Below are positions 1 through 64,000 of a stretch of 64,000 nucleotides of DNA, one piece after another; positions within the stretch are counted from its first letter, which is position 1, and each line of letters starts with the position of its first letter. Origin of the DNA: Phycisphaerae bacterium (GTDB taxonomy: Bacteria; Planctomycetota; Phycisphaerae; UBA1845). The position numbers and the translations under genes are program-made. The DNA lies in the NCBI GenBank assembly GCA_963666835.2, contig CAXXGO010000006.1, forward strand, positions 1,472,001 to 1,536,000, read 5' to 3'. The notes beneath the pieces were generated by a model. The model ran no database searches. It was not told the DNA's origin and saw only the letters and a program-made list of their open reading frames with translations.

Positions 1-888
1 CCTTGGGTGACCATGTGGTCGGTCCTCGAGGCCAACGTCGTCAACATCGCCGTGAGCCTCGTTTTGATATTCGGCTTCTTCGGCGTTCCGGCCATGGGAA
101 TCGTCGGAGCCGCCTGGGGTACGTTTGCGGGGGTGTCCTATCGCACGGTCCGCCTGACGTGTATTCTGGTGACGCCGTCGATGGAGCAGACTTACGGTTC
201 GCGGCAAACTTGGCGGCCGTCGGCGAAAAAACTCCGCCAACTGCTCCGCGCCGGGTTGCCCTGCGGTCTGCACTGGGTCTCTGAAGTCCTGGCGTGGTCG
301 ATCTTTGTGACGGTTCTGGTTGGAACGAAGTTCGGCACGCCTCACCTCGTGGCTACCAACACCGCCTGGCAGTATCTGCGAATCTCGTTCATGCCGGCGA
401 TGGGCGTGGGGCAGGCGTTGACGGCCCTGGTCGGCAAATCGATCGGGGCCGGCGACCCGCAGCGGGCCATTCGTGAGACCCGGATTGCCGTGTCGATTAC
501 GGGGGTGTATATGATTTCCCTGGCGTTCGTTTACGGAGTGTTCCGCCACGAGTTGATCATGATCTTCAACACGGACCCGGCCGTGGTGGAAATCGGTGGC
601 AAGCTGATGATCTGCGCCGCGGTGTTCCAGATGTTCGACGCGCTGGGCATCACCTATAGCTCGGCTTTGCGCGGTGCCGGAGACACTCTCATCCCCTCCG
701 TCTTCTTCGTGGTCAATAGCTGGCTCATCATCGTGGGTGGCGGGTGGCTGGCCACGAAGCTCTTTCCGGAACTGGGCAGCCTGGGGCCGTGGCTGGCTGC
801 GGCGAGCTTCATCGTTATCGCGGGTATCTTCCTGTGGCTGCGGTGGCGCGGCGGGGCGTGGATGAAGATCGACCTGCTGAGTACTTAG
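1..888 (+). CDS. MATE family efflux transporter, C-terminal part (5' end outside window)
   Basis: Frame is open from base 1; multiple TM helices; MATE motifs 'VGKSIGAGD..RA' and 'SALRGAGDT'. Confidence 0.9.
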   Translation, partial: PWVTMWSVLEANVVNIAVSLVLIFGFFGVPAMGIVGAAWGTFAGVSYRTVRLTCILVTPSMEQTYGSRQTWRPSAKKLRQLLRAGLPCGLHWVSEVLAWSIFVTVLVGTKFGTPHLVATNTAWQYLRISFMPAMGVGQALTALVGKSIGAGDPQRAIRETRIAVSITGVYMISLAFVYGVFRHELIMIFNTDPAVVEIGGKLMICAAVFQMFDALGITYSSALRGAGDTLIPSVFFVVNSWLIIVGGGWLATKLFPELGSLGPWLAAASFIVIAGIFLWLRWRGGAWMKIDLLST

Positions 889-1408
889 CGCCGGTTCCAG
901 AGAGGTGGTGGGTGCAGATTCGCGTCACTCCACCGTTCTGCGAGCAGCGTTTCACTCGTCGAACTGCGGGCACTTCACGTACCGCAGTGGCACAGGCGAG
1001 ACTACCAACACGTTCAAAAAACCGGTACCGGTTCCGTTTCCCGAGAGCCGCGCCCCACCTCAGGTACTGCTGGAGATTTTTCTTGTCCTCGACGATCCGA
1101 ACCGCTACGATTGTATATGAGCCTGCGTTTTTCGGCCGTTGCCGAGAGACAGCGGGGCTCACCGACCTGATCACCAGGAGCCGGCGGAAGTTCGGAAGGA
1201 AGGGACATGCCCGCGGCATTGTTTTGCAGGAGTCGTCGGGCATCTTGCTGAACGAAGTTGGCCTTCAGAACATGGTGGAGGTTTGGTCTGGCAAAGGGCA
1301 GGGGCATTTCAAACGGCGCCCCGGATCAATGGCTGAGTGGTGCAGATTATCCGTAAGAACCCGAGTGCCGTGGCTGGATACTGTCCGCAACGTACTTGGG
1401 TAACCTCA

Positions 1409-1439
1409 GAGAGGGGCGGGCTCCGCACCCGCCCCTCTC
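1409..1439. other. Strong 12-bp GC hairpin in intergenic region (terminator/attenuator-like)
   Basis: GAGAGGGGCGGG-ctccgca-CCCGCCCCTCTC followed by CTTAATTA. Confidence 0.4.
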
Positions 1440-1670
1440 CTTAATTAGCAGGTTGTGGCGCCGGCGGACTGCCACGTCTTCCACCGGTGCGCGTAATCTG
1501 ATCGCAGAGTGGGCCGGGGAGTGCCCCGGCAATCGTAGCGTCGTGTTTTTCGCCCGGCGTAGCGTTTGGGCCGGCACCTCTTTGGCAAAGTACGTGCAGC
1601 GCCCCGTGCACTTTGGGCGGCGAGTGCCAAATGGAATGACATGCATCTGTTTTTTTGGAGGTCAAGGACG

Positions 1671-4310
1671 ATGAAAAAACGACAAGTCCGCGTAAAGCCG
1701 GCAGTCGCGAGAATGGTGTTTGTAGCGGTTGCGGTGTTCTGTTGGGACAGCCAAGGCGCATCGAGTGATCCCGAGGGAGTTGCCCCACTTTCTGAACAAG
1801 GCGAGGCAATCCCCTGCGCATCTTGGCCAACCGGAGCCGACGTTCGAAACGGCGCCTGCGGGCGCACCGTGGGGGCTTGCTGCGCCGCCGACGGCAGTTG
1901 CACACCGGATCTGTCACCCCAGGACTGTGACACCACCGGTGGCGCGTTCCTCGGTGTCGGCACCACGTGCGCGCCAAACTGCTGCCCGCCGCCGGAGACG
2001 GAAACGGGGGCGGACGCAGCTTGCGACATCTACGCGTGCCACGACGGAACCGACTGGGTCGCCCCCTACGATCTGTGCGGGGCGAGCGATCCGGGCGATC
2101 CAGACTGTGACGTCAGCGCCGGCGAGACTTGCCTGCTCCGCGCAACCGGTCCGACTGAGTATGCCATCGATATACCAACATACGGCGACCCCCCGAACGT
2201 AATCACGTTCATGGGAGACAGTAGCGGTCACGAGCCGTACTTCACTTCTGAAGACGGCGACGACTGCAACCTCGGGAGCGCTGCCGACCCCGGCTGGTAC
2301 GAGAGCTTCGTCGTTACGAACAATGACGGCCCGGAGTACGATTGCGCGGTCGTCACGTTGGATTTATGCTGCACCGATCCGATTCATATTCCGGCCTACA
2401 TCGTGATGAAGGACTGCTGCCCGTGTCCGGGTGGAAGTTGCTGGGTCGAGCTCGATCGACGCGCCGACGGCAGTGCCAAGTATGGCTGGGGGCCGGACTG
2501 CGAAGTGGAGGTCGACGGCGTGGAATACTGCTGCCAGGAGGGCAACTTTGTCGGCCAGTTCATGGTCAGGTCGGGCCGCCATTCCTGGCAGATTGCGACT
2601 GGTCGGATCTGCGAGGGCACGATGCACGGTTGCGAGACCGATGACGACTGTGATCCGGGCGTGTCGTGCGTAGACGTAGCGGGGCCGTACACCGGTCACA
2701 TCACCGTCGAAGCCTGTCCGCGGGCGGCCTGCTGCTTGAACGCATGCAGCGACTCGGCTTCGCCGAACCTGGTACCTTGCTGGGACGACAGTGATTGCCC
2801 GGGTGCCGGGGCTACCTGCAATACTACATGCGAGGTTCGCACGCGGTTGACCTGCGATCTAGACCACGGGCAATTCCTGAAGTTCGAAAGCGGTACCGAA
2901 GAGACGTGCTCACCGAACCCGTGTGTTTGGGGCGTTTGCCTGTTTCCTGATGGAGTTTGCGATGATTCGGTCGCTTTTGACACTGAGGTTGAGTGCGAGG
3001 CGTTCGGGGGTGTGTTTTACGGAGGGATAACCTGTGATCTCGTGCCCTTCGGATGCCCGTTCGAGAGCAGCAGCACCTGCAAGGAGGAATGTCCGGACAG
3101 CGAGATTGTCATGAGCGACTTGGCCAACGAGATCCGGATCGCGGACGACTTCCGCCCGGCCGGCACTCAGATAGGTGAAATCTGCTGGACGGCGGGATAC
3201 TACGGCGGCAACGATGAGGTGGGCGAGTTTGAGTGTTCGAGCAACCCGCCCTGGGGCGCCTGGGTCGTGCGTTTCTATCAGGATAACGCTGGTCTACCGG
3301 GCACAGAGGTCGGACCGGCCGGGGGCCAGGAAGTCATTATTCTGGCGTCGAACCATCACGGCGGTACAAGCCGCCTGTGGGATTATCACGCGATTCTTCC
3401 CAGTGCGGTGGACGTCAATCCGGGCGACTGCTATTGGATGGAGCTTACCGGCAACGGTGAAGGCCCGGATGGCTGCCATACATACTTGTCCACCGCCATC
3501 GAGGGCAACGACTACAGTATGTGGGACAACCTCGAGTACGGATCCTACGGCCCTGAAGACGCGAACAATGTGGACATCGTCTTCTGTTTGGACACGGGGC
3601 TCTCTGGCACCACTGATTGTGACGATGTTGTGGCAGCTTGCTGCACTTGTCCGGGTTGCACGCCGGATTTGACCGAATCGGAATGCGTTAGCGATCTGGC
3701 CGGCGTCTGGCGGTTGGGGCACACTTGCGCGACCGCAGCCTGTCCCGACGTCGCTCCGCACAACGACGACTGTGAGAATGCCGAGATCGTTGCGGGAATG
3801 GACAGTTGGCGCTGCCGCGGCGGCCTCAACGACGGCGACCCGTGCGATATCGCTAATTGTCACAGCGACTGCCCGGATGACGGCGACGACATAGGTCGGT
3901 GTATTGGTTATCGCATCATCACATTTGACAACGTCTGCGCGGCACGAGAGAACGAGCCGCCCACAAGTTGCGGGGGAGTGGGCGATCTGCATTACGACGT
4001 CTGGTACCGGTTCACCCCGCAGATAAGCGGCGTGTTGACGGTTTCGTTGTGCCCATCCGATGTGAGCGACGGAGCGCTGTGGGATACCATGATAGCGGTC
4101 TATGATACGGTCACATGTCCGGTGACGGCCGGTGACGAGATCAAATGTGGCGACGATGAATGCGACTTCGCCGGCCCATCGGAGATTACGCCTACGACAG
4201 TCTACGCGGGCCTGGAGTACCTGATTCGCATCGGAGGTTGGTCATCGCCGGCAACCTACGGAAACCCGCGCGGTTGGGGTGAGGTGGAGTTCTCCTTTGC
4301 GGATGGGTGA
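1671..4310 (+). CDS. Large secreted Cys-rich protein (GACC repeats, PPC-like beta-sandwich modules); may read through UGA 4308-4310 into the next ORF
   Basis: GGAGG SD at 1657-1661; signal-peptide-like N-terminus; GACC/AACC repeats; module 'NDDCENA...DVWYRFTP...DTMIAVYD...YLIRIGGW'. Confidence 0.8.
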   Translation: MKKRQVRVKPAVARMVFVAVAVFCWDSQGASSDPEGVAPLSEQGEAIPCASWPTGADVRNGACGRTVGACCAADGSCTPDLSPQDCDTTGGAFLGVGTTCAPNCCPPPETETGADAACDIYACHDGTDWVAPYDLCGASDPGDPDCDVSAGETCLLRATGPTEYAIDIPTYGDPPNVITFMGDSSGHEPYFTSEDGDDCNLGSAADPGWYESFVVTNNDGPEYDCAVVTLDLCCTDPIHIPAYIVMKDCCPCPGGSCWVELDRRADGSAKYGWGPDCEVEVDGVEYCCQEGNFVGQFMVRSGRHSWQIATGRICEGTMHGCETDDDCDPGVSCVDVAGPYTGHITVEACPRAACCLNACSDSASPNLVPCWDDSDCPGAGATCNTTCEVRTRLTCDLDHGQFLKFESGTEETCSPNPCVWGVCLFPDGVCDDSVAFDTEVECEAFGGVFYGGITCDLVPFGCPFESSSTCKEECPDSEIVMSDLANEIRIADDFRPAGTQIGEICWTAGYYGGNDEVGEFECSSNPPWGAWVVRFYQDNAGLPGTEVGPAGGQEVIILASNHHGGTSRLWDYHAILPSAVDVNPGDCYWMELTGNGEGPDGCHTYLSTAIEGNDYSMWDNLEYGSYGPEDANNVDIVFCLDTGLSGTTDCDDVVAACCTCPGCTPDLTESECVSDLAGVWRLGHTCATAACPDVAPHNDDCENAEIVAGMDSWRCRGGLNDGDPCDIANCHSDCPDDGDDIGRCIGYRIITFDNVCAARENEPPTSCGGVGDLHYDVWYRFTPQISGVLTVSLCPSDVSDGALWDTMIAVYDTVTCPVTAGDEIKCGDDECDFAGPSEITPTTVYAGLEYLIRIGGWSSPATYGNPRGWGEVEFSFADG

Positions 4311-4922
4311 ATGTGTCACAGTCCGCCGGTCTTGGCGGATGCCCCTGAGGATGGCCCGAAGAATCGCTACCTCTCGATCATGGCGGATAATGACGGTATG
4401 CCAACAGCGCTGCTCGTCGAAGTGGCATCCAGCGAGTACTTCCCGGATTCGGTCGGAGAAGTCAAGTATGTTGGCCCGGTCACGGCTGGCGGCTACTATC
4501 CGCTGATCTCCACGCCGTTGGCCCAAGTCTTGCCAGAAGATCCGCTGCATATCTTCGACTGCATGATCCACCCGGCCGCGACCTTCGAAGTCCGGGCCGG
4601 TGATGGTATTAGTAGCTGGTCGCCTCCGCTCGTGATTGCGACGAGTCCCAGACCCGGTCTTAAGAAGTGGGGCGACTGTGTCGGGGCCTTTACCGGTACC
4701 TGGCAACACCCGGAAGGCAACGTGAGTATCGTCGACCTGATGGCTGCGTTGCAGGCATTCAGCAGGGCGCCAACGGCTCCACCGGATCACTGGGTGGACG
4801 TCCACGATGAGGGCCCGAACAACATCGTGACGATGTCGGACGTCCTGTTGATTGTGAACGCGTTCATGGGCAACGATTACCCGTACGATCCGGGTACCGC
4901 GGCGATGCCATGCACTGATTGA
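4311..4922 (+). CDS. In-frame continuation: NRY-motif plus dockerin-like domain homologous to the C-termini of the proteins at 36976-38766 and 39307-41118
   Basis: ATG directly follows the TGA in the same frame; 'KNRYLS', 'WGDCVGAFTG', 'PNNIVTMSDVLLIV...YPY' match the paralog C-termini; no signal peptide. Confidence 0.75.
   Translation: MCHSPPVLADAPEDGPKNRYLSIMADNDGMPTALLVEVASSEYFPDSVGEVKYVGPVTAGGYYPLISTPLAQVLPEDPLHIFDCMIHPAATFEVRAGDGISSWSPPLVIATSPRPGLKKWGDCVGAFTGTWQHPEGNVSIVDLMAALQAFSRAPTAPPDHWVDVHDEGPNNIVTMSDVLLIVNAFMGNDYPYDPGTAAMPCTD
4322..4339 (+). promoter_or_regulatory. Candidate bacterial SECIS hairpin
   Basis: UCCGCC-GGUCUU-GGCGGA stem starts after an 11-nt spacer following the in-frame UGA; G-starting GGUCU loop resembles the E. 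coli fdhF SECIS. Confidence 0.35.
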
Positions 4923-5066
4923 TGTGATCAACTGAAGATCTCCCTACCGGGACGGGTGATCGCACCCGCCCCGGTTCCCTTCAATACCCGGTTGCGGTAA
5001 TCTGACAGTAACGTCGCCCGGCCTCGAAGGTCGGGCGGGGCGAGAGGCAGATTCGGGAGGACGAGT

Positions 5067-6440
5067 ATGTCCAGGACCCCGCGGTATGTTGCCGAGGGCA
5101 TCCGCCATGCAACGATTAATGGGCATCGGTTTCACCTTCGGCTCACCGATCCGACCCAAGAGAACTTCCTTTGGATCGACGGCCGGTCCCCGCCGCTGGT
5201 ACTCGACCAAGTGGCCGCGGAGTTCGTCGGATACCTCATCGATTCGATGTGGAAGTACCAGCAGGGGGCCGGGGATGAAAGCGACAAGGTCCGCGACGAA
5301 GTGGTCGAACGCATGTTCGAGCAGTACGGCCGGGCCTGGGCATTTGGCCGACAGCGCGTAACCCGCCAACGCATCCGGGCCGATTTGGACCGGATCTTCG
5401 GGACGTTAATGGTCGCGGCCGGTGGCGGCTGCCCGTTCGAGACGGGGCTCAAGACTCAGGAGATTCATCAGGAGGACTGGTCAGCCCCTGCGCGCATGGA
5501 CTTGGCAATCACCTATCGCTGCAACCTCAACTGTTCGCACTGCTACACCGGCGGCCCGCAGGAGACCGAGGAGCTTTCGCTGGATGATTGGAAGCGGGTT
5601 TTGGAGAAGCTCTGGCAGATCGGTATCCCGCAGCTCGTGTTTACCGGCGGGGAGCCCACCCTGCGCGAAGATCTCGTGTCTCTGATCGCCGAGGCCGACG
5701 AATTTGTCACCGGGTTGGTAACTAACGGGACGCGGTTGGCCGAGCTGGCCGAGCCGCTCCACGAGGCCAGCCTCGATTATGCCCAGGTCACCTTGGAGGC
5801 ACACGAGCCGGAGAAACACAATCGAATGGTCGCGGCCGGTGACGAGGACGCGTTTGCCCAGACGGTAGCCGGCATTCGCAAAGCCCTTGAAATCGGGATG
5901 GAAGTAGCGACTAACACGACACTCACCAGTGAGAATGCCGCTGGGTTCGAGGAGCTGTTGCGGTTTGGCAGGGACCTCGGCCTGGCTAACATGGCCTGCA
6001 ACTCGTTGATCTGCAGCGGCCGGGGTACCGCGGCCAAGCGTGACGACAGTCTGACCCCTAAAGACCTGAAAGGCATCTTGACTGCCGCGAACCGTACGGC
6101 GCAAGAGCTGGGCATCAACCTGCAATGGTACACGCCGACGTGCTACCATGAGTTGAATCCGTTGGAGCTGGGCTTCGGTCCTAAAAGCTGCTCGGCCGCG
6201 GCCCACAACATGACCATTCAACCGGACGGCACGGTTCTGCCCTGTCAAAGCTGGCCGGAGGCAGTGGGACGTATTCTGGAGGACGACTGGGGGAGCATCT
6301 GGGAGCACCCAGTGTGTCAGAAGCTCCGCCATCACGGCTTCGGCAAAGATCGCGCCGAATGTGCGGAGTGCGATCTGCTGGCGTTGTGCGGGGGCGGCTG
6401 TCCCCTGGAACACGGACAGATTCGCAAGGAGGGACCATGA
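5067..6440 (+). CDS. Radical SAM protein with C-terminal SPASM domain and probable N-terminal PqqD/RRE-like domain
   Basis: CNLNCSHC (CxxxCxxC), FTGGEP, SPASM Cys pattern CSAA..PC..CAECDLLALCGGGC; GGAGG SD upstream. Confidence 0.92.
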   Translation: MSRTPRYVAEGIRHATINGHRFHLRLTDPTQENFLWIDGRSPPLVLDQVAAEFVGYLIDSMWKYQQGAGDESDKVRDEVVERMFEQYGRAWAFGRQRVTRQRIRADLDRIFGTLMVAAGGGCPFETGLKTQEIHQEDWSAPARMDLAITYRCNLNCSHCYTGGPQETEELSLDDWKRVLEKLWQIGIPQLVFTGGEPTLREDLVSLIAEADEFVTGLVTNGTRLAELAEPLHEASLDYAQVTLEAHEPEKHNRMVAAGDEDAFAQTVAGIRKALEIGMEVATNTTLTSENAAGFEELLRFGRDLGLANMACNSLICSGRGTAAKRDDSLTPKDLKGILTAANRTAQELGINLQWYTPTCYHELNPLELGFGPKSCSAAAHNMTIQPDGTVLPCQSWPEAVGRILEDDWGSIWEHPVCQKLRHHGFGKDRAECAECDLLALCGGGCPLEHGQIRKEGP

Positions 6441-7399
6441 ACCGCTACGCTCTGCTGATCGGCATCGTCACCGGCATCACTCTGGTCCCCACCGGTGCAA
6501 CAGCCGACACCGGAACTTATGAGATTTCCGAGTACCGCGTGACGCTCGTGCCGCTTGAAGACGGTGTTGTCGAGATCACCTACTATCAGGAATGGCGAGT
6601 CACCGGCGGGAACATCCCCTGGATCACCGTAGGAACGGCTAACCGGAGATTCACGGTTCTACCCGACAGTGCCGGCGGAAGCGCCCGCAGCGTTACTCCG
6701 AAGAGCTCCGGCAACTGGTCCGGGGTACACATCGCGCTGGACAGAGAATACCTGCCAGGCGAGATTTTCGAAGTAAGTTTCAAGATCCGCCAGCGCGGGC
6801 TGTTCTATCAGGCCGACACGGGCTACCGGCTCGATTTCATCCCCGGCTGGTATGACCGGGGCAAGATCGGGAATCTCACCGTTGCGTTGGAGTTCTTCAC
6901 CGAACTGACCGGGGTCTCGGCCGGCCCGGAGCCGAGTGAAACAGCGCCGCAGCAACTGGTGTGGGAGCGAACCAACTTGCAGCCTGGCGAGCGGTTTCGG
7001 GTTGGCGTAACGTTCCCGCCGACTCTGTTTCCCGACAATATCGAGCTGGCGGAGACCTCACCCTACGACAAACAGGGCGGTTCGCGCGTCTCGCCCGTCG
7101 TTGGTTCCCTGCTGTTTTTTGCCTTCCTGGTAGTGATCGTTGTCATCTTGTTCGTATGCGCTAAGGGCGGACGTGGGAGCGACTACGGCGGGGGAGGAAA
7201 CGTCAGTATCGCAGGCATCCATGCGGCAACCGGTGGCCGGGTGGTCTCGTGCGCCTGTGCATGCGTGGCCTGTGCTTGCGCATGCGCCTGCGCCGGAGGC
7301 GGCGCCGCGGGATGCGATCGCAAACTGACACGCACCTGCCCATTGTGCGCATACTGCGAAGAAGAGGACTGTCCGCTACGAACTGGGACCCGACGTTAG
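6437..7399 (+). CDS. Single-pass membrane protein: signal peptide, DUF2207-like extracytoplasmic domain, TM helix, Gly-rich linker, Cys-rich CACAC..CACACACAGGG tail
   Basis: ATGA overlap with the rSAM stop codon; AAGGAGG SD; TM 'VVGSLLFFAFLVVIVVILFVCA'; 12 Cys in the last ~50 aa. Confidence 0.85.
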   Translation: MNRYALLIGIVTGITLVPTGATADTGTYEISEYRVTLVPLEDGVVEITYYQEWRVTGGNIPWITVGTANRRFTVLPDSAGGSARSVTPKSSGNWSGVHIALDREYLPGEIFEVSFKIRQRGLFYQADTGYRLDFIPGWYDRGKIGNLTVALEFFTELTGVSAGPEPSETAPQQLVWERTNLQPGERFRVGVTFPPTLFPDNIELAETSPYDKQGGSRVSPVVGSLLFFAFLVVIVVILFVCAKGGRGSDYGGGGNVSIAGIHAATGGRVVSCACACVACACACACAGGGAAGCDRKLTRTCPLCAYCEEEDCPLRTGTRR

Positions 7400-7604
7400 A
7401 GGACCAACCGACGACCGAACTTCAGCCCAGGCTAGAAAGAAGGGACGATAACTCCGCAAGATCGCACCGCGCCGCGTATTCGGCGTTTTCAATCTCCGGT
7501 TGACGGTGCTAGAATCTCCTCGATGGGTCGACGATTCATCTTGCTGTGAGGGTCTGCGCCCATTGCCGATAGCCGATAAGCCGGTCATCGAAGGGAAAGA
7601 AGCC

Positions 7605-10600
7605 ATGAAACAACGGGCATTTCGAGGAACCGTAGCGCAGGCATCCTGCCTGCACACGGCTGCACAACTTCTGTTGTTGATGTGCGCCGTTCTGGCGATT
7701 GATTCACCGGTTGTGGCCGACACTTACGTGGTCGACTTTGACGGCCTACCGGCAGACTACCGGCTTTCCGGTCGGGACTATGCCGGTCTGGACTGGGAGT
7801 TGGGTAATAACGACGGCGCGTGGTATGTGGCCGGCCCACCGAACAATCCCCATTCAGGCACTAAGAACATCTACAACGGTTACGGCAGCACCCTGATCGG
7901 TATCGGGTTTCCCGGTCCCGTTGACGTCCTCGGTGCCTGGTTCGGCCAGCACGGTGCCAGCGGGTGGGCGTCGCTCGGAGTACGGGTCCACGGATTCCGC
8001 GGCGGGGTCGAGGTTGAAACCACCGGTTGGTTCCGCGATGTCTGCGGCGAAGCAACTTGGTTTCCGATAAGCCTGTACAATGTCGATCGCATCGTGATCG
8101 AGTCGGACCCGATCTTGCAGGAAATCGGCATTTTCGGGATGGACGACTTGACGTACCGCGATTCCGAACCGGGCGATCTGTTGGCGATCGTCAAGGATGA
8201 GGACACGGGTTTAGCGCTTCCCGGCGCTACGGTAAGCGTGCTTGGAATCGAGGGCGAAACCGACTGGCAAGGTTATGCGCTTTTCAGCGGCATTCTATCC
8301 GGAGAGGTGCTCGCCGAAGCGAGCCTGGACGGATACTACAGCAGCGAAGCGTGGGCCAATGTCGTCCCGAACTCCGGCACCATCGCCGTGATTCGCCTCA
8401 AGCCGGAGCTGACCGGTTCAGACCCGGGCATAATAGAGGTGCGCGGTCGTTGGTTTGAGCCGGGACGAACCACCTACTTCCTCCACGGCATCTCCTTGGA
8501 AGAGCCGATTACGACCCGAGTGGACTGGAAGAACCACACCCCGGGGCTGTTGTCCTGGCTGACTCCATGGGGCGTGATCGACCAGCCATGGATCGACCCG
8601 GCAGTCAGCCGGACGTTCGATATGGGCATGGACTTCCCGCCGGATGGGGTGCTCCGAGTTGAGGGGAGCAGCAACGATGATCCGACCGTGTTCACCGATC
8701 GATACCTGGCCGGGTTGAAGGTTGTCTCCGAGCCCACCGGGTTCCCGGAGCTGCTGGTCGGACACGTACCCTTCGCCGACACCCTGACGTACCAGGGGAG
8801 TTTCGAGGTCGACGTTGTCAAACTGGGGATCGATCCCGCCGCGATTCCCGAGGCCATCCCCGGATTCGGCGGACGCGTTTTGGGATTCCTGGCGAAGAGC
8901 AAACTCGCCGCCAAGATGACCGGCGACGGCAAAGCCGAAGCTGAACTCGAACTACCCGAGGCGCTGGGCAAGTGGGAGGTCGCCGGGATCGAGATCGACA
9001 CGAAAGTCAGTGGCAAGGCTCTGTGGGAGTATCGCCGGGACGAGTGGCTGCCCGGAGGGGAGGCCGTCGTGGGCGTTGAAGGGAAGTTCCAGACCCAGCC
9101 GTCCTACACGGTCTTTGTGGTCGGCCCCGTTCCGGTCCCGGCATACTGGCGAGGATCACTCGGCATTGCCGCGGAGGGGGCGCTCACTTTGCAGGGCTGG
9201 GCCGGACCGGCGGAACCGTCGTTCCTCGCCGCTCTCAAGCTCGAGCCCAAAGTGGAGTTCATCCTGGGGGTCGGCGTGGCCGACGCCGTATCGGCCGAGG
9301 GCGTGCTGGGCGGATCGCTGGCGTGGGAATTCGAGGCCGTCCCCGCATGGGAGACGAAAGCGGTCAAGCTCGGCCTGGCCGGCAGCCTGCGGATTACCGT
9401 GTTGGTGTTTAAGTATGAGCAACCGCTACTGAATTACGAATGGAGTCTCTACGAGAGCCCGTCCCGGTTCGAACAGCAGGGGGATCCGGCCGCGCAACCC
9501 GTTGAGCCGGAACTGATGGACCGCGATTACCTCGGTCGGGGCTACGCCGTGTTCGTCGGTGACGGGGCTGCCGAACAGATCCGTTCGCTGAGTGGCGGGA
9601 CCGTAGAAGCGCCTATTCAGACGAACGTCTTTCCGGAGTCGAACCCGTTTCTGGCGAACCTGGGCACCGATCTGTCATTGGCCTGGCTCTACGACGACCC
9701 TTCCCGGGCGGCGGTGAACCGAACGGAGGTCGTCTATTCGGTGTGGGACGGAGCAAACTGGTCTGCGCCGGCGGCGATCGACGATGACGGGACCGCAGAT
9801 TTCCATCCCAAGATTGCGGCCTTGCCGGACGGAGACGCCTGGGCAACGTGGATGGACGTCAAGCAGGTGCTGAGCGCGGACGCCACCGTTGAAGACATGC
9901 TGGCGAACCTCGAGATTGCGGTCGCCCGTTACGATTCTGATAGTGACGTCTGGTCGTCACCGGTGGTCCTCACGGACAATGTCCACCTGGATCAGAGTCC
10001 GCGAATCGCGACCGCGGCCAACGCGACCGCGATGCTCACCTGGGTGAGCAATACCGGCGACGAGCTGCAGGGTACCGCGGCCTACCCGAACGATATCTAC
10101 TTTTCGCGCCATGACGGCACCAGTTGGTCCGCCCCCGCGGCGGCTGTATCCGGCGTACCATCCGTAATCAAGAGCGCCATGAGCTTCGACGGTACCAACT
10201 CCGTGATTGTCTACTCTGCGGATACCGATGGAGATGACGCGACCCCTGACGATCGCGAGCTGTACGGTCTGACGTTCGACGGCACTACCTGGTCCGCGGC
10301 AACGCTGCTCACGGATAACGAGATTGAGGACGCCAATCCGCAGGTAATGTACGACACCTCACTACCGACTCCGACGCCGTTGGTCTTCTGGTATCGCGAC
10401 GGTGAGATCGTCATGTCCACGGATCTTGATCTGGACGTCTATGACACGGTAGTGTCTCTTGGAGCGTCCTCTTCCGGGGCGGCGGATTTCCACGCAACGC
10501 GCGGCGCCGACGGGCGCATCGCCCTTATCTGGCAGGACATCAGCACTGAAGGTGTCGATCTGTGGTACGTCTACTACGACCCAACCAGCGCGACCTGGAG

Positions 10601-12533
10601 CAAACCGCAACAGCTCACCGCTGATTCCGCCATGGAGAGCGCCCCCAGTGCGTCGTTCGACGCGGCCGACCGGCTGGTCGTCGCATGCGATAAACGCGAC
10701 ATCCACCATGAGACCCGAACACTCTCCGTTGGCGGCGAGGATTTCGTGGTCGACAATGTTCCGGTCACCGGGCAAACCGACCTCTATGAACTTAGGCACG
10801 AGATCGGCACGGATCTGGCGATTGCCGCGGAAGACCTCAGTGTTCTTCCGGAAAACCCCAAGCCCGGCATCCTCGCCACCTTGACGGCCAAAGTGCGCAA
10901 CATCGCGGACTTGCCCGCTACCGATATCGACGTGGCCTTCTACGATGGGAATCCTGCCACAGGTGGAACGCTGATTGCGACCGGCACCTGCGCCGGCACC
11001 CTGGTCGGTGGAGACGTTTGCGAAGCAAGCGTCGGCTGGACCGTGCCGGCATCAACCAGCGGCCACACCGTCTACGTGGTGGTGGATCCGGATCAAGTCA
11101 CCGGCGACGAAGATCGCACCAACAACACGGCGATACTCGGGGTGATGATGCCGAACCTCACGGTTTCGAGCCTGTCTGGCGTTCCAGTTGCTCAGGATTG
11201 GCTGGTAACGGTGCACGTGGAGAATAACGGAGCCCTGCCCGTTGAAAACGCCGAAGTTGTGCTCCGCGACGGCGATGCAAGCGGAACCGTGCTGGATACC
11301 GCGACGATCGCAGAGCTCGCCCCCCGAAGTCGGCAGGCTTTGCTGCTGACGTGGTCGTCGGCCCCGCCCGGCAGACTTACCGCCTTCGCCACAGCCGACG
11401 CGACGGACACTATTGCAGAATTCGACGAAAGTGATAACACCGCCACCGTCCTTCTCGAACGCTTCTCCGGCTTCGGTCCCGATCCGGACCTCGACGGCGA
11501 CACCGACGTGGACTTGGACGACTACAGCGTATTCGCGCTGTGCCTGGCCGGTCCGAACGTTGTGGTTGCTCCGGCTCCCGTTACCGAAGAGCAGTTCAGA
11601 AACGCCGACCTGGATGAAGACGGTGACGTCGACCTGGCCGACTTTGCCGCGTTCGAGAACGTGTTCTCCGGGGCATCACTGTGGGGAGCCTGCTGCGGAA
11701 TGAACGGCGACGTCTGCAGTGAGGTCACCGCGGCAACCTGCACAGAAGGCGGCGGAACTTTCCAGGGCATCGGCACCGAGTGCGGGCCGGACACTTGCCC
11801 GTACCCCGGCGCGTGTTGTGATCCGGAGGACGGAACGTGCAGCGAAGTCACCGAGAGTGCGTGTGTGGCCGGTGGCGGTTCGTTCCAGGGTATCGGCGTT
11901 GCCTGTGCATCCGACGTATGCCCGTTCGGCCGGTACAGTAACGAGATCGAGTTCATTACCGGGTTCTTCGCGCAACACTCATACGGCGCTCTTGCTGACG
12001 ATCTGACCCTATCCGGAACCGGCGCGCGCAGATTGGTCTACTATGATCTGGCCGTCTACGGTGCCGGCGGCGGCGAATTCGATGTGACCGCGACTCTGTA
12101 TACGGACTGTCCCGGCAACGGAGGCACGGCGATTTCCGGCACGACCGCCACTTGGTATGATGTTCAGGACGACGGAAGACCCTATATCCTGCAGGCCACC
12201 ATCGTCAACTACGTGACAATCCCCGATAGCGTGTGGATGGTCGTGGACTTTTCCACCCCGGAGGCCGGCTGGATCATCGCGGAAGAAGCGGAACTGGGGT
12301 CGACGGCGGACGTGTTCGGCATCAATGTCCCACCCTGGGGCTGCAATTACTACCTGAGCGAAACGGTTTACGCCGGATTCTGGGCGAACCTCGATTGCGT
12401 GGCCGAAACGACCGCAAGACCGGCCACCGCCCAGGCCGTCGAACCAGCCGTCGGCACCATGGTCAAGATGGTGGAGCCGTTCGAAGAGGGCCTCGCCGGT
12501 TTGGAGGACGGTGACAATCCGAAGGCTCCGTAG
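7605..12533 (+). CDS. Very large secreted protein: carboxypeptidase-regulatory-like domain, WS-repeat beta region, two CARDB-like domains, dockerin-like domain, GACC repeats
   Basis: CARDB motifs 'VVVDPDQV..EDRTNNTA' and 'IAEFDESDNTA'; paired Ca-loops DLDGDTDVDLDDY / DLDEDGDVDLADF; ATG 7605 chosen over TTG 7500. Confidence 0.85.
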   Translation: MKQRAFRGTVAQASCLHTAAQLLLLMCAVLAIDSPVVADTYVVDFDGLPADYRLSGRDYAGLDWELGNNDGAWYVAGPPNNPHSGTKNIYNGYGSTLIGIGFPGPVDVLGAWFGQHGASGWASLGVRVHGFRGGVEVETTGWFRDVCGEATWFPISLYNVDRIVIESDPILQEIGIFGMDDLTYRDSEPGDLLAIVKDEDTGLALPGATVSVLGIEGETDWQGYALFSGILSGEVLAEASLDGYYSSEAWANVVPNSGTIAVIRLKPELTGSDPGIIEVRGRWFEPGRTTYFLHGISLEEPITTRVDWKNHTPGLLSWLTPWGVIDQPWIDPAVSRTFDMGMDFPPDGVLRVEGSSNDDPTVFTDRYLAGLKVVSEPTGFPELLVGHVPFADTLTYQGSFEVDVVKLGIDPAAIPEAIPGFGGRVLGFLAKSKLAAKMTGDGKAEAELELPEALGKWEVAGIEIDTKVSGKALWEYRRDEWLPGGEAVVGVEGKFQTQPSYTVFVVGPVPVPAYWRGSLGIAAEGALTLQGWAGPAEPSFLAALKLEPKVEFILGVGVADAVSAEGVLGGSLAWEFEAVPAWETKAVKLGLAGSLRITVLVFKYEQPLLNYEWSLYESPSRFEQQGDPAAQPVEPELMDRDYLGRGYAVFVGDGAAEQIRSLSGGTVEAPIQTNVFPESNPFLANLGTDLSLAWLYDDPSRAAVNRTEVVYSVWDGANWSAPAAIDDDGTADFHPKIAALPDGDAWATWMDVKQVLSADATVEDMLANLEIAVARYDSDSDVWSSPVVLTDNVHLDQSPRIATAANATAMLTWVSNTGDELQGTAAYPNDIYFSRHDGTSWSAPAAAVSGVPSVIKSAMSFDGTNSVIVYSADTDGDDATPDDRELYGLTFDGTTWSAATLLTDNEIEDANPQVMYDTSLPTPTPLVFWYRDGEIVMSTDLDLDVYDTVVSLGASSSGAADFHATRGADGRIALIWQDISTEGVDLWYVYYDPTSATWSKPQQLTADSAMESAPSASFDAADRLVVACDKRDIHHETRTLSVGGEDFVVDNVPVTGQTDLYELRHEIGTDLAIAAEDLSVLPENPKPGILATLTAKVRNIADLPATDIDVAFYDGNPATGGTLIATGTCAGTLVGGDVCEASVGWTVPASTSGHTVYVVVDPDQVTGDEDRTNNTAILGVMMPNLTVSSLSGVPVAQDWLVTVHVENNGALPVENAEVVLRDGDASGTVLDTATIAELAPRSRQALLLTWSSAPPGRLTAFATADATDTIAEFDESDNTATVLLERFSGFGPDPDLDGDTDVDLDDYSVFALCLAGPNVVVAPAPVTEEQFRNADLDEDGDVDLADFAAFENVFSGASLWGACCGMNGDVCSEVTAATCTEGGGTFQGIGTECGPDTCPYPGACCDPEDGTCSEVTESACVAGGGSFQGIGVACASDVCPFGRYSNEIEFITGFFAQHSYGALADDLTLSGTGARRLVYYDLAVYGAGGGEFDVTATLYTDCPGNGGTAISGTTATWYDVQDDGRPYILQATIVNYVTIPDSVWMVVDFSTPEAGWIIAEEAELGSTADVFGINVPPWGCNYYLSETVYAGFWANLDCVAETTARPATAQAVEPAVGTMVKMVEPFEEGLAGLEDGDNPKAP

Positions 12534-12859
12534 CGACGACAGACCGATGTGACATCACTCTTGCACTGTGACCTAACCGCCGTTCGATCGGAGATACAGC
12601 CTCACTATCCTCGCGCCGGGCTTATCGGGCGTTGGCTGATTGTCGTTGAGCGGGTCACCCGTTTCCGGTAGCATAGTCAGATACGGGGATCTCCTAAAGA
12701 GACCGGGCCAGCGGAGGGTGCGGAGCCCATTTCGGACAGATTCCCTGTTCACCGGTTTTCCGGAATCGGGAACCAATACGCCCGCCGGAAGACCGTGGTG
12801 CCAGGCATCCGCCACCCCGACGGAGACTGGCCGGGAAGTCTGTACCTGAGGTGTTCATC

Positions 12860-14719
12860 ATGAGTCGTATGCGTGCCCGAATCGCGATCGTAAGTACTGC
12901 GGTGGCCTTGACAGTCACTCAACTTCAAGGGAATCCGACGGTCAACTTCGGCGGCACGAGGGGTGCCGAGCTGGGTACCACCGCTGCCCCGGCTACATCC
13001 CCGTCAGCGCATGCGTCCGCTACCACCGTCGGCGCGGCGCTGGTGAACTCGATAAGGTCCGCCGCGGCCCGGGAGGACCTCGTACTGGATCTGGCCGACA
13101 TCGTGGGCGGGGGCGACGGAACCGGAACTGGTAGCAATCAGGGTATCGATCAGACCACCGGGGCGGTGGCTACCGAGCAGACTGAGTGGTTGAATCAGCC
13201 GAACAACGAAACCGCTTACTTGCCGGTGCCCGCGCTGTTGTTTGTGGACGGGGTATTCACTCCCGACGGCGGGGCTGGGGCGGTCCACCTTAACTCATCC
13301 GGCGACAGCTACACCGGCTTGACCGACACGACCCGGTCCTCCTGGGATTACCTGTGGAACGGAATCAACACGCTCGGCAGCTCCGTGTTGGACGGCGTCG
13401 ATTATGCCACCGCGGGGCATTCGCTGATCGGGTTCCACGTGAATAAGGGCGTTACCTTCGACTTATCGGCAATCGAAACCGCGAACCCCGGCAGGAACGT
13501 CACACGATTCACCGCGATGGTTGGTCTCGACGACACCGCCGACCCGGCCGTAGGTTCGGCCGACTTCTGGGTGTTCGAGGATGCGGTCTTGAAAGACAGC
13601 GCTTCGGGGATCACCGCGGCTGACGGAGCCACGGCGCTCGACATCCCCCTGAGTGACAGCGCGCGCTTCCTCACGCTGATCGCCACGGATGGGGGAGATC
13701 AGATTGACTTCGACAGCATGGTCTTCGGCGACCCCCGCCTGACCCTTAGCAGCACGACCGAACTGCCTGACGCGAACTTCGTGGGCGTGGACGTTATTCC
13801 CAACCCCGATACGCTGGTCGCGTTCAATCTCCGCCGCGCCGCGGAAGCTCGCCCCGACTTTCCGTTGACGGCGACCGTCGGAAACTACGTTCGCGGGATG
13901 GTGCTGGAGTCGCTGACCTCCGGATGGTATGTCACCTCGTCGAATTACGTCGGCGGCCTGGTCGGGATCTGGCGTTTGGAGGATGGCTACTCGTCCCAGA
14001 TCGGAGTCTTGCCGTTCGACACGACCTCCTTCGTCGGAATGAGCTACAGCCACCTGAAGGACCATCTCTGGTGCGCGATTGACCCGGACGAGACGTTCGT
14101 ACCCGGAGAAGACCCCTTCCAGGACGGTCCTGAACCGCTCACCCTGTACCGGATCGACTTCAACGGCGACTTCACGGAACAGGTTCCGCTGTGGATACCG
14201 GGTGACGATGACGTGTCAATAAACGGCTTGGCCATGGACTTCAGTACGGGAGTGCTTTACGGCGTCGATACCGAGTCGGACGCCTTGATGATCATTAACC
14301 CGGCTACCGGAGAGTGCGCGGCCGTCGGAACCGGGCTGGGCTTCGACGGACACGGCATTGGCGGGCTCGACTTCACCATGGACGGATCCACCCTCGTGCT
14401 GGTCACCAACGCCAACCCGTTCATCGGGAGTGAGGTGCGGATCGTCGACCGCGTGACCGGATTGGCCGGCGAGGTGGTCGCGCTACTGCCGTTTGCCGCA
14501 AGCTCGATCGCCGCAGTAGGTCAAGAGCCGCCGACCCCCGGCGACTTCGACGAAGACCAGGACGCCGATTTGGATGACTACGCGATATTAGCCGACTGCA
14601 TTACCGGCCCGGCGTGGCACGAAGGCACACCGGCGGAGTGCGACATCGTGGACCTGGACCACGACGACGACGTCGACCTGCACGACATCGCCGGCTTCCA
14701 ACGCGCCCTGACGGACTAA
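12860..14719 (+). CDS. Secreted protein with NPCBM-like carbohydrate-binding module, beta-propeller region and C-terminal dockerin-like domain
   Basis: 'RFTAMVGLDD...GSADFWVF...LTLIATDGGD...FGDPRL' is NPCBM-like; GDFDEDQDADLDDY / DLDHDDDVDLHDI; GAGG SD. Confidence 0.8.
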   Translation: MSRMRARIAIVSTAVALTVTQLQGNPTVNFGGTRGAELGTTAAPATSPSAHASATTVGAALVNSIRSAAAREDLVLDLADIVGGGDGTGTGSNQGIDQTTGAVATEQTEWLNQPNNETAYLPVPALLFVDGVFTPDGGAGAVHLNSSGDSYTGLTDTTRSSWDYLWNGINTLGSSVLDGVDYATAGHSLIGFHVNKGVTFDLSAIETANPGRNVTRFTAMVGLDDTADPAVGSADFWVFEDAVLKDSASGITAADGATALDIPLSDSARFLTLIATDGGDQIDFDSMVFGDPRLTLSSTTELPDANFVGVDVIPNPDTLVAFNLRRAAEARPDFPLTATVGNYVRGMVLESLTSGWYVTSSNYVGGLVGIWRLEDGYSSQIGVLPFDTTSFVGMSYSHLKDHLWCAIDPDETFVPGEDPFQDGPEPLTLYRIDFNGDFTEQVPLWIPGDDDVSINGLAMDFSTGVLYGVDTESDALMIINPATGECAAVGTGLGFDGHGIGGLDFTMDGSTLVLVTNANPFIGSEVRIVDRVTGLAGEVVALLPFAASSIAAVGQEPPTPGDFDEDQDADLDDYAILADCITGPAWHEGTPAECDIVDLDHDDDVDLHDIAGFQRALTD

Positions 14720-14767
14720 CGCCGTAGACCGACATCAAGGCCCAAAACACGGCGATTATCACCACAC

Positions 14768-15241
14768 CACGGGCCAACATGTTGGCCCATCCACCCTGAC
14801 GGCACATTTGTACGGCAGGTCGAGGGACGAGACCTGCCGCACGTAACGCAGGCATCCTGCCTGCAGTGTGACGCAAAACACGCAGGACGACGCTTACGCG
14901 CCTTCGGAACGGATTGTCGTGTGGTTGCCTGATGATATTAGGCCTTCGCGCGATATGCGTTGTCGCGGCAGGTCTCGTGCCTCGACCATGCCCTACCGGC
15001 TGCTCAAGAGCAGGCTTCACGGCAGGTCTCGTGCCTCGACCATGCCCTACCGGCTGCTCAAGAGCAGGCTTCGCGGCAGGTCTCGTGCCTCGACCGTGCC
15101 CTACCGGCTGCTCAAGAGCAGGCTTCGCGGCAGGTCTCGTACCTCGACCGTGCCCTACGAGGGAGGCCACCTGGGTGGCATGGGTCAACTTGTTGAGCCG
15201 TGGAAGTGCGGCGGCAGGTCTCGTGCCTCGACCTGCCCTAC
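14768..15241. repeat. REP cluster including a 54-bp tandem array (3 full + 1 partial units, 14965-15158)
   Basis: Six copies of GTAG-GGCAGGTC-GAGGCACGA-GACCTGCC-GC or its reverse complement at 14810, 14965, 15019, 15073, 15127, 15211. Confidence 0.9.
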
Positions 15242-15298
15242 AGCGGATGGCAACACCGTGTCATACGCGCGCTACGATTCCGCGCTGTTCAAGAGCGG

Positions 15299-17200
15299 TC
15301 ACCGCGGCTTGATCGGGCGGCGCTGCTCGGGGATGGCGATCTCCTCTTCACCGCGAAGGTACTTTCCGGTGATCGAGTGTTTCGACGCTTTGATCTTGTC
15401 GATCGTGCCGTGGGCGACGACTTTCCCGCCGCGATACCCCGGCCCGGGTCCGAAGTCGACGATCTCGTCCGCGGCTTGCATGGTCTGCTCATCGTGTTCG
15501 ACGACAATTACCGTATTGCCCATGTCACGTAGGCGGCACAAAGAATCGAGCAGTCTGCTGTTGTCCCGGGCGTGCAGGCCGATACTGGGTTCGTCCAGAA
15601 TGTACAATACGCCGACCAACCCCGCGCCGATTTGGCTAGCCAAGCGAATCCGTTGCGATTCCCCGCCGGAGAGCGTCGGCGCCGTACGCGCCAGCGTGAG
15701 ATACTCCAAACCCACATCGCACAGAAACGCCAGACGGCCGCGAATCTCCTTGAGGACTTCTTCGGCAATAAACTGCTCGGTGGCTGTGAGTTTGAGGTCG
15801 GCGAAGAATTCAGCCACTTCCCGGATCGAGCCGGCGCACACCTCGTTGATGTTAAGCCCGCCGACGCGAACCGCCTGGGCCTGAGCGTTGAGCCGGCCGC
15901 CGCGGCAATCGGGGCACGAGGCCTTGCGCATGTACTTCTCATAGTAGGCCCGGACGAAGTTCGACTTGGCCTTGCGGTGCTTATCGCGGAGCTCGGAGAT
16001 GACGCCCGGGAACGTCCCGCCGTGCCGCCAGACTCCGCGAGACCACCGCCACTCGAAGGTGACGTGCGTATCACCCAAACCGTAAAGCAGCGCCCGCCGA
16101 GCTTTCTCCGGGAGCTTGCCCCACGGTGTTTTGAGATCGAATCCCACGTGCGCCGCTACACCGCGGTATAAGTGCCGCCGCCATTTGCCGATTCGCGTCC
16201 GCATCGGCTCGATGGCCAGATTGAGAAACGACTTGCGAGGGTCGGGTACCAGCAGGTCGGGGTCGAAGTCATAGGCGGTACCCATTCCATCGCAGGTCAG
16301 GCACATTCCGGTCGGCGAGTTGAAGCTAAAGAGCTGCGGCGACGGCGCTTCGAAACTGATCCCGCAATCCGGGCAGGCGTAGTGCGCCGACAGCAACAGA
16401 TCGTTCGACCGCTCGCTCCTCGGCTTGGCTCGGCGAACCCGTCCGGATCCCGGCGGGGACGGGTTCGACACGGCTCCGTCGGAGACCGTTTGGATGATAA
16501 CGGTCCCGTCACCTAACCGCAGGGCGTTCTCCACGGCCTCCGCCAGTCGGGGGCGGGCCGTTGGGGATACCGTTAGCCGATCGATGACGACTTCTATGTT
16601 GTGGCGGATCTGCCGAGCCAGGGCCGGGGCGTCGGCCAGCGTGACAATCTCGCCATCGACGCGGGCTCGGGCATAGCCCTGCTTAGCCATGTCTTCGAAG
16701 AGGTCCCGGTATTCACCTTTCTGACCGCGCACCACGGGGGCGAGGACGAGTACCCTCGTGTCCGTCGGCAGCTCGGAGATTCGCGCGATAATCTGCTCAC
16801 GGGTCTGGGCGCTGATGGGCTTGGCGCATTGTGGACAGTGCTGACGGCCGACCCGGGCGAACAGCACCCGCAGATAGTCTTGAATCTGTGTGATAGTGCC
16901 GACGGTACTGCGCGGGTTCCACCCGCTGGACTTCTGTTGAATCGAGATTGCCGGGCTCAGCCCGGTGATCTGGTCGACGTCGGGCTTGGCGAGTTGCCCG
17001 AGAAACTGGCGGGCGTACGAGCTTAGAGACTCGAGGTAGCGGCGTTGCCCTTCGGCGAAGAGAGTGTCGAAGGCGAAGCTGCTCTTTCCACTACCGGATA
17101 CGCCGGTGAAGCAGACCAGTTTTCCTCGCGGCAAGCGCAGCGATACATCGCAGAGGTTGTGCTCGCGAGCACCTTTAACTGTGATCGTTCGAGGTTCCAT
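15299..17200 (-). CDS. uvrA: UvrA excinuclease subunit A, N-terminal half only (633 aa; truncated or split gene)
   Basis: GAREHNL, GVSGSGKS, Zn fingers, LSGGE, LDEPSIGLH, VEHDE; stops at the interdomain linker before the second ABC domain. Confidence 0.9.
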   Translation of the reverse strand: MEPRTITVKGAREHNLCDVSLRLPRGKLVCFTGVSGSGKSSFAFDTLFAEGQRRYLESLSSYARQFLGQLAKPDVDQITGLSPAISIQQKSSGWNPRSTVGTITQIQDYLRVLFARVGRQHCPQCAKPISAQTREQIIARISELPTDTRVLVLAPVVRGQKGEYRDLFEDMAKQGYARARVDGEIVTLADAPALARQIRHNIEVVIDRLTVSPTARPRLAEAVENALRLGDGTVIIQTVSDGAVSNPSPPGSGRVRRAKPRSERSNDLLLSAHYACPDCGISFEAPSPQLFSFNSPTGMCLTCDGMGTAYDFDPDLLVPDPRKSFLNLAIEPMRTRIGKWRRHLYRGVAAHVGFDLKTPWGKLPEKARRALLYGLGDTHVTFEWRWSRGVWRHGGTFPGVISELRDKHRKAKSNFVRAYYEKYMRKASCPDCRGGRLNAQAQAVRVGGLNINEVCAGSIREVAEFFADLKLTATEQFIAEEVLKEIRGRLAFLCDVGLEYLTLARTAPTLSGGESQRIRLASQIGAGLVGVLYILDEPSIGLHARDNSRLLDSLCRLRDMGNTVIVVEHDEQTMQAADEIVDFGPGPGYRGGKVVAHGTIDKIKASKHSITGKYLRGEEEIAIPEQRRPIKPR

Positions 17201-17282
17201 GGGCGGGTGACACCTGGCCGCCGTCACGCGCCGAGCCGCTTTGCCAAGCACTCGCGCGGTGCCGACCGTGGACGAAGAGCGC

Positions 17283-17921
17283 TCAGTTCGGTGCCGGTTG
17301 GCTTTCGCCGACGGGGCGTATTCCGAGGGTACGCCGGTCCGGAGTGAATCCGAGGTTCAGGACTCGCCAGCACCCGTCTTCTTGAGTCAATCGGATTACG
17401 AGGATGACTCCGGCGTTCGGATCTTCGTCAGGGGATTGCAGGGTCATAAACACCGCGCACTCTGTTGCGGTGTTGGAATCCCCACCCGGGCTTAGCGCCC
17501 GACGGACAAACCGGGCCGCGGCTTCCTCCCACTCCGTTTCAAAATCACCAGCATAGTGCGAGACTACCGGTGTCCAATGGTGAACCTGCCGGTAGACGGC
17601 CTCTCGTCGGTCGGCGTCGGTCTTCCCCGCCCCCGCGAGGCTTTCGGCAGCAGATACATCAAGCAACTTGTCGATAGCGGCATCGCGCGCCTGCTTGGTT
17701 TCGGCGAGAGCGTCGTCCCGAATAGCCCGCAGCAACACATACGCAACCTGTTCCGGCGAGGCGTTCTGGTCGAGAGTCACTCCGTAGTACTCGACCGTGC
17801 CGGTGTTGAGGTCTCGCATAGTGTGTCCGGCCAGGCGCACGTCGCGGTCGCACGCACCAAGCCCGCCAAAGGTCCCGAGCAGAGCGGCGGCTAAGAAAGA
17901 TCTTCGACTTCTGGTAGACAT
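17283..17921 (-). CDS. Hypothetical Tat-type lipoprotein
   Basis: SRRSFL twin-arginine motif, hydrophobic stretch, LGAC lipobox. Confidence 0.7.
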   Translation of the reverse strand: MSTRSRRSFLAAALLGTFGGLGACDRDVRLAGHTMRDLNTGTVEYYGVTLDQNASPEQVAYVLLRAIRDDALAETKQARDAAIDKLLDVSAAESLAGAGKTDADRREAVYRQVHHWTPVVSHYAGDFETEWEEAAARFVRRALSPGGDSNTATECAVFMTLQSPDEDPNAGVILVIRLTQEDGCWRVLNLGFTPDRRTLGIRPVGESQPAPN

Positions 17922-18028
17922 TATCGAGCGAGTTTACCCGCGGAGCCGGACTATGCCAATACTGCAGCTCTCTTGTTTCGACCCATCCCGATCGTTACAC
18001 TCTGGCTGATTGACAGGTAGGAGGGATC

Positions 18029-18541
18029 ATGGCCGAGCAAAGCAACAATCTCTGGGCTCCGTGGCGGATGGAGTACATCCGCTCGTTCAGTGATGAAGCC
18101 AAGGAGGAGGGCTGTTTCCTCTGCCGCTACTTCGAACAGACGGATCGGGATCGGGATAATCACGTGATCTGGCGCGGTCAGTCAGCCTTCGTAGTTATGA
18201 ACCGGTTCCCGTACACCAACGGTCATCTGCTGGTCGCGCTTGCGGATCACAAGGGTGACCTGACGGACTTGACTGATGACGAAATGATGGAGATGTCTCG
18301 TCTTACGCGCCACAGCGTGCGAGTGCTCCGAGAGCGCGTCAACCCGGATGGCTTCAATGTGGGATACAACATCGGGCGATGCGCCGGGGCAGGTTTGCCG
18401 GGCCACCTTCACCTGCACGTCGTTCCGCGCTGGTCCGGCGACACGAATTTTATGCCGGTCATCGGCGATGTTCGGGTTATGCCCGACGCGCTCGATACCC
18501 TCTATGCGGAACTCATGGCGGCGGGGCCGCCGCCCGAGTGA
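18029..18541 (+). CDS. HIT family nucleotide hydrolase
   Basis: LWAPWRMEYI, CFLC, NRFPYTNGHLL, HLHLHVVPRW triad. Confidence 0.93.
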   Translation: MAEQSNNLWAPWRMEYIRSFSDEAKEEGCFLCRYFEQTDRDRDNHVIWRGQSAFVVMNRFPYTNGHLLVALADHKGDLTDLTDDEMMEMSRLTRHSVRVLRERVNPDGFNVGYNIGRCAGAGLPGHLHLHVVPRWSGDTNFMPVIGDVRVMPDALDTLYAELMAAGPPPE

Positions 18542-18582
18542 TTGCGCGCGTTTACTTACTTGAGCACCTCAACACGACGGCT

Positions 18583-19149
18583 TCAGGGAGCCGAGCCGGG
18601 CACGGTAATGCCGAGGCGTTCCGAGAGCTCGGCAAGGATCTGTCGCTCGGCGCGTTTGTCTCGACGGATAGTCTGCCAGACGGTGTTCTGCCGGCTGGTA
18701 GTGGCCGCCTCGCGTTCTATTGGCGTATCGTTGGGGGTGTCCCTTCCTACCCGATCTCCGGCTACCATGCGATGTGTGTGTGTAGTCTGCTCTTGAATGA
18801 GAACTCGACAATACACGGTGACCAAGCCGTCGGAGTCGTCTACGCGGAGCTCCGCGTAGCGCCGCGTGTGGCTGCGCGAGCTGATCCCCAGAGACCGACG
18901 GGAGGGCTCATCGCCCCGGACGTCCAGAATCGGCGCGGTCGTTAACACCCCGGCGTTGGCGTCGTAGTGGTCGATCTGCCATCCATTATCCTGCAAGACG
19001 ATTGCGCCGGCGGCGAAGGCGGATGGCCCTTCGATTTCCGGCAGCCGTTGTACGGCGAACCCGGCGTTGGGCTGCGGAGCAGCGCAGCCGCCAAGCAGGA
19101 GCAACCCAACACCGCACGCAGATAGGACTAATGATCGTTGTATAGGCAT
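18583..19149 (-). CDS. Hypothetical lipoprotein
   Basis: Signal peptide with LGGC lipobox; fills the gap between neighbours. Confidence 0.7.
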   Translation of the reverse strand: MPIQRSLVLSACGVGLLLLGGCAAPQPNAGFAVQRLPEIEGPSAFAAGAIVLQDNGWQIDHYDANAGVLTTAPILDVRGDEPSRRSLGISSRSHTRRYAELRVDDSDGLVTVYCRVLIQEQTTHTHRMVAGDRVGRDTPNDTPIEREAATTSRQNTVWQTIRRDKRAERQILAELSERLGITVPGSAP

Positions 19150-19280
19150 GCGAGTATTATCGAACGACCTGCGCGAGCGTGCAAGAGGGCGGATCTTGGT
19201 TGTCCGGTCCGAGCCGGTTAGACTCCCGCACAGTTGTCCTGCGCAGGGAGCATCGACCAGCGCGCCAGGCGGATCGAGTT

Positions 19281-19826
19281 ATGGAACACAACACCACAGA
19301 ACGGCACTACCGCCGGTTGGTTCTGCTGGCAAACGTGATAGCGCCGGGGGCGGGTCTGGTCATACTACGCCGCGAGTGGCTCGGCGTGAGTCTTGCGATT
19401 CTCTGCACGCTCTTTCTTCAGGTGGCGTTGTGGGGCTTTTTCATACTGCCGGCCAGTATCCCCTGGGCGGTTTCCGTCCTAGCCGCAGTGGCGGGGGCCG
19501 GCACGTGGGCGGCGGCCCAGTGGCTGGGTTGGGTCCGAGCCTGCACCGTTCTGGGTGAGGAGGCCAGGCAAGGTCTGGCGCTGCTGCGAGACCGCGCGCT
19601 TCGCGCAATGGAGGATGGGCGTTTCTCGGAAGCGCGAGAGCTGCTCCAGATCGCTCTGGCGATGAACGATGAGGATCTTGAGGTGCATGTTCTGTGGGCT
19701 CGGCTGCTCACCCTGACTGGGAAGTTCGACGAGGCGCGGCCGGCTTGGGAGAGGGTAATCCGTCTTGATGAAGACGGCGTCTATCGGGTTGAGGCGGTTG
19801 AAGCGGTAGATCACTTTCCCGATTGA
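19281..19826 (+). CDS. Membrane protein with C-terminal TPR repeats
   Basis: Three hydrophobic segments, then TPR-like 'GRFSEARELLQIAL', 'GKFDEARPAWERVI'. Confidence 0.7.
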   Translation: MEHNTTERHYRRLVLLANVIAPGAGLVILRREWLGVSLAILCTLFLQVALWGFFILPASIPWAVSVLAAVAGAGTWAAAQWLGWVRACTVLGEEARQGLALLRDRALRAMEDGRFSEARELLQIALAMNDEDLEVHVLWARLLTLTGKFDEARPAWERVIRLDEDGVYRVEAVEAVDHFPD

Positions 19827-19864
19827 CGATCTTCGCGGCCGTGGAGAAAGGCCTGCGAGAGGAT

Positions 19865-20203
19865 CTATTGCTCGGAGATCTGGACGCCGGCCAAGCCGGT
19901 TGCGACGCTGTCTGAGAACTCGAATACCTTGTCGAGTCCCGTTACCAGAAACAGGCCCCAGACATTGTTGTTGATCTCGCAGAGCACCAGTTTGCGCCGA
20001 AGGTTGAGTAGCTTCTTACGCAGTTTGAGCAGCTTTGCAATGTTGGAGGAGTTCAGATACGTGACGCCGGAGAAGTCGAGGACGACGGAGAGGTCTTGCT
20101 CCTTGTCAAGCCGATCAAGCAGAGAGGACAGGTCGTCGGTGAACCCCGGGTCGTCTTGGAGCTCCACTTTGAGGATCTTGTCGGACCAATTCTCGATTGT
20201 CAC
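19865..20203 (-). CDS. STAS domain anti-anti-sigma factor
   Basis: VVLDFSGVTYLNSS, LFLVTGLDKVF motifs. Confidence 0.9.
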   Translation of the reverse strand: MTIENWSDKILKVELQDDPGFTDDLSSLLDRLDKEQDLSVVLDFSGVTYLNSSNIAKLLKLRKKLLNLRRKLVLCEINNNVWGLFLVTGLDKVFEFSDSVATGLAGVQISEQ

Positions 20204-20301
20204 GGCCGGACTCCGGTTTTAGCACTTCATGGGGACCGTAGCGGGCAGGCAGGCGACTGTCAATCCGGTCGATGGAAAGACGAGCGCAACCGTGCCACGA
20301 A

Positions 20302-21276
20302 TCAACGATCACGGACCAACATGCCACGATCAATCGAGGCCTTTGCCAGGAGAGCCTCGACGTCGCCGAGCCAGCGCTGGGCATCGGTGTAGTATCCGGC
20401 CGTGGGATTCAACCCATCGAGTTGGTTCGACCAGTAGCTATTGAAGGCGTGCATGAACAGTTCGCGCAGGTACTTGCTGTATATGCTGGCGAGGGCTACC
20501 GGGAAGTGGCGCTCCTCTCCCTTGGTTGCGAACTCGATATCGCAGTGCCTCGCGGATTGCACGAGGTGGTATGCGCTACGCTGGTCGGATTCTTCTACGA
20601 TGTAAAGTGCGTGCCCGGGCATGAACGGCTGGAGCGCCTCGCGATAGTGTTGACGCCCGCCGAGGCGATCCACGCAAATACGAACTCGTTCGGTCGGGTC
20701 AAGACGTTGTATTCGATCCGCAATTCGCAGAGCCAGGCTGAGTAACACGGCGGCCTTGTTGCGCGTGTTCCTCACAAGTCTATTGAAGTGCCCTTCGGGC
20801 AGAGGTTCGCAAAGCACGCCGAGTAGCTCGACGTTGTTGGCGGCGCAATCTCGACGAACCGCGTTGGCTTGCGTGCCGATGGCATCGGCGTTTCCGGTGA
20901 CTGGCAATGGGAGATCCGCCGCGCGATACCAGGGGTACTCGCGCAGTTGGTCCAAGACGTGCGGGGCGACCACTTCCAGCAGTGCGCGCCATCCGGCCAC
21001 GCGATGCCCACCGACCACCAGCATCGTAAGGGCGGTCCTCTCCAGCGGGGCTATCCCGGTTGATGACCGGTGGAGTTTCTTGCTATCCGCAACGGGCAGC
21101 CGGCGCTCGGACCGCCCGGTCTTCATTGTTGTGGTGGCGCGCAGCACCTCCCACAGAGAAGCGTTGAGTTGTTCGTCCGGCACGCGGAACGCAACCCCCG
21201 ATACCACGAGCGGACCCAGGATCGGGCCATACCCGGCCTCGTCTATTCCTGCCAGAATCGCCACACCATAACTCAC
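20302..21276 (-). CDS. RNase HII-like protein (extended type)
   Basis: GIDEAGYGPILGPLVV, DSKKL, VALASIYSK motifs; start approximate. Confidence 0.8.
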   Translation of the reverse strand: MSYGVAILAGIDEAGYGPILGPLVVSGVAFRVPDEQLNASLWEVLRATTTMKTGRSERRLPVADSKKLHRSSTGIAPLERTALTMLVVGGHRVAGWRALLEVVAPHVLDQLREYPWYRAADLPLPVTGNADAIGTQANAVRRDCAANNVELLGVLCEPLPEGHFNRLVRNTRNKAAVLLSLALRIADRIQRLDPTERVRICVDRLGGRQHYREALQPFMPGHALYIVEESDQRSAYHLVQSARHCDIEFATKGEERHFPVALASIYSKYLRELFMHAFNSYWSNQLDGLNPTAGYYTDAQRWLGDVEALLAKASIDRGMLVRDR

Positions 21277-21373
21277 TCGAAGCCGTTCGAAGACGGCACC
21301 TTTGAGCTAATGTAGAACGGTCGCCGCCGGGCGGCAACATGGCTCGGGATCCGGGCTTGGTCTGCAGCCGAGC

Positions 21374-23269
21374 CTAATCGTCCACTGCGTGATGGAATTC
21401 GAAGTCGGGATAGTATTCGCGCAACGCCGTCTGTCGAGCGGCGCGATAGTAGCGGGCCATATTGCTCCAATCGAAGTACTCTGCATGGCTCTCGGCGCGG
21501 TTGCGGAGCCGGATCCGCTCTCGTAGCGACATTGTGGTGAGGGCGTGGATCCAGCCGGTGACCTGATAGACGATGTTCTGGAAACTGGTGCGGTGACGGC
21601 GGGCCACGTACAGACCGTTAGTATCGTGCTCGGGGAAGTTGTCCATCAGGTAGGCGCCGAAACCGCTGAGGTCGCTGGTGATCGCGGGTATTCCGCGAAT
21701 GATGCACTCCATGGGCGTGTAGCCCCACGGCTCATAATAGGACGGGAATACCCCCAGATTGCACCCGCGGACGAATTGCCCGTAGTCCATGCCCAGTACC
21801 GGGCTGGTCGAACTCAAAAAGTCGGGGTGGAACACGACTTTCACGGGGTCGTCCGGGGCGTTGAGCAGGTTGCGCTGGCAGAGGTGTTTCAGCACGGGGT
21901 CGTGTGCATCGTTCTCGAGGTCGTGCGTTACTATCGTCGGCTGACGACCCTGTCGCCACGCATGCATCATTCGAAGCAGGCGAACTCGGGTGTCCTCATC
22001 GACCAAGTCGTCGATATCGGGCAGGCGGCCTACCGCAACCGTGCGGAAGAGCTGGCGTCCCATTGCCTCCTTGATCGACTGACAGGTGTCGTGCAGCTCG
22101 TGGAACATCGCCTGCCGGTTGAGCGTCTCGACGTTCAAGCCGCGGTACGGTGCCCGAGCGATGATGAAGGCGATTACGGTCACGCCTCGCGGACCCTCTG
22201 CCTTCAGGCGGCGGTTGAGCTCATAGAGGGCTTCAATGAAGACGTCGATGCCCTTGTTCCTATACTCGTATCGCCCGGCCGTAAAGACGTATAACGTCCG
22301 CTCCAATTCGAAAGTATAGCTCGGGAAGAAATGCCCCATAACGAATTCGTGAATCTGCTCCTTGCACTGTTGGTGGAGGTTCTGGAACTCGTGCGGGGCG
22401 GCCGAACGCTCCACATGGAGCCCGTTGGGCAGCAGGAAGTCCGGGCGGCGGCCGAGAAAGTGCTCGGACTCCTGGGCAGTGATATCTGATACGGTTGTGA
22501 ACACGTTGGCGTCCTGGGCGGCCGCCCGCTCTATCTGGAAGCGATGCCCGCAACCGTGCTCAAATGCCACCGCCTCGGCCTGCACCGCAGCCAGATTGTC
22601 GTATATGTCTTGATTGGCAGCGCTCAGACTCCTTCCGACTTGGGTAGCGTGGGTGGTGAAGACCGTAGGAACCGGCACGTTACGATGCTTGAGGAGCGGG
22701 ATCGCGACAGCGCCCTGCCACTCGTGGAATTGGGCGAGCATGACCCGTTCGCCAAGGCGGTTATGAATGGCCGCCAGAAGATCGGCGACGACATGGCCGA
22801 AGGCGATGATTTCGTCGGTTTCCGGGTCGTTGTCCGGGGTGCCTATTCCGAAGTCTTGCCAGAGGAAGTACTTCATCTGGTTGATGTGCTGAGCGACCGT
22901 AGGTACTTCCACCAATATGACCCGGGGCCGTCCGGCAACCAGCCAGTGCCCACTGTGCAAACCTACTCCGGTGGCCCGCATTTCGTTGATGGCGTCCGCC
23001 ACGATACCGTCGTGGGGGGCGGGTTCGAATTCGATCTTGGCCGCGGCCGGGCGATAAGGACCGATCAGGTAGTAGTCTCCGCTACAGTCCTCTACCGCGG
23101 CGGAACATTTGCTTCGCAGGACGGTGTAGATTCCCCCAGTCTGCGAACAGGCCTCCCACGAGACTTCGAAAACGAACGGGGTGCTCGTCTGCTTCTCAAT
23201 CAATACGGCGTGTTCCCTGGTTGGCATTCGGCGGTCCATTATGGATGCGCCGAGCAGATCGTCCTTCAT
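21374..23269 (-). CDS. Glycogen synthase, GT3 (eukaryote-like) family
   Basis: FEVSWE..GGIYTV, HEWQ, FTTHAT, GRYEYRNKG, FPSYYEPWGYTP; start uncertain (ORF is open to 23389). Confidence 0.9.
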   Translation of the reverse strand: MKDDLLGASIMDRRMPTREHAVLIEKQTSTPFVFEVSWEACSQTGGIYTVLRSKCSAAVEDCSGDYYLIGPYRPAAAKIEFEPAPHDGIVADAINEMRATGVGLHSGHWLVAGRPRVILVEVPTVAQHINQMKYFLWQDFGIGTPDNDPETDEIIAFGHVVADLLAAIHNRLGERVMLAQFHEWQGAVAIPLLKHRNVPVPTVFTTHATQVGRSLSAANQDIYDNLAAVQAEAVAFEHGCGHRFQIERAAAQDANVFTTVSDITAQESEHFLGRRPDFLLPNGLHVERSAAPHEFQNLHQQCKEQIHEFVMGHFFPSYTFELERTLYVFTAGRYEYRNKGIDVFIEALYELNRRLKAEGPRGVTVIAFIIARAPYRGLNVETLNRQAMFHELHDTCQSIKEAMGRQLFRTVAVGRLPDIDDLVDEDTRVRLLRMMHAWRQGRQPTIVTHDLENDAHDPVLKHLCQRNLLNAPDDPVKVVFHPDFLSSTSPVLGMDYGQFVRGCNLGVFPSYYEPWGYTPMECIIRGIPAITSDLSGFGAYLMDNFPEHDTNGLYVARRHRTSFQNIVYQVTGWIHALTTMSLRERIRLRNRAESHAEYFDWSNMARYYRAARQTALREYYPDFEFHHAVDD

Positions 23270-24414
23270 CCCATCGCTCCGACCGCCTTTGCCTGAGTGA
23301 GGCCTCCCCTTCTGGGATAATACCGTGTTCGGGAGCGCACCGGAAGCCCGATCACCTTCTGATTTTGCCATGGAAGCGTCGCGTTCCACACGGTGCTTCG
23401 CGCACGACTTGGCCCGACGGGCTCTCGCTCGCGAGGTGCCGCTGAGCGATTAGCCTGTCTAGCCTACATGTCACAAGTGGAGGTGCCGGGCACTGTGTTC
23501 CGTCGCGTTAACCTGGGCAAGGACTCGATGGGTGGACTACGACGGCACCTTAGTTTTGCCGATAGGGTTCAACGGAACAGGTACCGTTTTGGCATTGCGC
23601 GAGCTCGTGGAGAAGGCTATCGGTAGGTACGCACGTCTTGGGGAACGCGCGACCCTCGTCCGAGACTATAGCCGTGTTCCACGGGGCAGGCCCGGTGTAG
23701 AGGACCGCTGTCCTATCGCGTATTGTCGTACCCGGCTGATCGGATCGATGGGCGATGCTGTCGCAGTTTGCCTTGTTTCATGTTGCTCCGTGAATCTGGG
23801 GGTTTGGTGGCGAGGCCGGAGCATTGGGCGGCCGCAGTCCGGTAGGCGGTTAGCGTCGTTAGGGCGACACCGGCCGGCGTGTTACGGTCGTGCTCCGGAT
23901 CGTTCGCGTCGGCATCCGGAAGTCACCGGGTTGAGCGAAGTGCCTGAGTTGCGCGTGTTAAGCGTAATAGTGGCAACACTAGCGCGGAAGACCCGGCACG
24001 GATTAGTGACGCAAAGTGGCGTTGTGGCGGCTGACGTGTTACAGTAAGCGGCTCACGTTGCGAGCAACCGTCGTGAGGTTCGTATCGATGAGGCGTGCCG
24101 CTCCGTAAAAAACGGCGGGTCTTGGGCGCGGGGGAGGAACGGGGATGCGATTGCCGTATTGGGCATTCGCGGGTGCGGTCAGCTCCTTAGAAGTCCCCGA
24201 GATGTGAACCGGCCGCGCACGTGTGAAGACTGTGTTGCGAGGCGTGAGTTTGGCGTGACCCCGGTGCCTTGGTAGTGTCATTTGTTTACCGGGGACGGCT
24301 CGTTGATGGCGCGGCGTACCGTTCGGTGTTTGCCCGAAGTTGGGTTCGACCGGCATTGTTATGTGTGCCGGAGTCGGCGGGAGACTGCCGGCTGATTACT
24401 TCCGTGAGGAACCG

Positions 24415-25977
24415 ATGAAGCAGAAGCAGGTTGCGTTGCTGGCGTGGGAGTCCCGGCACTCGGTTGCAGTCGGTGGTCTGGGAGAGCACATCACCGAATT
24501 GGCTTCCGCCCTCGATCGTCGCGGACACCAGGTGCATGTTTACACCCGAAGAGGGGAAGGACAATCCGGCTACGATTGCGTGGACGGTGTGCATTATCAC
24601 CGCTGTCAATACGAACCGCACCCGGACTTCTTCGTCGACAATCAGCGGATGTGCGATAGCTTCGTCTGGCACCTCGCGGAGACCGAGAGCTATCTGACCC
24701 GACCGTTTGATGTGGTGCACGCCCACGATTGGTTGGCGGTCAAGGCGATGGTGGCTGCCAAGAACCGGCACGGGGCTCCCGTGGTTCTCACCGTGCATTC
24801 AACTGAGTTCGGCCGCTGCGGCAACCAGCTCTTCGAAGGCCCCTCGCGGAGGATTCGTGAGATCGAGTGGGAGGGGACCTACGTGGCGGAACGTGTTCTG
24901 TGCGTTTCCGGAATGTTGCGCAACGAGGTTCAAGGGCTCTACAGCGTACCGGGTGACAAGATGCACGTGGTCTACAACGGTATCGATGTCGAGCGCTTCG
25001 ATGCCAGGGTGAACACGCGGCGGGCGCGCAACAACTGCGCCGTGGGGCTCGACGACCCGCTTGTTCTGTTTGCGGGGCGCATGACGCAACAGAAGGGGCC
25101 CGACTTGCTGATGGAGGCAGTCCCGCGTTTGCTCCGGGATCACCCGGATGCGAAGTTCGTGTTCGCCGGCGACGGAGACTTGCGCTCGGGATTGGAACGC
25201 AGAGCCGTCGATTTGGGGGTTGACCGGTCCACCAGGTTCCTGGGGCACCGCAATGGACGCGAGCTAGTGGGGTTGTTCAAAAGTGCAGACGTAGTCTGCG
25301 TTCCCAGCCGCAATGAGCCGTTCGGGATCGTAATCCTCGAGGCGTGGAGCGCACGCAAGCCGGTCGTAGCCACGCGAAACGGCGGGCCGGCGGAGTTTGT
25401 CAAGCATGAGGATACCGGTCTGACCGTCTCGGACGACCAGGAGGCGATCGGATGGGGGCTCGGGACGGTGCTGGCCGACAGGCCGTACGGCCGCCGGATG
25501 GGGCGAAACGGGCGCAAGGAGGCGGAGGCGCGTTTTTCCTGGGATACCGTGGCGGCTCAGACGGAAGAGGTGTACCAAACGGTGTGGAATCGCCGATCAA
25601 CACTATGTCGGCAATCTAGCATGCGTATTGAGGAGGTTACGGGCATGGCTCGACCGAAGAGCACCAATGAGGACGGCGCGACCGCCAAGGGGAATCAGGC
25701 CAAAGGTACGACCGGCACGATAAGGACCGCGGCCAAGCCTGCGGCAACGATGCGGGCCACGAAGGGAACGACGGAGACGGTTACGAAGTCGATGGCCGCC
25801 TCTGCGGTCTCGGGCATGTCGATGCCCTCCGTCGAAGATATCCGCAAGCGCGCTTACGAGATCTACTTGGGCCGGGGGAGTGTGCCCGGTGACCCCGTTC
25901 AGGACTGGTTGCAGGCCGAGCGGGAGCTGGAGGCCGAGCAGGCCAAGACCGCCCGCCGCCGAGTACGCTCGCGCTGA
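24415..25977 (+). CDS. GT4 glycosyltransferase with C-terminal DUF2934-like domain
   Basis: VGGLG, HAHDWL, PSRNEPFGIVILEAW; C-terminal 'IRKRAYEIY..RG....DWLQAEREL'; GAGGA SD. Confidence 0.88.
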   Translation: MKQKQVALLAWESRHSVAVGGLGEHITELASALDRRGHQVHVYTRRGEGQSGYDCVDGVHYHRCQYEPHPDFFVDNQRMCDSFVWHLAETESYLTRPFDVVHAHDWLAVKAMVAAKNRHGAPVVLTVHSTEFGRCGNQLFEGPSRRIREIEWEGTYVAERVLCVSGMLRNEVQGLYSVPGDKMHVVYNGIDVERFDARVNTRRARNNCAVGLDDPLVLFAGRMTQQKGPDLLMEAVPRLLRDHPDAKFVFAGDGDLRSGLERRAVDLGVDRSTRFLGHRNGRELVGLFKSADVVCVPSRNEPFGIVILEAWSARKPVVATRNGGPAEFVKHEDTGLTVSDDQEAIGWGLGTVLADRPYGRRMGRNGRKEAEARFSWDTVAAQTEEVYQTVWNRRSTLCRQSSMRIEEVTGMARPKSTNEDGATAKGNQAKGTTGTIRTAAKPAATMRATKGTTETVTKSMAASAVSGMSMPSVEDIRKRAYEIYLGRGSVPGDPVQDWLQAERELEAEQAKTARRRVRSR

Positions 25978-26010
25978 TCCTCGAAAGTTCATGACAGATT
26001 CTTGTCATTC

Positions 26011-27068
26011 GTGGCATGGGTCAACTTGTTGACCTGTGGGGCATGGTGGGCTCGTAGCGCAGGTCGAGGCACGAGACCTGCCGCAACCCTGCAAAACTCG
26101 CCACGGGCAAGCTGCGTGGCGACCGGCGAAACGACGCGCGAGATCCGTGCTTGCCCATGCCACCCACGGGGGTGGCCCATGTCCTCTTGTGTTCAGAGCG
26201 CGTTGCGACTCGTCGCAGATCGTACAATGCCAAACACGTCGGACATGGGGGAGCCGATGACAAGCTCCCGACATTGCGGCAGGTCTCGTGCCTCGACCTG
26301 CCCTACAGTCTGCAAAACTCGCCACGGGCAAGCCGCGTGGCGACCGATGGAATGGCGCGCGAGATCCGTGCTTGCCCATGCCACCCACGGGGGTGGCCCA
26401 TGTCCTCTTGTGTTTAGAGTGCGTTGCGACTCGTCGCGGATCGTGCAGCGCCAAACACGTTGGACATGGGGGAGCCGATGACAAGCTCCCGACATTGCGG
26501 CAGGTCTCGTGCCTCGACCTGCCCTACAGACACTGCGGCAGGTCTCGTGCCTCGACCTGCCCTACAGTCTGCAAAACTCGCCACGGGCAAGCCGCGTGGC
26601 GACCGGCGAAACGACGCGCGAGATCCGTGCTTGCCCATGCCACCCACGGGGGTGGCCCATGTCCTCTTGTGTTTAGAGTGCGTTGCGACTCGTCGCGGAT
26701 CGTGCAGCGCCAAACACGTTGGACATGGGGGAGCCGATGACAAGCTCCCGACATTGCGGCAGGTCTCGTGCCTCGACCTGCCCTACAGACACTGCGGCAG
26801 GTCTCGTGCCTCGACCTGCCCTACAGTCTGCAAAACTCGCCACGGGCAAGCCGCGTGGCGACCGGTGGAATGGCGCGCGAGATCCGTGCTTGCCCATGCC
26901 ACCCACGGGGGTGGCCCATGTCCTCTTGTGTTTAGAGTGCGTTGCGACTCGTCGCAGATCGTGCAGCGCCAAACACGTCGGACATGGGGGAGCCGATGAC
27001 AAGCTCCCGACACTGCGGCAGGTCCCGTGCCTCGACCTGCCCTACAGCTTGCAGGACGCCTGCGCTAC
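26011..27068. repeat. BIME-like tandem macro-array: four composite units (period 221/259/259 bp)
   Basis: GCAAAACTCGCCACGGGCAAG recurs at 26091, 26312, 26571, 26830; seven REP copies plus other palindromes. Confidence 0.92.
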
Positions 27069-28198
27069 GCAGGGTGGAACGGTTCCTGGTCTGCGTCGCT
27101 CAACGCGATATCTACACCTGGTAGCGCGCCTAAGAGACGGTCAGCAAGCACCGGGAGCACGGGGCGTTCGCTGGACCAATGACTCAGGGCGATCGCGGTG
27201 CAGCCATAGCGCTGGATGGTCAGCGCATCGTGGTGGCGAATCTCCCCGGTGACGATCACATCCTTGGCGGTCAGGGCAACGCGGAAAGGAGTGTCTCCGG
27301 CGGAGCCGACCGCTACGATCACACGCTCGATACCGCGATCGGCCGGGCCGACGATTTGCACACCCGGTGCTCCGGTAGCGCGTTTAAGCTTGCGGGCTAA
27401 ACGGCCGGTAGTGGTGACGCGGGGCAGGCGGCCGACGCGCCCCGCCCCCGCGACCGGCCTGGCCGTCAGACGATAGATGTCGTAGGCCGGCTCTTCGTAC
27501 GGGTGGGCATCGATCATCGCGGCCACTACGGCCGGCAAGGCTGCCTCCGGGACGACTGTCTCCAGGCGGACTTCGTCTACGTACTCCATCTTCCCGCGTT
27601 GCCCCAGTGCCGGGTTGGTTGACTCGCCTCCGAAGAAAGTGCCTTGTCCAGTGAGTCGATAGCTGCAGCGGCTATAGTCGCCGATCTGCCCGGCTCCGGC
27701 GTTGAACACCGCATCAGCGACCTTCTCCGCCTGCTCGGCCGGAACGAACACGATGAGTTTCATCTTGTTCTGCCCGGGCTGGTCCACGTGTTTGATCGGC
27801 TCGATCTCCTTAAGCCCGCACAATGCGGCCAGTACGTCGTTAGTGCCCCCTTCGGCGGCGTCGAGTGCCGTGTGCGGGGCATAGATGGCGATCCCGTTAC
27901 GAATGCAGTCGAAGACAACGGCGTCCGTGCCGGTGCTCGGCTTGCGCAACGCGGACGCCGGTTTGAACAGCGGCGGGTGATAGCTCATTACGAAGTCGGC
28001 CTTGGCGCGGACGGCCTCGGCGGCGACCGCCGGCGTAAGGTCGATGCACAGCAGCATCCGCCGTACTGGAGCGTTGCGATCGCCGACAAGTAGCCCGACG
28101 TTATCCCAGCTCTCGGCAAGCCCCAGCGGAGCGATATCCTCCAAAGCAGAGCATACATCGGCTACGGTCGTCCTCTTCCTTGATGTTGCCTTGCTCAT
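27065..28198 (-). CDS. Nif3-like dinuclear metal center protein with PII/CutA-like insertion
   Basis: AESWDNVGLLVG, YHPPLF, HTALD, GAGQIGDYSRC, HPYEEPAYD. Confidence 0.93.
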   Translation of the reverse strand: MSKATSRKRTTVADVCSALEDIAPLGLAESWDNVGLLVGDRNAPVRRMLLCIDLTPAVAAEAVRAKADFVMSYHPPLFKPASALRKPSTGTDAVVFDCIRNGIAIYAPHTALDAAEGGTNDVLAALCGLKEIEPIKHVDQPGQNKMKLIVFVPAEQAEKVADAVFNAGAGQIGDYSRCSYRLTGQGTFFGGESTNPALGQRGKMEYVDEVRLETVVPEAALPAVVAAMIDAHPYEEPAYDIYRLTARPVAGAGRVGRLPRVTTTGRLARKLKRATGAPGVQIVGPADRGIERVIVAVGSAGDTPFRVALTAKDVIVTGEIRHHDALTIQRYGCTAIALSHWSSERPVLPVLADRLLGALPGVDIALSDADQEPFHPA

Positions 28199-29058
28199 TC
28201 GCCGGCACACTCCTTTCGTACGAGGTCTCTAAAGGCCTCCCGCAGTCTCCGGGTGATCGGTCCGGGGCGGCCGTCGGCGATGTCGTGTTTCTCGACCCGG
28301 CTTACGGGCATGACCTGCATAATGACGTTGGTCAGCATTACCTCGTTGGCATCGAGAAGGTCGTCGATCGAAAGGGGGCGCTCCTGTACTTCGATGCCGG
28401 CCTTACGGGCAAGTTTAATGACGATTCCGCGCGCGATCCCCGGAAGGACCGGAGTGTCGAGCGGCGGTGTCACAAGTACACCACCGCAAACGATGAACAC
28501 GTTACTGATCGAACCTTCCGCCAGGTGCCGCCCGGTGGTAAACCAGAGGGCTTCGGAGCACCGGGCACGTTGAGCCTCGCGCAGGCCGATCAGGCGGGGG
28601 AGGTATGCGAGAGTCTTGTGTCCGGCGATGGGGTCACTGGGGGAGACGAGGTGCTTGGTGATTACCACCGGCACTCCGGTATCGGCCACGGAAGCCGGCG
28701 GGGCGCCGAGCGGTTTCGCCGTTACGCAAACCGTGGGTCGGATGGAAGCGTCCTCGCCGGGGTCCATTGAGCCGGCTGACACGGTCAGACGCAAACGCGC
28801 TACCTTCAGCTCATTACGCTCCAGTAGTTGTTCAAGATCGGCGGTAGACGGAAGCTGCTCACGCTCAAGGGGGCGGATAAGAACCTCCGCGGACCGCCGA
28901 AGGCGGCCAATGTGAGATTCGAGCCGAAACACCCGACCGTTCTCGGCGCGCATGGTCTCGAATAATCCCGCACCGTGGAGCCAGCCGCCGTCGTCGATGC
29001 TGATCCGGGCCTCGTCTTCCGGAACCAGCTTGCCGTTGAAGTACACGAATTGGGTCAC
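28195..29058 (-). CDS. Class IV aminotransferase (aminodeoxychorismate lyase/IlvE-like)
   Basis: GLFETMR, HKT, EGSISNVF, LPGIAR; coupled to pabB. Confidence 0.9.
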   Translation of the reverse strand: MTQFVYFNGKLVPEDEARISIDDGGWLHGAGLFETMRAENGRVFRLESHIGRLRRSAEVLIRPLEREQLPSTADLEQLLERNELKVARLRLTVSAGSMDPGEDASIRPTVCVTAKPLGAPPASVADTGVPVVITKHLVSPSDPIAGHKTLAYLPRLIGLREAQRARCSEALWFTTGRHLAEGSISNVFIVCGGVLVTPPLDTPVLPGIARGIVIKLARKAGIEVQERPLSIDDLLDANEVMLTNVIMQVMPVSRVEKHDIADGRPGPITRRLREAFRDLVRKECAGE

Positions 29059-30485
29059 GGTATTGCGGCTTTCTTTGGGGTTGGTTTCCTGGCATTCAAG
29101 TCCACGCCGAGGGCTCGGAACATACCGGATGCCTTGGCGAGGGTCTCTTCGTATTCACGCTCGGCCACGCTGTCGGCGACAATAGCCCCGCCGGCGTGAA
29201 CGTGGACGAGATGGCCCGTCTGGGTCATTGTACGGATAGCGATGTTCAGAGACATCGAACCGTCCAGCCCGAGCCGGCCGATCGATCCGCAGTATACTCC
29301 ACGCTGGGTCGGTTCGAGTTCGTCTATTATCTGCATCGCGCGGATCTTGGGGGCTCCGGTGATCGATCCGCCGGGGAACGAGGCTCGAAGCAAATCCAGC
29401 CAGTTTTTGCCAGGACGCAGATCTCCCACGATCGTGGCCACGCGGTGGAACACGGTCGGGTGCTCTTCCAGGTCGCCGGCCGCGGTTACCCGCACGCTTC
29501 CGTACGAACAGACCCGGCCCAAGTCGTTCCGGAGCAGATCGGTGATCATGGTCAGCTCGGCCCGCTCCTTCTCACAGGACATCAGATCGGCGCGGCTCCG
29601 GCGGTCTTCATCCGGTTCGTCTGTTCGCGGCCTGGTGCCCTTGATGGGGCGGGTTACGACATGCCCGTCGCGCAGCTCCAGGAACAGCTCGGGCGAGGCC
29701 GAGATGATGGCCGCGGCTCCCCAGGGCAGGAACGCGGCGTGGGACGACGGGCATGCTCGGCGTAGGCGGCGATACAGCTCCACCGGCGTGGCATCCGTGC
29801 GGACGGTGAAACGCTGGGTGAGGTTGGCCTGATAGATGTCGCCGGCCTCGATGTACCGCTTCACCCGCGCGAGTCGGGCGTAGTATTCCCGGCGGGTCAT
29901 GTTCGCCGAAGCCGTTCTGGTCGGGTCGATTGGCGGAAGGTCTGGTAGCCTGCTTGTTGCCGCGCAGTTGAGCGTTTCTCGTAGGTCATTGAGCCGCGCG
30001 GCAACGGGCGGGCGCCGGGCGGCGAGCCGGCCGGGCCAGTCGACTGCGGTGAGGAGCCACTGCCGCGTGTGGTGGTCGAAGACGGCGGCCGCGTCGTACA
30101 AGCGAAACCACGCCGCCGGCAGATCTACGTCGCGTCGGGTGGTGCAACGGATCCCTTCGATAGCCAGCCCTGATTCGTAGGTGAAGTACCCGATCCACCC
30201 GCAGCCGGGCGGCTCGATGTCGGAAGTTGTTGCGGGCGGGTACTTGGCCACATGCTCGGCGAAGCTGTGGAACGGGCATCCTTGGGCGCCAGCCGGGTGT
30301 ATGAACTCGTCAGCGGGCCGCGCCGCCATGATGGAGAACCGCGCGTAAGGCGAGTTGCGCAGTGAGCTTTCGAGGATTGCCGGGCTTGTGTGTTCAGAGA
30401 AAATCACAGCCGCGGCTTCTGGGCTGACGGGGATTTCACAGGGTTCGATGATGATGCGCGGAGCTGTTCGTTGGCCGGCGGTCAT
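29055..30485 (-). CDS. pabB: Aminodeoxychorismate synthase component I
   Basis: GDIYQANLT, SASPELFL, TRPIKGTRPR, DLLRNDLGRV, FPGGSITGAPK. Confidence 0.9.
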   Translation of the reverse strand: MTAGQRTAPRIIIEPCEIPVSPEAAAVIFSEHTSPAILESSLRNSPYARFSIMAARPADEFIHPAGAQGCPFHSFAEHVAKYPPATTSDIEPPGCGWIGYFTYESGLAIEGIRCTTRRDVDLPAAWFRLYDAAAVFDHHTRQWLLTAVDWPGRLAARRPPVAARLNDLRETLNCAATSRLPDLPPIDPTRTASANMTRREYYARLARVKRYIEAGDIYQANLTQRFTVRTDATPVELYRRLRRACPSSHAAFLPWGAAAIISASPELFLELRDGHVVTRPIKGTRPRTDEPDEDRRSRADLMSCEKERAELTMITDLLRNDLGRVCSYGSVRVTAAGDLEEHPTVFHRVATIVGDLRPGKNWLDLLRASFPGGSITGAPKIRAMQIIDELEPTQRGVYCGSIGRLGLDGSMSLNIAIRTMTQTGHLVHVHAGGAIVADSVAEREYEETLAKASGMFRALGVDLNARKPTPKKAAIP

Positions 30486-30541
30486 GGCGGGGCGGAGTAT
30501 ATCAGAGCCGGCGACGATGCGTTAGTCTGGGTACTTCTGCG

Positions 30542-30570
30542 TTGACATCCGCCGGATGCATCGGTAACGT
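30542..30570 (+). promoter_or_regulatory. Sigma70-type promoter for the SH3-domain gene
   Basis: TTGACA-17 nt-TAACGT about 60 nt upstream of ATG 30631. Confidence 0.5.
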
Positions 30571-30630
30571 GCAATCCGAGGTTTCGCGCGAAGGATTGAG
30601 TTGGCTTCACCGGTCAAAGGACGGGCCATC

Positions 30631-31872
30631 ATGTTTAGAAGACAGCATTTGCCCCGGTTTCTTGCGGTTCTTGGCACGATTGTAGCATCCGTAGTGTGGT
30701 CTGCTAATGCAGCGGATCCGCCGCGGCGCTCGGCGCCGGAGCAGGGGGAGGTTTCCGCGGAGAGCGTTTATGTTCGCAGCGGGCCCAGCCTGAACCATTA
30801 CACGATATGCAAACTGAACGCGGGCGATCGGGTGACGATTGTCGGTGAGCGCAACGGATGGTACGAGATTCTGGCGCCGGCGGGGGTGTTCAGCCTGATC
30901 TCCGGTGACTACGTGGACAGCCCGGACGGCAAGTCCGGCGTGGTGAACGGCTCCAATGTTCGGGTTCGGGCGGGCTCCTCGCTCAACGACTCCAAGTACA
31001 CGATTCAGACGAAGCTGTCGAAGGGGGCTGAGGTGTCGATCCTGGGCCGCAATCCGGACGGCTTCTATCGGATAGTCCCGCCGGACGATGTGACGGTGTG
31101 GATCAGTGCCGATTTCGTCGAGCGGGTGTCACCGGGGCGGCTGCAGCACGAGCGGGCCGTTCAAGCGCCCATCGGTGACGTGACGCCGGCGCCCACCGGC
31201 GCAGGAGTTACTGACGAAAAGGTGTCACCTGAGGATGCGGAACCGCATTCGGGTTCGTTGCTGGCCGCCGTTCAGGCGACGTTTGAGCGGGGGCAACTGG
31301 CCGAGATTGATGCCGATGCCGACGCGGAGTTTGCCAAACCCCTGCTCGATCGCGAGTTGGATTCGTTGATCAAGCGCTATCGGAAGGTCGCCGGGCAAGA
31401 AGAGGACGAGTTCGCCCGGCGCTATGCCGAGGCCCGGATCACCCAGATCGAGAACATGGTCGAGGCCGCCGAGGCTATCCGGCGGGTACGGCGGATGGGC
31501 GAGCAGACCGACGCACGGCGCCGAGAGTTCATGGCGGAGCGGGCGAACATGCACAGCGCCCCGGTCCCGGTGCCGAGCGGGCTGAGCGCCCAGGGTGAAT
31601 TGCACGTCAGCGCTTTGTATGTGCCGGGTACGCAGCCGAATCGGTATCGGCTTGTCGATCCGACGCAATCTCCGCCGCGGACGATTGCCTACGTCGACAT
31701 TCCCGCGGAATTGGTGATCGATGTGAACGAGTTTCTCGGGCGGTACGTGGGGGTGCGGGCTTCCGGGCAGCGGCTGCAGCCCGGCGGGGTGGACCCGGTG
31801 CCGATCTATGTAGCTCGCGAGTTGGTGGTGCTGGATCCCGCGGTCGCGACGGCCGGGGCAGAGGGTGACTAA
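30631..31872 (+). CDS. Secreted protein with two bacterial SH3 domains
   Basis: Signal peptide; 'VYVRSGPS...V.IVGERNGWYEI' and 'NVRVRAGS' repeats. Confidence 0.85.
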   Translation: MFRRQHLPRFLAVLGTIVASVVWSANAADPPRRSAPEQGEVSAESVYVRSGPSLNHYTICKLNAGDRVTIVGERNGWYEILAPAGVFSLISGDYVDSPDGKSGVVNGSNVRVRAGSSLNDSKYTIQTKLSKGAEVSILGRNPDGFYRIVPPDDVTVWISADFVERVSPGRLQHERAVQAPIGDVTPAPTGAGVTDEKVSPEDAEPHSGSLLAAVQATFERGQLAEIDADADAEFAKPLLDRELDSLIKRYRKVAGQEEDEFARRYAEARITQIENMVEAAEAIRRVRRMGEQTDARRREFMAERANMHSAPVPVPSGLSAQGELHVSALYVPGTQPNRYRLVDPTQSPPRTIAYVDIPAELVIDVNEFLGRYVGVRASGQRLQPGGVDPVPIYVARELVVLDPAVATAGAEGD

Positions 31873-31934
31873 TAGCCCACCGAGAACATCCGGCGTTTCC
31901 GCTTGTGGCGGCTTTGTTTGAAAGGGAGTCTGCG

Positions 31935-32105
31935 GTGACAAAACGTCTGTGGTCGATTCGAAGGAAGCTCGCTACGGCTATGACGGCGGGAGTTCTGCTC
32001 CAGGCGGGCGGATGCGCCGACAACGAGATCGTCACGGGTTGGTTGACGGCGATGTTCAGTTCGGTTCTGCAGGATTTGGTCTACAGCTCGTTCAACCTTA
32101 TCTGA
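31935..32105 (+). CDS. Small putative lipoprotein/membrane peptide (56 aa)
   Basis: AAGGGAG SD before GTG; 'LLQAGGC' lipobox-like; ends 5 nt before gpsA. Confidence 0.5.
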   Translation: MTKRLWSIRRKLATAMTAGVLLQAGGCADNEIVTGWLTAMFSSVLQDLVYSSFNLI

Positions 32106-32110
32106 CATTG

Positions 32111-33115
32111 ATGGCTGACCGGATCCCCAGCGTTACGATTATTGGCGACGGCGCGATGGGGACGGTCTGCGCGTTTCTTCTGGCTGACAAGGCGGACGCT
32201 TTGACCATGTGGGGGGCGTTTCCGGATTATGTAGATCAACTCAACCGCCGGCGCGAGAACGTTCGGTTCCTGCCGGGTTACCGACTGCCTGATTCGCTCT
32301 CCCTTGTGCATGAGCCCGCCGAGGCGTTTGCTCGGACCCCGGCGATGATTGTGTCGGCCGTGCCCTGCCAGTTCATTCGGTCGGTGTGGACCCGGTTGGC
32401 GGAATCGGTACCTGCAGCGGTGCCCATAGTGTGTGTGGCCAAGGGTATTGAGGTTGATACGCTTCTGCGCCCGACCGACATTATCGGGGAATGTGTCAGC
32501 AACCCGGTGCGGGCGTGCCTGTCGGGCCCGAGTATCGCGGCCGAGGTAGCCGCCAGGAAACCCGCGAGTGTGGTGGTGGCGTCCGACGATGCCCCATTTG
32601 CCCGGTTCGCCCAGGAGGCGTTCAGCACGGACTACTTCCGCGTGTATACCAGCTCGGACGTGCTGGGGGTTGAGCTGGCCGGGGCGGTGAAGAACGTGAT
32701 TGCCCTGGCGGCGGGGATCTGTGACGGAATCGACGCGGGCAATAACGCGAAGGCGGCGCTACTCACCCGCGGCGTCGTGGAGCTTGCTAGGTTGGGGGCG
32801 GCGATGGGAGCCTCGCCCGAGACCTTCCGGGGTTTGGCCGGTGTGGGCGACCTGTTCACCACGTGTGTCTCCGGGCACAGCCGAAACCGAACGGCCGGGG
32901 AACGGATTGGCCGAGGAGAGACGGCGGAACAAGCCATCGCGGCCACGTCTTCGGTTATTGAGGGGATCCCGACTACGCGCGCCGTGCTGGAACTTGCCCG
33001 CCGCCATCGGGTGGAGATGCCCATTGTTGAGGCGGTAGCGAGCGTGCTGTTCGACGGAGTCCGCCCACAGGACGCGATCGCGAAGCTGATGACCCGCCGG
33101 CTCCGCGCCGAGTAG
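32111..33115 (+). CDS. gpsA: NAD(P)H-dependent glycerol-3-phosphate dehydrogenase
   Basis: GDGAMG, KGIE, LSGPSIA, GAVKNVIA, GDLFTTC, SRNR. Confidence 0.95.
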   Translation: MADRIPSVTIIGDGAMGTVCAFLLADKADALTMWGAFPDYVDQLNRRRENVRFLPGYRLPDSLSLVHEPAEAFARTPAMIVSAVPCQFIRSVWTRLAESVPAAVPIVCVAKGIEVDTLLRPTDIIGECVSNPVRACLSGPSIAAEVAARKPASVVVASDDAPFARFAQEAFSTDYFRVYTSSDVLGVELAGAVKNVIALAAGICDGIDAGNNAKAALLTRGVVELARLGAAMGASPETFRGLAGVGDLFTTCVSGHSRNRTAGERIGRGETAEQAIAATSSVIEGIPTTRAVLELARRHRVEMPIVEAVASVLFDGVRPQDAIAKLMTRRLRAE

Positions 33116-33270
33116 CTTGGCGCTCGGCGCGTGCTGCCTGGAACCGGCCCTCGGGGTGCTTTGCTGAGCTGCTTCGCTTGGCCGGTGCGGCGCAGCCAAA
33201 GACGGACCCTTCTTAGACCGATAAAACACCGGAGAATATCGGTACGTCTTGTGGTTAGGAGGCGGTTGAC

Positions 33271-34095
33271 TTGCGCGCACTGGCGACCAGCGGCGGTCCG
33301 TGGGAGGTGTTGGGGTATCGGGAGCTGTTGCTCAGCCTTACGTGGCGGGATCTGCGCGTTCGATACAAGCAATCGCTGCTCGGGATCGCCTGGGCGGTGC
33401 TGCTGCCCCTTTCCATGATGTTGGTCTTCACCTTCGTGTTCACTCGGGCGATCGACGCCCGCTCGGTGCTGCACGTCGACATGCCCTACGCCCTGTTTGC
33501 TTACGCCGGGTTGGTGCCGTGGACGTTCTTCAGCATGAGCCTGAGCGGGTGTGTAAACTCGCTGGTGGCCAATCGTAACCTGGTGACCAAGGTCTACTTC
33601 CCGCGCGAGGTGTTTCCCCTCTCGTGCGTGGGGAGCTGTCTGGTTGATTTCGGCATTGCGATGTCGGTCCTGGTGGGCTTGATGGTCTTCTTCCACCTGC
33701 GTGGAGATTGGGCGTTTGTGCCCAGTTGGGCGCTGATGTTCCTACCGGTGGTTCTGCTGGTGCAGATTACCTTGACGGTAGGCGTCGGGATGTTGCTGGC
33801 GATGGCCAACCTGTTCTATCGGGACGTCCGGCAGATCTTCGGCGTGGTGATTCAGCTTTGGATGTTCGTTTCGGCTGTGGTCGTTCCGGTGCCGCGCGAT
33901 GGCACCTGGCTGGCCACGTTAATCAGCTTGAATCCGCTGGTACCGTTGATCGGGGCGTATCGCGATTGCGTGATCTACGGGCGAATGCCCGCTGCGACGG
34001 GCTTTGTCTATGCGACGGTAGTGGCCGTGATCCTGTTGGCCGGCGGGTGGGTTTGTTTTCGGCGGGCATCGTACAAGTTTGCGGAGTGCATTTGA
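33271..34095 (+). CDS. wzm: ABC-2 polysaccharide export permease
   Basis: RDLRVRYKQSLLGIAW, KVYFPRE, LNPL; start uncertain. Confidence 0.9.
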   Translation: MRALATSGGPWEVLGYRELLLSLTWRDLRVRYKQSLLGIAWAVLLPLSMMLVFTFVFTRAIDARSVLHVDMPYALFAYAGLVPWTFFSMSLSGCVNSLVANRNLVTKVYFPREVFPLSCVGSCLVDFGIAMSVLVGLMVFFHLRGDWAFVPSWALMFLPVVLLVQITLTVGVGMLLAMANLFYRDVRQIFGVVIQLWMFVSAVVVPVPRDGTWLATLISLNPLVPLIGAYRDCVIYGRMPAATGFVYATVVAVILLAGGWVCFRRASYKFAECI

Positions 34096-35402
34096 TGAGT
34101 ATTCCGGCAGTGCACTTCAACGAGGTCTCGAAGCGTTTTCGCCTGGGCGCTACGCACGATTCCCTGCGTGATCTGCTATCAAGCGGTGTTCGGCGTGTCT
34201 TCCGGCGCGGGGCCGGCTCCAACGGGCGCGATACGTTCTGGGCTCTGCGTGATGTGGATTTCTCGGTGGCCCAGGGGGAGGCGGTCGGGATCATCGGTCC
34301 GAACGGGGCCGGCAAGAGCACCGTTTTGAAGCTGCTCGCGGGAATCCTGCGCCCGGACGGCGGGGAGGTTCGCGTGTGTGGCAGGCTGGCGGCACTCATC
34401 GAGGTGGGCGCGGGTTTCCATGGCGATCTTACCGGGCGCGAGAATATCTTTCTTAACGGGGCGATCATGGGTATGTCCCGAGCCGAGATCCGGCGCAACC
34501 TCGATGCGATCGTGGACTTCGCCGGGATCGAGCGGTTTTTGGATATGCCGGTCAAGCGGTATAGCTCCGGGATGTATGCCCGGCTGGGGTTCAGTATCGC
34601 GTCGCACGTTGATCCGGACGTGCTTTTGGTCGACGAGGTTCTCTCCGTCGGCGACGCCGTGTTCCGGCTGAGATGTGCGGACCGGATGCACGAGCTGGTG
34701 CGCCGCGGGACTACACTCGTGTTCGTTACGCACAATCTGGACCAGATGCAATCCATCTGCCGACGGGCGGTGGTGCTCGATCATGGTCGGACCGTTTTTG
34801 CGGGAGCGTCGCGAGAAGCGGTCGGACATTATCTGCAGGCTATGTCCAAGGCCTACACCACGCAGCCTACGGATATGACCGCTGAAGATCATGAAGACGT
34901 ACAGGCGGCGGAGTTGGTCAACGTGCGTTTCGTTAACGCCGCCGGTGAAGAGCTCGTGTGGGTCCGTTCGCGCGACGAGATTCGCGCGGAAGTGACCTTC
35001 CGAATGCGACGGCCGGTCTCTCGGTTGGTCGTCGAGTTGAACATGCGAGCCTCGGTCAACGAGAATCTGATCAGTATCAACTCGGGGCGGGATGGTAGGA
35101 CATTTGACGTCGCGGAGGGTGTCCAGACGGTGGCACTGTCACTTCCGGCGCTGCCGGTCAGCGGCGGACAGTATTTCTGGAACGTGCGAATGTGGGATGC
35201 TAATCGCGGGACCACCGAGCTGGATACGCCGTTTAGATTCCCGCTGGTGGTAGATGACGAAGGCCGGGCAACGGGAGTTCTCTGCCTGGAGCATGAGTGG
35301 ACGACGTTAGAGAAAGGGGCGGTTCGCTCGGTGGCGAGGTCGTCGGTTGAACCGGCGGCGGTGCGCGCGGGGGCTTGCTGTGAAGATCTGCATCTTCAGT
35401 GA
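34095..35402 (+). CDS. wzt: ABC polysaccharide export ATPase with Wzt C-terminal domain
   Basis: GPNGAGKST, YSSGMYARL, DEVLSVGD; TGATG overlap with wzm. Confidence 0.92.
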   Translation: MSIPAVHFNEVSKRFRLGATHDSLRDLLSSGVRRVFRRGAGSNGRDTFWALRDVDFSVAQGEAVGIIGPNGAGKSTVLKLLAGILRPDGGEVRVCGRLAALIEVGAGFHGDLTGRENIFLNGAIMGMSRAEIRRNLDAIVDFAGIERFLDMPVKRYSSGMYARLGFSIASHVDPDVLLVDEVLSVGDAVFRLRCADRMHELVRRGTTLVFVTHNLDQMQSICRRAVVLDHGRTVFAGASREAVGHYLQAMSKAYTTQPTDMTAEDHEDVQAAELVNVRFVNAAGEELVWVRSRDEIRAEVTFRMRRPVSRLVVELNMRASVNENLISINSGRDGRTFDVAEGVQTVALSLPALPVSGGQYFWNVRMWDANRGTTELDTPFRFPLVVDDEGRATGVLCLEHEWTTLEKGAVRSVARSSVEPAAVRAGACCEDLHLQ

Positions 35403-36480
35403 CGCTCGGTCCGTGCACATTCAGCGGATCGTGCCCGGGCTAATCGCTCGGGGGCTCGAAGTCCATGTGGTGACGCACAAGCCGGCCGAGTTGCCGGGAG
35501 CCTGCGTTGAGAAATTCACCGTGCCGGCGCCCGGGCTGAACAACCTGCGCCGGTGGCACGGACGTTGGCGGCGGTACCTGCGGGATTTCATGGACCGGTT
35601 CGATGTCGTCCACGTCCATTTCTTGCAGGATTGGGGGTTCACCCCGGAGATAATCTCCTCCGGATGCTTCGTAGCCACGCCGTGGGGTTCGGATATCGTC
35701 CAGCCGCCGGGCGAGGGGTTTCCTCCGATCGAACTTGCCGAAGCCCGGCTGGCCATGCTGCGTCACGCTACGGCTGTGACGACTTGGGGACCCGGTTTCG
35801 CCCGGATCGTGGCGGAATACGCCGGGTTGGATGTGGAGGACATCGATCTGCTTCCGCTGGGAGTCGATCTGGCTCTGTTTCGTCCGGATTTATCGCGATT
35901 GAGTGACGAACGCCGTCCTTTGCGGGTCGGGTTCTTCAAGGGTTTTCGCGAGGTCTATGGCGCCACCTATCTCATGCGGGCGATCCCGACGGTCGTGGAA
36001 GAGGTTCCGAACGTACGTTTCGACCTGATCGGCGACGGACCCCAACTGGAAAAGTGCAAGGCCCTCGCGGGCCGGCTCGACGTGGACGATTGCGTGAACT
36101 GGGTCCGACGTCAGCCGCACCGCAATATCCCGAACTACCTGGCCAACTGGGATCTAACGGTCGTTCCGTCGGTTTGCGAGAGTTTCGGGGCGGCCGCGTT
36201 GGAGTCGTCGGCCATGGGTGTGCCGGTGGTGGCGTCGGACGTAGGGGGGCTGCCGGACACGGTCCGACACGGGGTCACCGGTTTGCTCACCCCGCCGCAG
36301 GCTCCCGAGCAACTGGCCGATGCGTTGATTACGCTGTTGGAAGACCCGCCGCGCCGCCGGGAAATGGGGGCTGCCGGCCGGGAGATGGTCGAGCGCGAGT
36401 ACAACTGGCAGACCATTCTTGATAAGTGGGTTACCACGTACGAAAAGGCCCGCGATTGTGCGGGGGCGGTATTGTGTTAA
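35380..36480 (+). CDS. GT4 glycosyltransferase
   Basis: ESFGAAALES, VVASDVGGL motifs. Confidence 0.9.
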   Translation: MKICIFSDARSVHIQRIVPGLIARGLEVHVVTHKPAELPGACVEKFTVPAPGLNNLRRWHGRWRRYLRDFMDRFDVVHVHFLQDWGFTPEIISSGCFVATPWGSDIVQPPGEGFPPIELAEARLAMLRHATAVTTWGPGFARIVAEYAGLDVEDIDLLPLGVDLALFRPDLSRLSDERRPLRVGFFKGFREVYGATYLMRAIPTVVEEVPNVRFDLIGDGPQLEKCKALAGRLDVDDCVNWVRRQPHRNIPNYLANWDLTVVPSVCESFGAAALESSAMGVPVVASDVGGLPDTVRHGVTGLLTPPQAPEQLADALITLLEDPPRRREMGAAGREMVEREYNWQTILDKWVTTYEKARDCAGAVLC

Positions 36481-36718
36481 GTTTGCCAAATGACGCAAAC
36501 TTGTCACCCGACGGGCCGGTGGAGACACGAAACCTGAAAAGCGCCGGGATAAACCGGCATGGAGGCCGTAGGGCAGGTCGAGGTACGAGACCTGCCGCAA
36601 CCTCGTCTCGCCACCCGATGTTCCCATAAAACCCGGGCTCGCGCACCACTCGACGGTTTCATAACATCCGATCTCGGATCACCAGCCCCCGCCAGGGGCC
36701 TACAGCTCTTCTTAGCCC

Positions 36719-36975
36719 GTAGGGCAGGTCGAGGCACGAGACCTGCCGCAACGGCGACCATCGTGCGAATACCTGCTACGATGGCGTCCATCGCGCGAAG
36801 ACCCGCCTGCATTCCCAAGGGGTGGCCCACCTCTTTAGAGGTGGGGAATCCGATGATCCGACCTTTGAGACGTAAGTGCCCATACAATGACACTCCACGG
36901 GCCGACAAGCCGGCCCACCCGACAAACCAGCGTCGAGTCTTCGTCCCCCACGGCTGAAGCCACGGGCCACCCGAC
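36719..36975. repeat. Composite REP element, copy 1 (a lone REP also lies at 36568-36598)
   Basis: REP + GGTGGCCCACCTCTTTAGAGGTGGG + AGTGCCCATACAATGACACTCCACGGGCC + CCCACGGCT(N)3GCC(N)2GGGCCAC. Confidence 0.9.
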
Positions 36976-38766
36976 CTACGGGCAATCCGCCGGGGCGCTG
37001 AACGGATACGCCAGCCCCCGGAAGCCTTGACCGATTCGCATGATGTCCGTCATATTGACCACCGCGTTGGGAACCTCGGGTTCGACGTCCGACCAGGTCC
37101 AACGTGGGGCGCTCGGGTTTCGCTGGAAGACCTGCACGGCCGCCATGACGTCGTCCATACTCACAATCCCGTTAGGAGCCGACCAAGACCCGCCCGTGAA
37201 CGGACCCACAACGTCACACCAGTACTTCGGAGCCGGTATCGCCGTAGACGTGAGTTCAATGGAATCGCTCGTTCCCGCACCTGCCAGCGTCGCCCGGACC
37301 TCATAAGCCGAGCCCGGCACGATCATACAGCCGCGAAGTTGAATGACGCCCTCCGGCCAGAGCCGCACTACCGGATAACTCACCACCGAAGACGCGAAGT
37401 CCCCGGACTCTGTTTCCACCGGCGCGCCGGCCCAGCCGACCACGCCGACCGAATCAGGGAACAGCTCGCTGGAAGTCAGGATCACCTCGAAAGCCACCGG
37501 AGTACCCGCGTTCTGCGGAACGAAGGATATATAGCGATTGGTGGGCACATCGTCCGGCGCCCCGGCCGCCAGCGGAGCCTCGACCTCAAAAGAGCATACG
37601 CAGTACCCGTACATCGGGTCTACCGGATCCGTCTCGCATATCCAATCGTCCGGGCAATCGACGTCGCCGCCGGGGCAGGCGATCATCTCGTCCGCCGGCA
37701 GCCCGCCCACGCACGCCCCGGCCGTGGCCGTGCCGTCGCAGGTGTCGTCGATGGAACACGGGTTACCGTCGTCGCAACCGGTTCCTGACGGAAGCGGATC
37801 ATGCACCACAATGCCCGTTAACGGATCGCAGACATCCTCCGTACACTCGATGCCGTCGTCTAAGAGAATCACCGTGCCGCCATCCGGATCGCAGCATTCG
37901 GTACCGACTTCGTAGTTTGGATCGAAGTGACACCAGCCCGTCTCCGTATTACACCAGTCGTTTGTGCAGGAGTTCCCGTCGTCACATGTGGTGCACGGCT
38001 CGCACGCGTTCGTCGCACAGGTGCTGCCGTCGGAGAAGAAGGAGTACATCCCCCCGTCCGCCAACGCCGCACACTCCGCCTCGGTGACGTCGTCGGCACA
38101 GCCGCCCCCGCTACCGGTGTCGTAACAGCATTGGCCGGTAACCACAGTCAGCAAGGCCGACGTGCGGACCAGACCTGGGATGAACTGCGCAATCTCATCG
38201 TGCATGAACGTTCTCGACGTATCCGCCATCATCTGGATTTCGTAGGTGCCTTTTGCGTACGTGGGCACGTCCACGATCCACGTTCCGCCATAGCACGTCG
38301 TACCGGGGTCCGTCACGGAACCGCCCATACACACGCTGCCTAGCTCACAATCATCGTGGGGCCCCGGCAGAGGTGTTAACCCGAAGAACACCCAATCCGG
38401 ACGGTTGGAATCGATGAAGCAGCCGTCTTCAGTGAACGGACGCCACGTACTCAACGGCTCCCCAATCCCGTTGTCGTACGATGCCGGATTGTCCGACGTG
38501 GCCTGATACGCCCCCAGCGCCGGGTCACCCGGCGCCTGGCCCCAGCCGCGCACCTTCAGTTCGAACGTGACCTGACAATCCCCGGTTTCGAGGATAATCT
38601 CCGACGGCACGCCCTCCGTCGTCGAATTGTCAATGATCGCACCGGCCCCCGTCGTGCTGACCGGCTGGTACCGAAACTCCTGGCCGGAAACCTCCCCAGA
38701 GTGGCCCGAAACAACCAACATTGCCACAACCACCATCATCCACATTTCTCGAGAACATGCGTTCAT
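36976..38766 (-). CDS. Secreted Cys-rich protein: cohesin-like N-domain, CDDG..C..D.C repeats, C-terminal dockerin-like domain (paralog A)
   Basis: GGAGG SD; signal peptide; colinear homology with 39307-41118. Confidence 0.85.
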   Translation of the reverse strand: MNACSREMWMMVVVAMLVVSGHSGEVSGQEFRYQPVSTTGAGAIIDNSTTEGVPSEIILETGDCQVTFELKVRGWGQAPGDPALGAYQATSDNPASYDNGIGEPLSTWRPFTEDGCFIDSNRPDWVFFGLTPLPGPHDDCELGSVCMGGSVTDPGTTCYGGTWIVDVPTYAKGTYEIQMMADTSRTFMHDEIAQFIPGLVRTSALLTVVTGQCCYDTGSGGGCADDVTEAECAALADGGMYSFFSDGSTCATNACEPCTTCDDGNSCTNDWCNTETGWCHFDPNYEVGTECCDPDGGTVILLDDGIECTEDVCDPLTGIVVHDPLPSGTGCDDGNPCSIDDTCDGTATAGACVGGLPADEMIACPGGDVDCPDDWICETDPVDPMYGYCVCSFEVEAPLAAGAPDDVPTNRYISFVPQNAGTPVAFEVILTSSELFPDSVGVVGWAGAPVETESGDFASSVVSYPVVRLWPEGVIQLRGCMIVPGSAYEVRATLAGAGTSDSIELTSTAIPAPKYWCDVVGPFTGGSWSAPNGIVSMDDVMAAVQVFQRNPSAPRWTWSDVEPEVPNAVVNMTDIMRIGQGFRGLAYPFSAPADCP

Positions 38767-38942
38767 CTTCACTACCTCCATCTGGCATGTGGTCCTTCGA
38801 AACTCTACGCCATCCCAACTAAGTGCCGCCCCTGGCGTTCTTGACAATCGTCGCACCGCGCGGGTGAACAACTGTCAAGACAGTAGGGGCTTCGTTCACC
38901 TAACTCCCGCATTCCCGCGGCTTACGCCACGGGCTTCGAAGA

Positions 38943-39298
38943 TCTTCCGCCCTGACGGGCTAATACCGCAATCCGTAGGGCAGGTCGAGGCACGAGACCT
39001 GCCGCAACGGCGACCATCGCGCGAAGACCCGCTACCATAGCGACCATCGCGCTAATACCTGCCGTAACGGCGACCATCGCGCGAAGACCCGCCTACATTC
39101 CCACAGGGAGGCCCGCCTCTTTAGAGGTGGGGGACCCGATGATCCGAACCTCAAGACGTTAGTGCCCATACAATGACACTCCACGGGCCAACAAGTTGGC
39201 CCATACCACCCACCGTCGAGTCCTTCTCCCCCACGGCTAGAGCCATGGGCCACCCAATCCGCCTTTGTCCCCCACGGCTAAAGCCATGGGCCACGCGA
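38943..39298. repeat. Composite REP element, copy 2
   Basis: Same module order as copies 1 and 3, with internal duplications. Confidence 0.9.
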
Positions 39299-39306
39299 CG
39301 GCGTTC

Positions 39307-41118
39307 CTACGGACAATCCGCCGGATCGCTAAATGGATACGGCTGTCCCTGGAACCCGAACACTATCTGCATGACGTCCGTCATGTTGACAATCGCGTTG
39401 GGTTCCTCACCGTCAACGTCCACCCTCGTCCATACGGGGGCCGTCGCCGAATGTTGGAACCCCTGAATCGCGGCCATGACGTCGTTCATCCCTACGACCC
39501 CGTCCGCCGCCGTCCACACTTCGCCCGTAAACTCACCGACCACGTCGGCCCAGTGTTTCGGAGTCGGCTCTGCCACCGTCGCGCGAAGCAGCGGAGAGCC
39601 GAAGACCAACCCGTCGGTCGTGGTGCGGATCTGATAAACGCCGGCCGGCGTAATCTCACAATCTGCCAGGTGCAATAATACGGAAGAATACGGCCACTCG
39701 CGGTAGACCGGCGTATCCACCACGCGGACCACGTATTCGCCGGACGCAACTTCCGTCGGATCACCAACCCAGCCAACGACACCCGTGGAGGCAGGGAACA
39801 GCGTGCTGGAAACAAGAGAGACCTCGCAGGCTGCGGCACCGTAATGATTGAGTAAGGCAAAGGACACATAGCGATTCGTGACCGTATCATGTGGCGGCCA
39901 CGGCATAACTACGGCGTTAAGCTCACTCGTGCAATCGCAATAACCGTACATTGGATCAAGCATATTCCTCTGACACCACCAAGGGGCCGGACACTCCATA
40001 TCCGAAACACACTCGATCATCTGATCTTCCGGCATGACGCCGACACATGCATCCGGATCACCCGTACCGTTGCAGACGCTCTCCGTTGTGCAGAAGTCGG
40101 CGTCATCGCATGGCTCGCCGGCCGGGAGAGGATTGTGCGAAACCTCGCCAGTCCACTCGTCGCAGATGTCTACAGTACACGGTAGACCGTCGTCAATTGG
40201 AGTCAACGCCCCGCCATTCGGATCGCAGCAGTCGGTTATGAAGTTGTAGATTGGGTAGTTGTAGCAGTACCCGTTGTACTCGCATACATCCATAGTGCAA
40301 TCGCTCCAATCGCTGCAGTAGGAATCCCCCATGCACGGATCACATGAGTAGTCTTCACAAACCGCACCCGCGAAGAACATGTACGAATGGCCGGGCGAAG
40401 TTAACGCGTCGCACTCGGCCTCTGTTACGCCGTCGGCGCAGCCGTTTTCGATACCCATATTATAGCAGCACTGCCCCGTAACGATCGTCACCAACCCCGG
40501 CGTGCGAACCAGACCGGGAATCAGGTTGGCGAAGTCGTCGTTCATGAACGTTTTCGCCGTGTCATCCACTATCTGAATCTCGTACGTGCCCTTGGCCCCG
40601 CCCGGTAGATCCAGGATGAGCGTACCGCCGTATTGAATCGCACCCGGATCGGACGGGAATTCTCCCATACACGTTGAACCCATCTCATAGTCCGGACTGC
40701 CAACGTAGACCGCGGCGAGCGGATCCAAACCGAAATAAACAAAGTCCGACCGGGTTTCGTCGATGAAGCAGCCGTCCTCGGTCAACGGGTGATATGCCCC
40801 GATCGTCGCCCCGATCCCGTTATCGTACGACGCCGCGCTGTCCAAAGTCGCCTGATAAATACCCAGTGCCGGAGAGCCCGGCGCGTGCCCCCAGCCGCTC
40901 ACCTTCAGCTCGAGCGTTACCTGGCACCCGGCGGCATCCAGAATGATCTCCGACGGCGTACCCTCCGTCGCCGAGTTGTCGATGATGGTGAAATCCCCGG
41001 TCGCACCGACCGGCTGCCACCGCAACTCTTGCCCATCAACCGCGGCTCCGCCACCAACGATCGCAATGACCGCAACAATCCCAACGACCGCCCGAAATGT
41101 ACGACGACTCGCCTTCAT
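39307..41118 (-). CDS. Secreted Cys-rich protein, paralog B (cohesin-like plus dockerin-like)
   Basis: GGAGG SD; shares IIDNS.TEG.PSEIIL, SYDNGIG, AKGTYEIQ, NRY.SF, PNA.VNMTD, YPFS.PADCP with paralog A. Confidence 0.85.
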   Translation of the reverse strand: MKASRRTFRAVVGIVAVIAIVGGGAAVDGQELRWQPVGATGDFTIIDNSATEGTPSEIILDAAGCQVTLELKVSGWGHAPGSPALGIYQATLDSAASYDNGIGATIGAYHPLTEDGCFIDETRSDFVYFGLDPLAAVYVGSPDYEMGSTCMGEFPSDPGAIQYGGTLILDLPGGAKGTYEIQIVDDTAKTFMNDDFANLIPGLVRTPGLVTIVTGQCCYNMGIENGCADGVTEAECDALTSPGHSYMFFAGAVCEDYSCDPCMGDSYCSDWSDCTMDVCEYNGYCYNYPIYNFITDCCDPNGGALTPIDDGLPCTVDICDEWTGEVSHNPLPAGEPCDDADFCTTESVCNGTGDPDACVGVMPEDQMIECVSDMECPAPWWCQRNMLDPMYGYCDCTSELNAVVMPWPPHDTVTNRYVSFALLNHYGAAACEVSLVSSTLFPASTGVVGWVGDPTEVASGEYVVRVVDTPVYREWPYSSVLLHLADCEITPAGVYQIRTTTDGLVFGSPLLRATVAEPTPKHWADVVGEFTGEVWTAADGVVGMNDVMAAIQGFQHSATAPVWTRVDVDGEEPNAIVNMTDVMQIVFGFQGQPYPFSDPADCP

Positions 41119-41180
41119 CTGTCTGACCTCCGTCCTTTATGTGGTCGATCTGAATCCAATACCCGAACCACCTTGATTAC

Positions 41181-41412
41181 TCTTCCGCCCTCACGGGCTA
41201 ATACCGCAGCCGTAGGGCAGGTCGAGGCACGAGACCTGCCGCAACGACGACCATCGCGCGAATACCCGCCTACGTTTCCAAGGGGTGGCCCACCTCTTTC
41301 GAAGTGGGGGACCCGATGATCCGACCTTCGAGACGTAAGTGCCCATACAATGACACTCCACGGGCCGAGAAGTTGTTTGTCCCCCCACGGCTAAAGCCGT
41401 GGGCCACCCGAC
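41181..41412. repeat. Composite REP element, copy 3
   Basis: Same modules; shares the leading TCTTCCGCCCT.ACGGGCTAATACCGCA with copy 2. Confidence 0.9.
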
Positions 41413-41873
41413 CGCGACCGTCTTGGTCGAGCCAATTGGGAGTAAACCGACATCGAATTGCGGCAGGCTTGCTTGCGGCATCGTCAGCCACCCTTTCGGA
41501 TCTCGGCTTCCTCGCTACGCCGCCATCCCCGGGGCGATAACACTGAAGTCCATTGTACGCTTCCACCATTCCAAATGGAATCTTTTTCACCTACAATTAA
41601 TGCCGCGCCGCATACTCGCAAGCGAATATGTGGGCGATATCGCTACAGATGCCACCGGCGCACGAGAGTTGCGAGTGAAGCTGTCCGTGAGGCCGCTGAT
41701 TCGAAAGGGAAGTTGGGGGCGACGCCGTCAAACGTGCCGAGAAACGCCACGCAGTAAGAGTGACATAATCACGGCACATTCCGGTTCCGAATCCCGGCAT
41801 TGACTGACCGCCGCACGGCCGGTTCTAACCAACGGAGGCGGTTTTTGACTCTGCCCGCCCCCACCCCCGGGGC

Positions 41874-42989
41874 TCAGAAAGTGAAGTAAGCGTGATAGTG
41901 GTCGCGGATGGCCAGGTCGACGTTGAAGATCGAGGCGATCAGCGCCGCGCGCATCCACATTCCGTTACGAACCTGATCCCAGTACTTCGCCTGGGGGGCG
42001 GAATCCAGCCGCTGGTCGATCTCATGCCGCCGCGGCAAAGGGTGCAGGATGGCCAGGTCCGGCTTGAACTCCTTGGCCAGCTCCGGTGTGAGGGCGAAGC
42101 TGTTGTAGTCGATCAACTTAGACTCGCCGTCGACGTCGTGCTCGTCCTGCAGGCGGGTCATATACACGGCGTCGAGATCCCCGATATGGCGCCGAAGATC
42201 GCCGGCTATTTCATACTCGACATTGTGCCGCTTCACGTATTCCAGAATATCTTCGCCGATCTGCAGCTCCGGCGGCGAGACGAAGAGCAGCCGCACTCCG
42301 GGATAGCGGCACAGCAAATAGGTCAACGACCTCACGGTCCGCCCCCGCTGAAGATCACCCACGAAGGCGATCGCCTTGCCCTCGAACAGATTCTGCATGT
42401 AGCGCTGCTCGATCGCTTTTTCGCCCTCGCCGGCGAAGCAGCGCGACAGAGTATAAATATCCAAAAGCGCCTGCGTCGGGTGCTGATCCCGCCCGGAGCC
42501 GCCGTTTATTACGGGAATGGTCCGGGGCATATCGTTCAGGATATGCGCCACATGCTCGGCGAACCCCTCGGCCGGGTGCCGCATGATGATCAGATCGAAA
42601 TACTGGCTCAAGACGCGGATCGTATCGTCTTCCGACTCGCCCTTGACTTCGGACGAAGTCGAACGATCACGCACCTCGTTGTACGGCATCCCGACAATCT
42701 GACAGGCCGCCGTGAAGGACAGGAAGGTACGCGTCGACGGTTGGATGAAGTACAACATCGCCCGCCGGTGGCTCAGCAGCGACAACAAATACTGCGTACC
42801 CTGCCGTGTTCCGCTGACCGTGCGGATCATATCCGCCAACTGACAAAGCCGCTCGATCGCCGTCCGGTCAAACTGCTGCGCCAGAACGACGTGAAAGGCC
42901 TTGTCGTTCCGGTTCAATTCTGCGAGGCGTTGCCCTCGATCAGCGTCCTGCGGCTTCGCGACACCCGTAGTCATCTTGCGCACCTTCAT
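41874..42989 (-). CDS. pyrB: Aspartate carbamoyltransferase catalytic subunit
   Basis: PSTRTFLSF, KGES, HPTQALLD, MTRLQ, HPLPR. Confidence 0.92.
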   Translation of the reverse strand: MKVRKMTTGVAKPQDADRGQRLAELNRNDKAFHVVLAQQFDRTAIERLCQLADMIRTVSGTRQGTQYLLSLLSHRRAMLYFIQPSTRTFLSFTAACQIVGMPYNEVRDRSTSSEVKGESEDDTIRVLSQYFDLIIMRHPAEGFAEHVAHILNDMPRTIPVINGGSGRDQHPTQALLDIYTLSRCFAGEGEKAIEQRYMQNLFEGKAIAFVGDLQRGRTVRSLTYLLCRYPGVRLLFVSPPELQIGEDILEYVKRHNVEYEIAGDLRRHIGDLDAVYMTRLQDEHDVDGESKLIDYNSFALTPELAKEFKPDLAILHPLPRRHEIDQRLDSAPQAKYWDQVRNGMWMRAALIASIFNVDLAIRDHYHAYFTF

Positions 42990-43041
42990 CCTGAGACGTA
43001 CCTCAATCTCCGGTCTCGTTCAGACCACCCTTCGAGACTGC

Positions 43042-43833
43042 TCAGTTTTGCTCAAGCAGTCCCTCAGTAGAATCGACCGGAGCGGGTGTGTCAAACTCCC
43101 CACCCAATCCCAGGGTGCGCTCATTCGGATCGGGGAGGATCACGGCTCGGTGGATACACGTGCCTTCGCTCATCGCCGCCTCGACGTGGGAATGATGGCG
43201 GCAGATCGTGCGGGGGGGCAAAACGGGGCCGACGTTGTGCTCCGAATCGGCCACGAACTCGTCCTCGGAGGAGGATTCATCGACTACAGTCTCCACTTCC
43301 CACGGGTAAACATCGTCCGAAAGCGGATCAACGCCGTCGGCGGACGGATCAAACCACACGTCCGCCGACTGCGCAGACGCCGGCAGCTCCGCCGGTTCGC
43401 CAGGGCCGACCCGCTGCGACGCCCAGAACAGCCCTACGGCAAAGAGGATCACCGCGGCCGCAGCCTTCGGCCAGAACAGCCGCACGGCCGCCCCCGGGCT
43501 CTCGACCACACGCGGCTCTTCCAAATCGGGAACTTCCACCCGACCCGTTAGCACCGCTCCGCTCTTCAGGGCGGCCAGCGCCTGCTCTTCAGCCCGACGC
43601 TGAAGGTCCTCCAGCGGCTCCAGCCCGGCCAGCCCCTCGATGGCCCCGGTAACCGCCTGGATCTGCTCAGCCAGGGCTCGGCAGGACTCACAATGTGCTA
43701 AATGAGACGCCAAACCCAGCGGCAACGGTTCATCGCCGGATGTCAGCTCGTCGTCGGACAACGTCAACATAACCCAAAGCCGCTTCGGGCAGATGCTGCT
43801 ATCAGCGGGCGTATTCAGTTCTGTATTACTCAT
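43042..43833 (-). CDS. Zinc-binding (ZAS) transmembrane anti-sigma factor
   Basis: HLAHCESC (HxxxCxxC), single TM helix, ATGA overlap with the ECF sigma gene. Confidence 0.8.
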   Translation of the reverse strand: MSNTELNTPADSSICPKRLWVMLTLSDDELTSGDEPLPLGLASHLAHCESCRALAEQIQAVTGAIEGLAGLEPLEDLQRRAEEQALAALKSGAVLTGRVEVPDLEEPRVVESPGAAVRLFWPKAAAAVILFAVGLFWASQRVGPGEPAELPASAQSADVWFDPSADGVDPLSDDVYPWEVETVVDESSSEDEFVADSEHNVGPVLPPRTICRHHSHVEAAMSEGTCIHRAVILPDPNERTLGLGGEFDTPAPVDSTEGLLEQN

Positions 43834-44483
43834 GACTCGCTTCCCTCACCGAGGAGTTCTGCCAGTTTGACGACCGCATGGCGCCGATACACCCGGGCCG
43901 TGGCCGGGGCAATGCCGAGGGTTATGCCGACCTCCTCGTATGTCATCTTGCTCAAGTCACGCAGGATGACCACATTTCGAAGGTGGTTCGGCAGCTCCGA
44001 CAGCGCGGCACGAAGGTCAACCTGGTTCTCGGACTCCTCAGTCTGTGGGACGTTCCTCGCATCCTCTCGGTCCTGATCGGCCACAATCGCCGGCCAGTGT
44101 GCTCGACGCCGGTTCCGCTTGCGGATCATCTCGACCGCGATGTTCGCGGCCGTGCGAAACGCGTAGGCCTTCTCACATTTCACATCCCCGCGGTTCGCTC
44201 GAGTAGCAAGCTTGCAGAAGCAGTCCTGATATGCGTCCTGCACGTCCGGTTCGCTCCCGAGCAATCGCCACAGCATCCGGGTTATTGCGGGGCCTTCGAC
44301 CTTCATGAGCCGGACCACCCACGTGTGATCTACCCCTTTCGGCACCGCCTCGGCGCGCGGAGCAACCGCCTCATTCACTACCCCCGGAATAGCGCTGGCC
44401 ACACTGCTCACCGACGGATTAGATGCGCGAGGTGATTCCGTGTTAGCGCGGCCTGGCTGATTCGGTTCCGATCTTCGGGGCAT
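43830..44483 (-). CDS. ECF RNA polymerase sigma factor
   Basis: Region 2 'DVQDAYQDCF..AFRTAAN', region 4 'LSELP..LR.V.ILR...TYEEVG..LGI'; start uncertain. Confidence 0.88.
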   Translation of the reverse strand: MPRRSEPNQPGRANTESPRASNPSVSSVASAIPGVVNEAVAPRAEAVPKGVDHTWVVRLMKVEGPAITRMLWRLLGSEPDVQDAYQDCFCKLATRANRGDVKCEKAYAFRTAANIAVEMIRKRNRRRAHWPAIVADQDREDARNVPQTEESENQVDLRAALSELPNHLRNVVILRDLSKMTYEEVGITLGIAPATARVYRRHAVVKLAELLGEGSES

Positions 44484-45016
44484 GAAACAAGGGCTCCGCA
44501 AGAGCAGCTATCCAGCGACGCGGCCTACCCGACAACAAATGGTAGGCACACTGATGTGAATCGTCACGGGGTCTCCGTGATTTAGGGCGGCGTATGTCGC
44601 GGCGGGGCGGGATCGTTGCGGTAAGGCGGGTCCGTTACGCTGGCGGGTCCGGTAACGTCCGAGCCCGTAACGCAGGCATCCTGCCTGCCAAGTGCTACGC
44701 AACAGGTCCGCTGTGCGGACCATCGCCCTCACCGATCTACGGACTGCGTTCCGTCGGAGTACGCCAACGGCATTTCGTCCTCCAGCCCAGGGTCTCCGCG
44801 CAGCGGCTACCCTGGGTCCACGGTCAAGAGAGGAACTTACCCAGACGGGGTTACGCTGTGGTGGCGAGACCCACGAAGTAGGTAGCGCCCGCTGTGCGGA
44901 CCATCGTCCTCTGAACGTCCGGCCGCGAATGCGGTCCGCTCAACCGGCAGGGCAACGACCTGCCTTCACGGTGAGGCGTCGACCCCAGGCAGGTCGTTGA
45001 CCTGGTCTACGAGGCT

Positions 45017-45937
45017 TCAACGGTTCCCGCTCTTCTTCGCCGTCATTCCGTCGAAGACCAAGCCGACCCACGTATCGGCATCGAGCCAGCTTTGACCCCA
45101 GCGGTCATCGAACTCCTTCGTGGGCTTCTCCGCGATGATCTCGGCGCGTGACTTGCCCTGGTCGATCAACGCTCGGACGCGGTCCCGCACCGTCGCCAAC
45201 ATGTCACGATAGGTCTTAAGTTCCACGCTGTTCAACAGCCGGCCATGGCCGGGGATCACCGTGGTTTTGTCATCTGTCAGCGTCAAGGCGCGATCCAGCG
45301 CGGCCACCATCCCATCCAACGAGCCCGCCGCGTTGACGTCCATGAACGGGTACATGCCGTTAAAGCAAGTATCGCCCACGTGCAGGACGTTAGCCGTGCG
45401 AAAGAAGACGAGACAGTCACCGTCGCTATGGGCCGGCTCGATCGGAAAGACGTCCACCTTTTCGCCATTCCAATGGAAGGTCAATGGGCTATCGAACGTA
45501 ATCACCGGCAACGCGGCGGCCGGGGAAGGCTCCATCTCACGGTCGATCACGGCAATGAAGCGCTTCTCGGTCATCAGCTTCCGGGTGCTTTTGTGGGCCA
45601 CAATGACCGCCCCGGTTTTGGCCAGGTGCTCGTTGCCCCCGACGTGGTCGAAGTGCCAATGCGTATTGATGACCATGCGGACCGGATTCTTGCTGACCTC
45701 GCCGACTGCCTCCGTGATCTTCTCGGCAAGCTGCTCGAACCCGGTATCGACCATTAGCGCTCCATCTTCGCCGACCAGCAAGGCGATGTTCCCCCCGCCG
45801 CCTGCCAGCACGTAAAGGTTCTCGGCCAGCGGCACGGTGTGAATCCGAACCTTCGACCAGTCCTGCGCTTGTAGTGGTGACGTTAACGAGACACTAAGAA
45901 GTAGAACCAAGCCCGCATGCCAACGTGTTGTCTTCAT
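45017..45937 (-). CDS. Secreted MBL-fold metallo-hydrolase (cyclase-like)
   Basis: Signal peptide; THWHFDHVGGN, AHSDGD, IPGHG. Confidence 0.92.
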   Translation of the reverse strand: MKTTRWHAGLVLLLSVSLTSPLQAQDWSKVRIHTVPLAENLYVLAGGGGNIALLVGEDGALMVDTGFEQLAEKITEAVGEVSKNPVRMVINTHWHFDHVGGNEHLAKTGAVIVAHKSTRKLMTEKRFIAVIDREMEPSPAAALPVITFDSPLTFHWNGEKVDVFPIEPAHSDGDCLVFFRTANVLHVGDTCFNGMYPFMDVNAAGSLDGMVAALDRALTLTDDKTTVIPGHGRLLNSVELKTYRDMLATVRDRVRALIDQGKSRAEIIAEKPTKEFDDRWGQSWLDADTWVGLVFDGMTAKKSGNR

Positions 45938-46081
45938 CGAATCACCCTTCCGCTCAACAAGCCGTGCGCCCCACCACTCCCACGCGGGGGATGTCACCGC
46001 AAGCGTGGTATTCTAGACTTCTTTCCAACGTCGCGCAAGCGACTTGACAACACCGTACAAAACGGCCGGGAACAACCGCGA

Positions 46082-46246
46082 TAATCGGGGGACACTCGCG
46101 CGGGTGGCCCATCCAATCGGTAATCGGGGGACACCATACATGAATGGTAATCGGGGGACACCATACGTATTTCTGTTGGCGTGCCGACGGGTAGGGCGCA
46201 GGCATGCTACGAATAGCGCGGGTTGTTGCCCTTGGTCTTCTGGATC
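46082..46246 (+). mobile_element. Degenerate RAYT-element end: three AATCGGGGGACAC repeats plus a ~14-codon remnant of the transposase start
   Basis: 46149-46246 aligns with the reverse complement of 48960-49063; MLRIARVVALGL vs MPRIARVVAPGL. Confidence 0.8.
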
Positions 46247-46399
46247 GCGATTACCGGACGATAGTTCTTCAATGGATAATCTGCTACAATGACAGCATAT
46301 GGCAGATGCGCTTTGAATCGATGTTGACGACCTGGACGGTTCGCTCCGCCGGAGCGGCCACCGAAGCGTGTTGCCCCGTCGTATCTGGAGGACTATCAC

Positions 46400-48169
46400 A
46401 TGCCCCCGACAACGCCGTACGCTTCGCGCACGTTCGCCATCGCTGTCATGACGATTGCTCTGTCAACGTGCCTGGCTCAATCGTCGCCTGCCTCGACGCC
46501 CACTTCGGGTTCGGACCGCACGTCCTGCTATGGCGACCTTGACGATAATGGACTGGTCGACCTGGACGATTTCGCGTCGCTGCTCAACTGCGTCGCAGCG
46601 GGGCAGCCCTTGCCCTCTGCCTGTACGCAGGCTGATACCGACAGCGACGGTGACGTGGACCTGCTAGACTTCGCACGGCTCCAAACAGCCTTCACCGGTT
46701 GCCGTTCGTGCGGCGCTTGCAGGGATTCCGTCAGCGTGACCCCAGGGGCAACCGAGTTGGACTACTGGCGCATAGTCACGCCGAACGCAGTGGCACGCGG
46801 GGCTGTGTGCAACGACGGATGCCCGTACGTGTACTACGTTCGACCAGGTCGCAACGGCAACGAAAACAAATGGGTGTTCTTCCTGAAAGGCGGTGGCGGC
46901 TGCGCCTCGCCGGAAAGCTGCGCCGTGCGCTGGCGCGCCCAGTCCCATTGGATGAGACCACGGACCCAAAACTGGCGGCCGCCGACAGAAGGCATCCTCA
47001 ACCCTGATACCACGCGCAATCCCGATTGGGGTGACTGGACGTTGGTCTACTTGCACTACTGCTCCTCAGACTTGTTCACCGGCGACCGGCCCGCCAGTTG
47101 CGAGACGGACGGCTGGCACTTCCGCGGGCACCGCATCATCCAAGCCGTTTTGGAGGACCTGCACAGCCCGCCGAACGGGCTCCCCAACCTCGGCGACGCT
47201 ACGGAGGCGATGTTTACCGGCGGGTCGGCCGGCGCCTATGGAGTGATCCACAACCTCGACTGGGTTGCCGCCCAGTTGGCACCCACTCCCGTCAAGGGTG
47301 TGGCGGATTCCGCTACGGCCGCCACCGTCGTCCCTGAACTCATCGAGCCCATGCGGCTCACGTCCCTGACGCAGAGCATCTTCTGGAACGCTCAGCTCGA
47401 CGAATCCTGCCTGGCCAGTGAGGCCGACCCCTTGGATTGCCTGGATACACAGAACGTCGTCCCGAATCACCTGTCGACACCCTGTTACGTCTATCAGGAT
47501 CAGTTCGATGCGAATGCGTTCACCATGCAGCAAATCCACGGCCTCTGCCTCGAAGAAGCGTGCAGCGATGCGGAGCCGTGCGCAGGGGACGATGAGTGCT
47601 TCCAGAACATCTGCATGGGCCCGACCTGCGATGTCGACACACCGTGCCCCGTTGGCTACTGCAACGAGGCCGGCCTGTGCTTCGGGCGTGAATGTGTGGA
47701 AGACGGACAGTGCGCGTCCGAAAGCGTGTGCGACCAAGGCTTCTGCGCAGATCCCTTACCCTTGTGCGAGTCGGACGTAGACTGCCTGTCGGACGAGTTC
47801 TGTTTGAACTCGGTCTGCGCACGCAGCGTTGACTGCCTCACCGATGGCGGTTGCCGCCAGAGTGAGACGTGTATTGCCGATATGGCCGTCTGTGTGCGAC
47901 GTCCCGGCTGCGACACGTCCGCCGCGTGCGACACTGGGGAATTCTGCCTGAACCAGATGTTCACGCCCTACGGCCAGGCATTTGCTGCAGACGTGCGCGC
48001 GTTCATGCAGTCGCTCCCGCACGGCTACTGCACGCGTTGGGGATCCCACGTGTTGTTGCCTAAACCCCGCTTCTTTGACGGTCACGTTCAGGGCATCAAC
48101 TACGCGAATCTCCTCGCCAACTGGTACTTCGAGCGCCCAGGCCGAACGCACGTAATCGATCTGCCATAG
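46400..48169 (+). CDS. Pectinacetylesterase/Notum-family hydrolase with N-terminal dockerin-like domain and Cys-rich insertion
   Basis: GGAGG SD; GDLDDNGLVDLDDF / DTDSDGDVDLLDF; FFLKGGGGC, YCSSDLFTG, GGSAG. Confidence 0.85.
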   Translation: MPPTTPYASRTFAIAVMTIALSTCLAQSSPASTPTSGSDRTSCYGDLDDNGLVDLDDFASLLNCVAAGQPLPSACTQADTDSDGDVDLLDFARLQTAFTGCRSCGACRDSVSVTPGATELDYWRIVTPNAVARGAVCNDGCPYVYYVRPGRNGNENKWVFFLKGGGGCASPESCAVRWRAQSHWMRPRTQNWRPPTEGILNPDTTRNPDWGDWTLVYLHYCSSDLFTGDRPASCETDGWHFRGHRIIQAVLEDLHSPPNGLPNLGDATEAMFTGGSAGAYGVIHNLDWVAAQLAPTPVKGVADSATAATVVPELIEPMRLTSLTQSIFWNAQLDESCLASEADPLDCLDTQNVVPNHLSTPCYVYQDQFDANAFTMQQIHGLCLEEACSDAEPCAGDDECFQNICMGPTCDVDTPCPVGYCNEAGLCFGRECVEDGQCASESVCDQGFCADPLPLCESDVDCLSDEFCLNSVCARSVDCLTDGGCRQSETCIADMAVCVRRPGCDTSAACDTGEFCLNQMFTPYGQAFAADVRAFMQSLPHGYCTRWGSHVLLPKPRFFDGHVQGINYANLLANWYFERPGRTHVIDLP

Positions 48170-48244
48170 AGAGCGTAGTAATCCCGGCGCGGCGTAATCC
48201 GGCGTAATCGCCCTAATCGGGCGCCCTCCCTAATCGACTAATCG

Positions 48245-48325
48245 TAATCGGGGGACACCATTAATCGGGGGACACCATACCTTAATCGGGGGACACCATA
48301 TTAATCGGGGGACACCATACCTATT
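48245..48325. repeat. Tandem TAATCGGGGGACACCAT repeats at the 3' end of the RAYT gene
   Basis: Copies at 48245, 48262, 48283, 48302; the last extends to a 23-bp inverted repeat overlapping the RAYT stop codon. Confidence 0.9.
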
Positions 48326-49001
48326 GCGACGTTTCAACGGGTGGCCTCTTTGGTTTGCGGCCGGGTTTGCGGGGGCGGAGGGGGCGGCCCAGGCGTTTCT
48401 CGAGCTTTGCCAGGAACGAGTCGTTTCCGAGCGGGCGGCCGGTGCGCTCGTGCATCTGAAGCCGCTCGATTGTCTGGCCGTCTTGCGATTGCGACAGAAA
48501 CCGACGCCACGGACCGACTAGTGACAGAAGCGGCTCCACCCGAACGAGGCGATCGTCGCGCTTCTTCAAGTGGGCGCTCGCACTGCTCCAGCGGTAGGTC
48601 TGCGGCGTCGCCACCAGGCCGGCCTTGACCGGGTTCATCTCGACATACCGAGCCGCGGCCAGTAGATGCTGCTCGTCCAGAACGCACGACGAGAACCGCC
48701 CCTGCCAAAGATGGCCCCGCCATCGCTTGCGGAAGTTCACCCGGCGCGTGTATCGGCGATGTGCTTCGCCCAGCCCGCGCCGCAGCCCGTCTTCCGACTC
48801 CGGCACCACAATCAGATGAACATGGTTCGGCATCAGGCAGTAGGCCCAAACCTCCACCCCGCACGCCCGACACCACTCGGCCATCAGCTCGATGTAGGCC
48901 TCGTAGTCGCCATCCCCGAAGAACGTCCGCTGCCTGCGGTTCCCCCGCTGAGTCACATGATGCGGAAGACCAGGAGCAACAACCCGCGCGATTCGAGGCA
49001 T
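48321..49001 (-). mobile_element. REP-associated tyrosine (HUH/Y1) transposase, RAYT family
   Basis: MPRIAR...HHVTQRGN, AYCLMPNHVHL (HUH), LWQGRF, YVEMNPVKAG, YRWSS. Confidence 0.93.
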
Positions 49002-49025
49002 GGCACGACCCTACACGCCGCCCGC

Positions 49026-49157
49026 CGGCACGTCAACAGTAATAGGTATGGTGTCCCCCGATTGCCCCCCCGATTGCCCGGCACGTCAACAGTAATAGGT
49101 ATGGTGTCCCCCGATTGCCCGCCCCGATTGCCCGCGGTGTCCCCCGATTGCCCGATT
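49026..49157. repeat. Inverted GGTGTCCCCCGATT repeats upstream of the RAYT gene
   Basis: AATAGGTATGGTGTCCCCCGATT at 49041-49063 and 49094-49116 is the exact reverse complement of 48303-48325; partial copy at 49136. Confidence 0.9.
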
Positions 49158-49166
49158 ACCTTCAAT

Positions 49167-49235
49167 AGCTTACACATAAATTCGGGTGTGGCAGTAGGTT
49201 ACGTTCTCGGCGTCCATCACGCTCATAACCCGGAG
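49167..49235 (+). repeat. 69-bp direct repeat, left copy
   Basis: 67/69 identical to 53760-53828. Confidence 0.92.
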
Positions 49236-49601
49236 CAGCCAGCGCCTTGGCGGTCGACGACGCTTGCATGTCTGGCCTGGACGCGTCGAGGACATGCTAC
49301 TAGAATGGGAGTGTTATGGAGGCGCGACGTTTGATGGCAAGACGACGAACATGACTCGATCTGACAGCCGCCCTGGTTCAGGGCGGACAAGGCTCTGGCA
49401 CTACTGTCGCTCCGTGCGTGCGCCGCGCGCACTGATCAGTCCGCGCCCGTTCACTTCGCTGGATGCTCTCGCCACAGATCGCAGAATCCGGCACACCTCT
49501 GCGCGTAATCGCCACGTTTCTGATCGCACGGACCTAGGTTCCGCAAGGCCTCGGCTGCAACAAAGCAACGGCGCGCCTGCGCCAAAAAGGAGTCTCCTGA
49601 C

Positions 49602-50720
49602 ATGAGCAAACGGAAGGACTATTTCGCGACGCTCGCCGGCATTATTGTTGTCGGCCTGGTGATTGGCGGCCTGGCGGCGATGCTACAAAGGATCGGTAAT
49701 CCTGCAAACATGGGCGTCTGTGTGGCGTGTTTCACGCGCGACATTGCCGGCGCGTTGGGTCTGCATCGCGCCGGGATCGTTCAATATCTGCGCCCGGAGA
49801 TCCCGGCCTTTTGCCTGGGCTCGTTTCTCGCCGCGATGGTCTTTCGTGAGTTCCGACCGCGCAACGGCTCGGCTCCGGTCATCCGGTTCTTCCTGGGCAT
49901 GTTCGCGATGATCGGCGCACTGATCTTTCTCGGCTGCCCCTGGCGGGCGATGTTGCGTTTGGCCGGTGGCGACTGGAACGCCATCCTCGGCATCGTAGGT
50001 CTGATCGTGGGGATTTCCATCGGCGTGGGCTTTCTGCGTGGTGGCTTTAACCTCGGGCGATCCTATCGGAGCCGCACGGTCGCCGGTCTGGCCATGCCCG
50101 CCGTGATGCTTGTGCTGCTGGTTCTGGCCTTTCTATATCCTCAGTTCGGTGAGGAAGGAAAGGCCGCGCTCTTCCGAAGCGCTAAAGGGCCCGGTGCGGC
50201 CAGCGCCGCTGTCGTCGTGTCAACCATCGCTGGTCTGGTCATCGGTTTTCTTGCCCAACGCACGCGATTCTGTACCGTCGGTGGCATTCGTGATGTCATC
50301 CTAATGCGCGACTTCCATTTGCTCAGCGGTGTGGCCGCCTTTCTAGTCGCTGCCTTTGTTATGAACCTAGTCTTCGGCCAGTTCCATGCAGGTTTCACGC
50401 GCGGCGTGAAGGACGCCGGGGAGATCCTGCAACAACCGGCTGCACACACGACGCATTGGCTCAATCTCGCCGGCATGCTGCTTGCCGGCCTCTCTTTTAC
50501 ACTCGCTGGCGGTTGCCCCGGACGGCAGATATTTCTTGCCGGGGAAGGCGATGGCGATGCTGCGGTGTTCGTGCTCGGCATGCTTACCGGTGCCGCGGTG
50601 GCGCACAACTTCATGATGGTCGCCGCGCAGCCGACCGCACCTTACATAGTCGTGATCGGTCTTGCCCTTGTGATGATCATTGGCTTCATGGGCCGCGAAC
50701 GATTGGCCCCCGCGAGGTGA
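49602..50720 (+). CDS. yedE: YedE family putative selenium transporter
   Basis: GNPANMGVCVACF, YLRPEI, GCPWR, QRTRFCTVGG, LAGGCPGRQ; AGGAG SD. Confidence 0.92.
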   Translation: MSKRKDYFATLAGIIVVGLVIGGLAAMLQRIGNPANMGVCVACFTRDIAGALGLHRAGIVQYLRPEIPAFCLGSFLAAMVFREFRPRNGSAPVIRFFLGMFAMIGALIFLGCPWRAMLRLAGGDWNAILGIVGLIVGISIGVGFLRGGFNLGRSYRSRTVAGLAMPAVMLVLLVLAFLYPQFGEEGKAALFRSAKGPGAASAAVVVSTIAGLVIGFLAQRTRFCTVGGIRDVILMRDFHLLSGVAAFLVAAFVMNLVFGQFHAGFTRGVKDAGEILQQPAAHTTHWLNLAGMLLAGLSFTLAGGCPGRQIFLAGEGDGDAAVFVLGMLTGAAVAHNFMMVAAQPTAPYIVVIGLALVMIIGFMGRERLAPAR

Positions 50721-50724
50721 TATT

Positions 50725-50937
50725 ATGCCTGAGAAAGTCGACGCCCGCGGACTTTCCTGTCCGCAACCTGTCATAATGACCCGCACCGCGCTCGAGAAGG
50801 TGGGCAGAGGTGAAGTCTCTGTCGTAGTGGACACGATGACACAGGTCCACAACTGCACGCGCGCTGCCGAGAAACTCGGCTGGCAGGCGAGCTACGAGGA
50901 ACAAGAGGACGTCTTCATACTAACGTTCAAGAGGTAA
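50725..50937 (+). CDS. yedF: TusA/SirA/YedF family sulfur/selenium carrier
   Basis: VDARGLSCPQPVI motif; 70 aa; operonic context. Confidence 0.88.
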   Translation: MPEKVDARGLSCPQPVIMTRTALEKVGRGEVSVVVDTMTQVHNCTRAAEKLGWQASYEEQEDVFILTFKR

Positions 50938-50955
50938 CTGCTGGGCGCGCCTGCT

Positions 50956-52110
50956 ATGATCTATCTCGACAACGCCGCGACTTCCTGGCCGAAACCCGAC
51001 GGTGTGAATGAAGCGATCACCCGGTTCCTTTGCGACGTGGGCGCCAACCCGGGACGTAGCGGCCACCGACTTGCCAACGAGGCCGAACGTATGCGCTTCG
51101 ACGCCCGCGAGGCCATCGCAGCGCTCTTTGGCCTTTCAGACCCGTTGCGAATCGTCTTCACACCCAACGCCACCGCGGCGCTTAACATCGTGATTCAGGG
51201 TCTCTTGCCGCCTGGTTCCCATGTCGTTGCAACCGGCATGGAGCACAACGCGGTCATGCGACCGCTCCGCATGATGGAGCAACGTGGTGTGTCGATCAGC
51301 ATCGCACCATGTGGGTGCGATGGCACCATGCGCGCATCGAGTGTTGACGAGCTGATTCGCCCAGACACTCGCCTCATTGTTGCGAACCACGCTTCAAACG
51401 TCAGCGGTACTCTGCTGCCCATCCGTCAGGTTGGGGATGTTGCCAGCGCGCGCGGTATCCCGCTTCTCGTCGATGCCGCCCAGACGGCCGGTTGTGTGCC
51501 GATCAACCTTGGCGCCGACAACATCGACCTTCTTGCCTTCACCGGTCACAAGGGGTTACTGGGCCCGACCGGCACCGGCGGCTTGGCCTTTCGCGACGAA
51601 TTTGACATTGGCCGCCTTCCTCCGCTGATCTACGGTGGAACCGGCAGCCGATCAGAGCACGAGGTACAACCCGACTTCCCACCGGATAAGTACGAGGGTG
51701 GCACATCCAACATTCTCGGGTTAGCTGGTCTGGCGGCCAGTGTTCGCTACGTCCTGGATCGCGGTGTCGAGGCCGTCCGCGCCTATGAGGCGGGGCTCAT
51801 TGGCCGGTTGATCGACGGGCTGGCCCGCATCCCGCGCATCACCATTGTCGGACCGTGCGACCCCGACAGACAGACCGGGATCGTTTCCATCGTGATCGAC
51901 GGCATGCTCTGCTCCGAGGCGGCTTTGGCCATGGACGAGCGGTTCGACATCATGTGCCGCCCGGGTCTTCACTGTGCACCGCTGGCTCACAGATCACTCG
52001 GCACTCTGCCGGACGGCACGGTTCGCTTTGCTCCCGGGCCGTTCACAACTGAGGGTGAGATTGACCAGGCTATCGCCGCCGTAGCAAAGATCGCCGGGGG
52101 CGACACATGA
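50956..52110 (+). CDS. Class V PLP aminotransferase (cysteine desulfurase/selenocysteine lyase-like)
   Basis: IYLDNAATSWPKP, DAAQTAG, FTGHKGLLGP, RPGLHCAP. Confidence 0.93.
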   Translation: MIYLDNAATSWPKPDGVNEAITRFLCDVGANPGRSGHRLANEAERMRFDAREAIAALFGLSDPLRIVFTPNATAALNIVIQGLLPPGSHVVATGMEHNAVMRPLRMMEQRGVSISIAPCGCDGTMRASSVDELIRPDTRLIVANHASNVSGTLLPIRQVGDVASARGIPLLVDAAQTAGCVPINLGADNIDLLAFTGHKGLLGPTGTGGLAFRDEFDIGRLPPLIYGGTGSRSEHEVQPDFPPDKYEGGTSNILGLAGLAASVRYVLDRGVEAVRAYEAGLIGRLIDGLARIPRITIVGPCDPDRQTGIVSIVIDGMLCSEAALAMDERFDIMCRPGLHCAPLAHRSLGTLPDGTVRFAPGPFTTEGEIDQAIAAVAKIAGGDT

Positions 52111-52328
52111 ATAAGTATGCCGTCATCCTGGTCCACAGCACCAGCCACGCCATCCAGGCGGAGCGCGTGCTGAAGAGGGCCAACCTTCTCGTCAAGCTGA
52201 TTCCGACGCCGCGGCACCTCAGTAGCGACTGTGGCTCGGCGATTCGCATCGACGCTGCGGACCAGGAGGCCAGCACTGCAGTGCTGAAGCAGGCCGGCGT
52301 TCCGATTCAGCGAGTCGAACCTCTGTGA
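52107..52328 (+). CDS. DUF3343-like small protein
   Basis: STSHAIQAERVL, IPTPRHLSSDCG; ATGA overlap. Confidence 0.85.
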   Translation: MNKYAVILVHSTSHAIQAERVLKRANLLVKLIPTPRHLSSDCGSAIRIDAADQEASTAVLKQAGVPIQRVEPL

Positions 52329-52343
52329 CAGTGGAACCTTAAC

Positions 52344-53402
52344 ATGAACGCGAACACGCCAATACGACTGACACAGCTGACAACGGCCGCGGGGTGAGCC
52401 GCCAAGATGGCGCCTGACGCGCTGGCGCAGGTACTGCGCCCCCTAGCCGGTATGTTCTCGGTCGATCAGTTCCCCCAGCTTCTGGTTGGGTTAGGGGGTA
52501 CCGACGATGCAGCCGTGTACAAAGTCACGGATGACGTGGCTCTCATCGCCACTCTCGACTTCTTCACTCCGATTGTCGATGACCCCTACCAGTACGGCGC
52601 CGTCGCGGCCACCAACGCCCTCAGCGATATCTATGCCATGGGAGGCGAGGTTGCGATTGCTCTGAACATATGCTGCCTCTCCGAGTGCCTGCCGGTTGAC
52701 ATCATCAGCGAGATCCTGCGTGGCGGAGCTGACAAGGTCCACGAGGCTGGCGGGGTCCTCGCGGGCGGTCATTCCGTTGACGATAAGGAGCCCAAATACG
52801 GCCTGGCCGCGATCGGCTTTGTCCATCCAGACCGGGTGCTTACCAAGAACGGTGCCAGGCACGGCGATGTTCTCGTGCTCACCAAACCGCTGGGCGTCGG
52901 CATCATCAGCACCGCCTTCAAGGCCGATCATGCGCGTCCTGAGCACATGACGGCGGCCGTCGAATCCATGCTCAGGCTCAACCGCACTGCGTCGCAATTG
53001 CTTCAAGCACATGGCGCCCGTGCCTGCACTGACGTCACCGGTTTTGCTCTCCTCGGCCATTGCTCTGAGTTGGCCGAGAAGAGTGACGTGTGCCTTCGCA
53101 TTCATGCCACTACCATACCTTTCCTGCCGGGCGCCGAAGAATATGCCGACAGCTGGCTGTTTCCCGGCGGCACTGCGCGCAACAAGCACGCATATCAATC
53201 GCGCGTTCGCGTGGCCGACGGCGTCATCGAAGAAGTCGAACAGTTGCTCTACACGCCGGAGACCTCCGGCGGCCTGATCGCGACGATCCCGGCAGACCGG
53301 CTCGATGACCTGAAGTCCGCCTTCGACGCTGCCAGGCACCCCCTGTGGGTGATCGGCGAGGTGAGCGCCGCCTCCGATCATCACATCGAGATCATTCCTT
53401 GA
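52344..53402 (+). CDS. selD: Selenophosphate synthetase, selenocysteine form (UGA 52395-52397 = Sec18)
   Basis: IRLTQLTTAAG-U-AAKM at the catalytic G(C/U)xxK; DDAAVY, DFFTPIVDDP, NALSDIYAMGG, TDVTGF, PETSGGL. Confidence 0.95.
52424..52440 (+). promoter_or_regulatory. Probable SECIS hairpin of selD
   Basis: GGCGCAG-GUA-CUGCGCC perfect 7-bp stem; G-starting loop 33 nt after the UGA. Confidence 0.6.
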
Positions 53403-53445
53403 CACACGATGCACTCACGCGCGCCGTTCGGCAATCGTCTTCCGT

Positions 53446-53670
53446 CTAATCTTGGACATGAAAGGTGATCGACGCCCAGAAACTCTCCCAGTCAGCCGCA
53501 GGCGAGCCTTTGTTGCCCTCGTTCACGTCCCTGATTCGCCTGATGAGGTGAGTCCGGAAGAACCAGACACCAGCGCGCTCCAGAGTCAGGGTAGCCTCTC
53601 CGTTCGCATCGGTAAGAACGTTTTCGACGTAATCGTGTGATTCCGACTTTCGGTGCGTGTGCGTGACCAA
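53446..53670 (-). pseudogene. 3' fragment of a DUF4198-like gene
   Basis: TDANGEATLTLERAGVWFFR..ADWESFWASITF resembles the DUF4198 C-terminus; N-terminal part absent. Confidence 0.6.
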
Positions 53671-53759
53671 GTGTCGCTTGACGAGTGTAAACATAACGTC
53701 CATCATTCTGTCCTCGTCATGCTCAACATGCTGGTTTTGGTTAGTCTCTGCAGAACAAG

Positions 53760-53828
53760 AGCTTACACATAAACGCGGGTGTGGCAGTAGGTTACGTTCT
53801 CGGCGTCCATCACGCTCATAACCCGGAG
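53760..53828 (+). repeat. 69-bp direct repeat, right copy (tRNA-Met-like 3' part)
   Basis: Matches 49167-49235; ends GCTCATAACCCGGAG and is followed by GGTTCAATCC. Confidence 0.92.
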
Positions 53829-53880
53829 GGTTCAATCCAGATCGGCGACGAACGGTTAGGACGGATACACCGGCTGTCGA

Positions 53881-55584
53881 TTACGCGTCAGCATCAGCAT
53901 CGCCGGCGGAGCGGGTGGCCAGATGTCGCGCGGCGGGAGTGCCTTGCATCGCGTCGCAGAGGGTCTGCCACGCGGCTTGGGCTCTGTCGAGCAGGCCCAT
54001 GTCCTGCAGGCAGAGAGCGAGATTCGCGACGTAATCCACCTTCTCCGGGGCTTCGGCGGCGGCGGTTTCGAACTGCTCCAGAGCCGAGGCGAACTCCCCG
54101 CGATCGGCGAACATCAAACCCAGTTGGTAATGCAGGTCCACCGACTCCTGGTCGACCCGCATAGCCCGCTCGACCGCGCAAACTGCCGCTTTAGTGTCAC
54201 CCGCTTCGCGAAGGGCCAGACCCAGCTTGGCGAGCGCCTTGGAGTAGTTCGGGTTGATCCTCACCGCTTCGCCGAAAGCTCTGATAGCCCCGGTCAAATC
54301 GCCCACATGACGCAACAGCATACCCAGTTGATAGTGCAGGTCGGCGTGGTCCGGATGCTCGCGAAGCGTCGTGCGCAGATTGTGGATCTGCCGATCGATC
54401 ATCTCCGAGATTCCCGAGCCGGGCGGACCTTCCGGAGTATCGACGACCGCTCGCGGCGAAAGGTATTTCTTGTGCTGCTCGGCCCCCGACAGCAGCAGTT
54501 GCAGGCGAGCAGTCTCGGCGAAAAGTAGAGTACTGTTCGGCTCGATGCCGGCGGCCATTTCGAAACTGGCTTTGGCGTCCGCGGTTCGGCCCAGACCTTG
54601 CTGCGCAACGCCCAGCCCGAGATACGCACTGAGGATCCGATCGTTGATCTCCACTGCCCGGCCGAACAGCCGCGCCGCCTCCATGTAATCGCCGCGGCGC
54701 AGGTAACCGGTCCCGGCCTTGACCGCAGCTTCGAGATAGTCCGGATTAAGCCGCACCGCCTGAACAAAGGCCTCCAACGCCTCGGGTTCGCGACCGGCCC
54801 GCCGGTAGACATCCCCCAACTGCAGGTACTGCTCGGCACATTCCGGACGTTGCTCGATCAGCTCGTTCAGCGCCGCCGCGGCTTCGTCAAACCTCCCCGC
54901 ATTGACGCACGCGGTAACCAGATCCGCCTGGGCCTCCCAATTGTCGGGGTCCATGGCCAGCGCGAACTGGAATCGCTCAATCGCATCTTCGAAAAGACCC
55001 ATACGGACGTACAGGTTCGCCAGAGTAAGTGACGCTGGTATGTCATCCGGCTCACAGCGGCAGAGGTACTCATAATGAACGACGGCCAGGTTGACCTCGT
55101 CCAGCTTCAGGTAGATTGCCGCCATTCGCTCATGGGCATTGCGGAGCTGCGGGATTGCGTCGAGCGCCGTCTCGTAGGAAGTCAAAGCCGCTTCCGCATC
55201 ACCGAGCTTCTCTTGGCAGAACCCCAGCCCGAACCAGGCCGCTCCGTCTTCGGGAAGCTGCCGAAGGACGATCTCCAGTTGCTCGACGGCGGCCCGGGTT
55301 CGGCCTTGCTCGTCATGAGTGCACGCAAGTCCCAGTCGGGCAACGTGATCAAACTCATCCAGCCGCAGCGCTTTGGTGAACTCATCTTGCGCTCGGCAGA
55401 ACTGCCGGTCTTCGAGCATTCGAATGCCCATCCGGCGCCGGTACTCCGCTTGTTGAGGGTTCTGCTCGATACGAACGGCCAACTCGCGCGTGGAGAGTCG
55501 GCCGTCATCGTGCAGCAGATCACGAAACGCCGCGGAGAGCTCCGCAAGAAGACCCCGCCCGAGGATTTCCAGCAGGTGCGACAT
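53881..55584 (-). CDS. Tetratricopeptide repeat protein
   Basis: Many TPR motifs (e.g. PDHADLHYQLGMLL, INPNYSKALAKLGLAL). Confidence 0.88.
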   Translation of the reverse strand: MSHLLEILGRGLLAELSAAFRDLLHDDGRLSTRELAVRIEQNPQQAEYRRRMGIRMLEDRQFCRAQDEFTKALRLDEFDHVARLGLACTHDEQGRTRAAVEQLEIVLRQLPEDGAAWFGLGFCQEKLGDAEAALTSYETALDAIPQLRNAHERMAAIYLKLDEVNLAVVHYEYLCRCEPDDIPASLTLANLYVRMGLFEDAIERFQFALAMDPDNWEAQADLVTACVNAGRFDEAAAALNELIEQRPECAEQYLQLGDVYRRAGREPEALEAFVQAVRLNPDYLEAAVKAGTGYLRRGDYMEAARLFGRAVEINDRILSAYLGLGVAQQGLGRTADAKASFEMAAGIEPNSTLLFAETARLQLLLSGAEQHKKYLSPRAVVDTPEGPPGSGISEMIDRQIHNLRTTLREHPDHADLHYQLGMLLRHVGDLTGAIRAFGEAVRINPNYSKALAKLGLALREAGDTKAAVCAVERAMRVDQESVDLHYQLGLMFADRGEFASALEQFETAAAEAPEKVDYVANLALCLQDMGLLDRAQAAWQTLCDAMQGTPAARHLATRSAGDADADA

Positions 55585-55601
55585 CGGGCCCCCAGAGAGG
55601 A

Positions 55602-56804
55602 TTAGGACGACAATGCCGCCAGCGCGTTCCGCGCGGCCGCAAAGCTCCCGTTCAGGTCCAGAGCATGTTCATAGGCGTCGCGCGCCCGGGTGACCTCGCC
55701 GCCCTGGCGGTAGACGTTGCCCAACATGAAATAGACATCGGGGTACTCCGCCCCGGCAGCCACGGCCTGCTCCAGCCGAGTAGCGGCATCCGCATTCCGA
55801 TCGGTGCGATGATAGAGCCGCCCAAGCTCGATAAGCGCGCGGGTGAACCTCGGATCGAGTTTCACCGCTCGTTCGTTTCGGTTGATCGCCTCGTCATGCC
55901 GCCCCAGCCGCTCCAGCACGCGGCCGCAGTGGAAGTGCAGCTCGGCGTGTTCCGGCTGCCGCTCCAACGCCACCTCCAGGGTACGAAGCAACATGGCGAA
56001 GATCCGCGGGCCCGCCATTCCGGACGGCAAAGACAGAAAAGCATCAACGAAGCCTGGATCCTGTTGGATTACGGATGATAACTCGTCCACACCGCGGCAA
56101 TCAGCCTCCAACTCATCCTCCGGCATGACCGCCCGAACGCGGTGATCTTCACCTTGTTCGCTAACAGCCTTGGCGGCCTGGGCCAGCAGCAGCCCGATGC
56201 GAGCGTCATAAGGCCTGCGAGACTGGGCGCGCTGCAGAAGCTTAAACGCCTCGTCGGGGGCGTTACGAACCCCGCAACACATCGCCAAGCTGACCAGAGA
56301 ATCCGTGTGGTCGCCGTCGAGGTTCAAGGCCTGCGTAAACCGTAACTCTGCTTCGTCGTAGCGCTCTACCAACGTCAGTAGCGTGCCAAGCTGGAAGTGC
56401 AGTTCCGCATGTTCCGGGTTGATGCTGATAGCCGCCCGCAGGGTCGTGATTGCTTCATCGCGCATTCCTGCCGCCCATTGGCTAAGCGCTTGCCGTATCC
56501 GCAATTCCGCGCGCGAAGGATGCGCATCGACCGCCTTGGCCATTGTGTCGGCGGCGTCTGTTGGCTGCCCCTTGGCGAGATAGCACGCGGCTAAGTACGA
56601 GGGCAGCGATCGGTCCACGCACCCCAGCTCGGCGGCGCGCGAGAACGCCTCCACGGCCTGCGTATGCTGCCCCACATTGAGCAGGCAGATTCCGCGGCGA
56701 ACCTCTCGAGACGCCTCGAAATGCCGTTGAATAACCTCGAGAAGGGTATCAGCCTCAAGCACCGGCTGCTCCGTTAGTACTGCCGTTGGCGCGTTATCGG
56801 ACAT
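55602..56804 (-). CDS. Tetratricopeptide repeat protein
   Basis: TPR motifs (PEHAELHFQLG, YPDVYFMLGNVY). Confidence 0.88.
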   Translation of the reverse strand: MSDNAPTAVLTEQPVLEADTLLEVIQRHFEASREVRRGICLLNVGQHTQAVEAFSRAAELGCVDRSLPSYLAACYLAKGQPTDAADTMAKAVDAHPSRAELRIRQALSQWAAGMRDEAITTLRAAISINPEHAELHFQLGTLLTLVERYDEAELRFTQALNLDGDHTDSLVSLAMCCGVRNAPDEAFKLLQRAQSRRPYDARIGLLLAQAAKAVSEQGEDHRVRAVMPEDELEADCRGVDELSSVIQQDPGFVDAFLSLPSGMAGPRIFAMLLRTLEVALERQPEHAELHFHCGRVLERLGRHDEAINRNERAVKLDPRFTRALIELGRLYHRTDRNADAATRLEQAVAAGAEYPDVYFMLGNVYRQGGEVTRARDAYEHALDLNGSFAAARNALAALSS

Positions 56805-57052
56805 GGTGGGCTCGCTCCCGTTGCCTCAGTTAGGTCTCCGTCTCGCCCGATATATCGGAAGTTCCTCCCGCGAGGGTTACTAGGGAACATCGTTATCATA
56901 CCGCACCGTGCCACTGCTGCCGATAAACGAGACCGTTGTCTGTTTCCAGGAGTTCAATTATCGGACCACGGCCTACCTGACAGCGCCGCCATACTGGACA
57001 GCATCCAGGGTCGCCTCTACGCTGCTTCGACGTTGCCAAACGAGGATCGCTT

Positions 57053-58522
57053 ATGCTCGTCGACGCACTGCTTGAAACCCAACGCCGGAGTCCGGCCCGG
57101 CTTGCTGTTGCGGACGGGACCAGGGGACTGACCTACCGACAGTTGGCCCGTTTGGCTGCGGTGCTCCGCAAGATCATCGCTCGCGAGACATCCGCCAATC
57201 GGGTCGGAATCATGCTTCCGGCCTCCGCGGCGTTCCCGGCCGTTCTCTTCGGAGCGCTTTGGGCCGGCAGGACTGCTGTTCCCTTGAACTTCCTGTTAAA
57301 CGACGAGGAACTCTCCCCTTCAATCGACGACGCACACCTCGACCTAATCGTCACAACTCGCCACTTCGCCAAGCTCGCCGCGAAACTCCCGGCACGCGCC
57401 GTTTTCCTGGAAGACCTTCCCCTGAAGCGTGGAATGGTCTTCGCCTCGCTGAGGCGCTTGCCCAAGCCTCCGCAGATCGATGCGGACGAGACGGCCGTGG
57501 TCCTGTTCACGTCCGGAACAACGGCACGCCCTCGCGGCGTGGAACTTACGTATACTAATCTGTATTCAAACTGCGTCGACCTTTTGCACTCTCTTAATAT
57601 AGAGGCCCCGCAGAGGTTCTTGAACATTCTGCCCCCGTTTCACGTGTTTGGGCTGACGGCCAATGTGCTCGCCCCGGTGGTTCTGGGGGCTACCGTTTTC
57701 GCGATCCCCCGTTTCAATCCGGCGGCCGTGCTCAAGACGGCGGCGAAGGAGCACATCTCGATCATCCTGGCGATTCCCAGCATGTACGCCGCCATGCTCC
57801 GCTCGAAATCCGCCCCGGCCGAAGCGTTGAAGTCGATCTTCCTCGCCGTCAGCGGGGGAGAGCCTCTGCCGGACAGAGTGCGCACCGGAATGCGCGAGAA
57901 GTTCGGCGTATCACTGCACGAGGGCTACGGGCTGACCGAAACGTCTCCCGTGATCGCTGCTTCCAGCCCAACCGATTACCGGGACGGCACGGTCGGAAAG
58001 CCCCTCCGGAACGTGGAGATACTTGTGAAGGGAGACGACGGCCGCCCTGCGCCCGTGGGAACGGACGGCGAGATCTTCGTCCGGTCGCCCGGCGTCATGA
58101 AGGGCTACCTCGACCGGCCGGAAGATACTCGGCAAGCAATCGACGCGGACGGCTGGTTCGCAACCGGAGACCTCGGCCACTTGGATGCCGACGGGTTCCT
58201 GACTATCTCAGGTCGGGCCAAAGAGCTTTTGATCATCGGCGGAGAGAATGTCTTCCCCCGTGAAATCGAGAATGTTCTCGAGCAGCACGAGAGTGTGGTT
58301 CAGGCAACGGTGATCGGGGTCCCGGACGATCTACGGGGTGAGGTCCCGGTAGCGTTTGTAATACCCAAGCCAGAAAAGGACGTCGACGAGCAGGCGCTGC
58401 GTTCCTTTGCCAAGCAGTTTCTGGCGGGTTTCAAGGTCCCCCGCAGGATCATAATCCGGGAAGACCTCCCCAAAGGGCCGACCGGCAAGATCCAGAAACG
58501 CCGACTCCACGAGTTGCTCTAA
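57053..58522 (+). CDS. AMP-binding acyl-CoA synthetase / long-chain fatty acid-CoA ligase
   Basis: FTSGTT, EGYGLTET, GWFATGDLG, PKGPTGKI. Confidence 0.92.
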   Translation: MLVDALLETQRRSPARLAVADGTRGLTYRQLARLAAVLRKIIARETSANRVGIMLPASAAFPAVLFGALWAGRTAVPLNFLLNDEELSPSIDDAHLDLIVTTRHFAKLAAKLPARAVFLEDLPLKRGMVFASLRRLPKPPQIDADETAVVLFTSGTTARPRGVELTYTNLYSNCVDLLHSLNIEAPQRFLNILPPFHVFGLTANVLAPVVLGATVFAIPRFNPAAVLKTAAKEHISIILAIPSMYAAMLRSKSAPAEALKSIFLAVSGGEPLPDRVRTGMREKFGVSLHEGYGLTETSPVIAASSPTDYRDGTVGKPLRNVEILVKGDDGRPAPVGTDGEIFVRSPGVMKGYLDRPEDTRQAIDADGWFATGDLGHLDADGFLTISGRAKELLIIGGENVFPREIENVLEQHESVVQATVIGVPDDLRGEVPVAFVIPKPEKDVDEQALRSFAKQFLAGFKVPRRIIIREDLPKGPTGKIQKRRLHELL

Positions 58523-58580
58523 ACAGCCTTGGCCGACATCTCATTTACCGTTTGGCGGAAGTACGCCGCGCGCAAAGAAA

Positions 58581-58611
58581 CGGGCCGACCCGATCAGTTC
58601 GGAACGGCCCG
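58581..58611. terminator. Hairpin between convergent genes, probable terminator
   Basis: CGGGCCG..CCGA-tcagt-TCGG..CGGCCCG with A-rich flanks. Confidence 0.45.
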
Positions 58612-58652
58612 CGGAAAAGCGAAACGCGCTGCGCCGAGCGGCGCGGCCAAAC

Positions 58653-59519
58653 CTAGCGGCGACGGCGAAGCAGGCTCAGGCCGCCCAAACCGAGCAGCAT
58701 CAGCGTAGCGGGCTCCGGCACAACGGCCAACCCAGCGAAACCGTCGGAGAAGATCGTGCTATTGAAATTCCCAATCTTCGTGGCGACTCCGGTGTAGGGA
58801 TCGAACGAATAGAGCTCATTCGAGCCCGGAGCATTCGCGTCACTTATGGGGCCGCCCGTGGCGAAGAACCCGTAGTCACTGCCCAAAGCCATGCCGCCGA
58901 TCCCGCCGAAAACCGGTTCCGTGTAGGTGGTTATCGTGGAGGAGATCACTCCCGTTGTCGGATCGATCTCAACCAGCGAATTTGTGTAGCGATCGAGCCC
59001 GACCAACACGCCATCGTCGCGCCAGCCTAGTCCGTTGACGTCGCGGCGTACGCTGCTCATGTTGTCGAAGAAACCTATTTGCGTGCCGGCTCCGGTCGTC
59101 AAGTCCAGAGAGAGCAGCCTGGGGTACGTAACCGGTCCGAAATTGGTCGCATAGGCCGTGCCGTCTGAACCGAAGGCCAACGATCCTTCATATCCAGTCA
59201 GGCGGCCGGTGTCGAGATCGAGAACCTTTGTAGCGAGAGCGGTTGTCGGATCGATGGAGTACAACTGGGCATCCGTCGTTATCCCGTAAAGGATGCCGTC
59301 GGGTGACATCTCCAACGCCCCGAGATTGTCCACGCCGGTGTATCCGATTAGAGTGAGCGAGGCATCAGCGGTCGAAATGCTGAACAGCCTTCCGGTATCC
59401 TGCTCAACCCCAACGAGGTCGACCTGCGGGACCGGACTGCCTTGCACCACCGTGGGAACTAGCAGTGCCACGCACGCTAGCGCGAAAACCTGCGTACAAA
59501 CAGAAATGGACGGCTTCAT
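58653..59519 (-). CDS. PEP-CTERM sorting domain protein with beta-propeller-like repeats
   Basis: Signal peptide; C-terminal VPEPATLMLLGLGGLSLLRRRR. Confidence 0.92.
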   Translation of the reverse strand: MKPSISVCTQVFALACVALLVPTVVQGSPVPQVDLVGVEQDTGRLFSISTADASLTLIGYTGVDNLGALEMSPDGILYGITTDAQLYSIDPTTALATKVLDLDTGRLTGYEGSLAFGSDGTAYATNFGPVTYPRLLSLDLTTGAGTQIGFFDNMSSVRRDVNGLGWRDDGVLVGLDRYTNSLVEIDPTTGVISSTITTYTEPVFGGIGGMALGSDYGFFATGGPISDANAPGSNELYSFDPYTGVATKIGNFNSTIFSDGFAGLAVVPEPATLMLLGLGGLSLLRRRR

Positions 59520-60518
59520 CAGCTCTCCCCTTGTTCAATTATCCAAATCGACCATCGAGACGCGACACTTTCCCCGCCGCGTGCCAAAGTGAGGACCGGA
59601 GCACCCGCGCACAACCCACCGTGACGAATCCGATCCGGTATCTTTTATACGCCTGCCATCGGCGCACGTCAAGAACCAGCGGGCTCGCTCGTTATCCGGA
59701 ACAACCCTCGTAACGGTATTATGGCACCTTGGGCCCCCTTTTGCAAACCCCAGGAGAGGGCGGCCGCCGAAAATCACGGGCCGACGGAGGACGAAGCGCC
59801 CCGGCCGCTGGACAAACGCGTCCGGATTCAGCGGCGGTTGGCGCTCGCAAGGCGTACGAAGTCCGTCTTTGGGATCCGGAATCTCGGAGTATCCGAGACC
59901 ACCCCCTACGGCGGGATCAATGTGGAATCGGGCTATGTTCAACGCCGGATGCGCAGATTCTGCAGCGCGTCGATCACCTGCCGACGCGGGAGGTGTGCTG
60001 AGGCTGGTTGGCGGAGACCGGTGCATTCAGGGGCCAACATGCCCGGTGACTTCCGGTTGTTGAGTCGGCCTCACTCGTTGTCTCTCAGGGTTACGTCGTA
60101 GTCAAAATCCCGCCATACGCCCGCGTTATTCGCCGAACTGTCGGATGAATGCGAGGTGACAATTGCTCACTAGTTTACCCTCATGCGCGCGTTGTAGTGG
60201 AGAAGCTGGCACGGAACCTGAGCCGCGCGCTTGACACCGCTTGCAGGTTCGCCGATGCTTCAGAGGAAGATCGAGGGTCTTTCTGTCCGTCGATTGGCCA
60301 CCCTGATCGGGGAATGAGCCGGTTCGGAACGTAATGCTCGTTGGAGAATGGGCTCCCCGGTTGATGTTCGAGGCGATCAGGTCAAGTGGATTACGCAGGG
60401 CGAGTTGGCGGATGACGCATTCAATGGTGAGCGACGTGCTTGTGTCGCTGACCCGGTACCGGGAGACCGGTTCGGCGCAGGCAGTTACTACGACTCTGAA
60501 CATAGCGAGGTCATTGAA

Positions 60519-61625
60519 ATGAGGACTACACACGGAAAAGGCATCGTTGCCGTACTGATTGCTGGAGCGTTGCTGTTCAAAGCCGGCTGCGGTAGTGGCG
60601 ATTTCCTGGGTCTGGAGGACTACCAGCGAGATTTGCTGGTCGGCGGTGTCGCGGCCGCCTTGCTGCTGGCGAACCAGACCGGCACTGCTGATGACGCTAC
60701 CGATCCGGAAGCCGGACAAGCCTTGCCAGGCCCCGAGGGAGAACAGGGCGTCCCCGGCGAGCAAGGCGAGCAGGGTGAGCAAGGAGCGCAGGGTGCGCAG
60801 GGCGAGCAAGGTGAGCAAGGAGAGCAAGGCGCGCAAGGAGAGCAGGGCGAACCGGGGCCGGCCGGTCCGCAAGGAGAGCAGGGCGAGCAAGGAGAGCAGG
60901 GCGAGCAAGGAGAACAGGGGCCCGTTGGGCCGACCGGTCCCACCGGTCCGAAGGGCGATCCCGGAGAAGACGGGACCGCTCTGTTCAGCGTCTTCATTGA
61001 CGACTTCTTCACCATCGCCGGGAGCACGCCCGGAGATTTGCCCATGGCGACGATATCAATCTCCGAGCCCACGCTCGGTCCTCCGAACCCGGATACGGGC
61101 GAGCCGGGAGTGATCGCCTATCGCATGGCTATCCCAGAGCATTACGCGGAAGGGAACGACGTCACCATGCGTCTGTTATTCCATCGGACCGGCCCAGGCG
61201 CCGAGGGCTGTCTGGTCTTCACCCTGGATGCAGCCCGCCTGGTCAACGGCCAGGATGTCTCACCGTACGACGGCAGCGCCCGCTACGTGAGGATCGACCT
61301 CAACCAACCGGTTGTGGTCGAGAAGTCGATCTCCGAGACCCTTCTCGACAACGGCAGCGAGGGCGTATACCTGGTCGTCGATCTGCCGATAAACGACGGT
61401 GTCGACCAGCCGGGCCTGGAGCTGGGCGGCGGGCTCGCGGCTACGGATATGCTCGCCTTCGAGCTTGCGGTCTACACGACACCGGACCGCACCTGGCACG
61501 ATGGGGGGCATTACCATCTGCTCGGAGTTGAGTTCTTCGAGTCGGCTGCGGGTGAAGCGGAGCTGGTGGGCGCCACCATCTTCACTTCTGAGCAGGATGT
61601 GATGTGCTTCAACGAAGGGTTCTGA
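60519..61625 (+). CDS. Collagen-like lipoprotein
   Basis: GAGG SD; LLFKAGC lipobox-like; ~27 uninterrupted Gly-X-Y triplets (GEQ-rich); globular C-terminal domain. Confidence 0.85.
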
Positions 61626-61685
61626 TTCAGTAGCATCGGACGCTCCTAGACTCGCCGGTAGTCAGGAACGGCCAAGGCACGATTC

Positions 61686-61725
61686 AAAAGCCCGCCCGGG
61701 TCCTTCGGATCCGGGCGGGTTTTTT
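61686..61725 (+). terminator. Rho-independent terminator
   Basis: AAAAGCCCGCCCGGGTCC-TTCG-GATCCGGGCGGG-TTTTTTT. Confidence 0.88.
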
Positions 61726-62099
61726 GTCAGGTCTTTCTTCCGATTGCCGCTTCGGGAATCGGAGGGAATCTGTGAAAGGACGCGCCCCAAGTCTTCGAAG
61801 GCGACCCTCGCCACCGTAGCCGGGGATGGATTCGGAGCCCATACCCGCCTTCAGCGGGCGAGGCCCGATTCCGGCCTTACGCCCGTGCTTACGCGTGGCG
61901 ACCGTTTCCACCCCGCGCAGCTTCCGATAATACGATCCGACCCGGCCCGCCGTTTGCACGGGTTTTCGCGGTGCCGCATACGCCGACCGGACTCTTGCGA
62001 GCCGCTCGCCCGCTCGCGGCGGGTTACCGGTGATTTGCTGCTACGTAGACGCTCTCGTAGAATGCGGAACTCGACGTTCGAGACAGGAGTAACCCGGCG

Positions 62100-64000
62100 A
62101 TGACGATCGCTTTCAAACCGTATAATGCGATGACTCCCGAGGACTACGCAGACATCGGACTGCGCTGCGGGCTGGAGGTTCACCAACAGCTTCTCACGAA
62201 GACCAAGCTGTTCTGCCGCTGCCCCGCCGGTCGATATAGCGAGGCGTTCAACGCCGAGATCCTCCGGCACATGCGCCCGACTCTCTCCGAGCTGGGAGAG
62301 TATGACGGCACGGCCTTGATGGAGAAGAAGACGCGGAAGAACATCTATTACCGCATCCACCACGATACGGTATGTACGTACGAGTTCGACGACACCCCGC
62401 CGTTCTTCATCGCAGACGACGCTCTCGATTACGCCCTGCAAGTCGCAATGTTGCTTCGCTTGAACATCGTCAGCGAGTTGCACATCGCCCGTAAGCAGTA
62501 CCTGGACGGGTCGATTCCAACAGGGTTTCAGCGAACCACTATTGTGGGAGTGGACGGCTGGATCCCGTTCAAGGACCGCAAGATCCGGATCAGACAGCTC
62601 GGATTGGAAGAAGACGCCTGCCGAGAGGTCTCGGACATCGGCCACGACCGAGTCTACCTGACGGATCGGCTGGGCATGCCGCTCATCGAGCCGGTGACAG
62701 AGCCGGACATGCGCACCCCGGAAGAGGCGGCCCAGGTCGGAGAGATTCTCCGTCGCCTGTGTCGTAGCACCGGGAACGTCCGCACCGGGTATGGAGCCGG
62801 AAGACAGGACGTCAACGTCAGTGTGACCGGCGGCACCCGTATCGAAATCAAGGGCGTGCCCCAGCTCTGGCGGATTCCTCGCCTGGTTTATAACGAGGCT
62901 CGTCGGCAATGTTCCCTGCTGGCCATCCGCGACCAGTTGAAGGAGCGGGGCATCACGCCGGACACCTTCAAACACTACGTTGACGATGTTACTCGCATCG
63001 TCGCCAAGACCCAGTATGAGCCGATGCGGGCCGCCCTCCAGCGGGGTGATCGAGTGAAGTGCATAGTCCTGAAGGGCTTCGCCGGAATCCTCAATGAACC
63101 CACACAGGAGCACACGACGTTTGCCAAGGAATTCTCCGATCGCGCCCGCGTAATCGCCTGCCTGACGCGCCTGCCCAACATCATCCACTCGGACACGGCG
63201 TCCGAGTCCCTCTACGGCAAGGATTGGCAGAAGCTGCACCGCAAGATGAAGGCGGACCACGGCGATGCCCTGATCCTCGTCTGGGGCGACGAGGCGGACA
63301 CCCGCTGCGCCGCGGAGGAAATCGCCATTCGGGCGAAGGAAGCCACAATCGGCGTGCCCAGCGATACCAGACAGGGGCTCAAGGACGGCACTAACGGCTT
63401 CGAACGGGTCCTGCCGGGGGCCGATCGCATGTACCCGGACACGGATCTGCCGCCGATGGCGATTCCCAGCGAGCGCCTCGAACGGATTGCGGCCCGGCTT
63501 CCCGAGTATGTCTGGGATCGCGAACAACGATACCGATCAATGGGGCTGGGGGAGGAGCACATCGCCACGTTGTGCCTCTCGCGCAAGGCCGGTCTGTTCC
63601 AACGTCTCGTGGATGAGCTTAAGTGCGCTCCGACCTTCGCCGCAGTCGTTATCTGCGAGCGGCTCAAGGCCTTCCGGCGGGACGGCTTGGCCCTCGACCG
63701 GCTTGCCGACGACACCATCTTCGAGGTGTTCGAAGCCCATACGACCGGCCGGCTTGCCCGCGAAGGCGTGGTCGACGCTATCAGGAAACTCCTGACGAGC
63801 CGAAGTGATCCGGCCGCGGAACAGCTCACCGTGAGCGACATTCTTCAGCAGTACGCCCCCGTAACGGAAGATGAGTTGGCCGCCGACGTAACCCATACCG
63901 TTGCCCAATTGGATCGTTCCAACTTCAGCTCCGCGGATCAGGTTCGGCGCCATGCGATGGGCCTGTTGATGAGCAAGTTCCGCGGACGCGTGGATGGGAC
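62100..64000 (+). CDS. gatE: Glu-tRNA(Gln) amidotransferase subunit E (archaeal-type GatE); 3' end outside window, so absent from the ORF track
   Basis: AGGAG SD; DYADIGLRCGLEVHQQL, KLFCRCP, RPTLSELGEYD, RKQYLDGSIPTGFQRT, LEEDA, DRLGMPLIE, RQDVNVSV, RIEIKGV, LPGADRMYPDTDLPP, MGLLMSKFRGRVDG. Confidence 0.9.
   Translation, partial: MTIAFKPYNAMTPEDYADIGLRCGLEVHQQLLTKTKLFCRCPAGRYSEAFNAEILRHMRPTLSELGEYDGTALMEKKTRKNIYYRIHHDTVCTYEFDDTPPFFIADDALDYALQVAMLLRLNIVSELHIARKQYLDGSIPTGFQRTTIVGVDGWIPFKDRKIRIRQLGLEEDACREVSDIGHDRVYLTDRLGMPLIEPVTEPDMRTPEEAAQVGEILRRLCRSTGNVRTGYGAGRQDVNVSVTGGTRIEIKGVPQLWRIPRLVYNEARRQCSLLAIRDQLKERGITPDTFKHYVDDVTRIVAKTQYEPMRAALQRGDRVKCIVLKGFAGILNEPTQEHTTFAKEFSDRARVIACLTRLPNIIHSDTASESLYGKDWQKLHRKMKADHGDALILVWGDEADTRCAAEEIAIRAKEATIGVPSDTRQGLKDGTNGFERVLPGADRMYPDTDLPPMAIPSERLERIAARLPEYVWDREQRYRSMGLGEEHIATLCLSRKAGLFQRLVDELKCAPTFAAVVICERLKAFRRDGLALDRLADDTIFEVFEAHTTGRLAREGVVDAIRKLLTSRSDPAAEQLTVSDILQQYAPVTEDELAADVTHTVAQLDRSNFSSADQVRRHAMGLLMSKFRGRVDG

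Follow-up and report, generated by a model that had tools for sequence, protein, structure and literature searches.

Does the TGA that interrupts a long, cysteine-rich gene of a Phycisphaerae bacterium end the protein, or is it read as selenocysteine (Sec)? The gene lies in a 64,000-nt stretch of genomic DNA, here called the window, and its features are collected in Table 1. We consider it probable that the TGA, codon 880, is read as Sec. This reading, put forward in an initial annotation of the locus, is still the most likely one after the tests of the codon itself and of selA, selB and selC in the host; the reason drawn from C-x-C motifs was wrong, the hairpin is weaker than supposed, and the genome, metagenome and protein searches described below brought up no orthologue with a conserved TGA.

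Table 1. Positions in the window of the interrupted gene, its parts and related features.
Feature	Position	Strand	Remarks
Whole gene	1671..4922	+	1083 aa with UGA read through, 879 aa without; 77 Cys
Shine-Dalgarno-like GGAGG	1657..1661	+	Upstream of ATG 1671; from the sequence
Signal-peptide-like N-terminus (putative)	1671..1760	+	By eye: basic, then hydrophobic, with small residues at the end
Cys-rich and acidic modules	1761..3908	+	Common to close paralogues
Beta-sandwich, galactose-binding-like domain	3909..4304	+	PF23759 E 0.0015, below cut-off
In-frame TGA, codon 880, candidate Sec	4308..4310	+	From the sequence and run contigs
Cys882 codon	4314..4316	+	Would give a U-x-C pair with residue 880
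SECIS-like hairpin	4322..4339	+	6 Watson-Crick pairs, 6-nt loop GGUCUU, loop 17 nt after UGA
C-terminal NRY domain	4356..4919	+	Beta-sandwich and two helices in model; dockerin-like as a lead only
NRY-domain paralogue	36976..38871	-	YCVC closes a different module
NRY-domain paralogue	39307..41118	-	YCDC closes a different module
Sec-type selD	52350..53402	+	TGA at 52395; own SECIS stem-loop 52424-52440

The interrupted frame and its host

That the host decodes Sec had been deduced from the Sec-type selD in the window, whose own SECIS has a 5-nt loop located 32 nt after the UGA. The search for the partner genes bore this out: selA and selB score above cut-off and a tRNA-Sec (selC) was detected at 68.4 bits, so that selA, selB, selC and selD are all present.

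The 879-aa open reading frame ends at TGA 4308-4310 and the same frame stays open for another 203 codons, until TGA 4920-4922, with FADG-*-MCHSPP at the junction, as the initial annotation had described; a TTG at 1566 is a possible alternative start of the longest frame. Searched as a whole at E 0.01, the protein has no match in Pfam or NCBIfam, and it shares 57-68% identity with three close paralogues (residues 64-1082). The TGA is spanned by contigs of five out of seven sequencing runs (X1-X5), with no alternative letter, while X6 and X7 do not cover the codon; the run set represents three samples from two studies, run X1 is possibly the source of the assembly, and contigs lose rare alleles. 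The TGA, for which confirmation in raw reads had been called for, is present in independent contigs, which speak against a sequencing or assembly error there.

Beyond the TGA, the frame is open and under purifying selection like that of the paralogues. Downstream dN/dS is 0.31-0.36 versus four paralogues (198 aligned codons), compared with 0.32-0.55 among three paralogue pairs, and there are zero stops or frameshifts in the 3′ part at a dS of 0.64-0.75 versus the paralogues. Neither lesions nor relaxed selection were seen 3′ of the TGA, but a recent stop would look identical. Alternatively, a dispensable member of the large set of paralogues could have been struck by a nonsense mutation not long ago, with a Cys codon as the simplest source; the hairpin would then be a by-product of linker coding that SelB does not use, only the 879-residue form would be made and the 3′ part would still be undecayed. 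We hold this explanation to be unlikely; it is consistent with the chance of a stop-free 3′ frame, which amounts to 0.84 if 0.01 neutral substitutions have accrued per site and to 0.42 if 0.05 have, and further evidence on either side is given below.

The position of the stop, exactly at a domain boundary, could also suggest a functional split, where a selected true stop frees the N-terminal protein and translation begins anew at the neighbouring ATG (TGA-ATG) to give a second protein of 203 residues. The ATG follows immediately, with a weak GGAUGG upstream, and two paralogues consist of the NRY domain almost alone. These stand-alone paralogues, however, have a signal-like N-terminus of their own, which the 203-residue frame lacks, the other NRY genes that are intact mostly encode single fusions, and the hairpin would be left unexplained, so that we regard a split as very improbable.

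The hairpin downstream of codon 880

The hairpin begins after an 11-nt spacer, and its presence, its GGUCUU loop and its 6-bp stem agree with the initial annotation; the evidential weight given to it there is too great, as its geometry recurs in paralogues without the UGA. The general bSECIS model specifies a loop of 3-9 nt, a stem of 4-16 bp, a spacing of 16-37 nt, a G within the first two loop places and an MFE of at most -7.5 (PMC13188914). Scoring of this kind had been proposed in the annotation, and, with the model's limits applied by hand, the hairpin at 4322-4339 falls within all these general limits (PMC13188914); the MFE of its 22-nt window is -11.2 kcal/mol. The stability of the 53-nt fold, in turn, is at the level of shuffled sequences (z 0.11; 101 of 200 shuffles). 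A GGU loop on at least six pairs, 16-22 nt after the stop, a pattern defined after the hairpin had already been seen, is rare, following 36 of 157,659 TGA, 9 of 50,747 TAA and 10 of 60,206 TAG six-frame stops.

With a lineage-specific SECIS model (a script model trained on 77 Sec codons), the hairpin scores 12.6 bits, loop-length penalty included, within the range of 9.8-18.4 bits for the host's seven known-family Sec sites; out of 54,998 TGAs that were sampled, 33 attain such a score, and the hairpin's value falls to 4.65 once the SelW family is removed from training. The model misses some real elements, because a gene for a subtilisin-like (S8) protease, C6:506508, is scored at -2.0 bits despite its conserved TGA. 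A Prx motif pattern recovered only 8 of 30 loci.

In the whole gene, the hairpin after codon 880 is the sole one of at least 9.8 bits. There are 130 codons one step away from TGA, and codon 880 alone is within range of that hairpin; a nonsense mutation must therefore have hit the one of 130 reachable codons that faces the gene's only SECIS-grade hairpin, a coincidence to be read in the light of the fact that the case was picked out of a very large scan because of it.

The paralogues reduce the force of this argument. C1:365661 has Gly at the UGA column, yet its hairpin, with an identical offset, reaches 12.2 bits, while the other paralogues score 7.0 (three), 4.2 and -2.6. The geometry is due to the way the linker encodes P-P-V-x-A, and paralogues without a UGA have it too; the 17/6 stem geometry is also present in some Cys homologues. 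The score does not exceed 4.6 bits after 13 linker-region Cys codons of homologues from other genomes. The hairpin is thus weaker evidence than had been assumed, and both the equally scoring hairpin in a UGA-less paralogue and the geometry shared with Cys homologues speak for a nonsense mutation.

The candidate resembles the SelB/SECIS system of the Escherichia coli fdhF type in its in-frame UGA, 11-nt spacer, 6-bp stem, GGU at the start of the loop, spacing within 16-37 nt and presence of selA/B/C/D. It differs in the 6-nt loop (4-5 nt in the lineage), in its restriction to a single genome, in its Cys-less nearest homologues and in having no bulged U17, a feature essential in the E. coli SECIS according to PMC8659212. 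At none of the lineage Sec sites does the best element have a 6-nt loop (0/77 and 0/13, i.e., 0/90), which again favours a nonsense mutation. In the family, TGA codons followed by the hexaloop pattern show no enrichment (34 matches versus 44 in the reversed control); among 30 inspected hexaloop matches, long open frames on both sides of the TGA occur only in this case. The offset of 17 with the same 11-nt spacer is used at 6 of the 13 S8-protease TGA sites.

Homologues and the origin of the codon

The initial annotation had aligned the UGA with a Cys by means of the YCVC and YCDC motifs of the two NRY-domain paralogues in the window. This is wrong: the motifs close a non-homologous Cys-rich module, and they sit 21 and 19 residues ahead of the NRY Asn, compared with 18 and 16 here, and we have rejected the C-x-C homology. 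A better Cys/UGA pair, as far as sequence alignment can tell, is offered by homologues of the same architecture from other genomes. The UGA column is Cys in seven of nine two-domain homologues of the outgroup genome G075, which come from a single genome at 31-34% identity, and one alignment (A4) places this Cys in a neighbouring, gap-separated column. The G075 clade is sister to the subfamily in a domain-1 tree (99/95, midpoint root). Two further homologues, P0097 and P0090, have a Cys at equal distance from the PRG motif, while P0016 and P0024 have none at the column. The six nearest paralogues specify Asp, Asp, Asp, Glu, Pro and Gly there, and in a concatenated tree the gene nests within the Cys-less paralogues.

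Same-site TGA codons were searched for in 279 genomes with six candidates per genome, and among the 150 matches listed, with 61 more beyond the list, none besides this gene has one. No orthologue was found in JGI metagenomes, where 247 and 32 matches to the pattern all proved unrelated, or by protein searches. For the alternation of Cys and TGA that the annotation had proposed to look for, the G075 homologues, P0097 and P0090 offer a probable Cys side; no TGA turned up in the more distant homologues listed, and this lack of a conserved TGA speaks for a nonsense allele.

Of the ten relatives closest to the gene within this genome, about three are broken, from which we infer that gene decay is common in it; these broken relatives in the subfamily speak for a nonsense mutation, and so does C1:357139, where a plain R-to-TGA nonsense change occurred in a multi-copy gene. 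Screens for interrupted genes, one by genome-wide codon score and one by self-tblastn, returned mostly shadow frames, and no reliable number of pseudogenes came out of them. Against a nonsense mutation, of the 58 tblastn matches of the NRY domain in this genome, four have a mid-gene in-frame stop, all of them TGA, the other three belonging to conserved-TGA families, and none has a TAA or TAG. Moreover, the S8 gene C6:506508, which we first used as a SECIS-less nonsense control, had to be rejected as such when its TGA proved to be conserved.

Finally, a brief frameshift within the linker, soon compensated, might have produced the TGA: over 15 nt, counted from this codon, 12-13 positions differ from the nearest paralogues, and gapped alignments are slightly better. 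The same gain from gaps is reached by 763 of 2000 shuffles of the segment, however, other segments of the gene are equally divergent, and the in-frame reading agrees with the Cys homologues; this unsupported explanation is scarcely credible.

A putative selenoprotein among exported proteins

An alignment-based structure model (pLDDT 80.6, versus 31.8 for single-sequence AlphaFold) places residue 880 in the linker between two beta-rich domains, the last strand of the beta-sandwich stopping two residues short of the UGA. For this domain, PF23759 (GBD_T9SS_assoc) gives 19.3 bits versus a cut-off of 27, and 22 of 56 aligned homologues match at E 0.01. The description of the C-terminus as an NRY/dockerin-like domain common to the two paralogues in the window holds for the NRY domain; dockerin is a lead only, as Dockerin_1 (PF00404) has no Pfam match in the protein, and the 56 aligned homologues match 12 families of which it is not one. 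The nearest Atlas clusters are mostly from Planctomycetota, one of them with 22% Dockerin_1 (score 0.88). Foldseek returned only generic beta-sandwich matches (TM at most 0.21 by query length), and a profile search for a solved structural relative gave none. A thioredoxin fold with UxxC or CxxU is not indicated, there being no NCBIfam match and residue 880 lying between domains in the model; a search for MvhD/FlpD gave no match.

If codon 880 is read as Sec, SelB would bind the GGU hairpin 17 nt downstream and translation would continue to a protein of 1083 residues; this product, for which secretion is predicted, would carry Sec in the hinge that joins the beta-sandwich to the NRY domain. The codon may have arisen by a one-base change of the family's linker Cys codon to TGA, ahead of a pre-existing hairpin coded by P-P-V-x-A. 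In the family, the linker Cys co-occurs with the Cys of a Y-x-A-x-C loop, and the two probably form a disulfide; that partner is absent from this protein, and therefore U880 would most likely close an Se-S bond with Cys882, itself absent from all five close paralogues aligned (5/5), or with another spare Cys. The role of Sec would be structural, not catalytic, and a selected redox function is decidedly doubtful. Read-through would yield the full form with its putatively anchoring C-terminal domain and termination the 879-residue form that lacks it, and selenium supply would set the balance between the two.

Similar layouts occur in planctomycete surface proteins with PF23759 and a dockerin-like C-terminus, both of which are below membership level in the candidate protein; literature searches found no protein with this combination described as a selenoprotein. 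Three genes in this genome encode Omp28-related selenoproteins (NF045500), two of them fused to the NRY domain, and these are comparable as large proteins with signal-like N-termini, an NRY C-terminal domain and Sec in an exported protein. Their U-x-x-C near the N-terminus, their SECIS with a 5-nt loop at offset 18 and a TGA conserved throughout the family, which has matches in 26 of 101 genomes, are, in contrast, all missing from the candidate, which does not match the NF045500 model.

According to PMC13188914, nearly all known selenoproteins have Cys homologues and the majority are redox proteins of the thioredoxin fold. Since methods of prediction require Cys/Sec pairing and a conserved TGA, they would miss both codon 880 and the S8 cases. 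If Sec is inserted in this one gene, at a structural hinge, while sister paralogues have the hairpin but no UGA, the birth of a bacterial SECIS from coding sequence becomes directly testable; should codon 880 prove to be just a nonsense allele, it would be unremarkable. It is possible, albeit somewhat unlikely, that this bacterial family repeatedly places Sec away from catalytic sites in proteins that are exported and have no redox role, S8 proteases included, and that this gene is a young case at birth, with selenium deciding between the anchored and the released form.

In all, we identified 13 sites in subtilisin-like (S8) proteases with an in-frame TGA common to seven genomes of three genera, and a hairpin is found at 12 of these sites. 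Like the candidate, these proteases are of an exported type, with the TGA off the catalytic residues and the hairpin often 17 nt after the UGA, and the copy C6:506508 (genome G000) ends in an NRY domain; they differ in the conservation of the TGA across the seven genomes, in a loop of 4-5 nt and in homologues that have mostly Ser rather than Cys. The S8 result is stronger than the codon-880 case and independent of whether the latter is a mere nonsense allele: to judge from the sequences, the group likely represents undescribed Sec-containing subtilisin-type proteases of the same bacterial family. The TGA column is mostly Ser and never Cys in the 10 other homologues inspected, so that, if confirmed, the group would provide serine proteases that naturally contain Sec where Ser is usual. 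By subtilisin numbering, the position presumably lies in the substrate-binding strand.

An in-frame TGA at codon 880 in a selenocysteine-decoding host

The initial annotation had described a frame of 879 codons that ends at a TGA and runs on for another 203 codons, with a hairpin after an 11-nt spacer; both elements are present in the sequence as described (Table). It had also proposed verifying the TGA in read data. Contigs of five sequencing runs (X1, X2, X3, X4 and X5) cross the codon without an alternative letter, and the TGA is therefore real; these runs represent three samples from two studies, with X1 perhaps being the source itself, and the codon is not covered in runs X6 and X7. The Sec-decoding host deduced from the selD gene in the window, which has a TGA of its own, was confirmed: selA, selB, selC (tRNA-Sec) and two selD genes occur in the host genome (G000; 6.0 Mb, 92% complete). 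Its selenoprotein genes of known families are selD, a molybdopterin enzyme in a formate-dehydrogenase-like context, a SelW-family gene, a peroxiredoxin-like gene and three Omp28-related genes. The second selD, without TGA (C1:1328296-1329225), lies inside a 740-codon frame and is thus fused to another domain; similar fusions occur in about ten family genomes.

Features of the candidate gene and TGA-containing S8 loci
Feature	Position	Strand	Remarks
Gene start	ATG 1671	+	GGAGG upstream; from sequence
In-frame TGA	4308-4310	+	879 codons after start; frame then open for 203 codons
Hairpin	4322-4339	+	six Watson-Crick pairs; loop GGUCUU; 11-nt spacer after TGA
S8 TGA locus L210	G000 C6:506508	-	
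S8 TGA loci L260, L263-L266, L275-L282			

Downstream of the TGA, dN/dS against the paralogs is 0.31-0.36 (0.32-0.55 among the paralogs themselves; about 0.22 upstream of the TGA), and branch-specific counts show no significant difference (p 0.16 and 0.26). Hence either the stop is read through or it arose recently. A functional split of the gene at the TGA appears improbable, and a compensated frameshift in the linker very improbable. Conservation of the TGA in relatives, which the initial annotation had wanted to see, was not found: no ortholog turned up in JGI metagenome scans, among 5.8 billion proteins, among 50%-cluster representatives, in 101 family genomes or in 279 order genomes, and among the 150 matches listed in the 279-genome search, only this gene has an internal stop.

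The hairpin as a candidate SECIS element

The hairpin agrees with the consensus bSECIS model on all four of its criteria (PMC13188914). According to PMC4605307, a SECIS has a 6-8 bp stem, a conserved G about 20 nt after the UGA and a flexible hinge. The bulged U17 of the E. coli fdhF SECIS (PMC8659212) is missing from our hairpin, and the stability of the 53-nt fold does not exceed that of shuffled sequences (z 0.11). For scoring, we used 77 distinct Sec sites of related genomes (21 Omp28-like, 28 SelW, 20 selD and 8 Prx), drawn from up to 30 loci per search. The loops at these sites measure 5 nt or, chiefly in Prx, 4 nt (offsets 18, 21, 32 and 24), and none of the 77 has a 6-nt loop as its best element. 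The log-odds score of the hairpin is 12.6 bits, compared with a training 10th percentile of 11.6 and a range of 9.8-18.4 for the host's own Sec sites; among 54,998 TGAs sampled, 33 score as high. The score leans on likeness to SelW, falling to 4.65 without the SelW elements.

This is the sole hairpin of SECIS grade in the gene, and amongst the 130 codons one step away from TGA, codon 880 is the only one it could serve. A recent nonsense mutation there is plausible because broken relatives are frequent in G000 (about three in ten of the nearest carry a frameshift, insertion or truncation), but it requires a coincidence of stop and SECIS-grade hairpin of about 1 in 130 within the gene; we regard it as rather unlikely. 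Weighing that coincidence, by our own judgement, against the choice of this site from a very large scan, we conclude that the UGA is probably read through as Sec. The mechanism would be ordinary SelB/SECIS recoding; the novelty lies in the carrier protein, the position of the codon and its restriction to a single gene. The initial annotation had placed the protein outside recognised selenoprotein families, and it matches no known selenoprotein family tested.

A paralog with Gly at the UGA column (C1:365661) scores 12.2 bits at the same offset and three further paralogs score 7.0. SECIS-grade or partial hairpins thus lie at the equivalent linker position in C1:365661 and in paralogs L047 and L048, all of which lack the UGA. 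The hairpin geometry of the linker is either a by-product of P-P-V-x-A coding or a relic of an older SECIS or lost Sec site. Across G000, such an element accompanies 12 of the 25,923 Cys codons. In the 101 family genomes, the hexaloop pattern shows no enrichment after TGA (34 vs 44 for the control), and of 30 matches inspected, only that of our gene is flanked by long open frames both upstream and downstream.

Protein architecture and the residue aligned with the UGA

The equation of the UGA with a Cys of the CxC motif in two window paralogs (YCVC and YCDC) does not hold, since that motif lies three residues further upstream and closes a different module. At the UGA column, three of the nearest paralogs carry Asp and the others Glu, Pro or Gly. 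In alignment A3, the column holds Cys in seven of nine same-architecture homologs from the outgroup genome G075; for five of the seven, the spacing to both the PRG-type and the NRY anchor is equal or differs by one residue. Homologs P0097 and P0090 agree with a Cys at this column, and P0016 and P0024 have no such Cys. In a larger alignment, the G075 Cys shifts to an adjacent gap-separated column with the same residue index. In 40 rows of alignment A4, counting our protein (four of these rows are not true two-domain proteins, and kin are not independent), the linker Cys and a Cys in the loop after a conserved Trp are both present in 25 rows and both absent from 10, with loop only in 1 and linker only in 4. 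This co-occurrence suggests a disulfide, whose partner Cys would have been lost in our protein. In midpoint-rooted trees, G075 is sister to the gene's subfamily for domain 1; for domain 2, four paralogs group to the exclusion of the gene (87/91), but in the concatenated tree it is nested among those paralogs. The position may thus have been either retained or regained in our gene.

Neither Pfam nor NCBIfam has a family matching the whole protein, and the nearest Atlas clusters are mostly from Planctomycetota. In an alignment-based structure model of residues 694-1083 (pLDDT 80.6), a beta-sandwich extends to residue 878 and the UGA follows two residues on, then the linker and a beta-sandwich with two helices. 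The domain before the UGA is galactose-binding-like (match below cut-off). A tblastn search of G000 gives 58 hits for the C-terminal NRY domain, which also has matches in 47 of the 101 family genomes; since "dockerin-like" is a lead only, its anchoring role is putative. Close paralogs cluster at C1:1707300-1729300 and C1:1476322, several being broken by frameshifts, insertion or truncation, and two consist almost solely of the NRY domain behind a signal-like N-terminus. Directly after the gene lie a radical SAM/SPASM gene and a membrane-protein gene with a Cys-Ala repeat tail (window 5067-7399, +; no Pfam or NCBIfam hit for the latter), possibly maturase and substrate.

Other genes with in-frame stops

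Mid-gene in-frame stops occur in four of the 58 NRY hits, every one a TGA: our gene, two Omp28-like genes and an S8 subtilisin-like gene. The last was rejected as a nonsense control, as its TGA is common to other family members. Thirteen of the 72 S8 matches listed carry a single TGA (7 genomes, 3 genera; six belong to a single genome, and related copies are not independent). The site is identical in all 13, after the strand following the His motif and away from catalytic residues, in two of them within a loop with an insertion. A downstream hairpin is found at 12 of the 13: at six sites the loop is GGUC at offset 17 and the spacer is 11 nt, as in our gene, and one of the six stems shows a compensatory change; four sites have a 5-nt loop at offset 21, and the hairpins of two lie at offsets 33 and 39. 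Of ten homologs that lack the TGA, seven have Ser and the others Tyr or Gly/gap, never Cys; a hairpin lies near the site in one of the ten. NCBIfam at E 1e-10 holds no selenoprotein S8 model; a 2026 review mentions no peptidase, protease or subtilisin, and the BSepDB main text neither peptidase nor subtilisin. Literature searches on selenocysteine with S8 peptidase or selenoprotein with subtilisin found no such report, for the latter as judged by titles and the beginnings of abstracts (BSepDB family table, Haft and Tolstoy lying outside their scope). The S8 genes are likely an undescribed selenoprotein group, and a stronger case than codon 880 itself; they make it likely that the lineage inserts Sec at non-catalytic positions of exported proteins and that it employs offset 17.

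Omp28-related U-x-x-C genes (G000 C1:1961944, C6:886751 and C6:954496; L090-L119 in addition) hit NF045500 below cut-off and vary in their C-terminal fusions (NRY domain, multiheme cytochrome region). Of the 101 family genomes, 26 contain matches, the majority of which have the TGA and, at offset 18, a SECIS with a 5-nt loop; a literature search on Omp28 with selenoprotein found no report. RHS/YD-repeat-like frames have in-frame stops without a SECIS-like element at C6:1059011 (TAA) and C1:1482039 (TGA). Furthermore, long frames at C3:198372 (-), C5:137719 (-), C1:1801405 and C1:1803499 (both +) end in a Cys-containing motif followed by TGA, and no GGU hairpin was found there; two near-identical copies among these genes end in K-F-C-stop-G-G.

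Follow-up and report, generated by a model that had tools for sequence, protein, structure and literature searches.

The gene pair and its features

The window, by which we mean the whole stretch of 64,000 nucleotides that was analyzed, contains a two-gene cassette encoding a radical SAM/SPASM enzyme and a membrane protein, hereafter the partner. The features of this cassette, numbered from the first letter of the window, are as follows.

5067..6440, + strand: radical SAM/SPASM enzyme of an unnamed family, 457 aa (ORF, Pfam, model with pLDDT 91)
5100..5420, + strand: RRE-like N-terminal domain, residues about 12–118 (predicted secondary structure, structural overlay, PqqD in relatives)
5520..5543, + strand: CxxxCxxC radical-SAM cluster motif (C152, C156, C159), invariant in 84/84 aligned rows and all three subtypes
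6141..6401, + strand: SPASM cysteines C359, C375, C393, C432, C435, C441, and C445 (alignment)
6437..6440, + strand: ATGA start/stop overlap, probably coupling translation of the two genes (sequence)
6437..7399, + strand: single-pass membrane protein, 320 aa from the ATG at 6437, likely substrate (ORF, model)
6437..6505, + strand: predicted signal peptide, residues 1–23 (sequence, N-terminal helix in the model)
6506..7036, + strand: outer beta-sandwich domain, residues 24–200 (ribophorin-I/M1-aminopeptidase N-domain fold, DUF2207-like)
7094..7165, + strand: transmembrane helix, residues about 220–243 (model; one hydrophobic segment in 119/120 homologues)
7181..7222, + strand: predicted RRE-binding internal leader, residues 249–262 (interface in a predicted complex)
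7247..7315, + strand: Cys-Ala core, residues 271–293, with seven Cys, a Gly run, and an eighth Cys (alignment)
7337..7372, + strand: C-terminal CxxC(xxC-x-C) knuckle, residues 301–312, possibly a metal site

Both ORFs lie where the original prediction had placed them, with the ATGA overlap that it reported, and the strings that it quoted from the N-domain and the tail are letter-correct. Each start is preceded by a Shine-Dalgarno-like sequence (GGAGG at 5056–5060 for the enzyme, AAGGAGG at 6426–6432 for the partner), and an xTGA junction is found in 41/69 metagenome enzyme–partner pairs. No small precursor peptide had been seen nearby, and indeed neither flanking gap of the pair contains a + strand ORF of at least 20 aa. 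A role for a regulatory RNA or promoter was rejected because the upstream gap gives a single sub-threshold Rfam match (CRISPR-DR29, 23.5 bits versus 39), no RNA is shared by 11 related loci, and promoter and terminator scans of the locus are unremarkable. The stretch is covered, without any change, by contigs from two runs, though these runs may themselves be the source of this DNA.

The enzyme belongs to the radical SAM/SPASM superfamily, as it displays the CxxxCxxC motif and passes the Pfam cut-offs for both Radical_SAM (PF04055, 85 bits, cut-off 29.5) and SPASM (PF13186, 37 bits, cut-off 21.5). Its SPASM cysteines were read from the sequence, and they are assigned as auxiliary-cluster ligands by analogy. 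C375, C393, and C445 are invariant in 84/84 enzyme rows. The CX2CX5CX3C pattern depends on the subtype, with 24/25 type I, 36/36 type III, and 0/23 type II enzymes displaying it; type II enzymes lack an AuxII motif altogether. The family is unnamed in Pfam and NCBIfam. Among the best 25 of 78 NCBIfam families listed, none has its cut-off reached by the window enzyme, and 10 relatives searched at E 1e-28 reach no cut-off either; assignment to a known NCBIfam family was thus rejected, with TIGR04463 also failing in a direct test. None of three longer homologues, a small sample carrying little weight, is an enzyme–partner fusion. An epimerase would need an H-donor Cys, and since neither C311 nor C316 is conserved from one subtype to the next, there is no universal candidate for this role and epimerization was ranked low.

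The partner, which has no Pfam or NCBIfam match, was predicted to consist of a signal peptide, an outer domain, one transmembrane helix, and a tail, an architecture with which both sequence and model agree. The model displays an N-terminal helix, a confident beta-sandwich (about 24–200), a helix at 220–243, and a low-confidence tail. The signal peptide would end just before an invariant DTGxY start, in which D24, T25, G26, and Y28 are invariant. Structural comparison by VIA, with Foldseek also used, matches the outer domain to 6s7o_E with a Z of 15.0 and an rmsd of 3.2 over 170 aligned residues, and the nearest Atlas clusters are named DUF2207 (0.97 and 0.91). On the DUF2207 profile itself (PF09972), the window partner gives no match, and one type II relative scores 17.5 bits, below the cut-off of 24.4. 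Past the core, a CxxC is present in 115/120 homologues, with the four-Cys form in 49/120, and this knuckle may bind a metal.

Conservation of the pair and of the Cys-Ala core

The enzyme and the partner are a conserved gene pair. In metagenomes, the partner is the next gene in 69 of the 70 enzyme loci with downstream room (these loci are not independent), and the core is present in 48/49 complete partners. In the other direction, the enzyme lies within 8 kb in 66 of 72 genuine GTDB tail loci and elsewhere in the genome for four of the remaining six; the other two, L016 and L031, come from fragmentary genomes in which no enzyme was found. Of 121 genomes from one Chloroflexota class, the 19 with the enzyme are also the 19 with the tail, and enzyme and tail likewise coincide in 3 of 150 further genomes. 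Exceptions also include L163, where the enzyme has no partner within 4.8 kb, and L162, where the partner is truncated and tail-less. In a survey of the window's own phylum, G028 has two tail genes (L064 and L220), and G032 has a simple hexamer repeat and no tail gene. Type III tails often lack one Cys of the tail pattern. Co-occurrence of the two families, as the original prediction implied, is near-perfect in both directions, and the range includes bacteria and archaea (Bathyarchaeia, Methanomassiliicoccales, and Heimdallarchaeia).

A second version of the system exists. A sister enzyme clade is found in 21 of the 121 Chloroflexota-class genomes, of which 19 have (CHxA)n tails, in this case (Cys-His-Ser-Ala)n, and none have CA tails. 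No genome among the 121 has both systems, and about a third of them carry one or the other. On a quick tree, the two enzyme groups separate (SH-aLRT 96 and 99), as expected of substrate-specific enzymes, and the enzyme clade matches the tail motif.

The Cys-Ala repeat is not the product of chance or DNA slippage. It is present in 119/119 listed homologues, with a mean majority-residue frequency of 0.92 versus 0.63 for the outer domain and 0.31 for the membrane helix (70 rows). When the 6.0-Mb genome was scanned in all six frames, two such arrays were identified, the other one in a 38-aa open frame. The same ten core residues are encoded by 44 distinct DNA versions, which are synonymous by construction because they were picked by pattern, and Tandem Repeats Finder reports only a weak 43-nt array at the core. 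This codon diversity and the invariance at the protein level led us to reject a slippage artefact. The residue three positions after a Cys is Ala in 59% of cases, followed by Cys, Gly, and Val, and both tail types, (Cys-Ala)n and (Cys-His-Ser-Ala)n, place Ala at Cys+3, which is also Cys–1. The partner contains no in-frame TGA, and its tail has no CxAxR/CxPxR motif, which is the motif of sulfatase substrates.

The neighborhood of the pair varies. Of 35 metagenome loci with enough downstream sequence, 26 have TPM and LemA genes after the pair, and neither gene is found beside the pair in the window. In eight natural fusions, seven of which have Pfam TPM on record, the core is internal: after it come another hydrophobic segment and a TPM-like region, an arrangement compatible with a core on the inside and with a protein that is left intact. 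Zn-ribbon–like CxxC pairs are found inside 6/22 type II partners and, in 39 type III loci, in a small gene of their own, which is the only recurring small ORF family of at least 45 aa. Many type III loci also encode a paralogue without cluster cysteines (22 loci) and a methyltransferase (25–27 loci). Among the recurring neighbors, there is no gene common to all subtypes besides the pair and no sulfatase or dehydrogenase gene, and MNIO (DUF692) is not among the recurring families whose representatives were scanned.

These data bear on whether the membrane protein might be a RiPP precursor, its leader being very large and its modified core being cleaved off to give a small free peptide. This would suit a core flanked by Gly runs, as well as the 47 GTDB loci in which no more than a few residues of the partner follow the core. 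However, the neighbors of 160 clustered loci (representatives scanned) include no recurrent protease or exporter family, and the window cassette has only two genes, although a housekeeping protease is conceivable and tempers this point. The outer domain is, moreover, conserved, and the core is internal in the eight fusions. We therefore regard release of a peptide as very unlikely.

An RRE-like domain and its predicted ligand

The N-terminal extension of the enzyme had been proposed to be RRE-like, and modeling supports this. It is predicted to fold into four strands followed by three helices, an RRE being defined by three strands and three helices that can bind a leader, and the folds closest to the enzyme, N-domain included, are those of the peptide maturases SkfB (Z 29.4, rmsd 4.2, 339 aligned, model residues 20–447) and SuiB (Z 29.3, rmsd 3.7–3.9, 366–371 aligned, model residues 13–456), the N-terminal parts of which overlay the N-domain in whole-enzyme comparisons. 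The anaerobic sulfatase maturase anSME is also close (Z 24.7). SuiB makes a C-C link, so fold does not fix chemistry. The N-domain of the window enzyme has no PqqD match of its own, but those of 8/24 relatives do, and a weak profile match links it to the stand-alone RRE TfuB1 (E 0.053). By its predicted fold, the PqqD matches in relatives, and the TfuB1 match, the domain is RRE-like. Together with the co-occurrence described above, this means that the original prediction withstood both of the in silico challenges it was open to.

Folded with our own alignments, enzyme and partner were predicted to interact with a score of 0.73, as compared to 0.00 for the best of three controls, with a partner pLDDT of 40. 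The mark used was reached by 116/157 solved and 2/215 mismatched pairs, and at least 32% of contacts are shared between runs; since RRE–leader complexes have already been solved, a pass may reflect memory of them. In the predicted interface, enzyme residues 42–50, 87–88, and 98–117 contact partner residues 249–262 in an antiparallel register, which places the juxtamembrane motif of the partner in the RRE groove. Only 249–262 is positioned with confidence; the Cys core is not. Two leader residues, Y250 and G253, are invariant in 70/70 rows, and a YxxG is found between helix and core in 119/120 homologues, a median of 7 residues past the helix. No universal leader motif was found; the motif differs by subtype. 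The model thus suggests an internal leader past the membrane helix, docking in the RRE groove.

The tail probably faces the cytoplasm, as originally proposed. The eight fusions fit an inside location; the positive-inside test is weak, with 71/120 partners as expected, and the window's own protein does not follow it.

The tail could conceivably do no more than tether or regulate the enzyme at the membrane, the real substrate being a lipid, another protein, or a small molecule. The confident placement of 249–262 but not of the Cys core is compatible with this, as is the larger assembly encoded in many type III loci with their paralogue and methyltransferase. A mere tether, however, leaves unexplained both the invariant Cys core beside the binding motif and the switch of enzyme clade with tail motif, and no other gene is common to all subtypes. 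We consider it most improbable. Since co-occurrence, RRE fold, and predicted docking agree with the original prediction that an RRE-bearing SPASM enzyme acts on a membrane-anchored tail, the partner tail is very probably the substrate of the enzyme.

Proposed chemistry and comparison with known systems

We propose the following mechanism. The RRE-like domain of the enzyme would take hold of the short internal leader that follows the membrane helix, and a 5'-deoxyadenosyl radical would abstract H from Ala (or Val/Gly). The stripped carbon would then be joined to a Cys sulfur, possibly that of the Cys three residues upstream, because both tail types put Ala at Cys+3. The Cys-Ala repeat would in this way be cross-linked while the protein stays whole in the membrane, and a membrane module of the DUF2207/TPM/LemA type would thereby gain a rigid segment rich in sulfur. 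Provided that the tail is the substrate, thioether cross-linking is a reasonably probable outcome; for the complete proposal, a RiPP-like modification of an intact membrane protein by thioether cross-links, the chances are about even. Its fullest form, with interlocked Cys-to-Ala thioether rings in a cytoplasmic tail, two versions each with its own enzyme clade, and an old cross-domain system, is plausible but falls somewhat short of that. The role of the product is most likely metal binding or envelope-stress signaling; the earlier suggestion that the partner is a sensor found no direct support.

Could the cysteines remain unmodified and bind a metal or Fe-S cluster, with the enzyme acting as a loading or sulfur-transfer factor or the tail as a sulfur source? 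Seven alternating Cys would face one side of a strand, the sister tail adds His, and the Zn-ribbon–like CxxC pairs stay nearby, in type I after the core. Yet the full radical machinery is kept in 84/84 rows along with an RRE, which in characterized cases serves covalent peptide modification, the enzyme clades track the tail sequence closely, and simple metal binding would not require letter-perfect Ala. We judge this unlikely and favor covalent modification over metal or Fe-S assembly.

A stronger competitor, though still improbable, is that the enzyme oxidizes each Cys without cross-linking it, to a thiooxazole as SbtM does or by way of a thioaldehyde as in anaerobic sulfatase maturases. This would turn the tail into a metal chelator tethered to the membrane and make it the anaerobic equivalent of the MNIO-modified Cys tails proposed for TIGR04222 membrane proteins. 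The radical SAM/SPASM enzyme SbtM turns Cys into thiooxazole (–4 H) (PMC11002830). MNIO enzymes have been linked to membrane proteins with Ser/Gly/Cys tails, and their bufferin products chelate copper (PMC12452194). Of 20 proteins scanned, two type III partners match TIGR04222 weakly (17.5 and 18.5 bits, cut-off 43), with no match at E 0.1 for the window partner. The structural closeness of anSME points the same way. So would AuxI if fully ligated, which would fit anSME-like chemistry by structural analogy: an extra Cys near 359–361, present in 25/25 type I, 35/36 type III, and 11/11 sister-clade enzymes, could fill that site, and the signature of an open site that has been put forward for CrpC, with three Cys on AuxI, is not clear in the window enzyme family. 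Against Cys oxidation, the enzyme scores 72.9 bits on the SbtM model (TIGR04082, cut-off 350), the tail lacks both the TGA and the sulfatase motif, and the strict invariance of the Ala residues makes more sense if these take part in the reaction or need to be small.

If thioether cross-linking is correct, bacteria and archaea, among them Heimdallarchaeia, would be using RiPP chemistry as a standing modification of a membrane complex. Tested cases in which a radical SAM enzyme cross-links a full-size protein are very few (QhpC and CrpA), and we found none on an integral membrane protein; nor did a literature search, with most subscription papers outside its scope, find a published description of this enzyme–partner system. 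The two-gene cassette in the window offers a test case of minimal size: its 75-residue tail, in soluble form, carries a predicted binding motif and renders the chemistry directly testable, the CA/CHSA pair allows specificity to be swapped with natural parts, and the system could give a first biochemical handle on DUF2207/TPM/LemA modules.

Several known systems resemble the pair in part. DUF2207/TPM/LemA modules share the DUF2207-like outer domain, the genes that follow, and the partner–TPM fusions, but we found no report of a Cys core or dedicated enzyme on them, and the window has no adjacent TPM or LemA gene. SbtM likewise acts on Cys of a ribosomal substrate, but there is no selenocysteine codon in the window tail, and anaerobic sulfatase maturases differ in that their substrate motif is absent from the tail and no sulfatase recurs nearby. 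The proposed MNIO/TIGR04222 systems also combine a Cys-modifying enzyme with membrane proteins bearing Ser/Gly-rich, Cys-containing C-terminal segments (PMC12452194). There, however, the enzyme class is different, the tails are predicted to be periplasmic, and the link is loose, with 490/1372 TIGR04222 genomes lacking MNIO (PMC12452194). The window-type tail is nearly invariant and probably cytoplasmic, with an enzyme link that is close to absolute.

SkfB, SuiB, and CteB (PDB 6efn, 5v1s/5v1t, and 5why) have the same domain order and are the best structural matches, and the predicted strand-addition binding in the RRE groove is alike. The window pair differs by having no small precursor, protease, or exporter and by an identity of 16–20%, with 62 bits on the SkfB model (cut-off 300). 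In the quinohemoprotein amine dehydrogenase system, QhpD forms thioethers on QhpC, a protein subunit engaged through an RRE (PMC13692751). QhpC is small, carries its leader at the N terminus, and uses Asp/Glu as acceptors, and no dehydrogenase genes recur near window-type pairs.

The closest published case is CrpC/CrpA from Methanococcus voltae (TIGR04463, rSAM_vs_C_rich), where an RRE-radical SAM-SPASM enzyme is encoded beside a full-size Cys-repeat protein (PMC13692751), as in the window. CrpC installs thioethers on this 28.8-kDa protein at Cys-x-x-Gln/Asp motifs, the Cys preceding the acceptor, and CrpA is described with an N-terminal recognition sequence, ten 17-residue repeats, and no mention of a membrane segment (PMC13692751). 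The window enzyme scores 27 bits on TIGR04463 (cut-off 525), a cut-off exceeded in 0/5 genomes, and its partner has neither CxxQ/D acceptors nor an N-terminal recognition sequence, its N terminus being a predicted signal peptide. Ala would be an unusual acceptor when compared to the Gln/Asp of CrpA. In place of the CrpA repeats, the window pair has a short Cys-Ala core and a predicted internal leader, both carried by an exported protein that spans the membrane once.

The gene pair and its genomic surroundings

We found the two overlapping genes of the original prediction at the predicted positions, with an ATGA common to both and a ribosome-binding-like run ahead of each. The pair is flanked on both sides by large genes for predicted secreted proteins, with which it shares its GC.

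5067-6440 (+): enzyme, a radical SAM/SPASM protein of 457 aa
6437-7399 (+): partner, a single-pass membrane protein of 320 aa with a Cys-Ala tail
1566-4922: a 914-aa Cys-rich secreted-type ORF with a TGA stop at 4308-4310 and, from 4311 in the same frame, a 203-aa ORF that weakly matches a GC-type dockerin; the two may be a single gene interrupted by that stop
4946-4982: in the intergenic stretch ahead of the enzyme, a small hairpin-like element whose only Rfam match is sub-threshold
14963-15158: a 54-bp unit in 3.6 tandem copies, 97% alike, just past the end of the next feature
15299-17251 (-): a long ORF, presumably uvrA

The genome holds one enzyme of this family (809 bits on the family profile, with a runner-up at 44) and one such tail gene, and among named relatives, proteins of Phycisphaerales MAGs come closest (72% for the enzyme). 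Queries with the cassette-type LemA and TPM proteins had no match in this genome, where an ordinary LemA-TPM pair (G000:C6:493843-495234) and a second LemA both lie distant from the cassette.

Co-occurrence of enzyme and tail

We examined the association starting from either gene. Among the best 80 metagenome loci matched with the enzyme alignment, 70 extended 140 nt or more beyond the enzyme gene, and in 69 of these the partner directly follows; 48 of 49 complete partners carry the core, although several loci are near-copies and the counts are not independent. One enzyme (L163) has no partner within 4.8 kb, and one partner (L162) is truncated. TPM and LemA genes follow in 26 of the 35 loci with room. 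Conversely, a GTDB pattern scan for the tail alone gave at least 119 loci, 79 of them with flanks (40 short loci were excluded from neighbour counts). Seven of the 79 were judged chance matches (L021, L022, L025, L029, L043, L049, and L059). In 66 of the remaining 72, an enzyme lies within 8 kb, three being frameshift-split; in four it is elsewhere in the genome (L006, L010, L064, and L071), and none was found in the two fragmentary genomes of L016 and L031. The predicted co-occurrence of the two families holds in both directions. The system is real rather than an artefact.

The same pairing is seen in whole genomes, where relatedness keeps the genomes from being independent and the gap in score between clades is empirical. 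Of 121 genomes in the class of L004, 19 have the enzyme (472-604 bits) and the identical 19 have the tail, in several on separate contigs; in the class of L017 (150 scored genomes), the same three have both. Since only 2 of 201 genomes in the window's own phylum have the enzyme, both with tails, the system is patchy there. Carrier record titles in the GTDB scan include Clostridia, Anaerolineae, Planctomycetota, Myxococcota, Bathyarchaeia, Methanomassiliicoccales, and Heimdallarchaeia, and going by taxon names most carriers are probably anaerobes. Some loci depart from the one-to-one arrangement: one genome (G028, L064 and L220) has two tail genes and one enzyme found, another (L034) has two tail genes, and in a Clostridium MAG (L027:3840-6477) one enzyme precedes three tandem partner paralogues, two with variant tails and the middle one stopping after the membrane helix. 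At L239 and L241, a tail gene and a Zn-ribbon gene, apart from the enzyme, converge on hypF-hypD and an AIRS-family (hypE-like) gene (L239 scanned); this proximity is probably incidental because the strands are opposite. In 1 of 11 loci, a Cobalamin riboswitch upstream of the enzyme gene on the opposite strand (L148:5626-5845) belongs to a divergent operon.

Enzyme, partner, and their predicted interaction

The enzyme falls below every NCBIfam family cut-off (among the best 25 of 78 listed). In its AlphaFold2 model (84-row alignment, pLDDT 91), residues 12-118 fold into four strands and three helices. The top structural match is SkfB (Z 29.4, rmsd 4.2, 339 aligned, model 20-447), and SuiB also matches (Z 29.3, rmsd 3.7-3.9, 366-371 aligned, model 13-456); both have N-terminal RREs. 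Alignments to anSME-like enzymes begin only at about residue 139. PqqD matched 8 of 24 relatives' N-domains (best 6e-8) but not the window enzyme's own; a profile of these 24 domains weakly reached TfuB1 at E 0.053, and the first Atlas match is a PqqD cluster (0.87), which is a lead only. Together, the fold, the SkfB/SuiB overlay, and the PqqD and TfuB1 matches support the prediction of an RRE-like N-domain.

The partner has no match in Pfam or NCBIfam. Its outer domain adopts the fold of ribophorin I and M1-aminopeptidase N-domains (Z 15.0, rmsd 3.2, 170 aligned) and is close to clusters named DUF2207. A homologue search returned 924 proteins at E 0.001 among 6300 candidates, 120 of them listed, and the core is in all 119 listed homologues, a result favoured by the tail being part of the query. 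One hydrophobic segment precedes the tail in 119/120 listed proteins, which with an exported N-domain would place the tail inside. Eight natural fusions agree with this: beyond the tail they continue into another hydrophobic segment and a region resembling TPM; a charge test of topology was weak (71/120 as expected) and the window's partner did not follow it. Across 70 aligned partner rows there is no variation at Y250, at G253, at any of the eight cysteines of the core, or at most alanines.

We then modelled enzyme 1-450 with partner 242-316, using alignments of our own. The complex scored 0.73 against 0.00 for the best of three controls. Of 157 solved complexes 116 attain this mark, as do 2 of 215 mismatched pairs, figures that apply only roughly when the alignments are our own. 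Runs agreed on at least 32% of contacts, with a partner pLDDT of 40. The contacts predicted with confidence pair partner 249-262, in antiparallel order, with enzyme 42-50, 87-88, and 98-117, which correspond to the strand and helix that make up the groove for the leader in RREs. Y250 and G253, both invariant, lie within partner 249-262, and a YxxG lies a median of 7 residues past the membrane helix in 119/120 listed proteins. The Cys core was not placed by the model, the sequence at the position of partner 249-262 differs in other subtypes, and the score may owe something to similarity with solved RRE-leader complexes.

Taken together, these findings make it very likely that the tail is the enzyme's substrate. 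The enzyme would cross-link it by thioethers and leave the protein intact, the single most likely chemistry, to which we give about an even chance; that the modified core is instead released as a peptide, or that the tail is a mere tether, seems highly unlikely. Only C152, C156, C159, C375, C393, and C445 are invariant across 84 enzymes. The auxiliary-cluster pattern does not fix the chemistry, because CX2CX5CX3C is absent from type II enzymes (0/23), whereas in types I and III and in the sister clade it is present together with a Cys near 359-361. Oxidation of tail cysteines, of thiooxazole or thioaldehyde type, is a rather unlikely alternative to thioether cross-linking. Cys/His content, nearby Zn-ribbon-like motifs, and TPM/LemA company suggest a role in metal binding or envelope-stress signalling, the weakest step of the proposal; metal or cluster loading by the enzyme in place of cross-linking is improbable.

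Subtypes, a sister system, and known systems

CA tails fall into three types. In type I, that of the window, there is a single helix and the tail extends to a CxxC; type II (Bacillota) resembles it, but the second cluster motif is gone from its enzyme. Type III (47 of the GTDB loci) has partners of 530-600 aa that end at the core, and its outer domain is homologous to that of type I (hhalign 96.8%). Its usual companions are a small membrane protein of Zn-ribbon type that ends in Pro-x-Trp (39 loci), a methyltransferase (25-27 loci), and an enzyme paralogue without cluster cysteines (22 loci). This paralogue (L004:4123-5316 and 21 other loci) keeps the RRE-like domain and barrel, has lost CxxxCxxC and most or all SPASM cysteines, and may serve as a scaffold or act as a competitor.

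A lower-scoring enzyme group (270-362 bits) adjoins membrane proteins ending in (Cys-His-Ser-Ala)n, or CHSA: 7/8 read directly in the own-phylum set, 2/2 in Clostridia, and 19/21 in Chloroflexota. At these sister loci (L205-L212, L214-L219, and L228-L235), a 340-400-aa gene with no Pfam match above cut-off often comes next. None of the 121 genomes of the L004 class has both systems; the chance figure of 0.02 assumes independent genomes, and these are not independent. CA (SH-aLRT 96) and CHSA (99) enzymes separate in a quick tree, built from 71 proteins without bootstrap, whose outgroup branches are long. Homology of the CHSA outer domain was not shown by hhalign (9.5%); in both tails Ala is the preferred residue at Cys-1 and Cys+3.

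Our literature search, mostly of papers outside subscription, found no description of the enzyme-partner pair. The searchable protein text of PMC13692751, whose Figure S3 shows further archaeal Cys-rich sequences as an image, contains neither CA nor CHSA motifs. The Cys filter described there (at least 5% above 250 aa) would drop the window's partner, with 13 Cys in 320 residues. The system is outside every named family tested, and it most likely works like CrpC and QhpD, which act by thioether formation on proteins, with the difference that here the target is an integral membrane protein.
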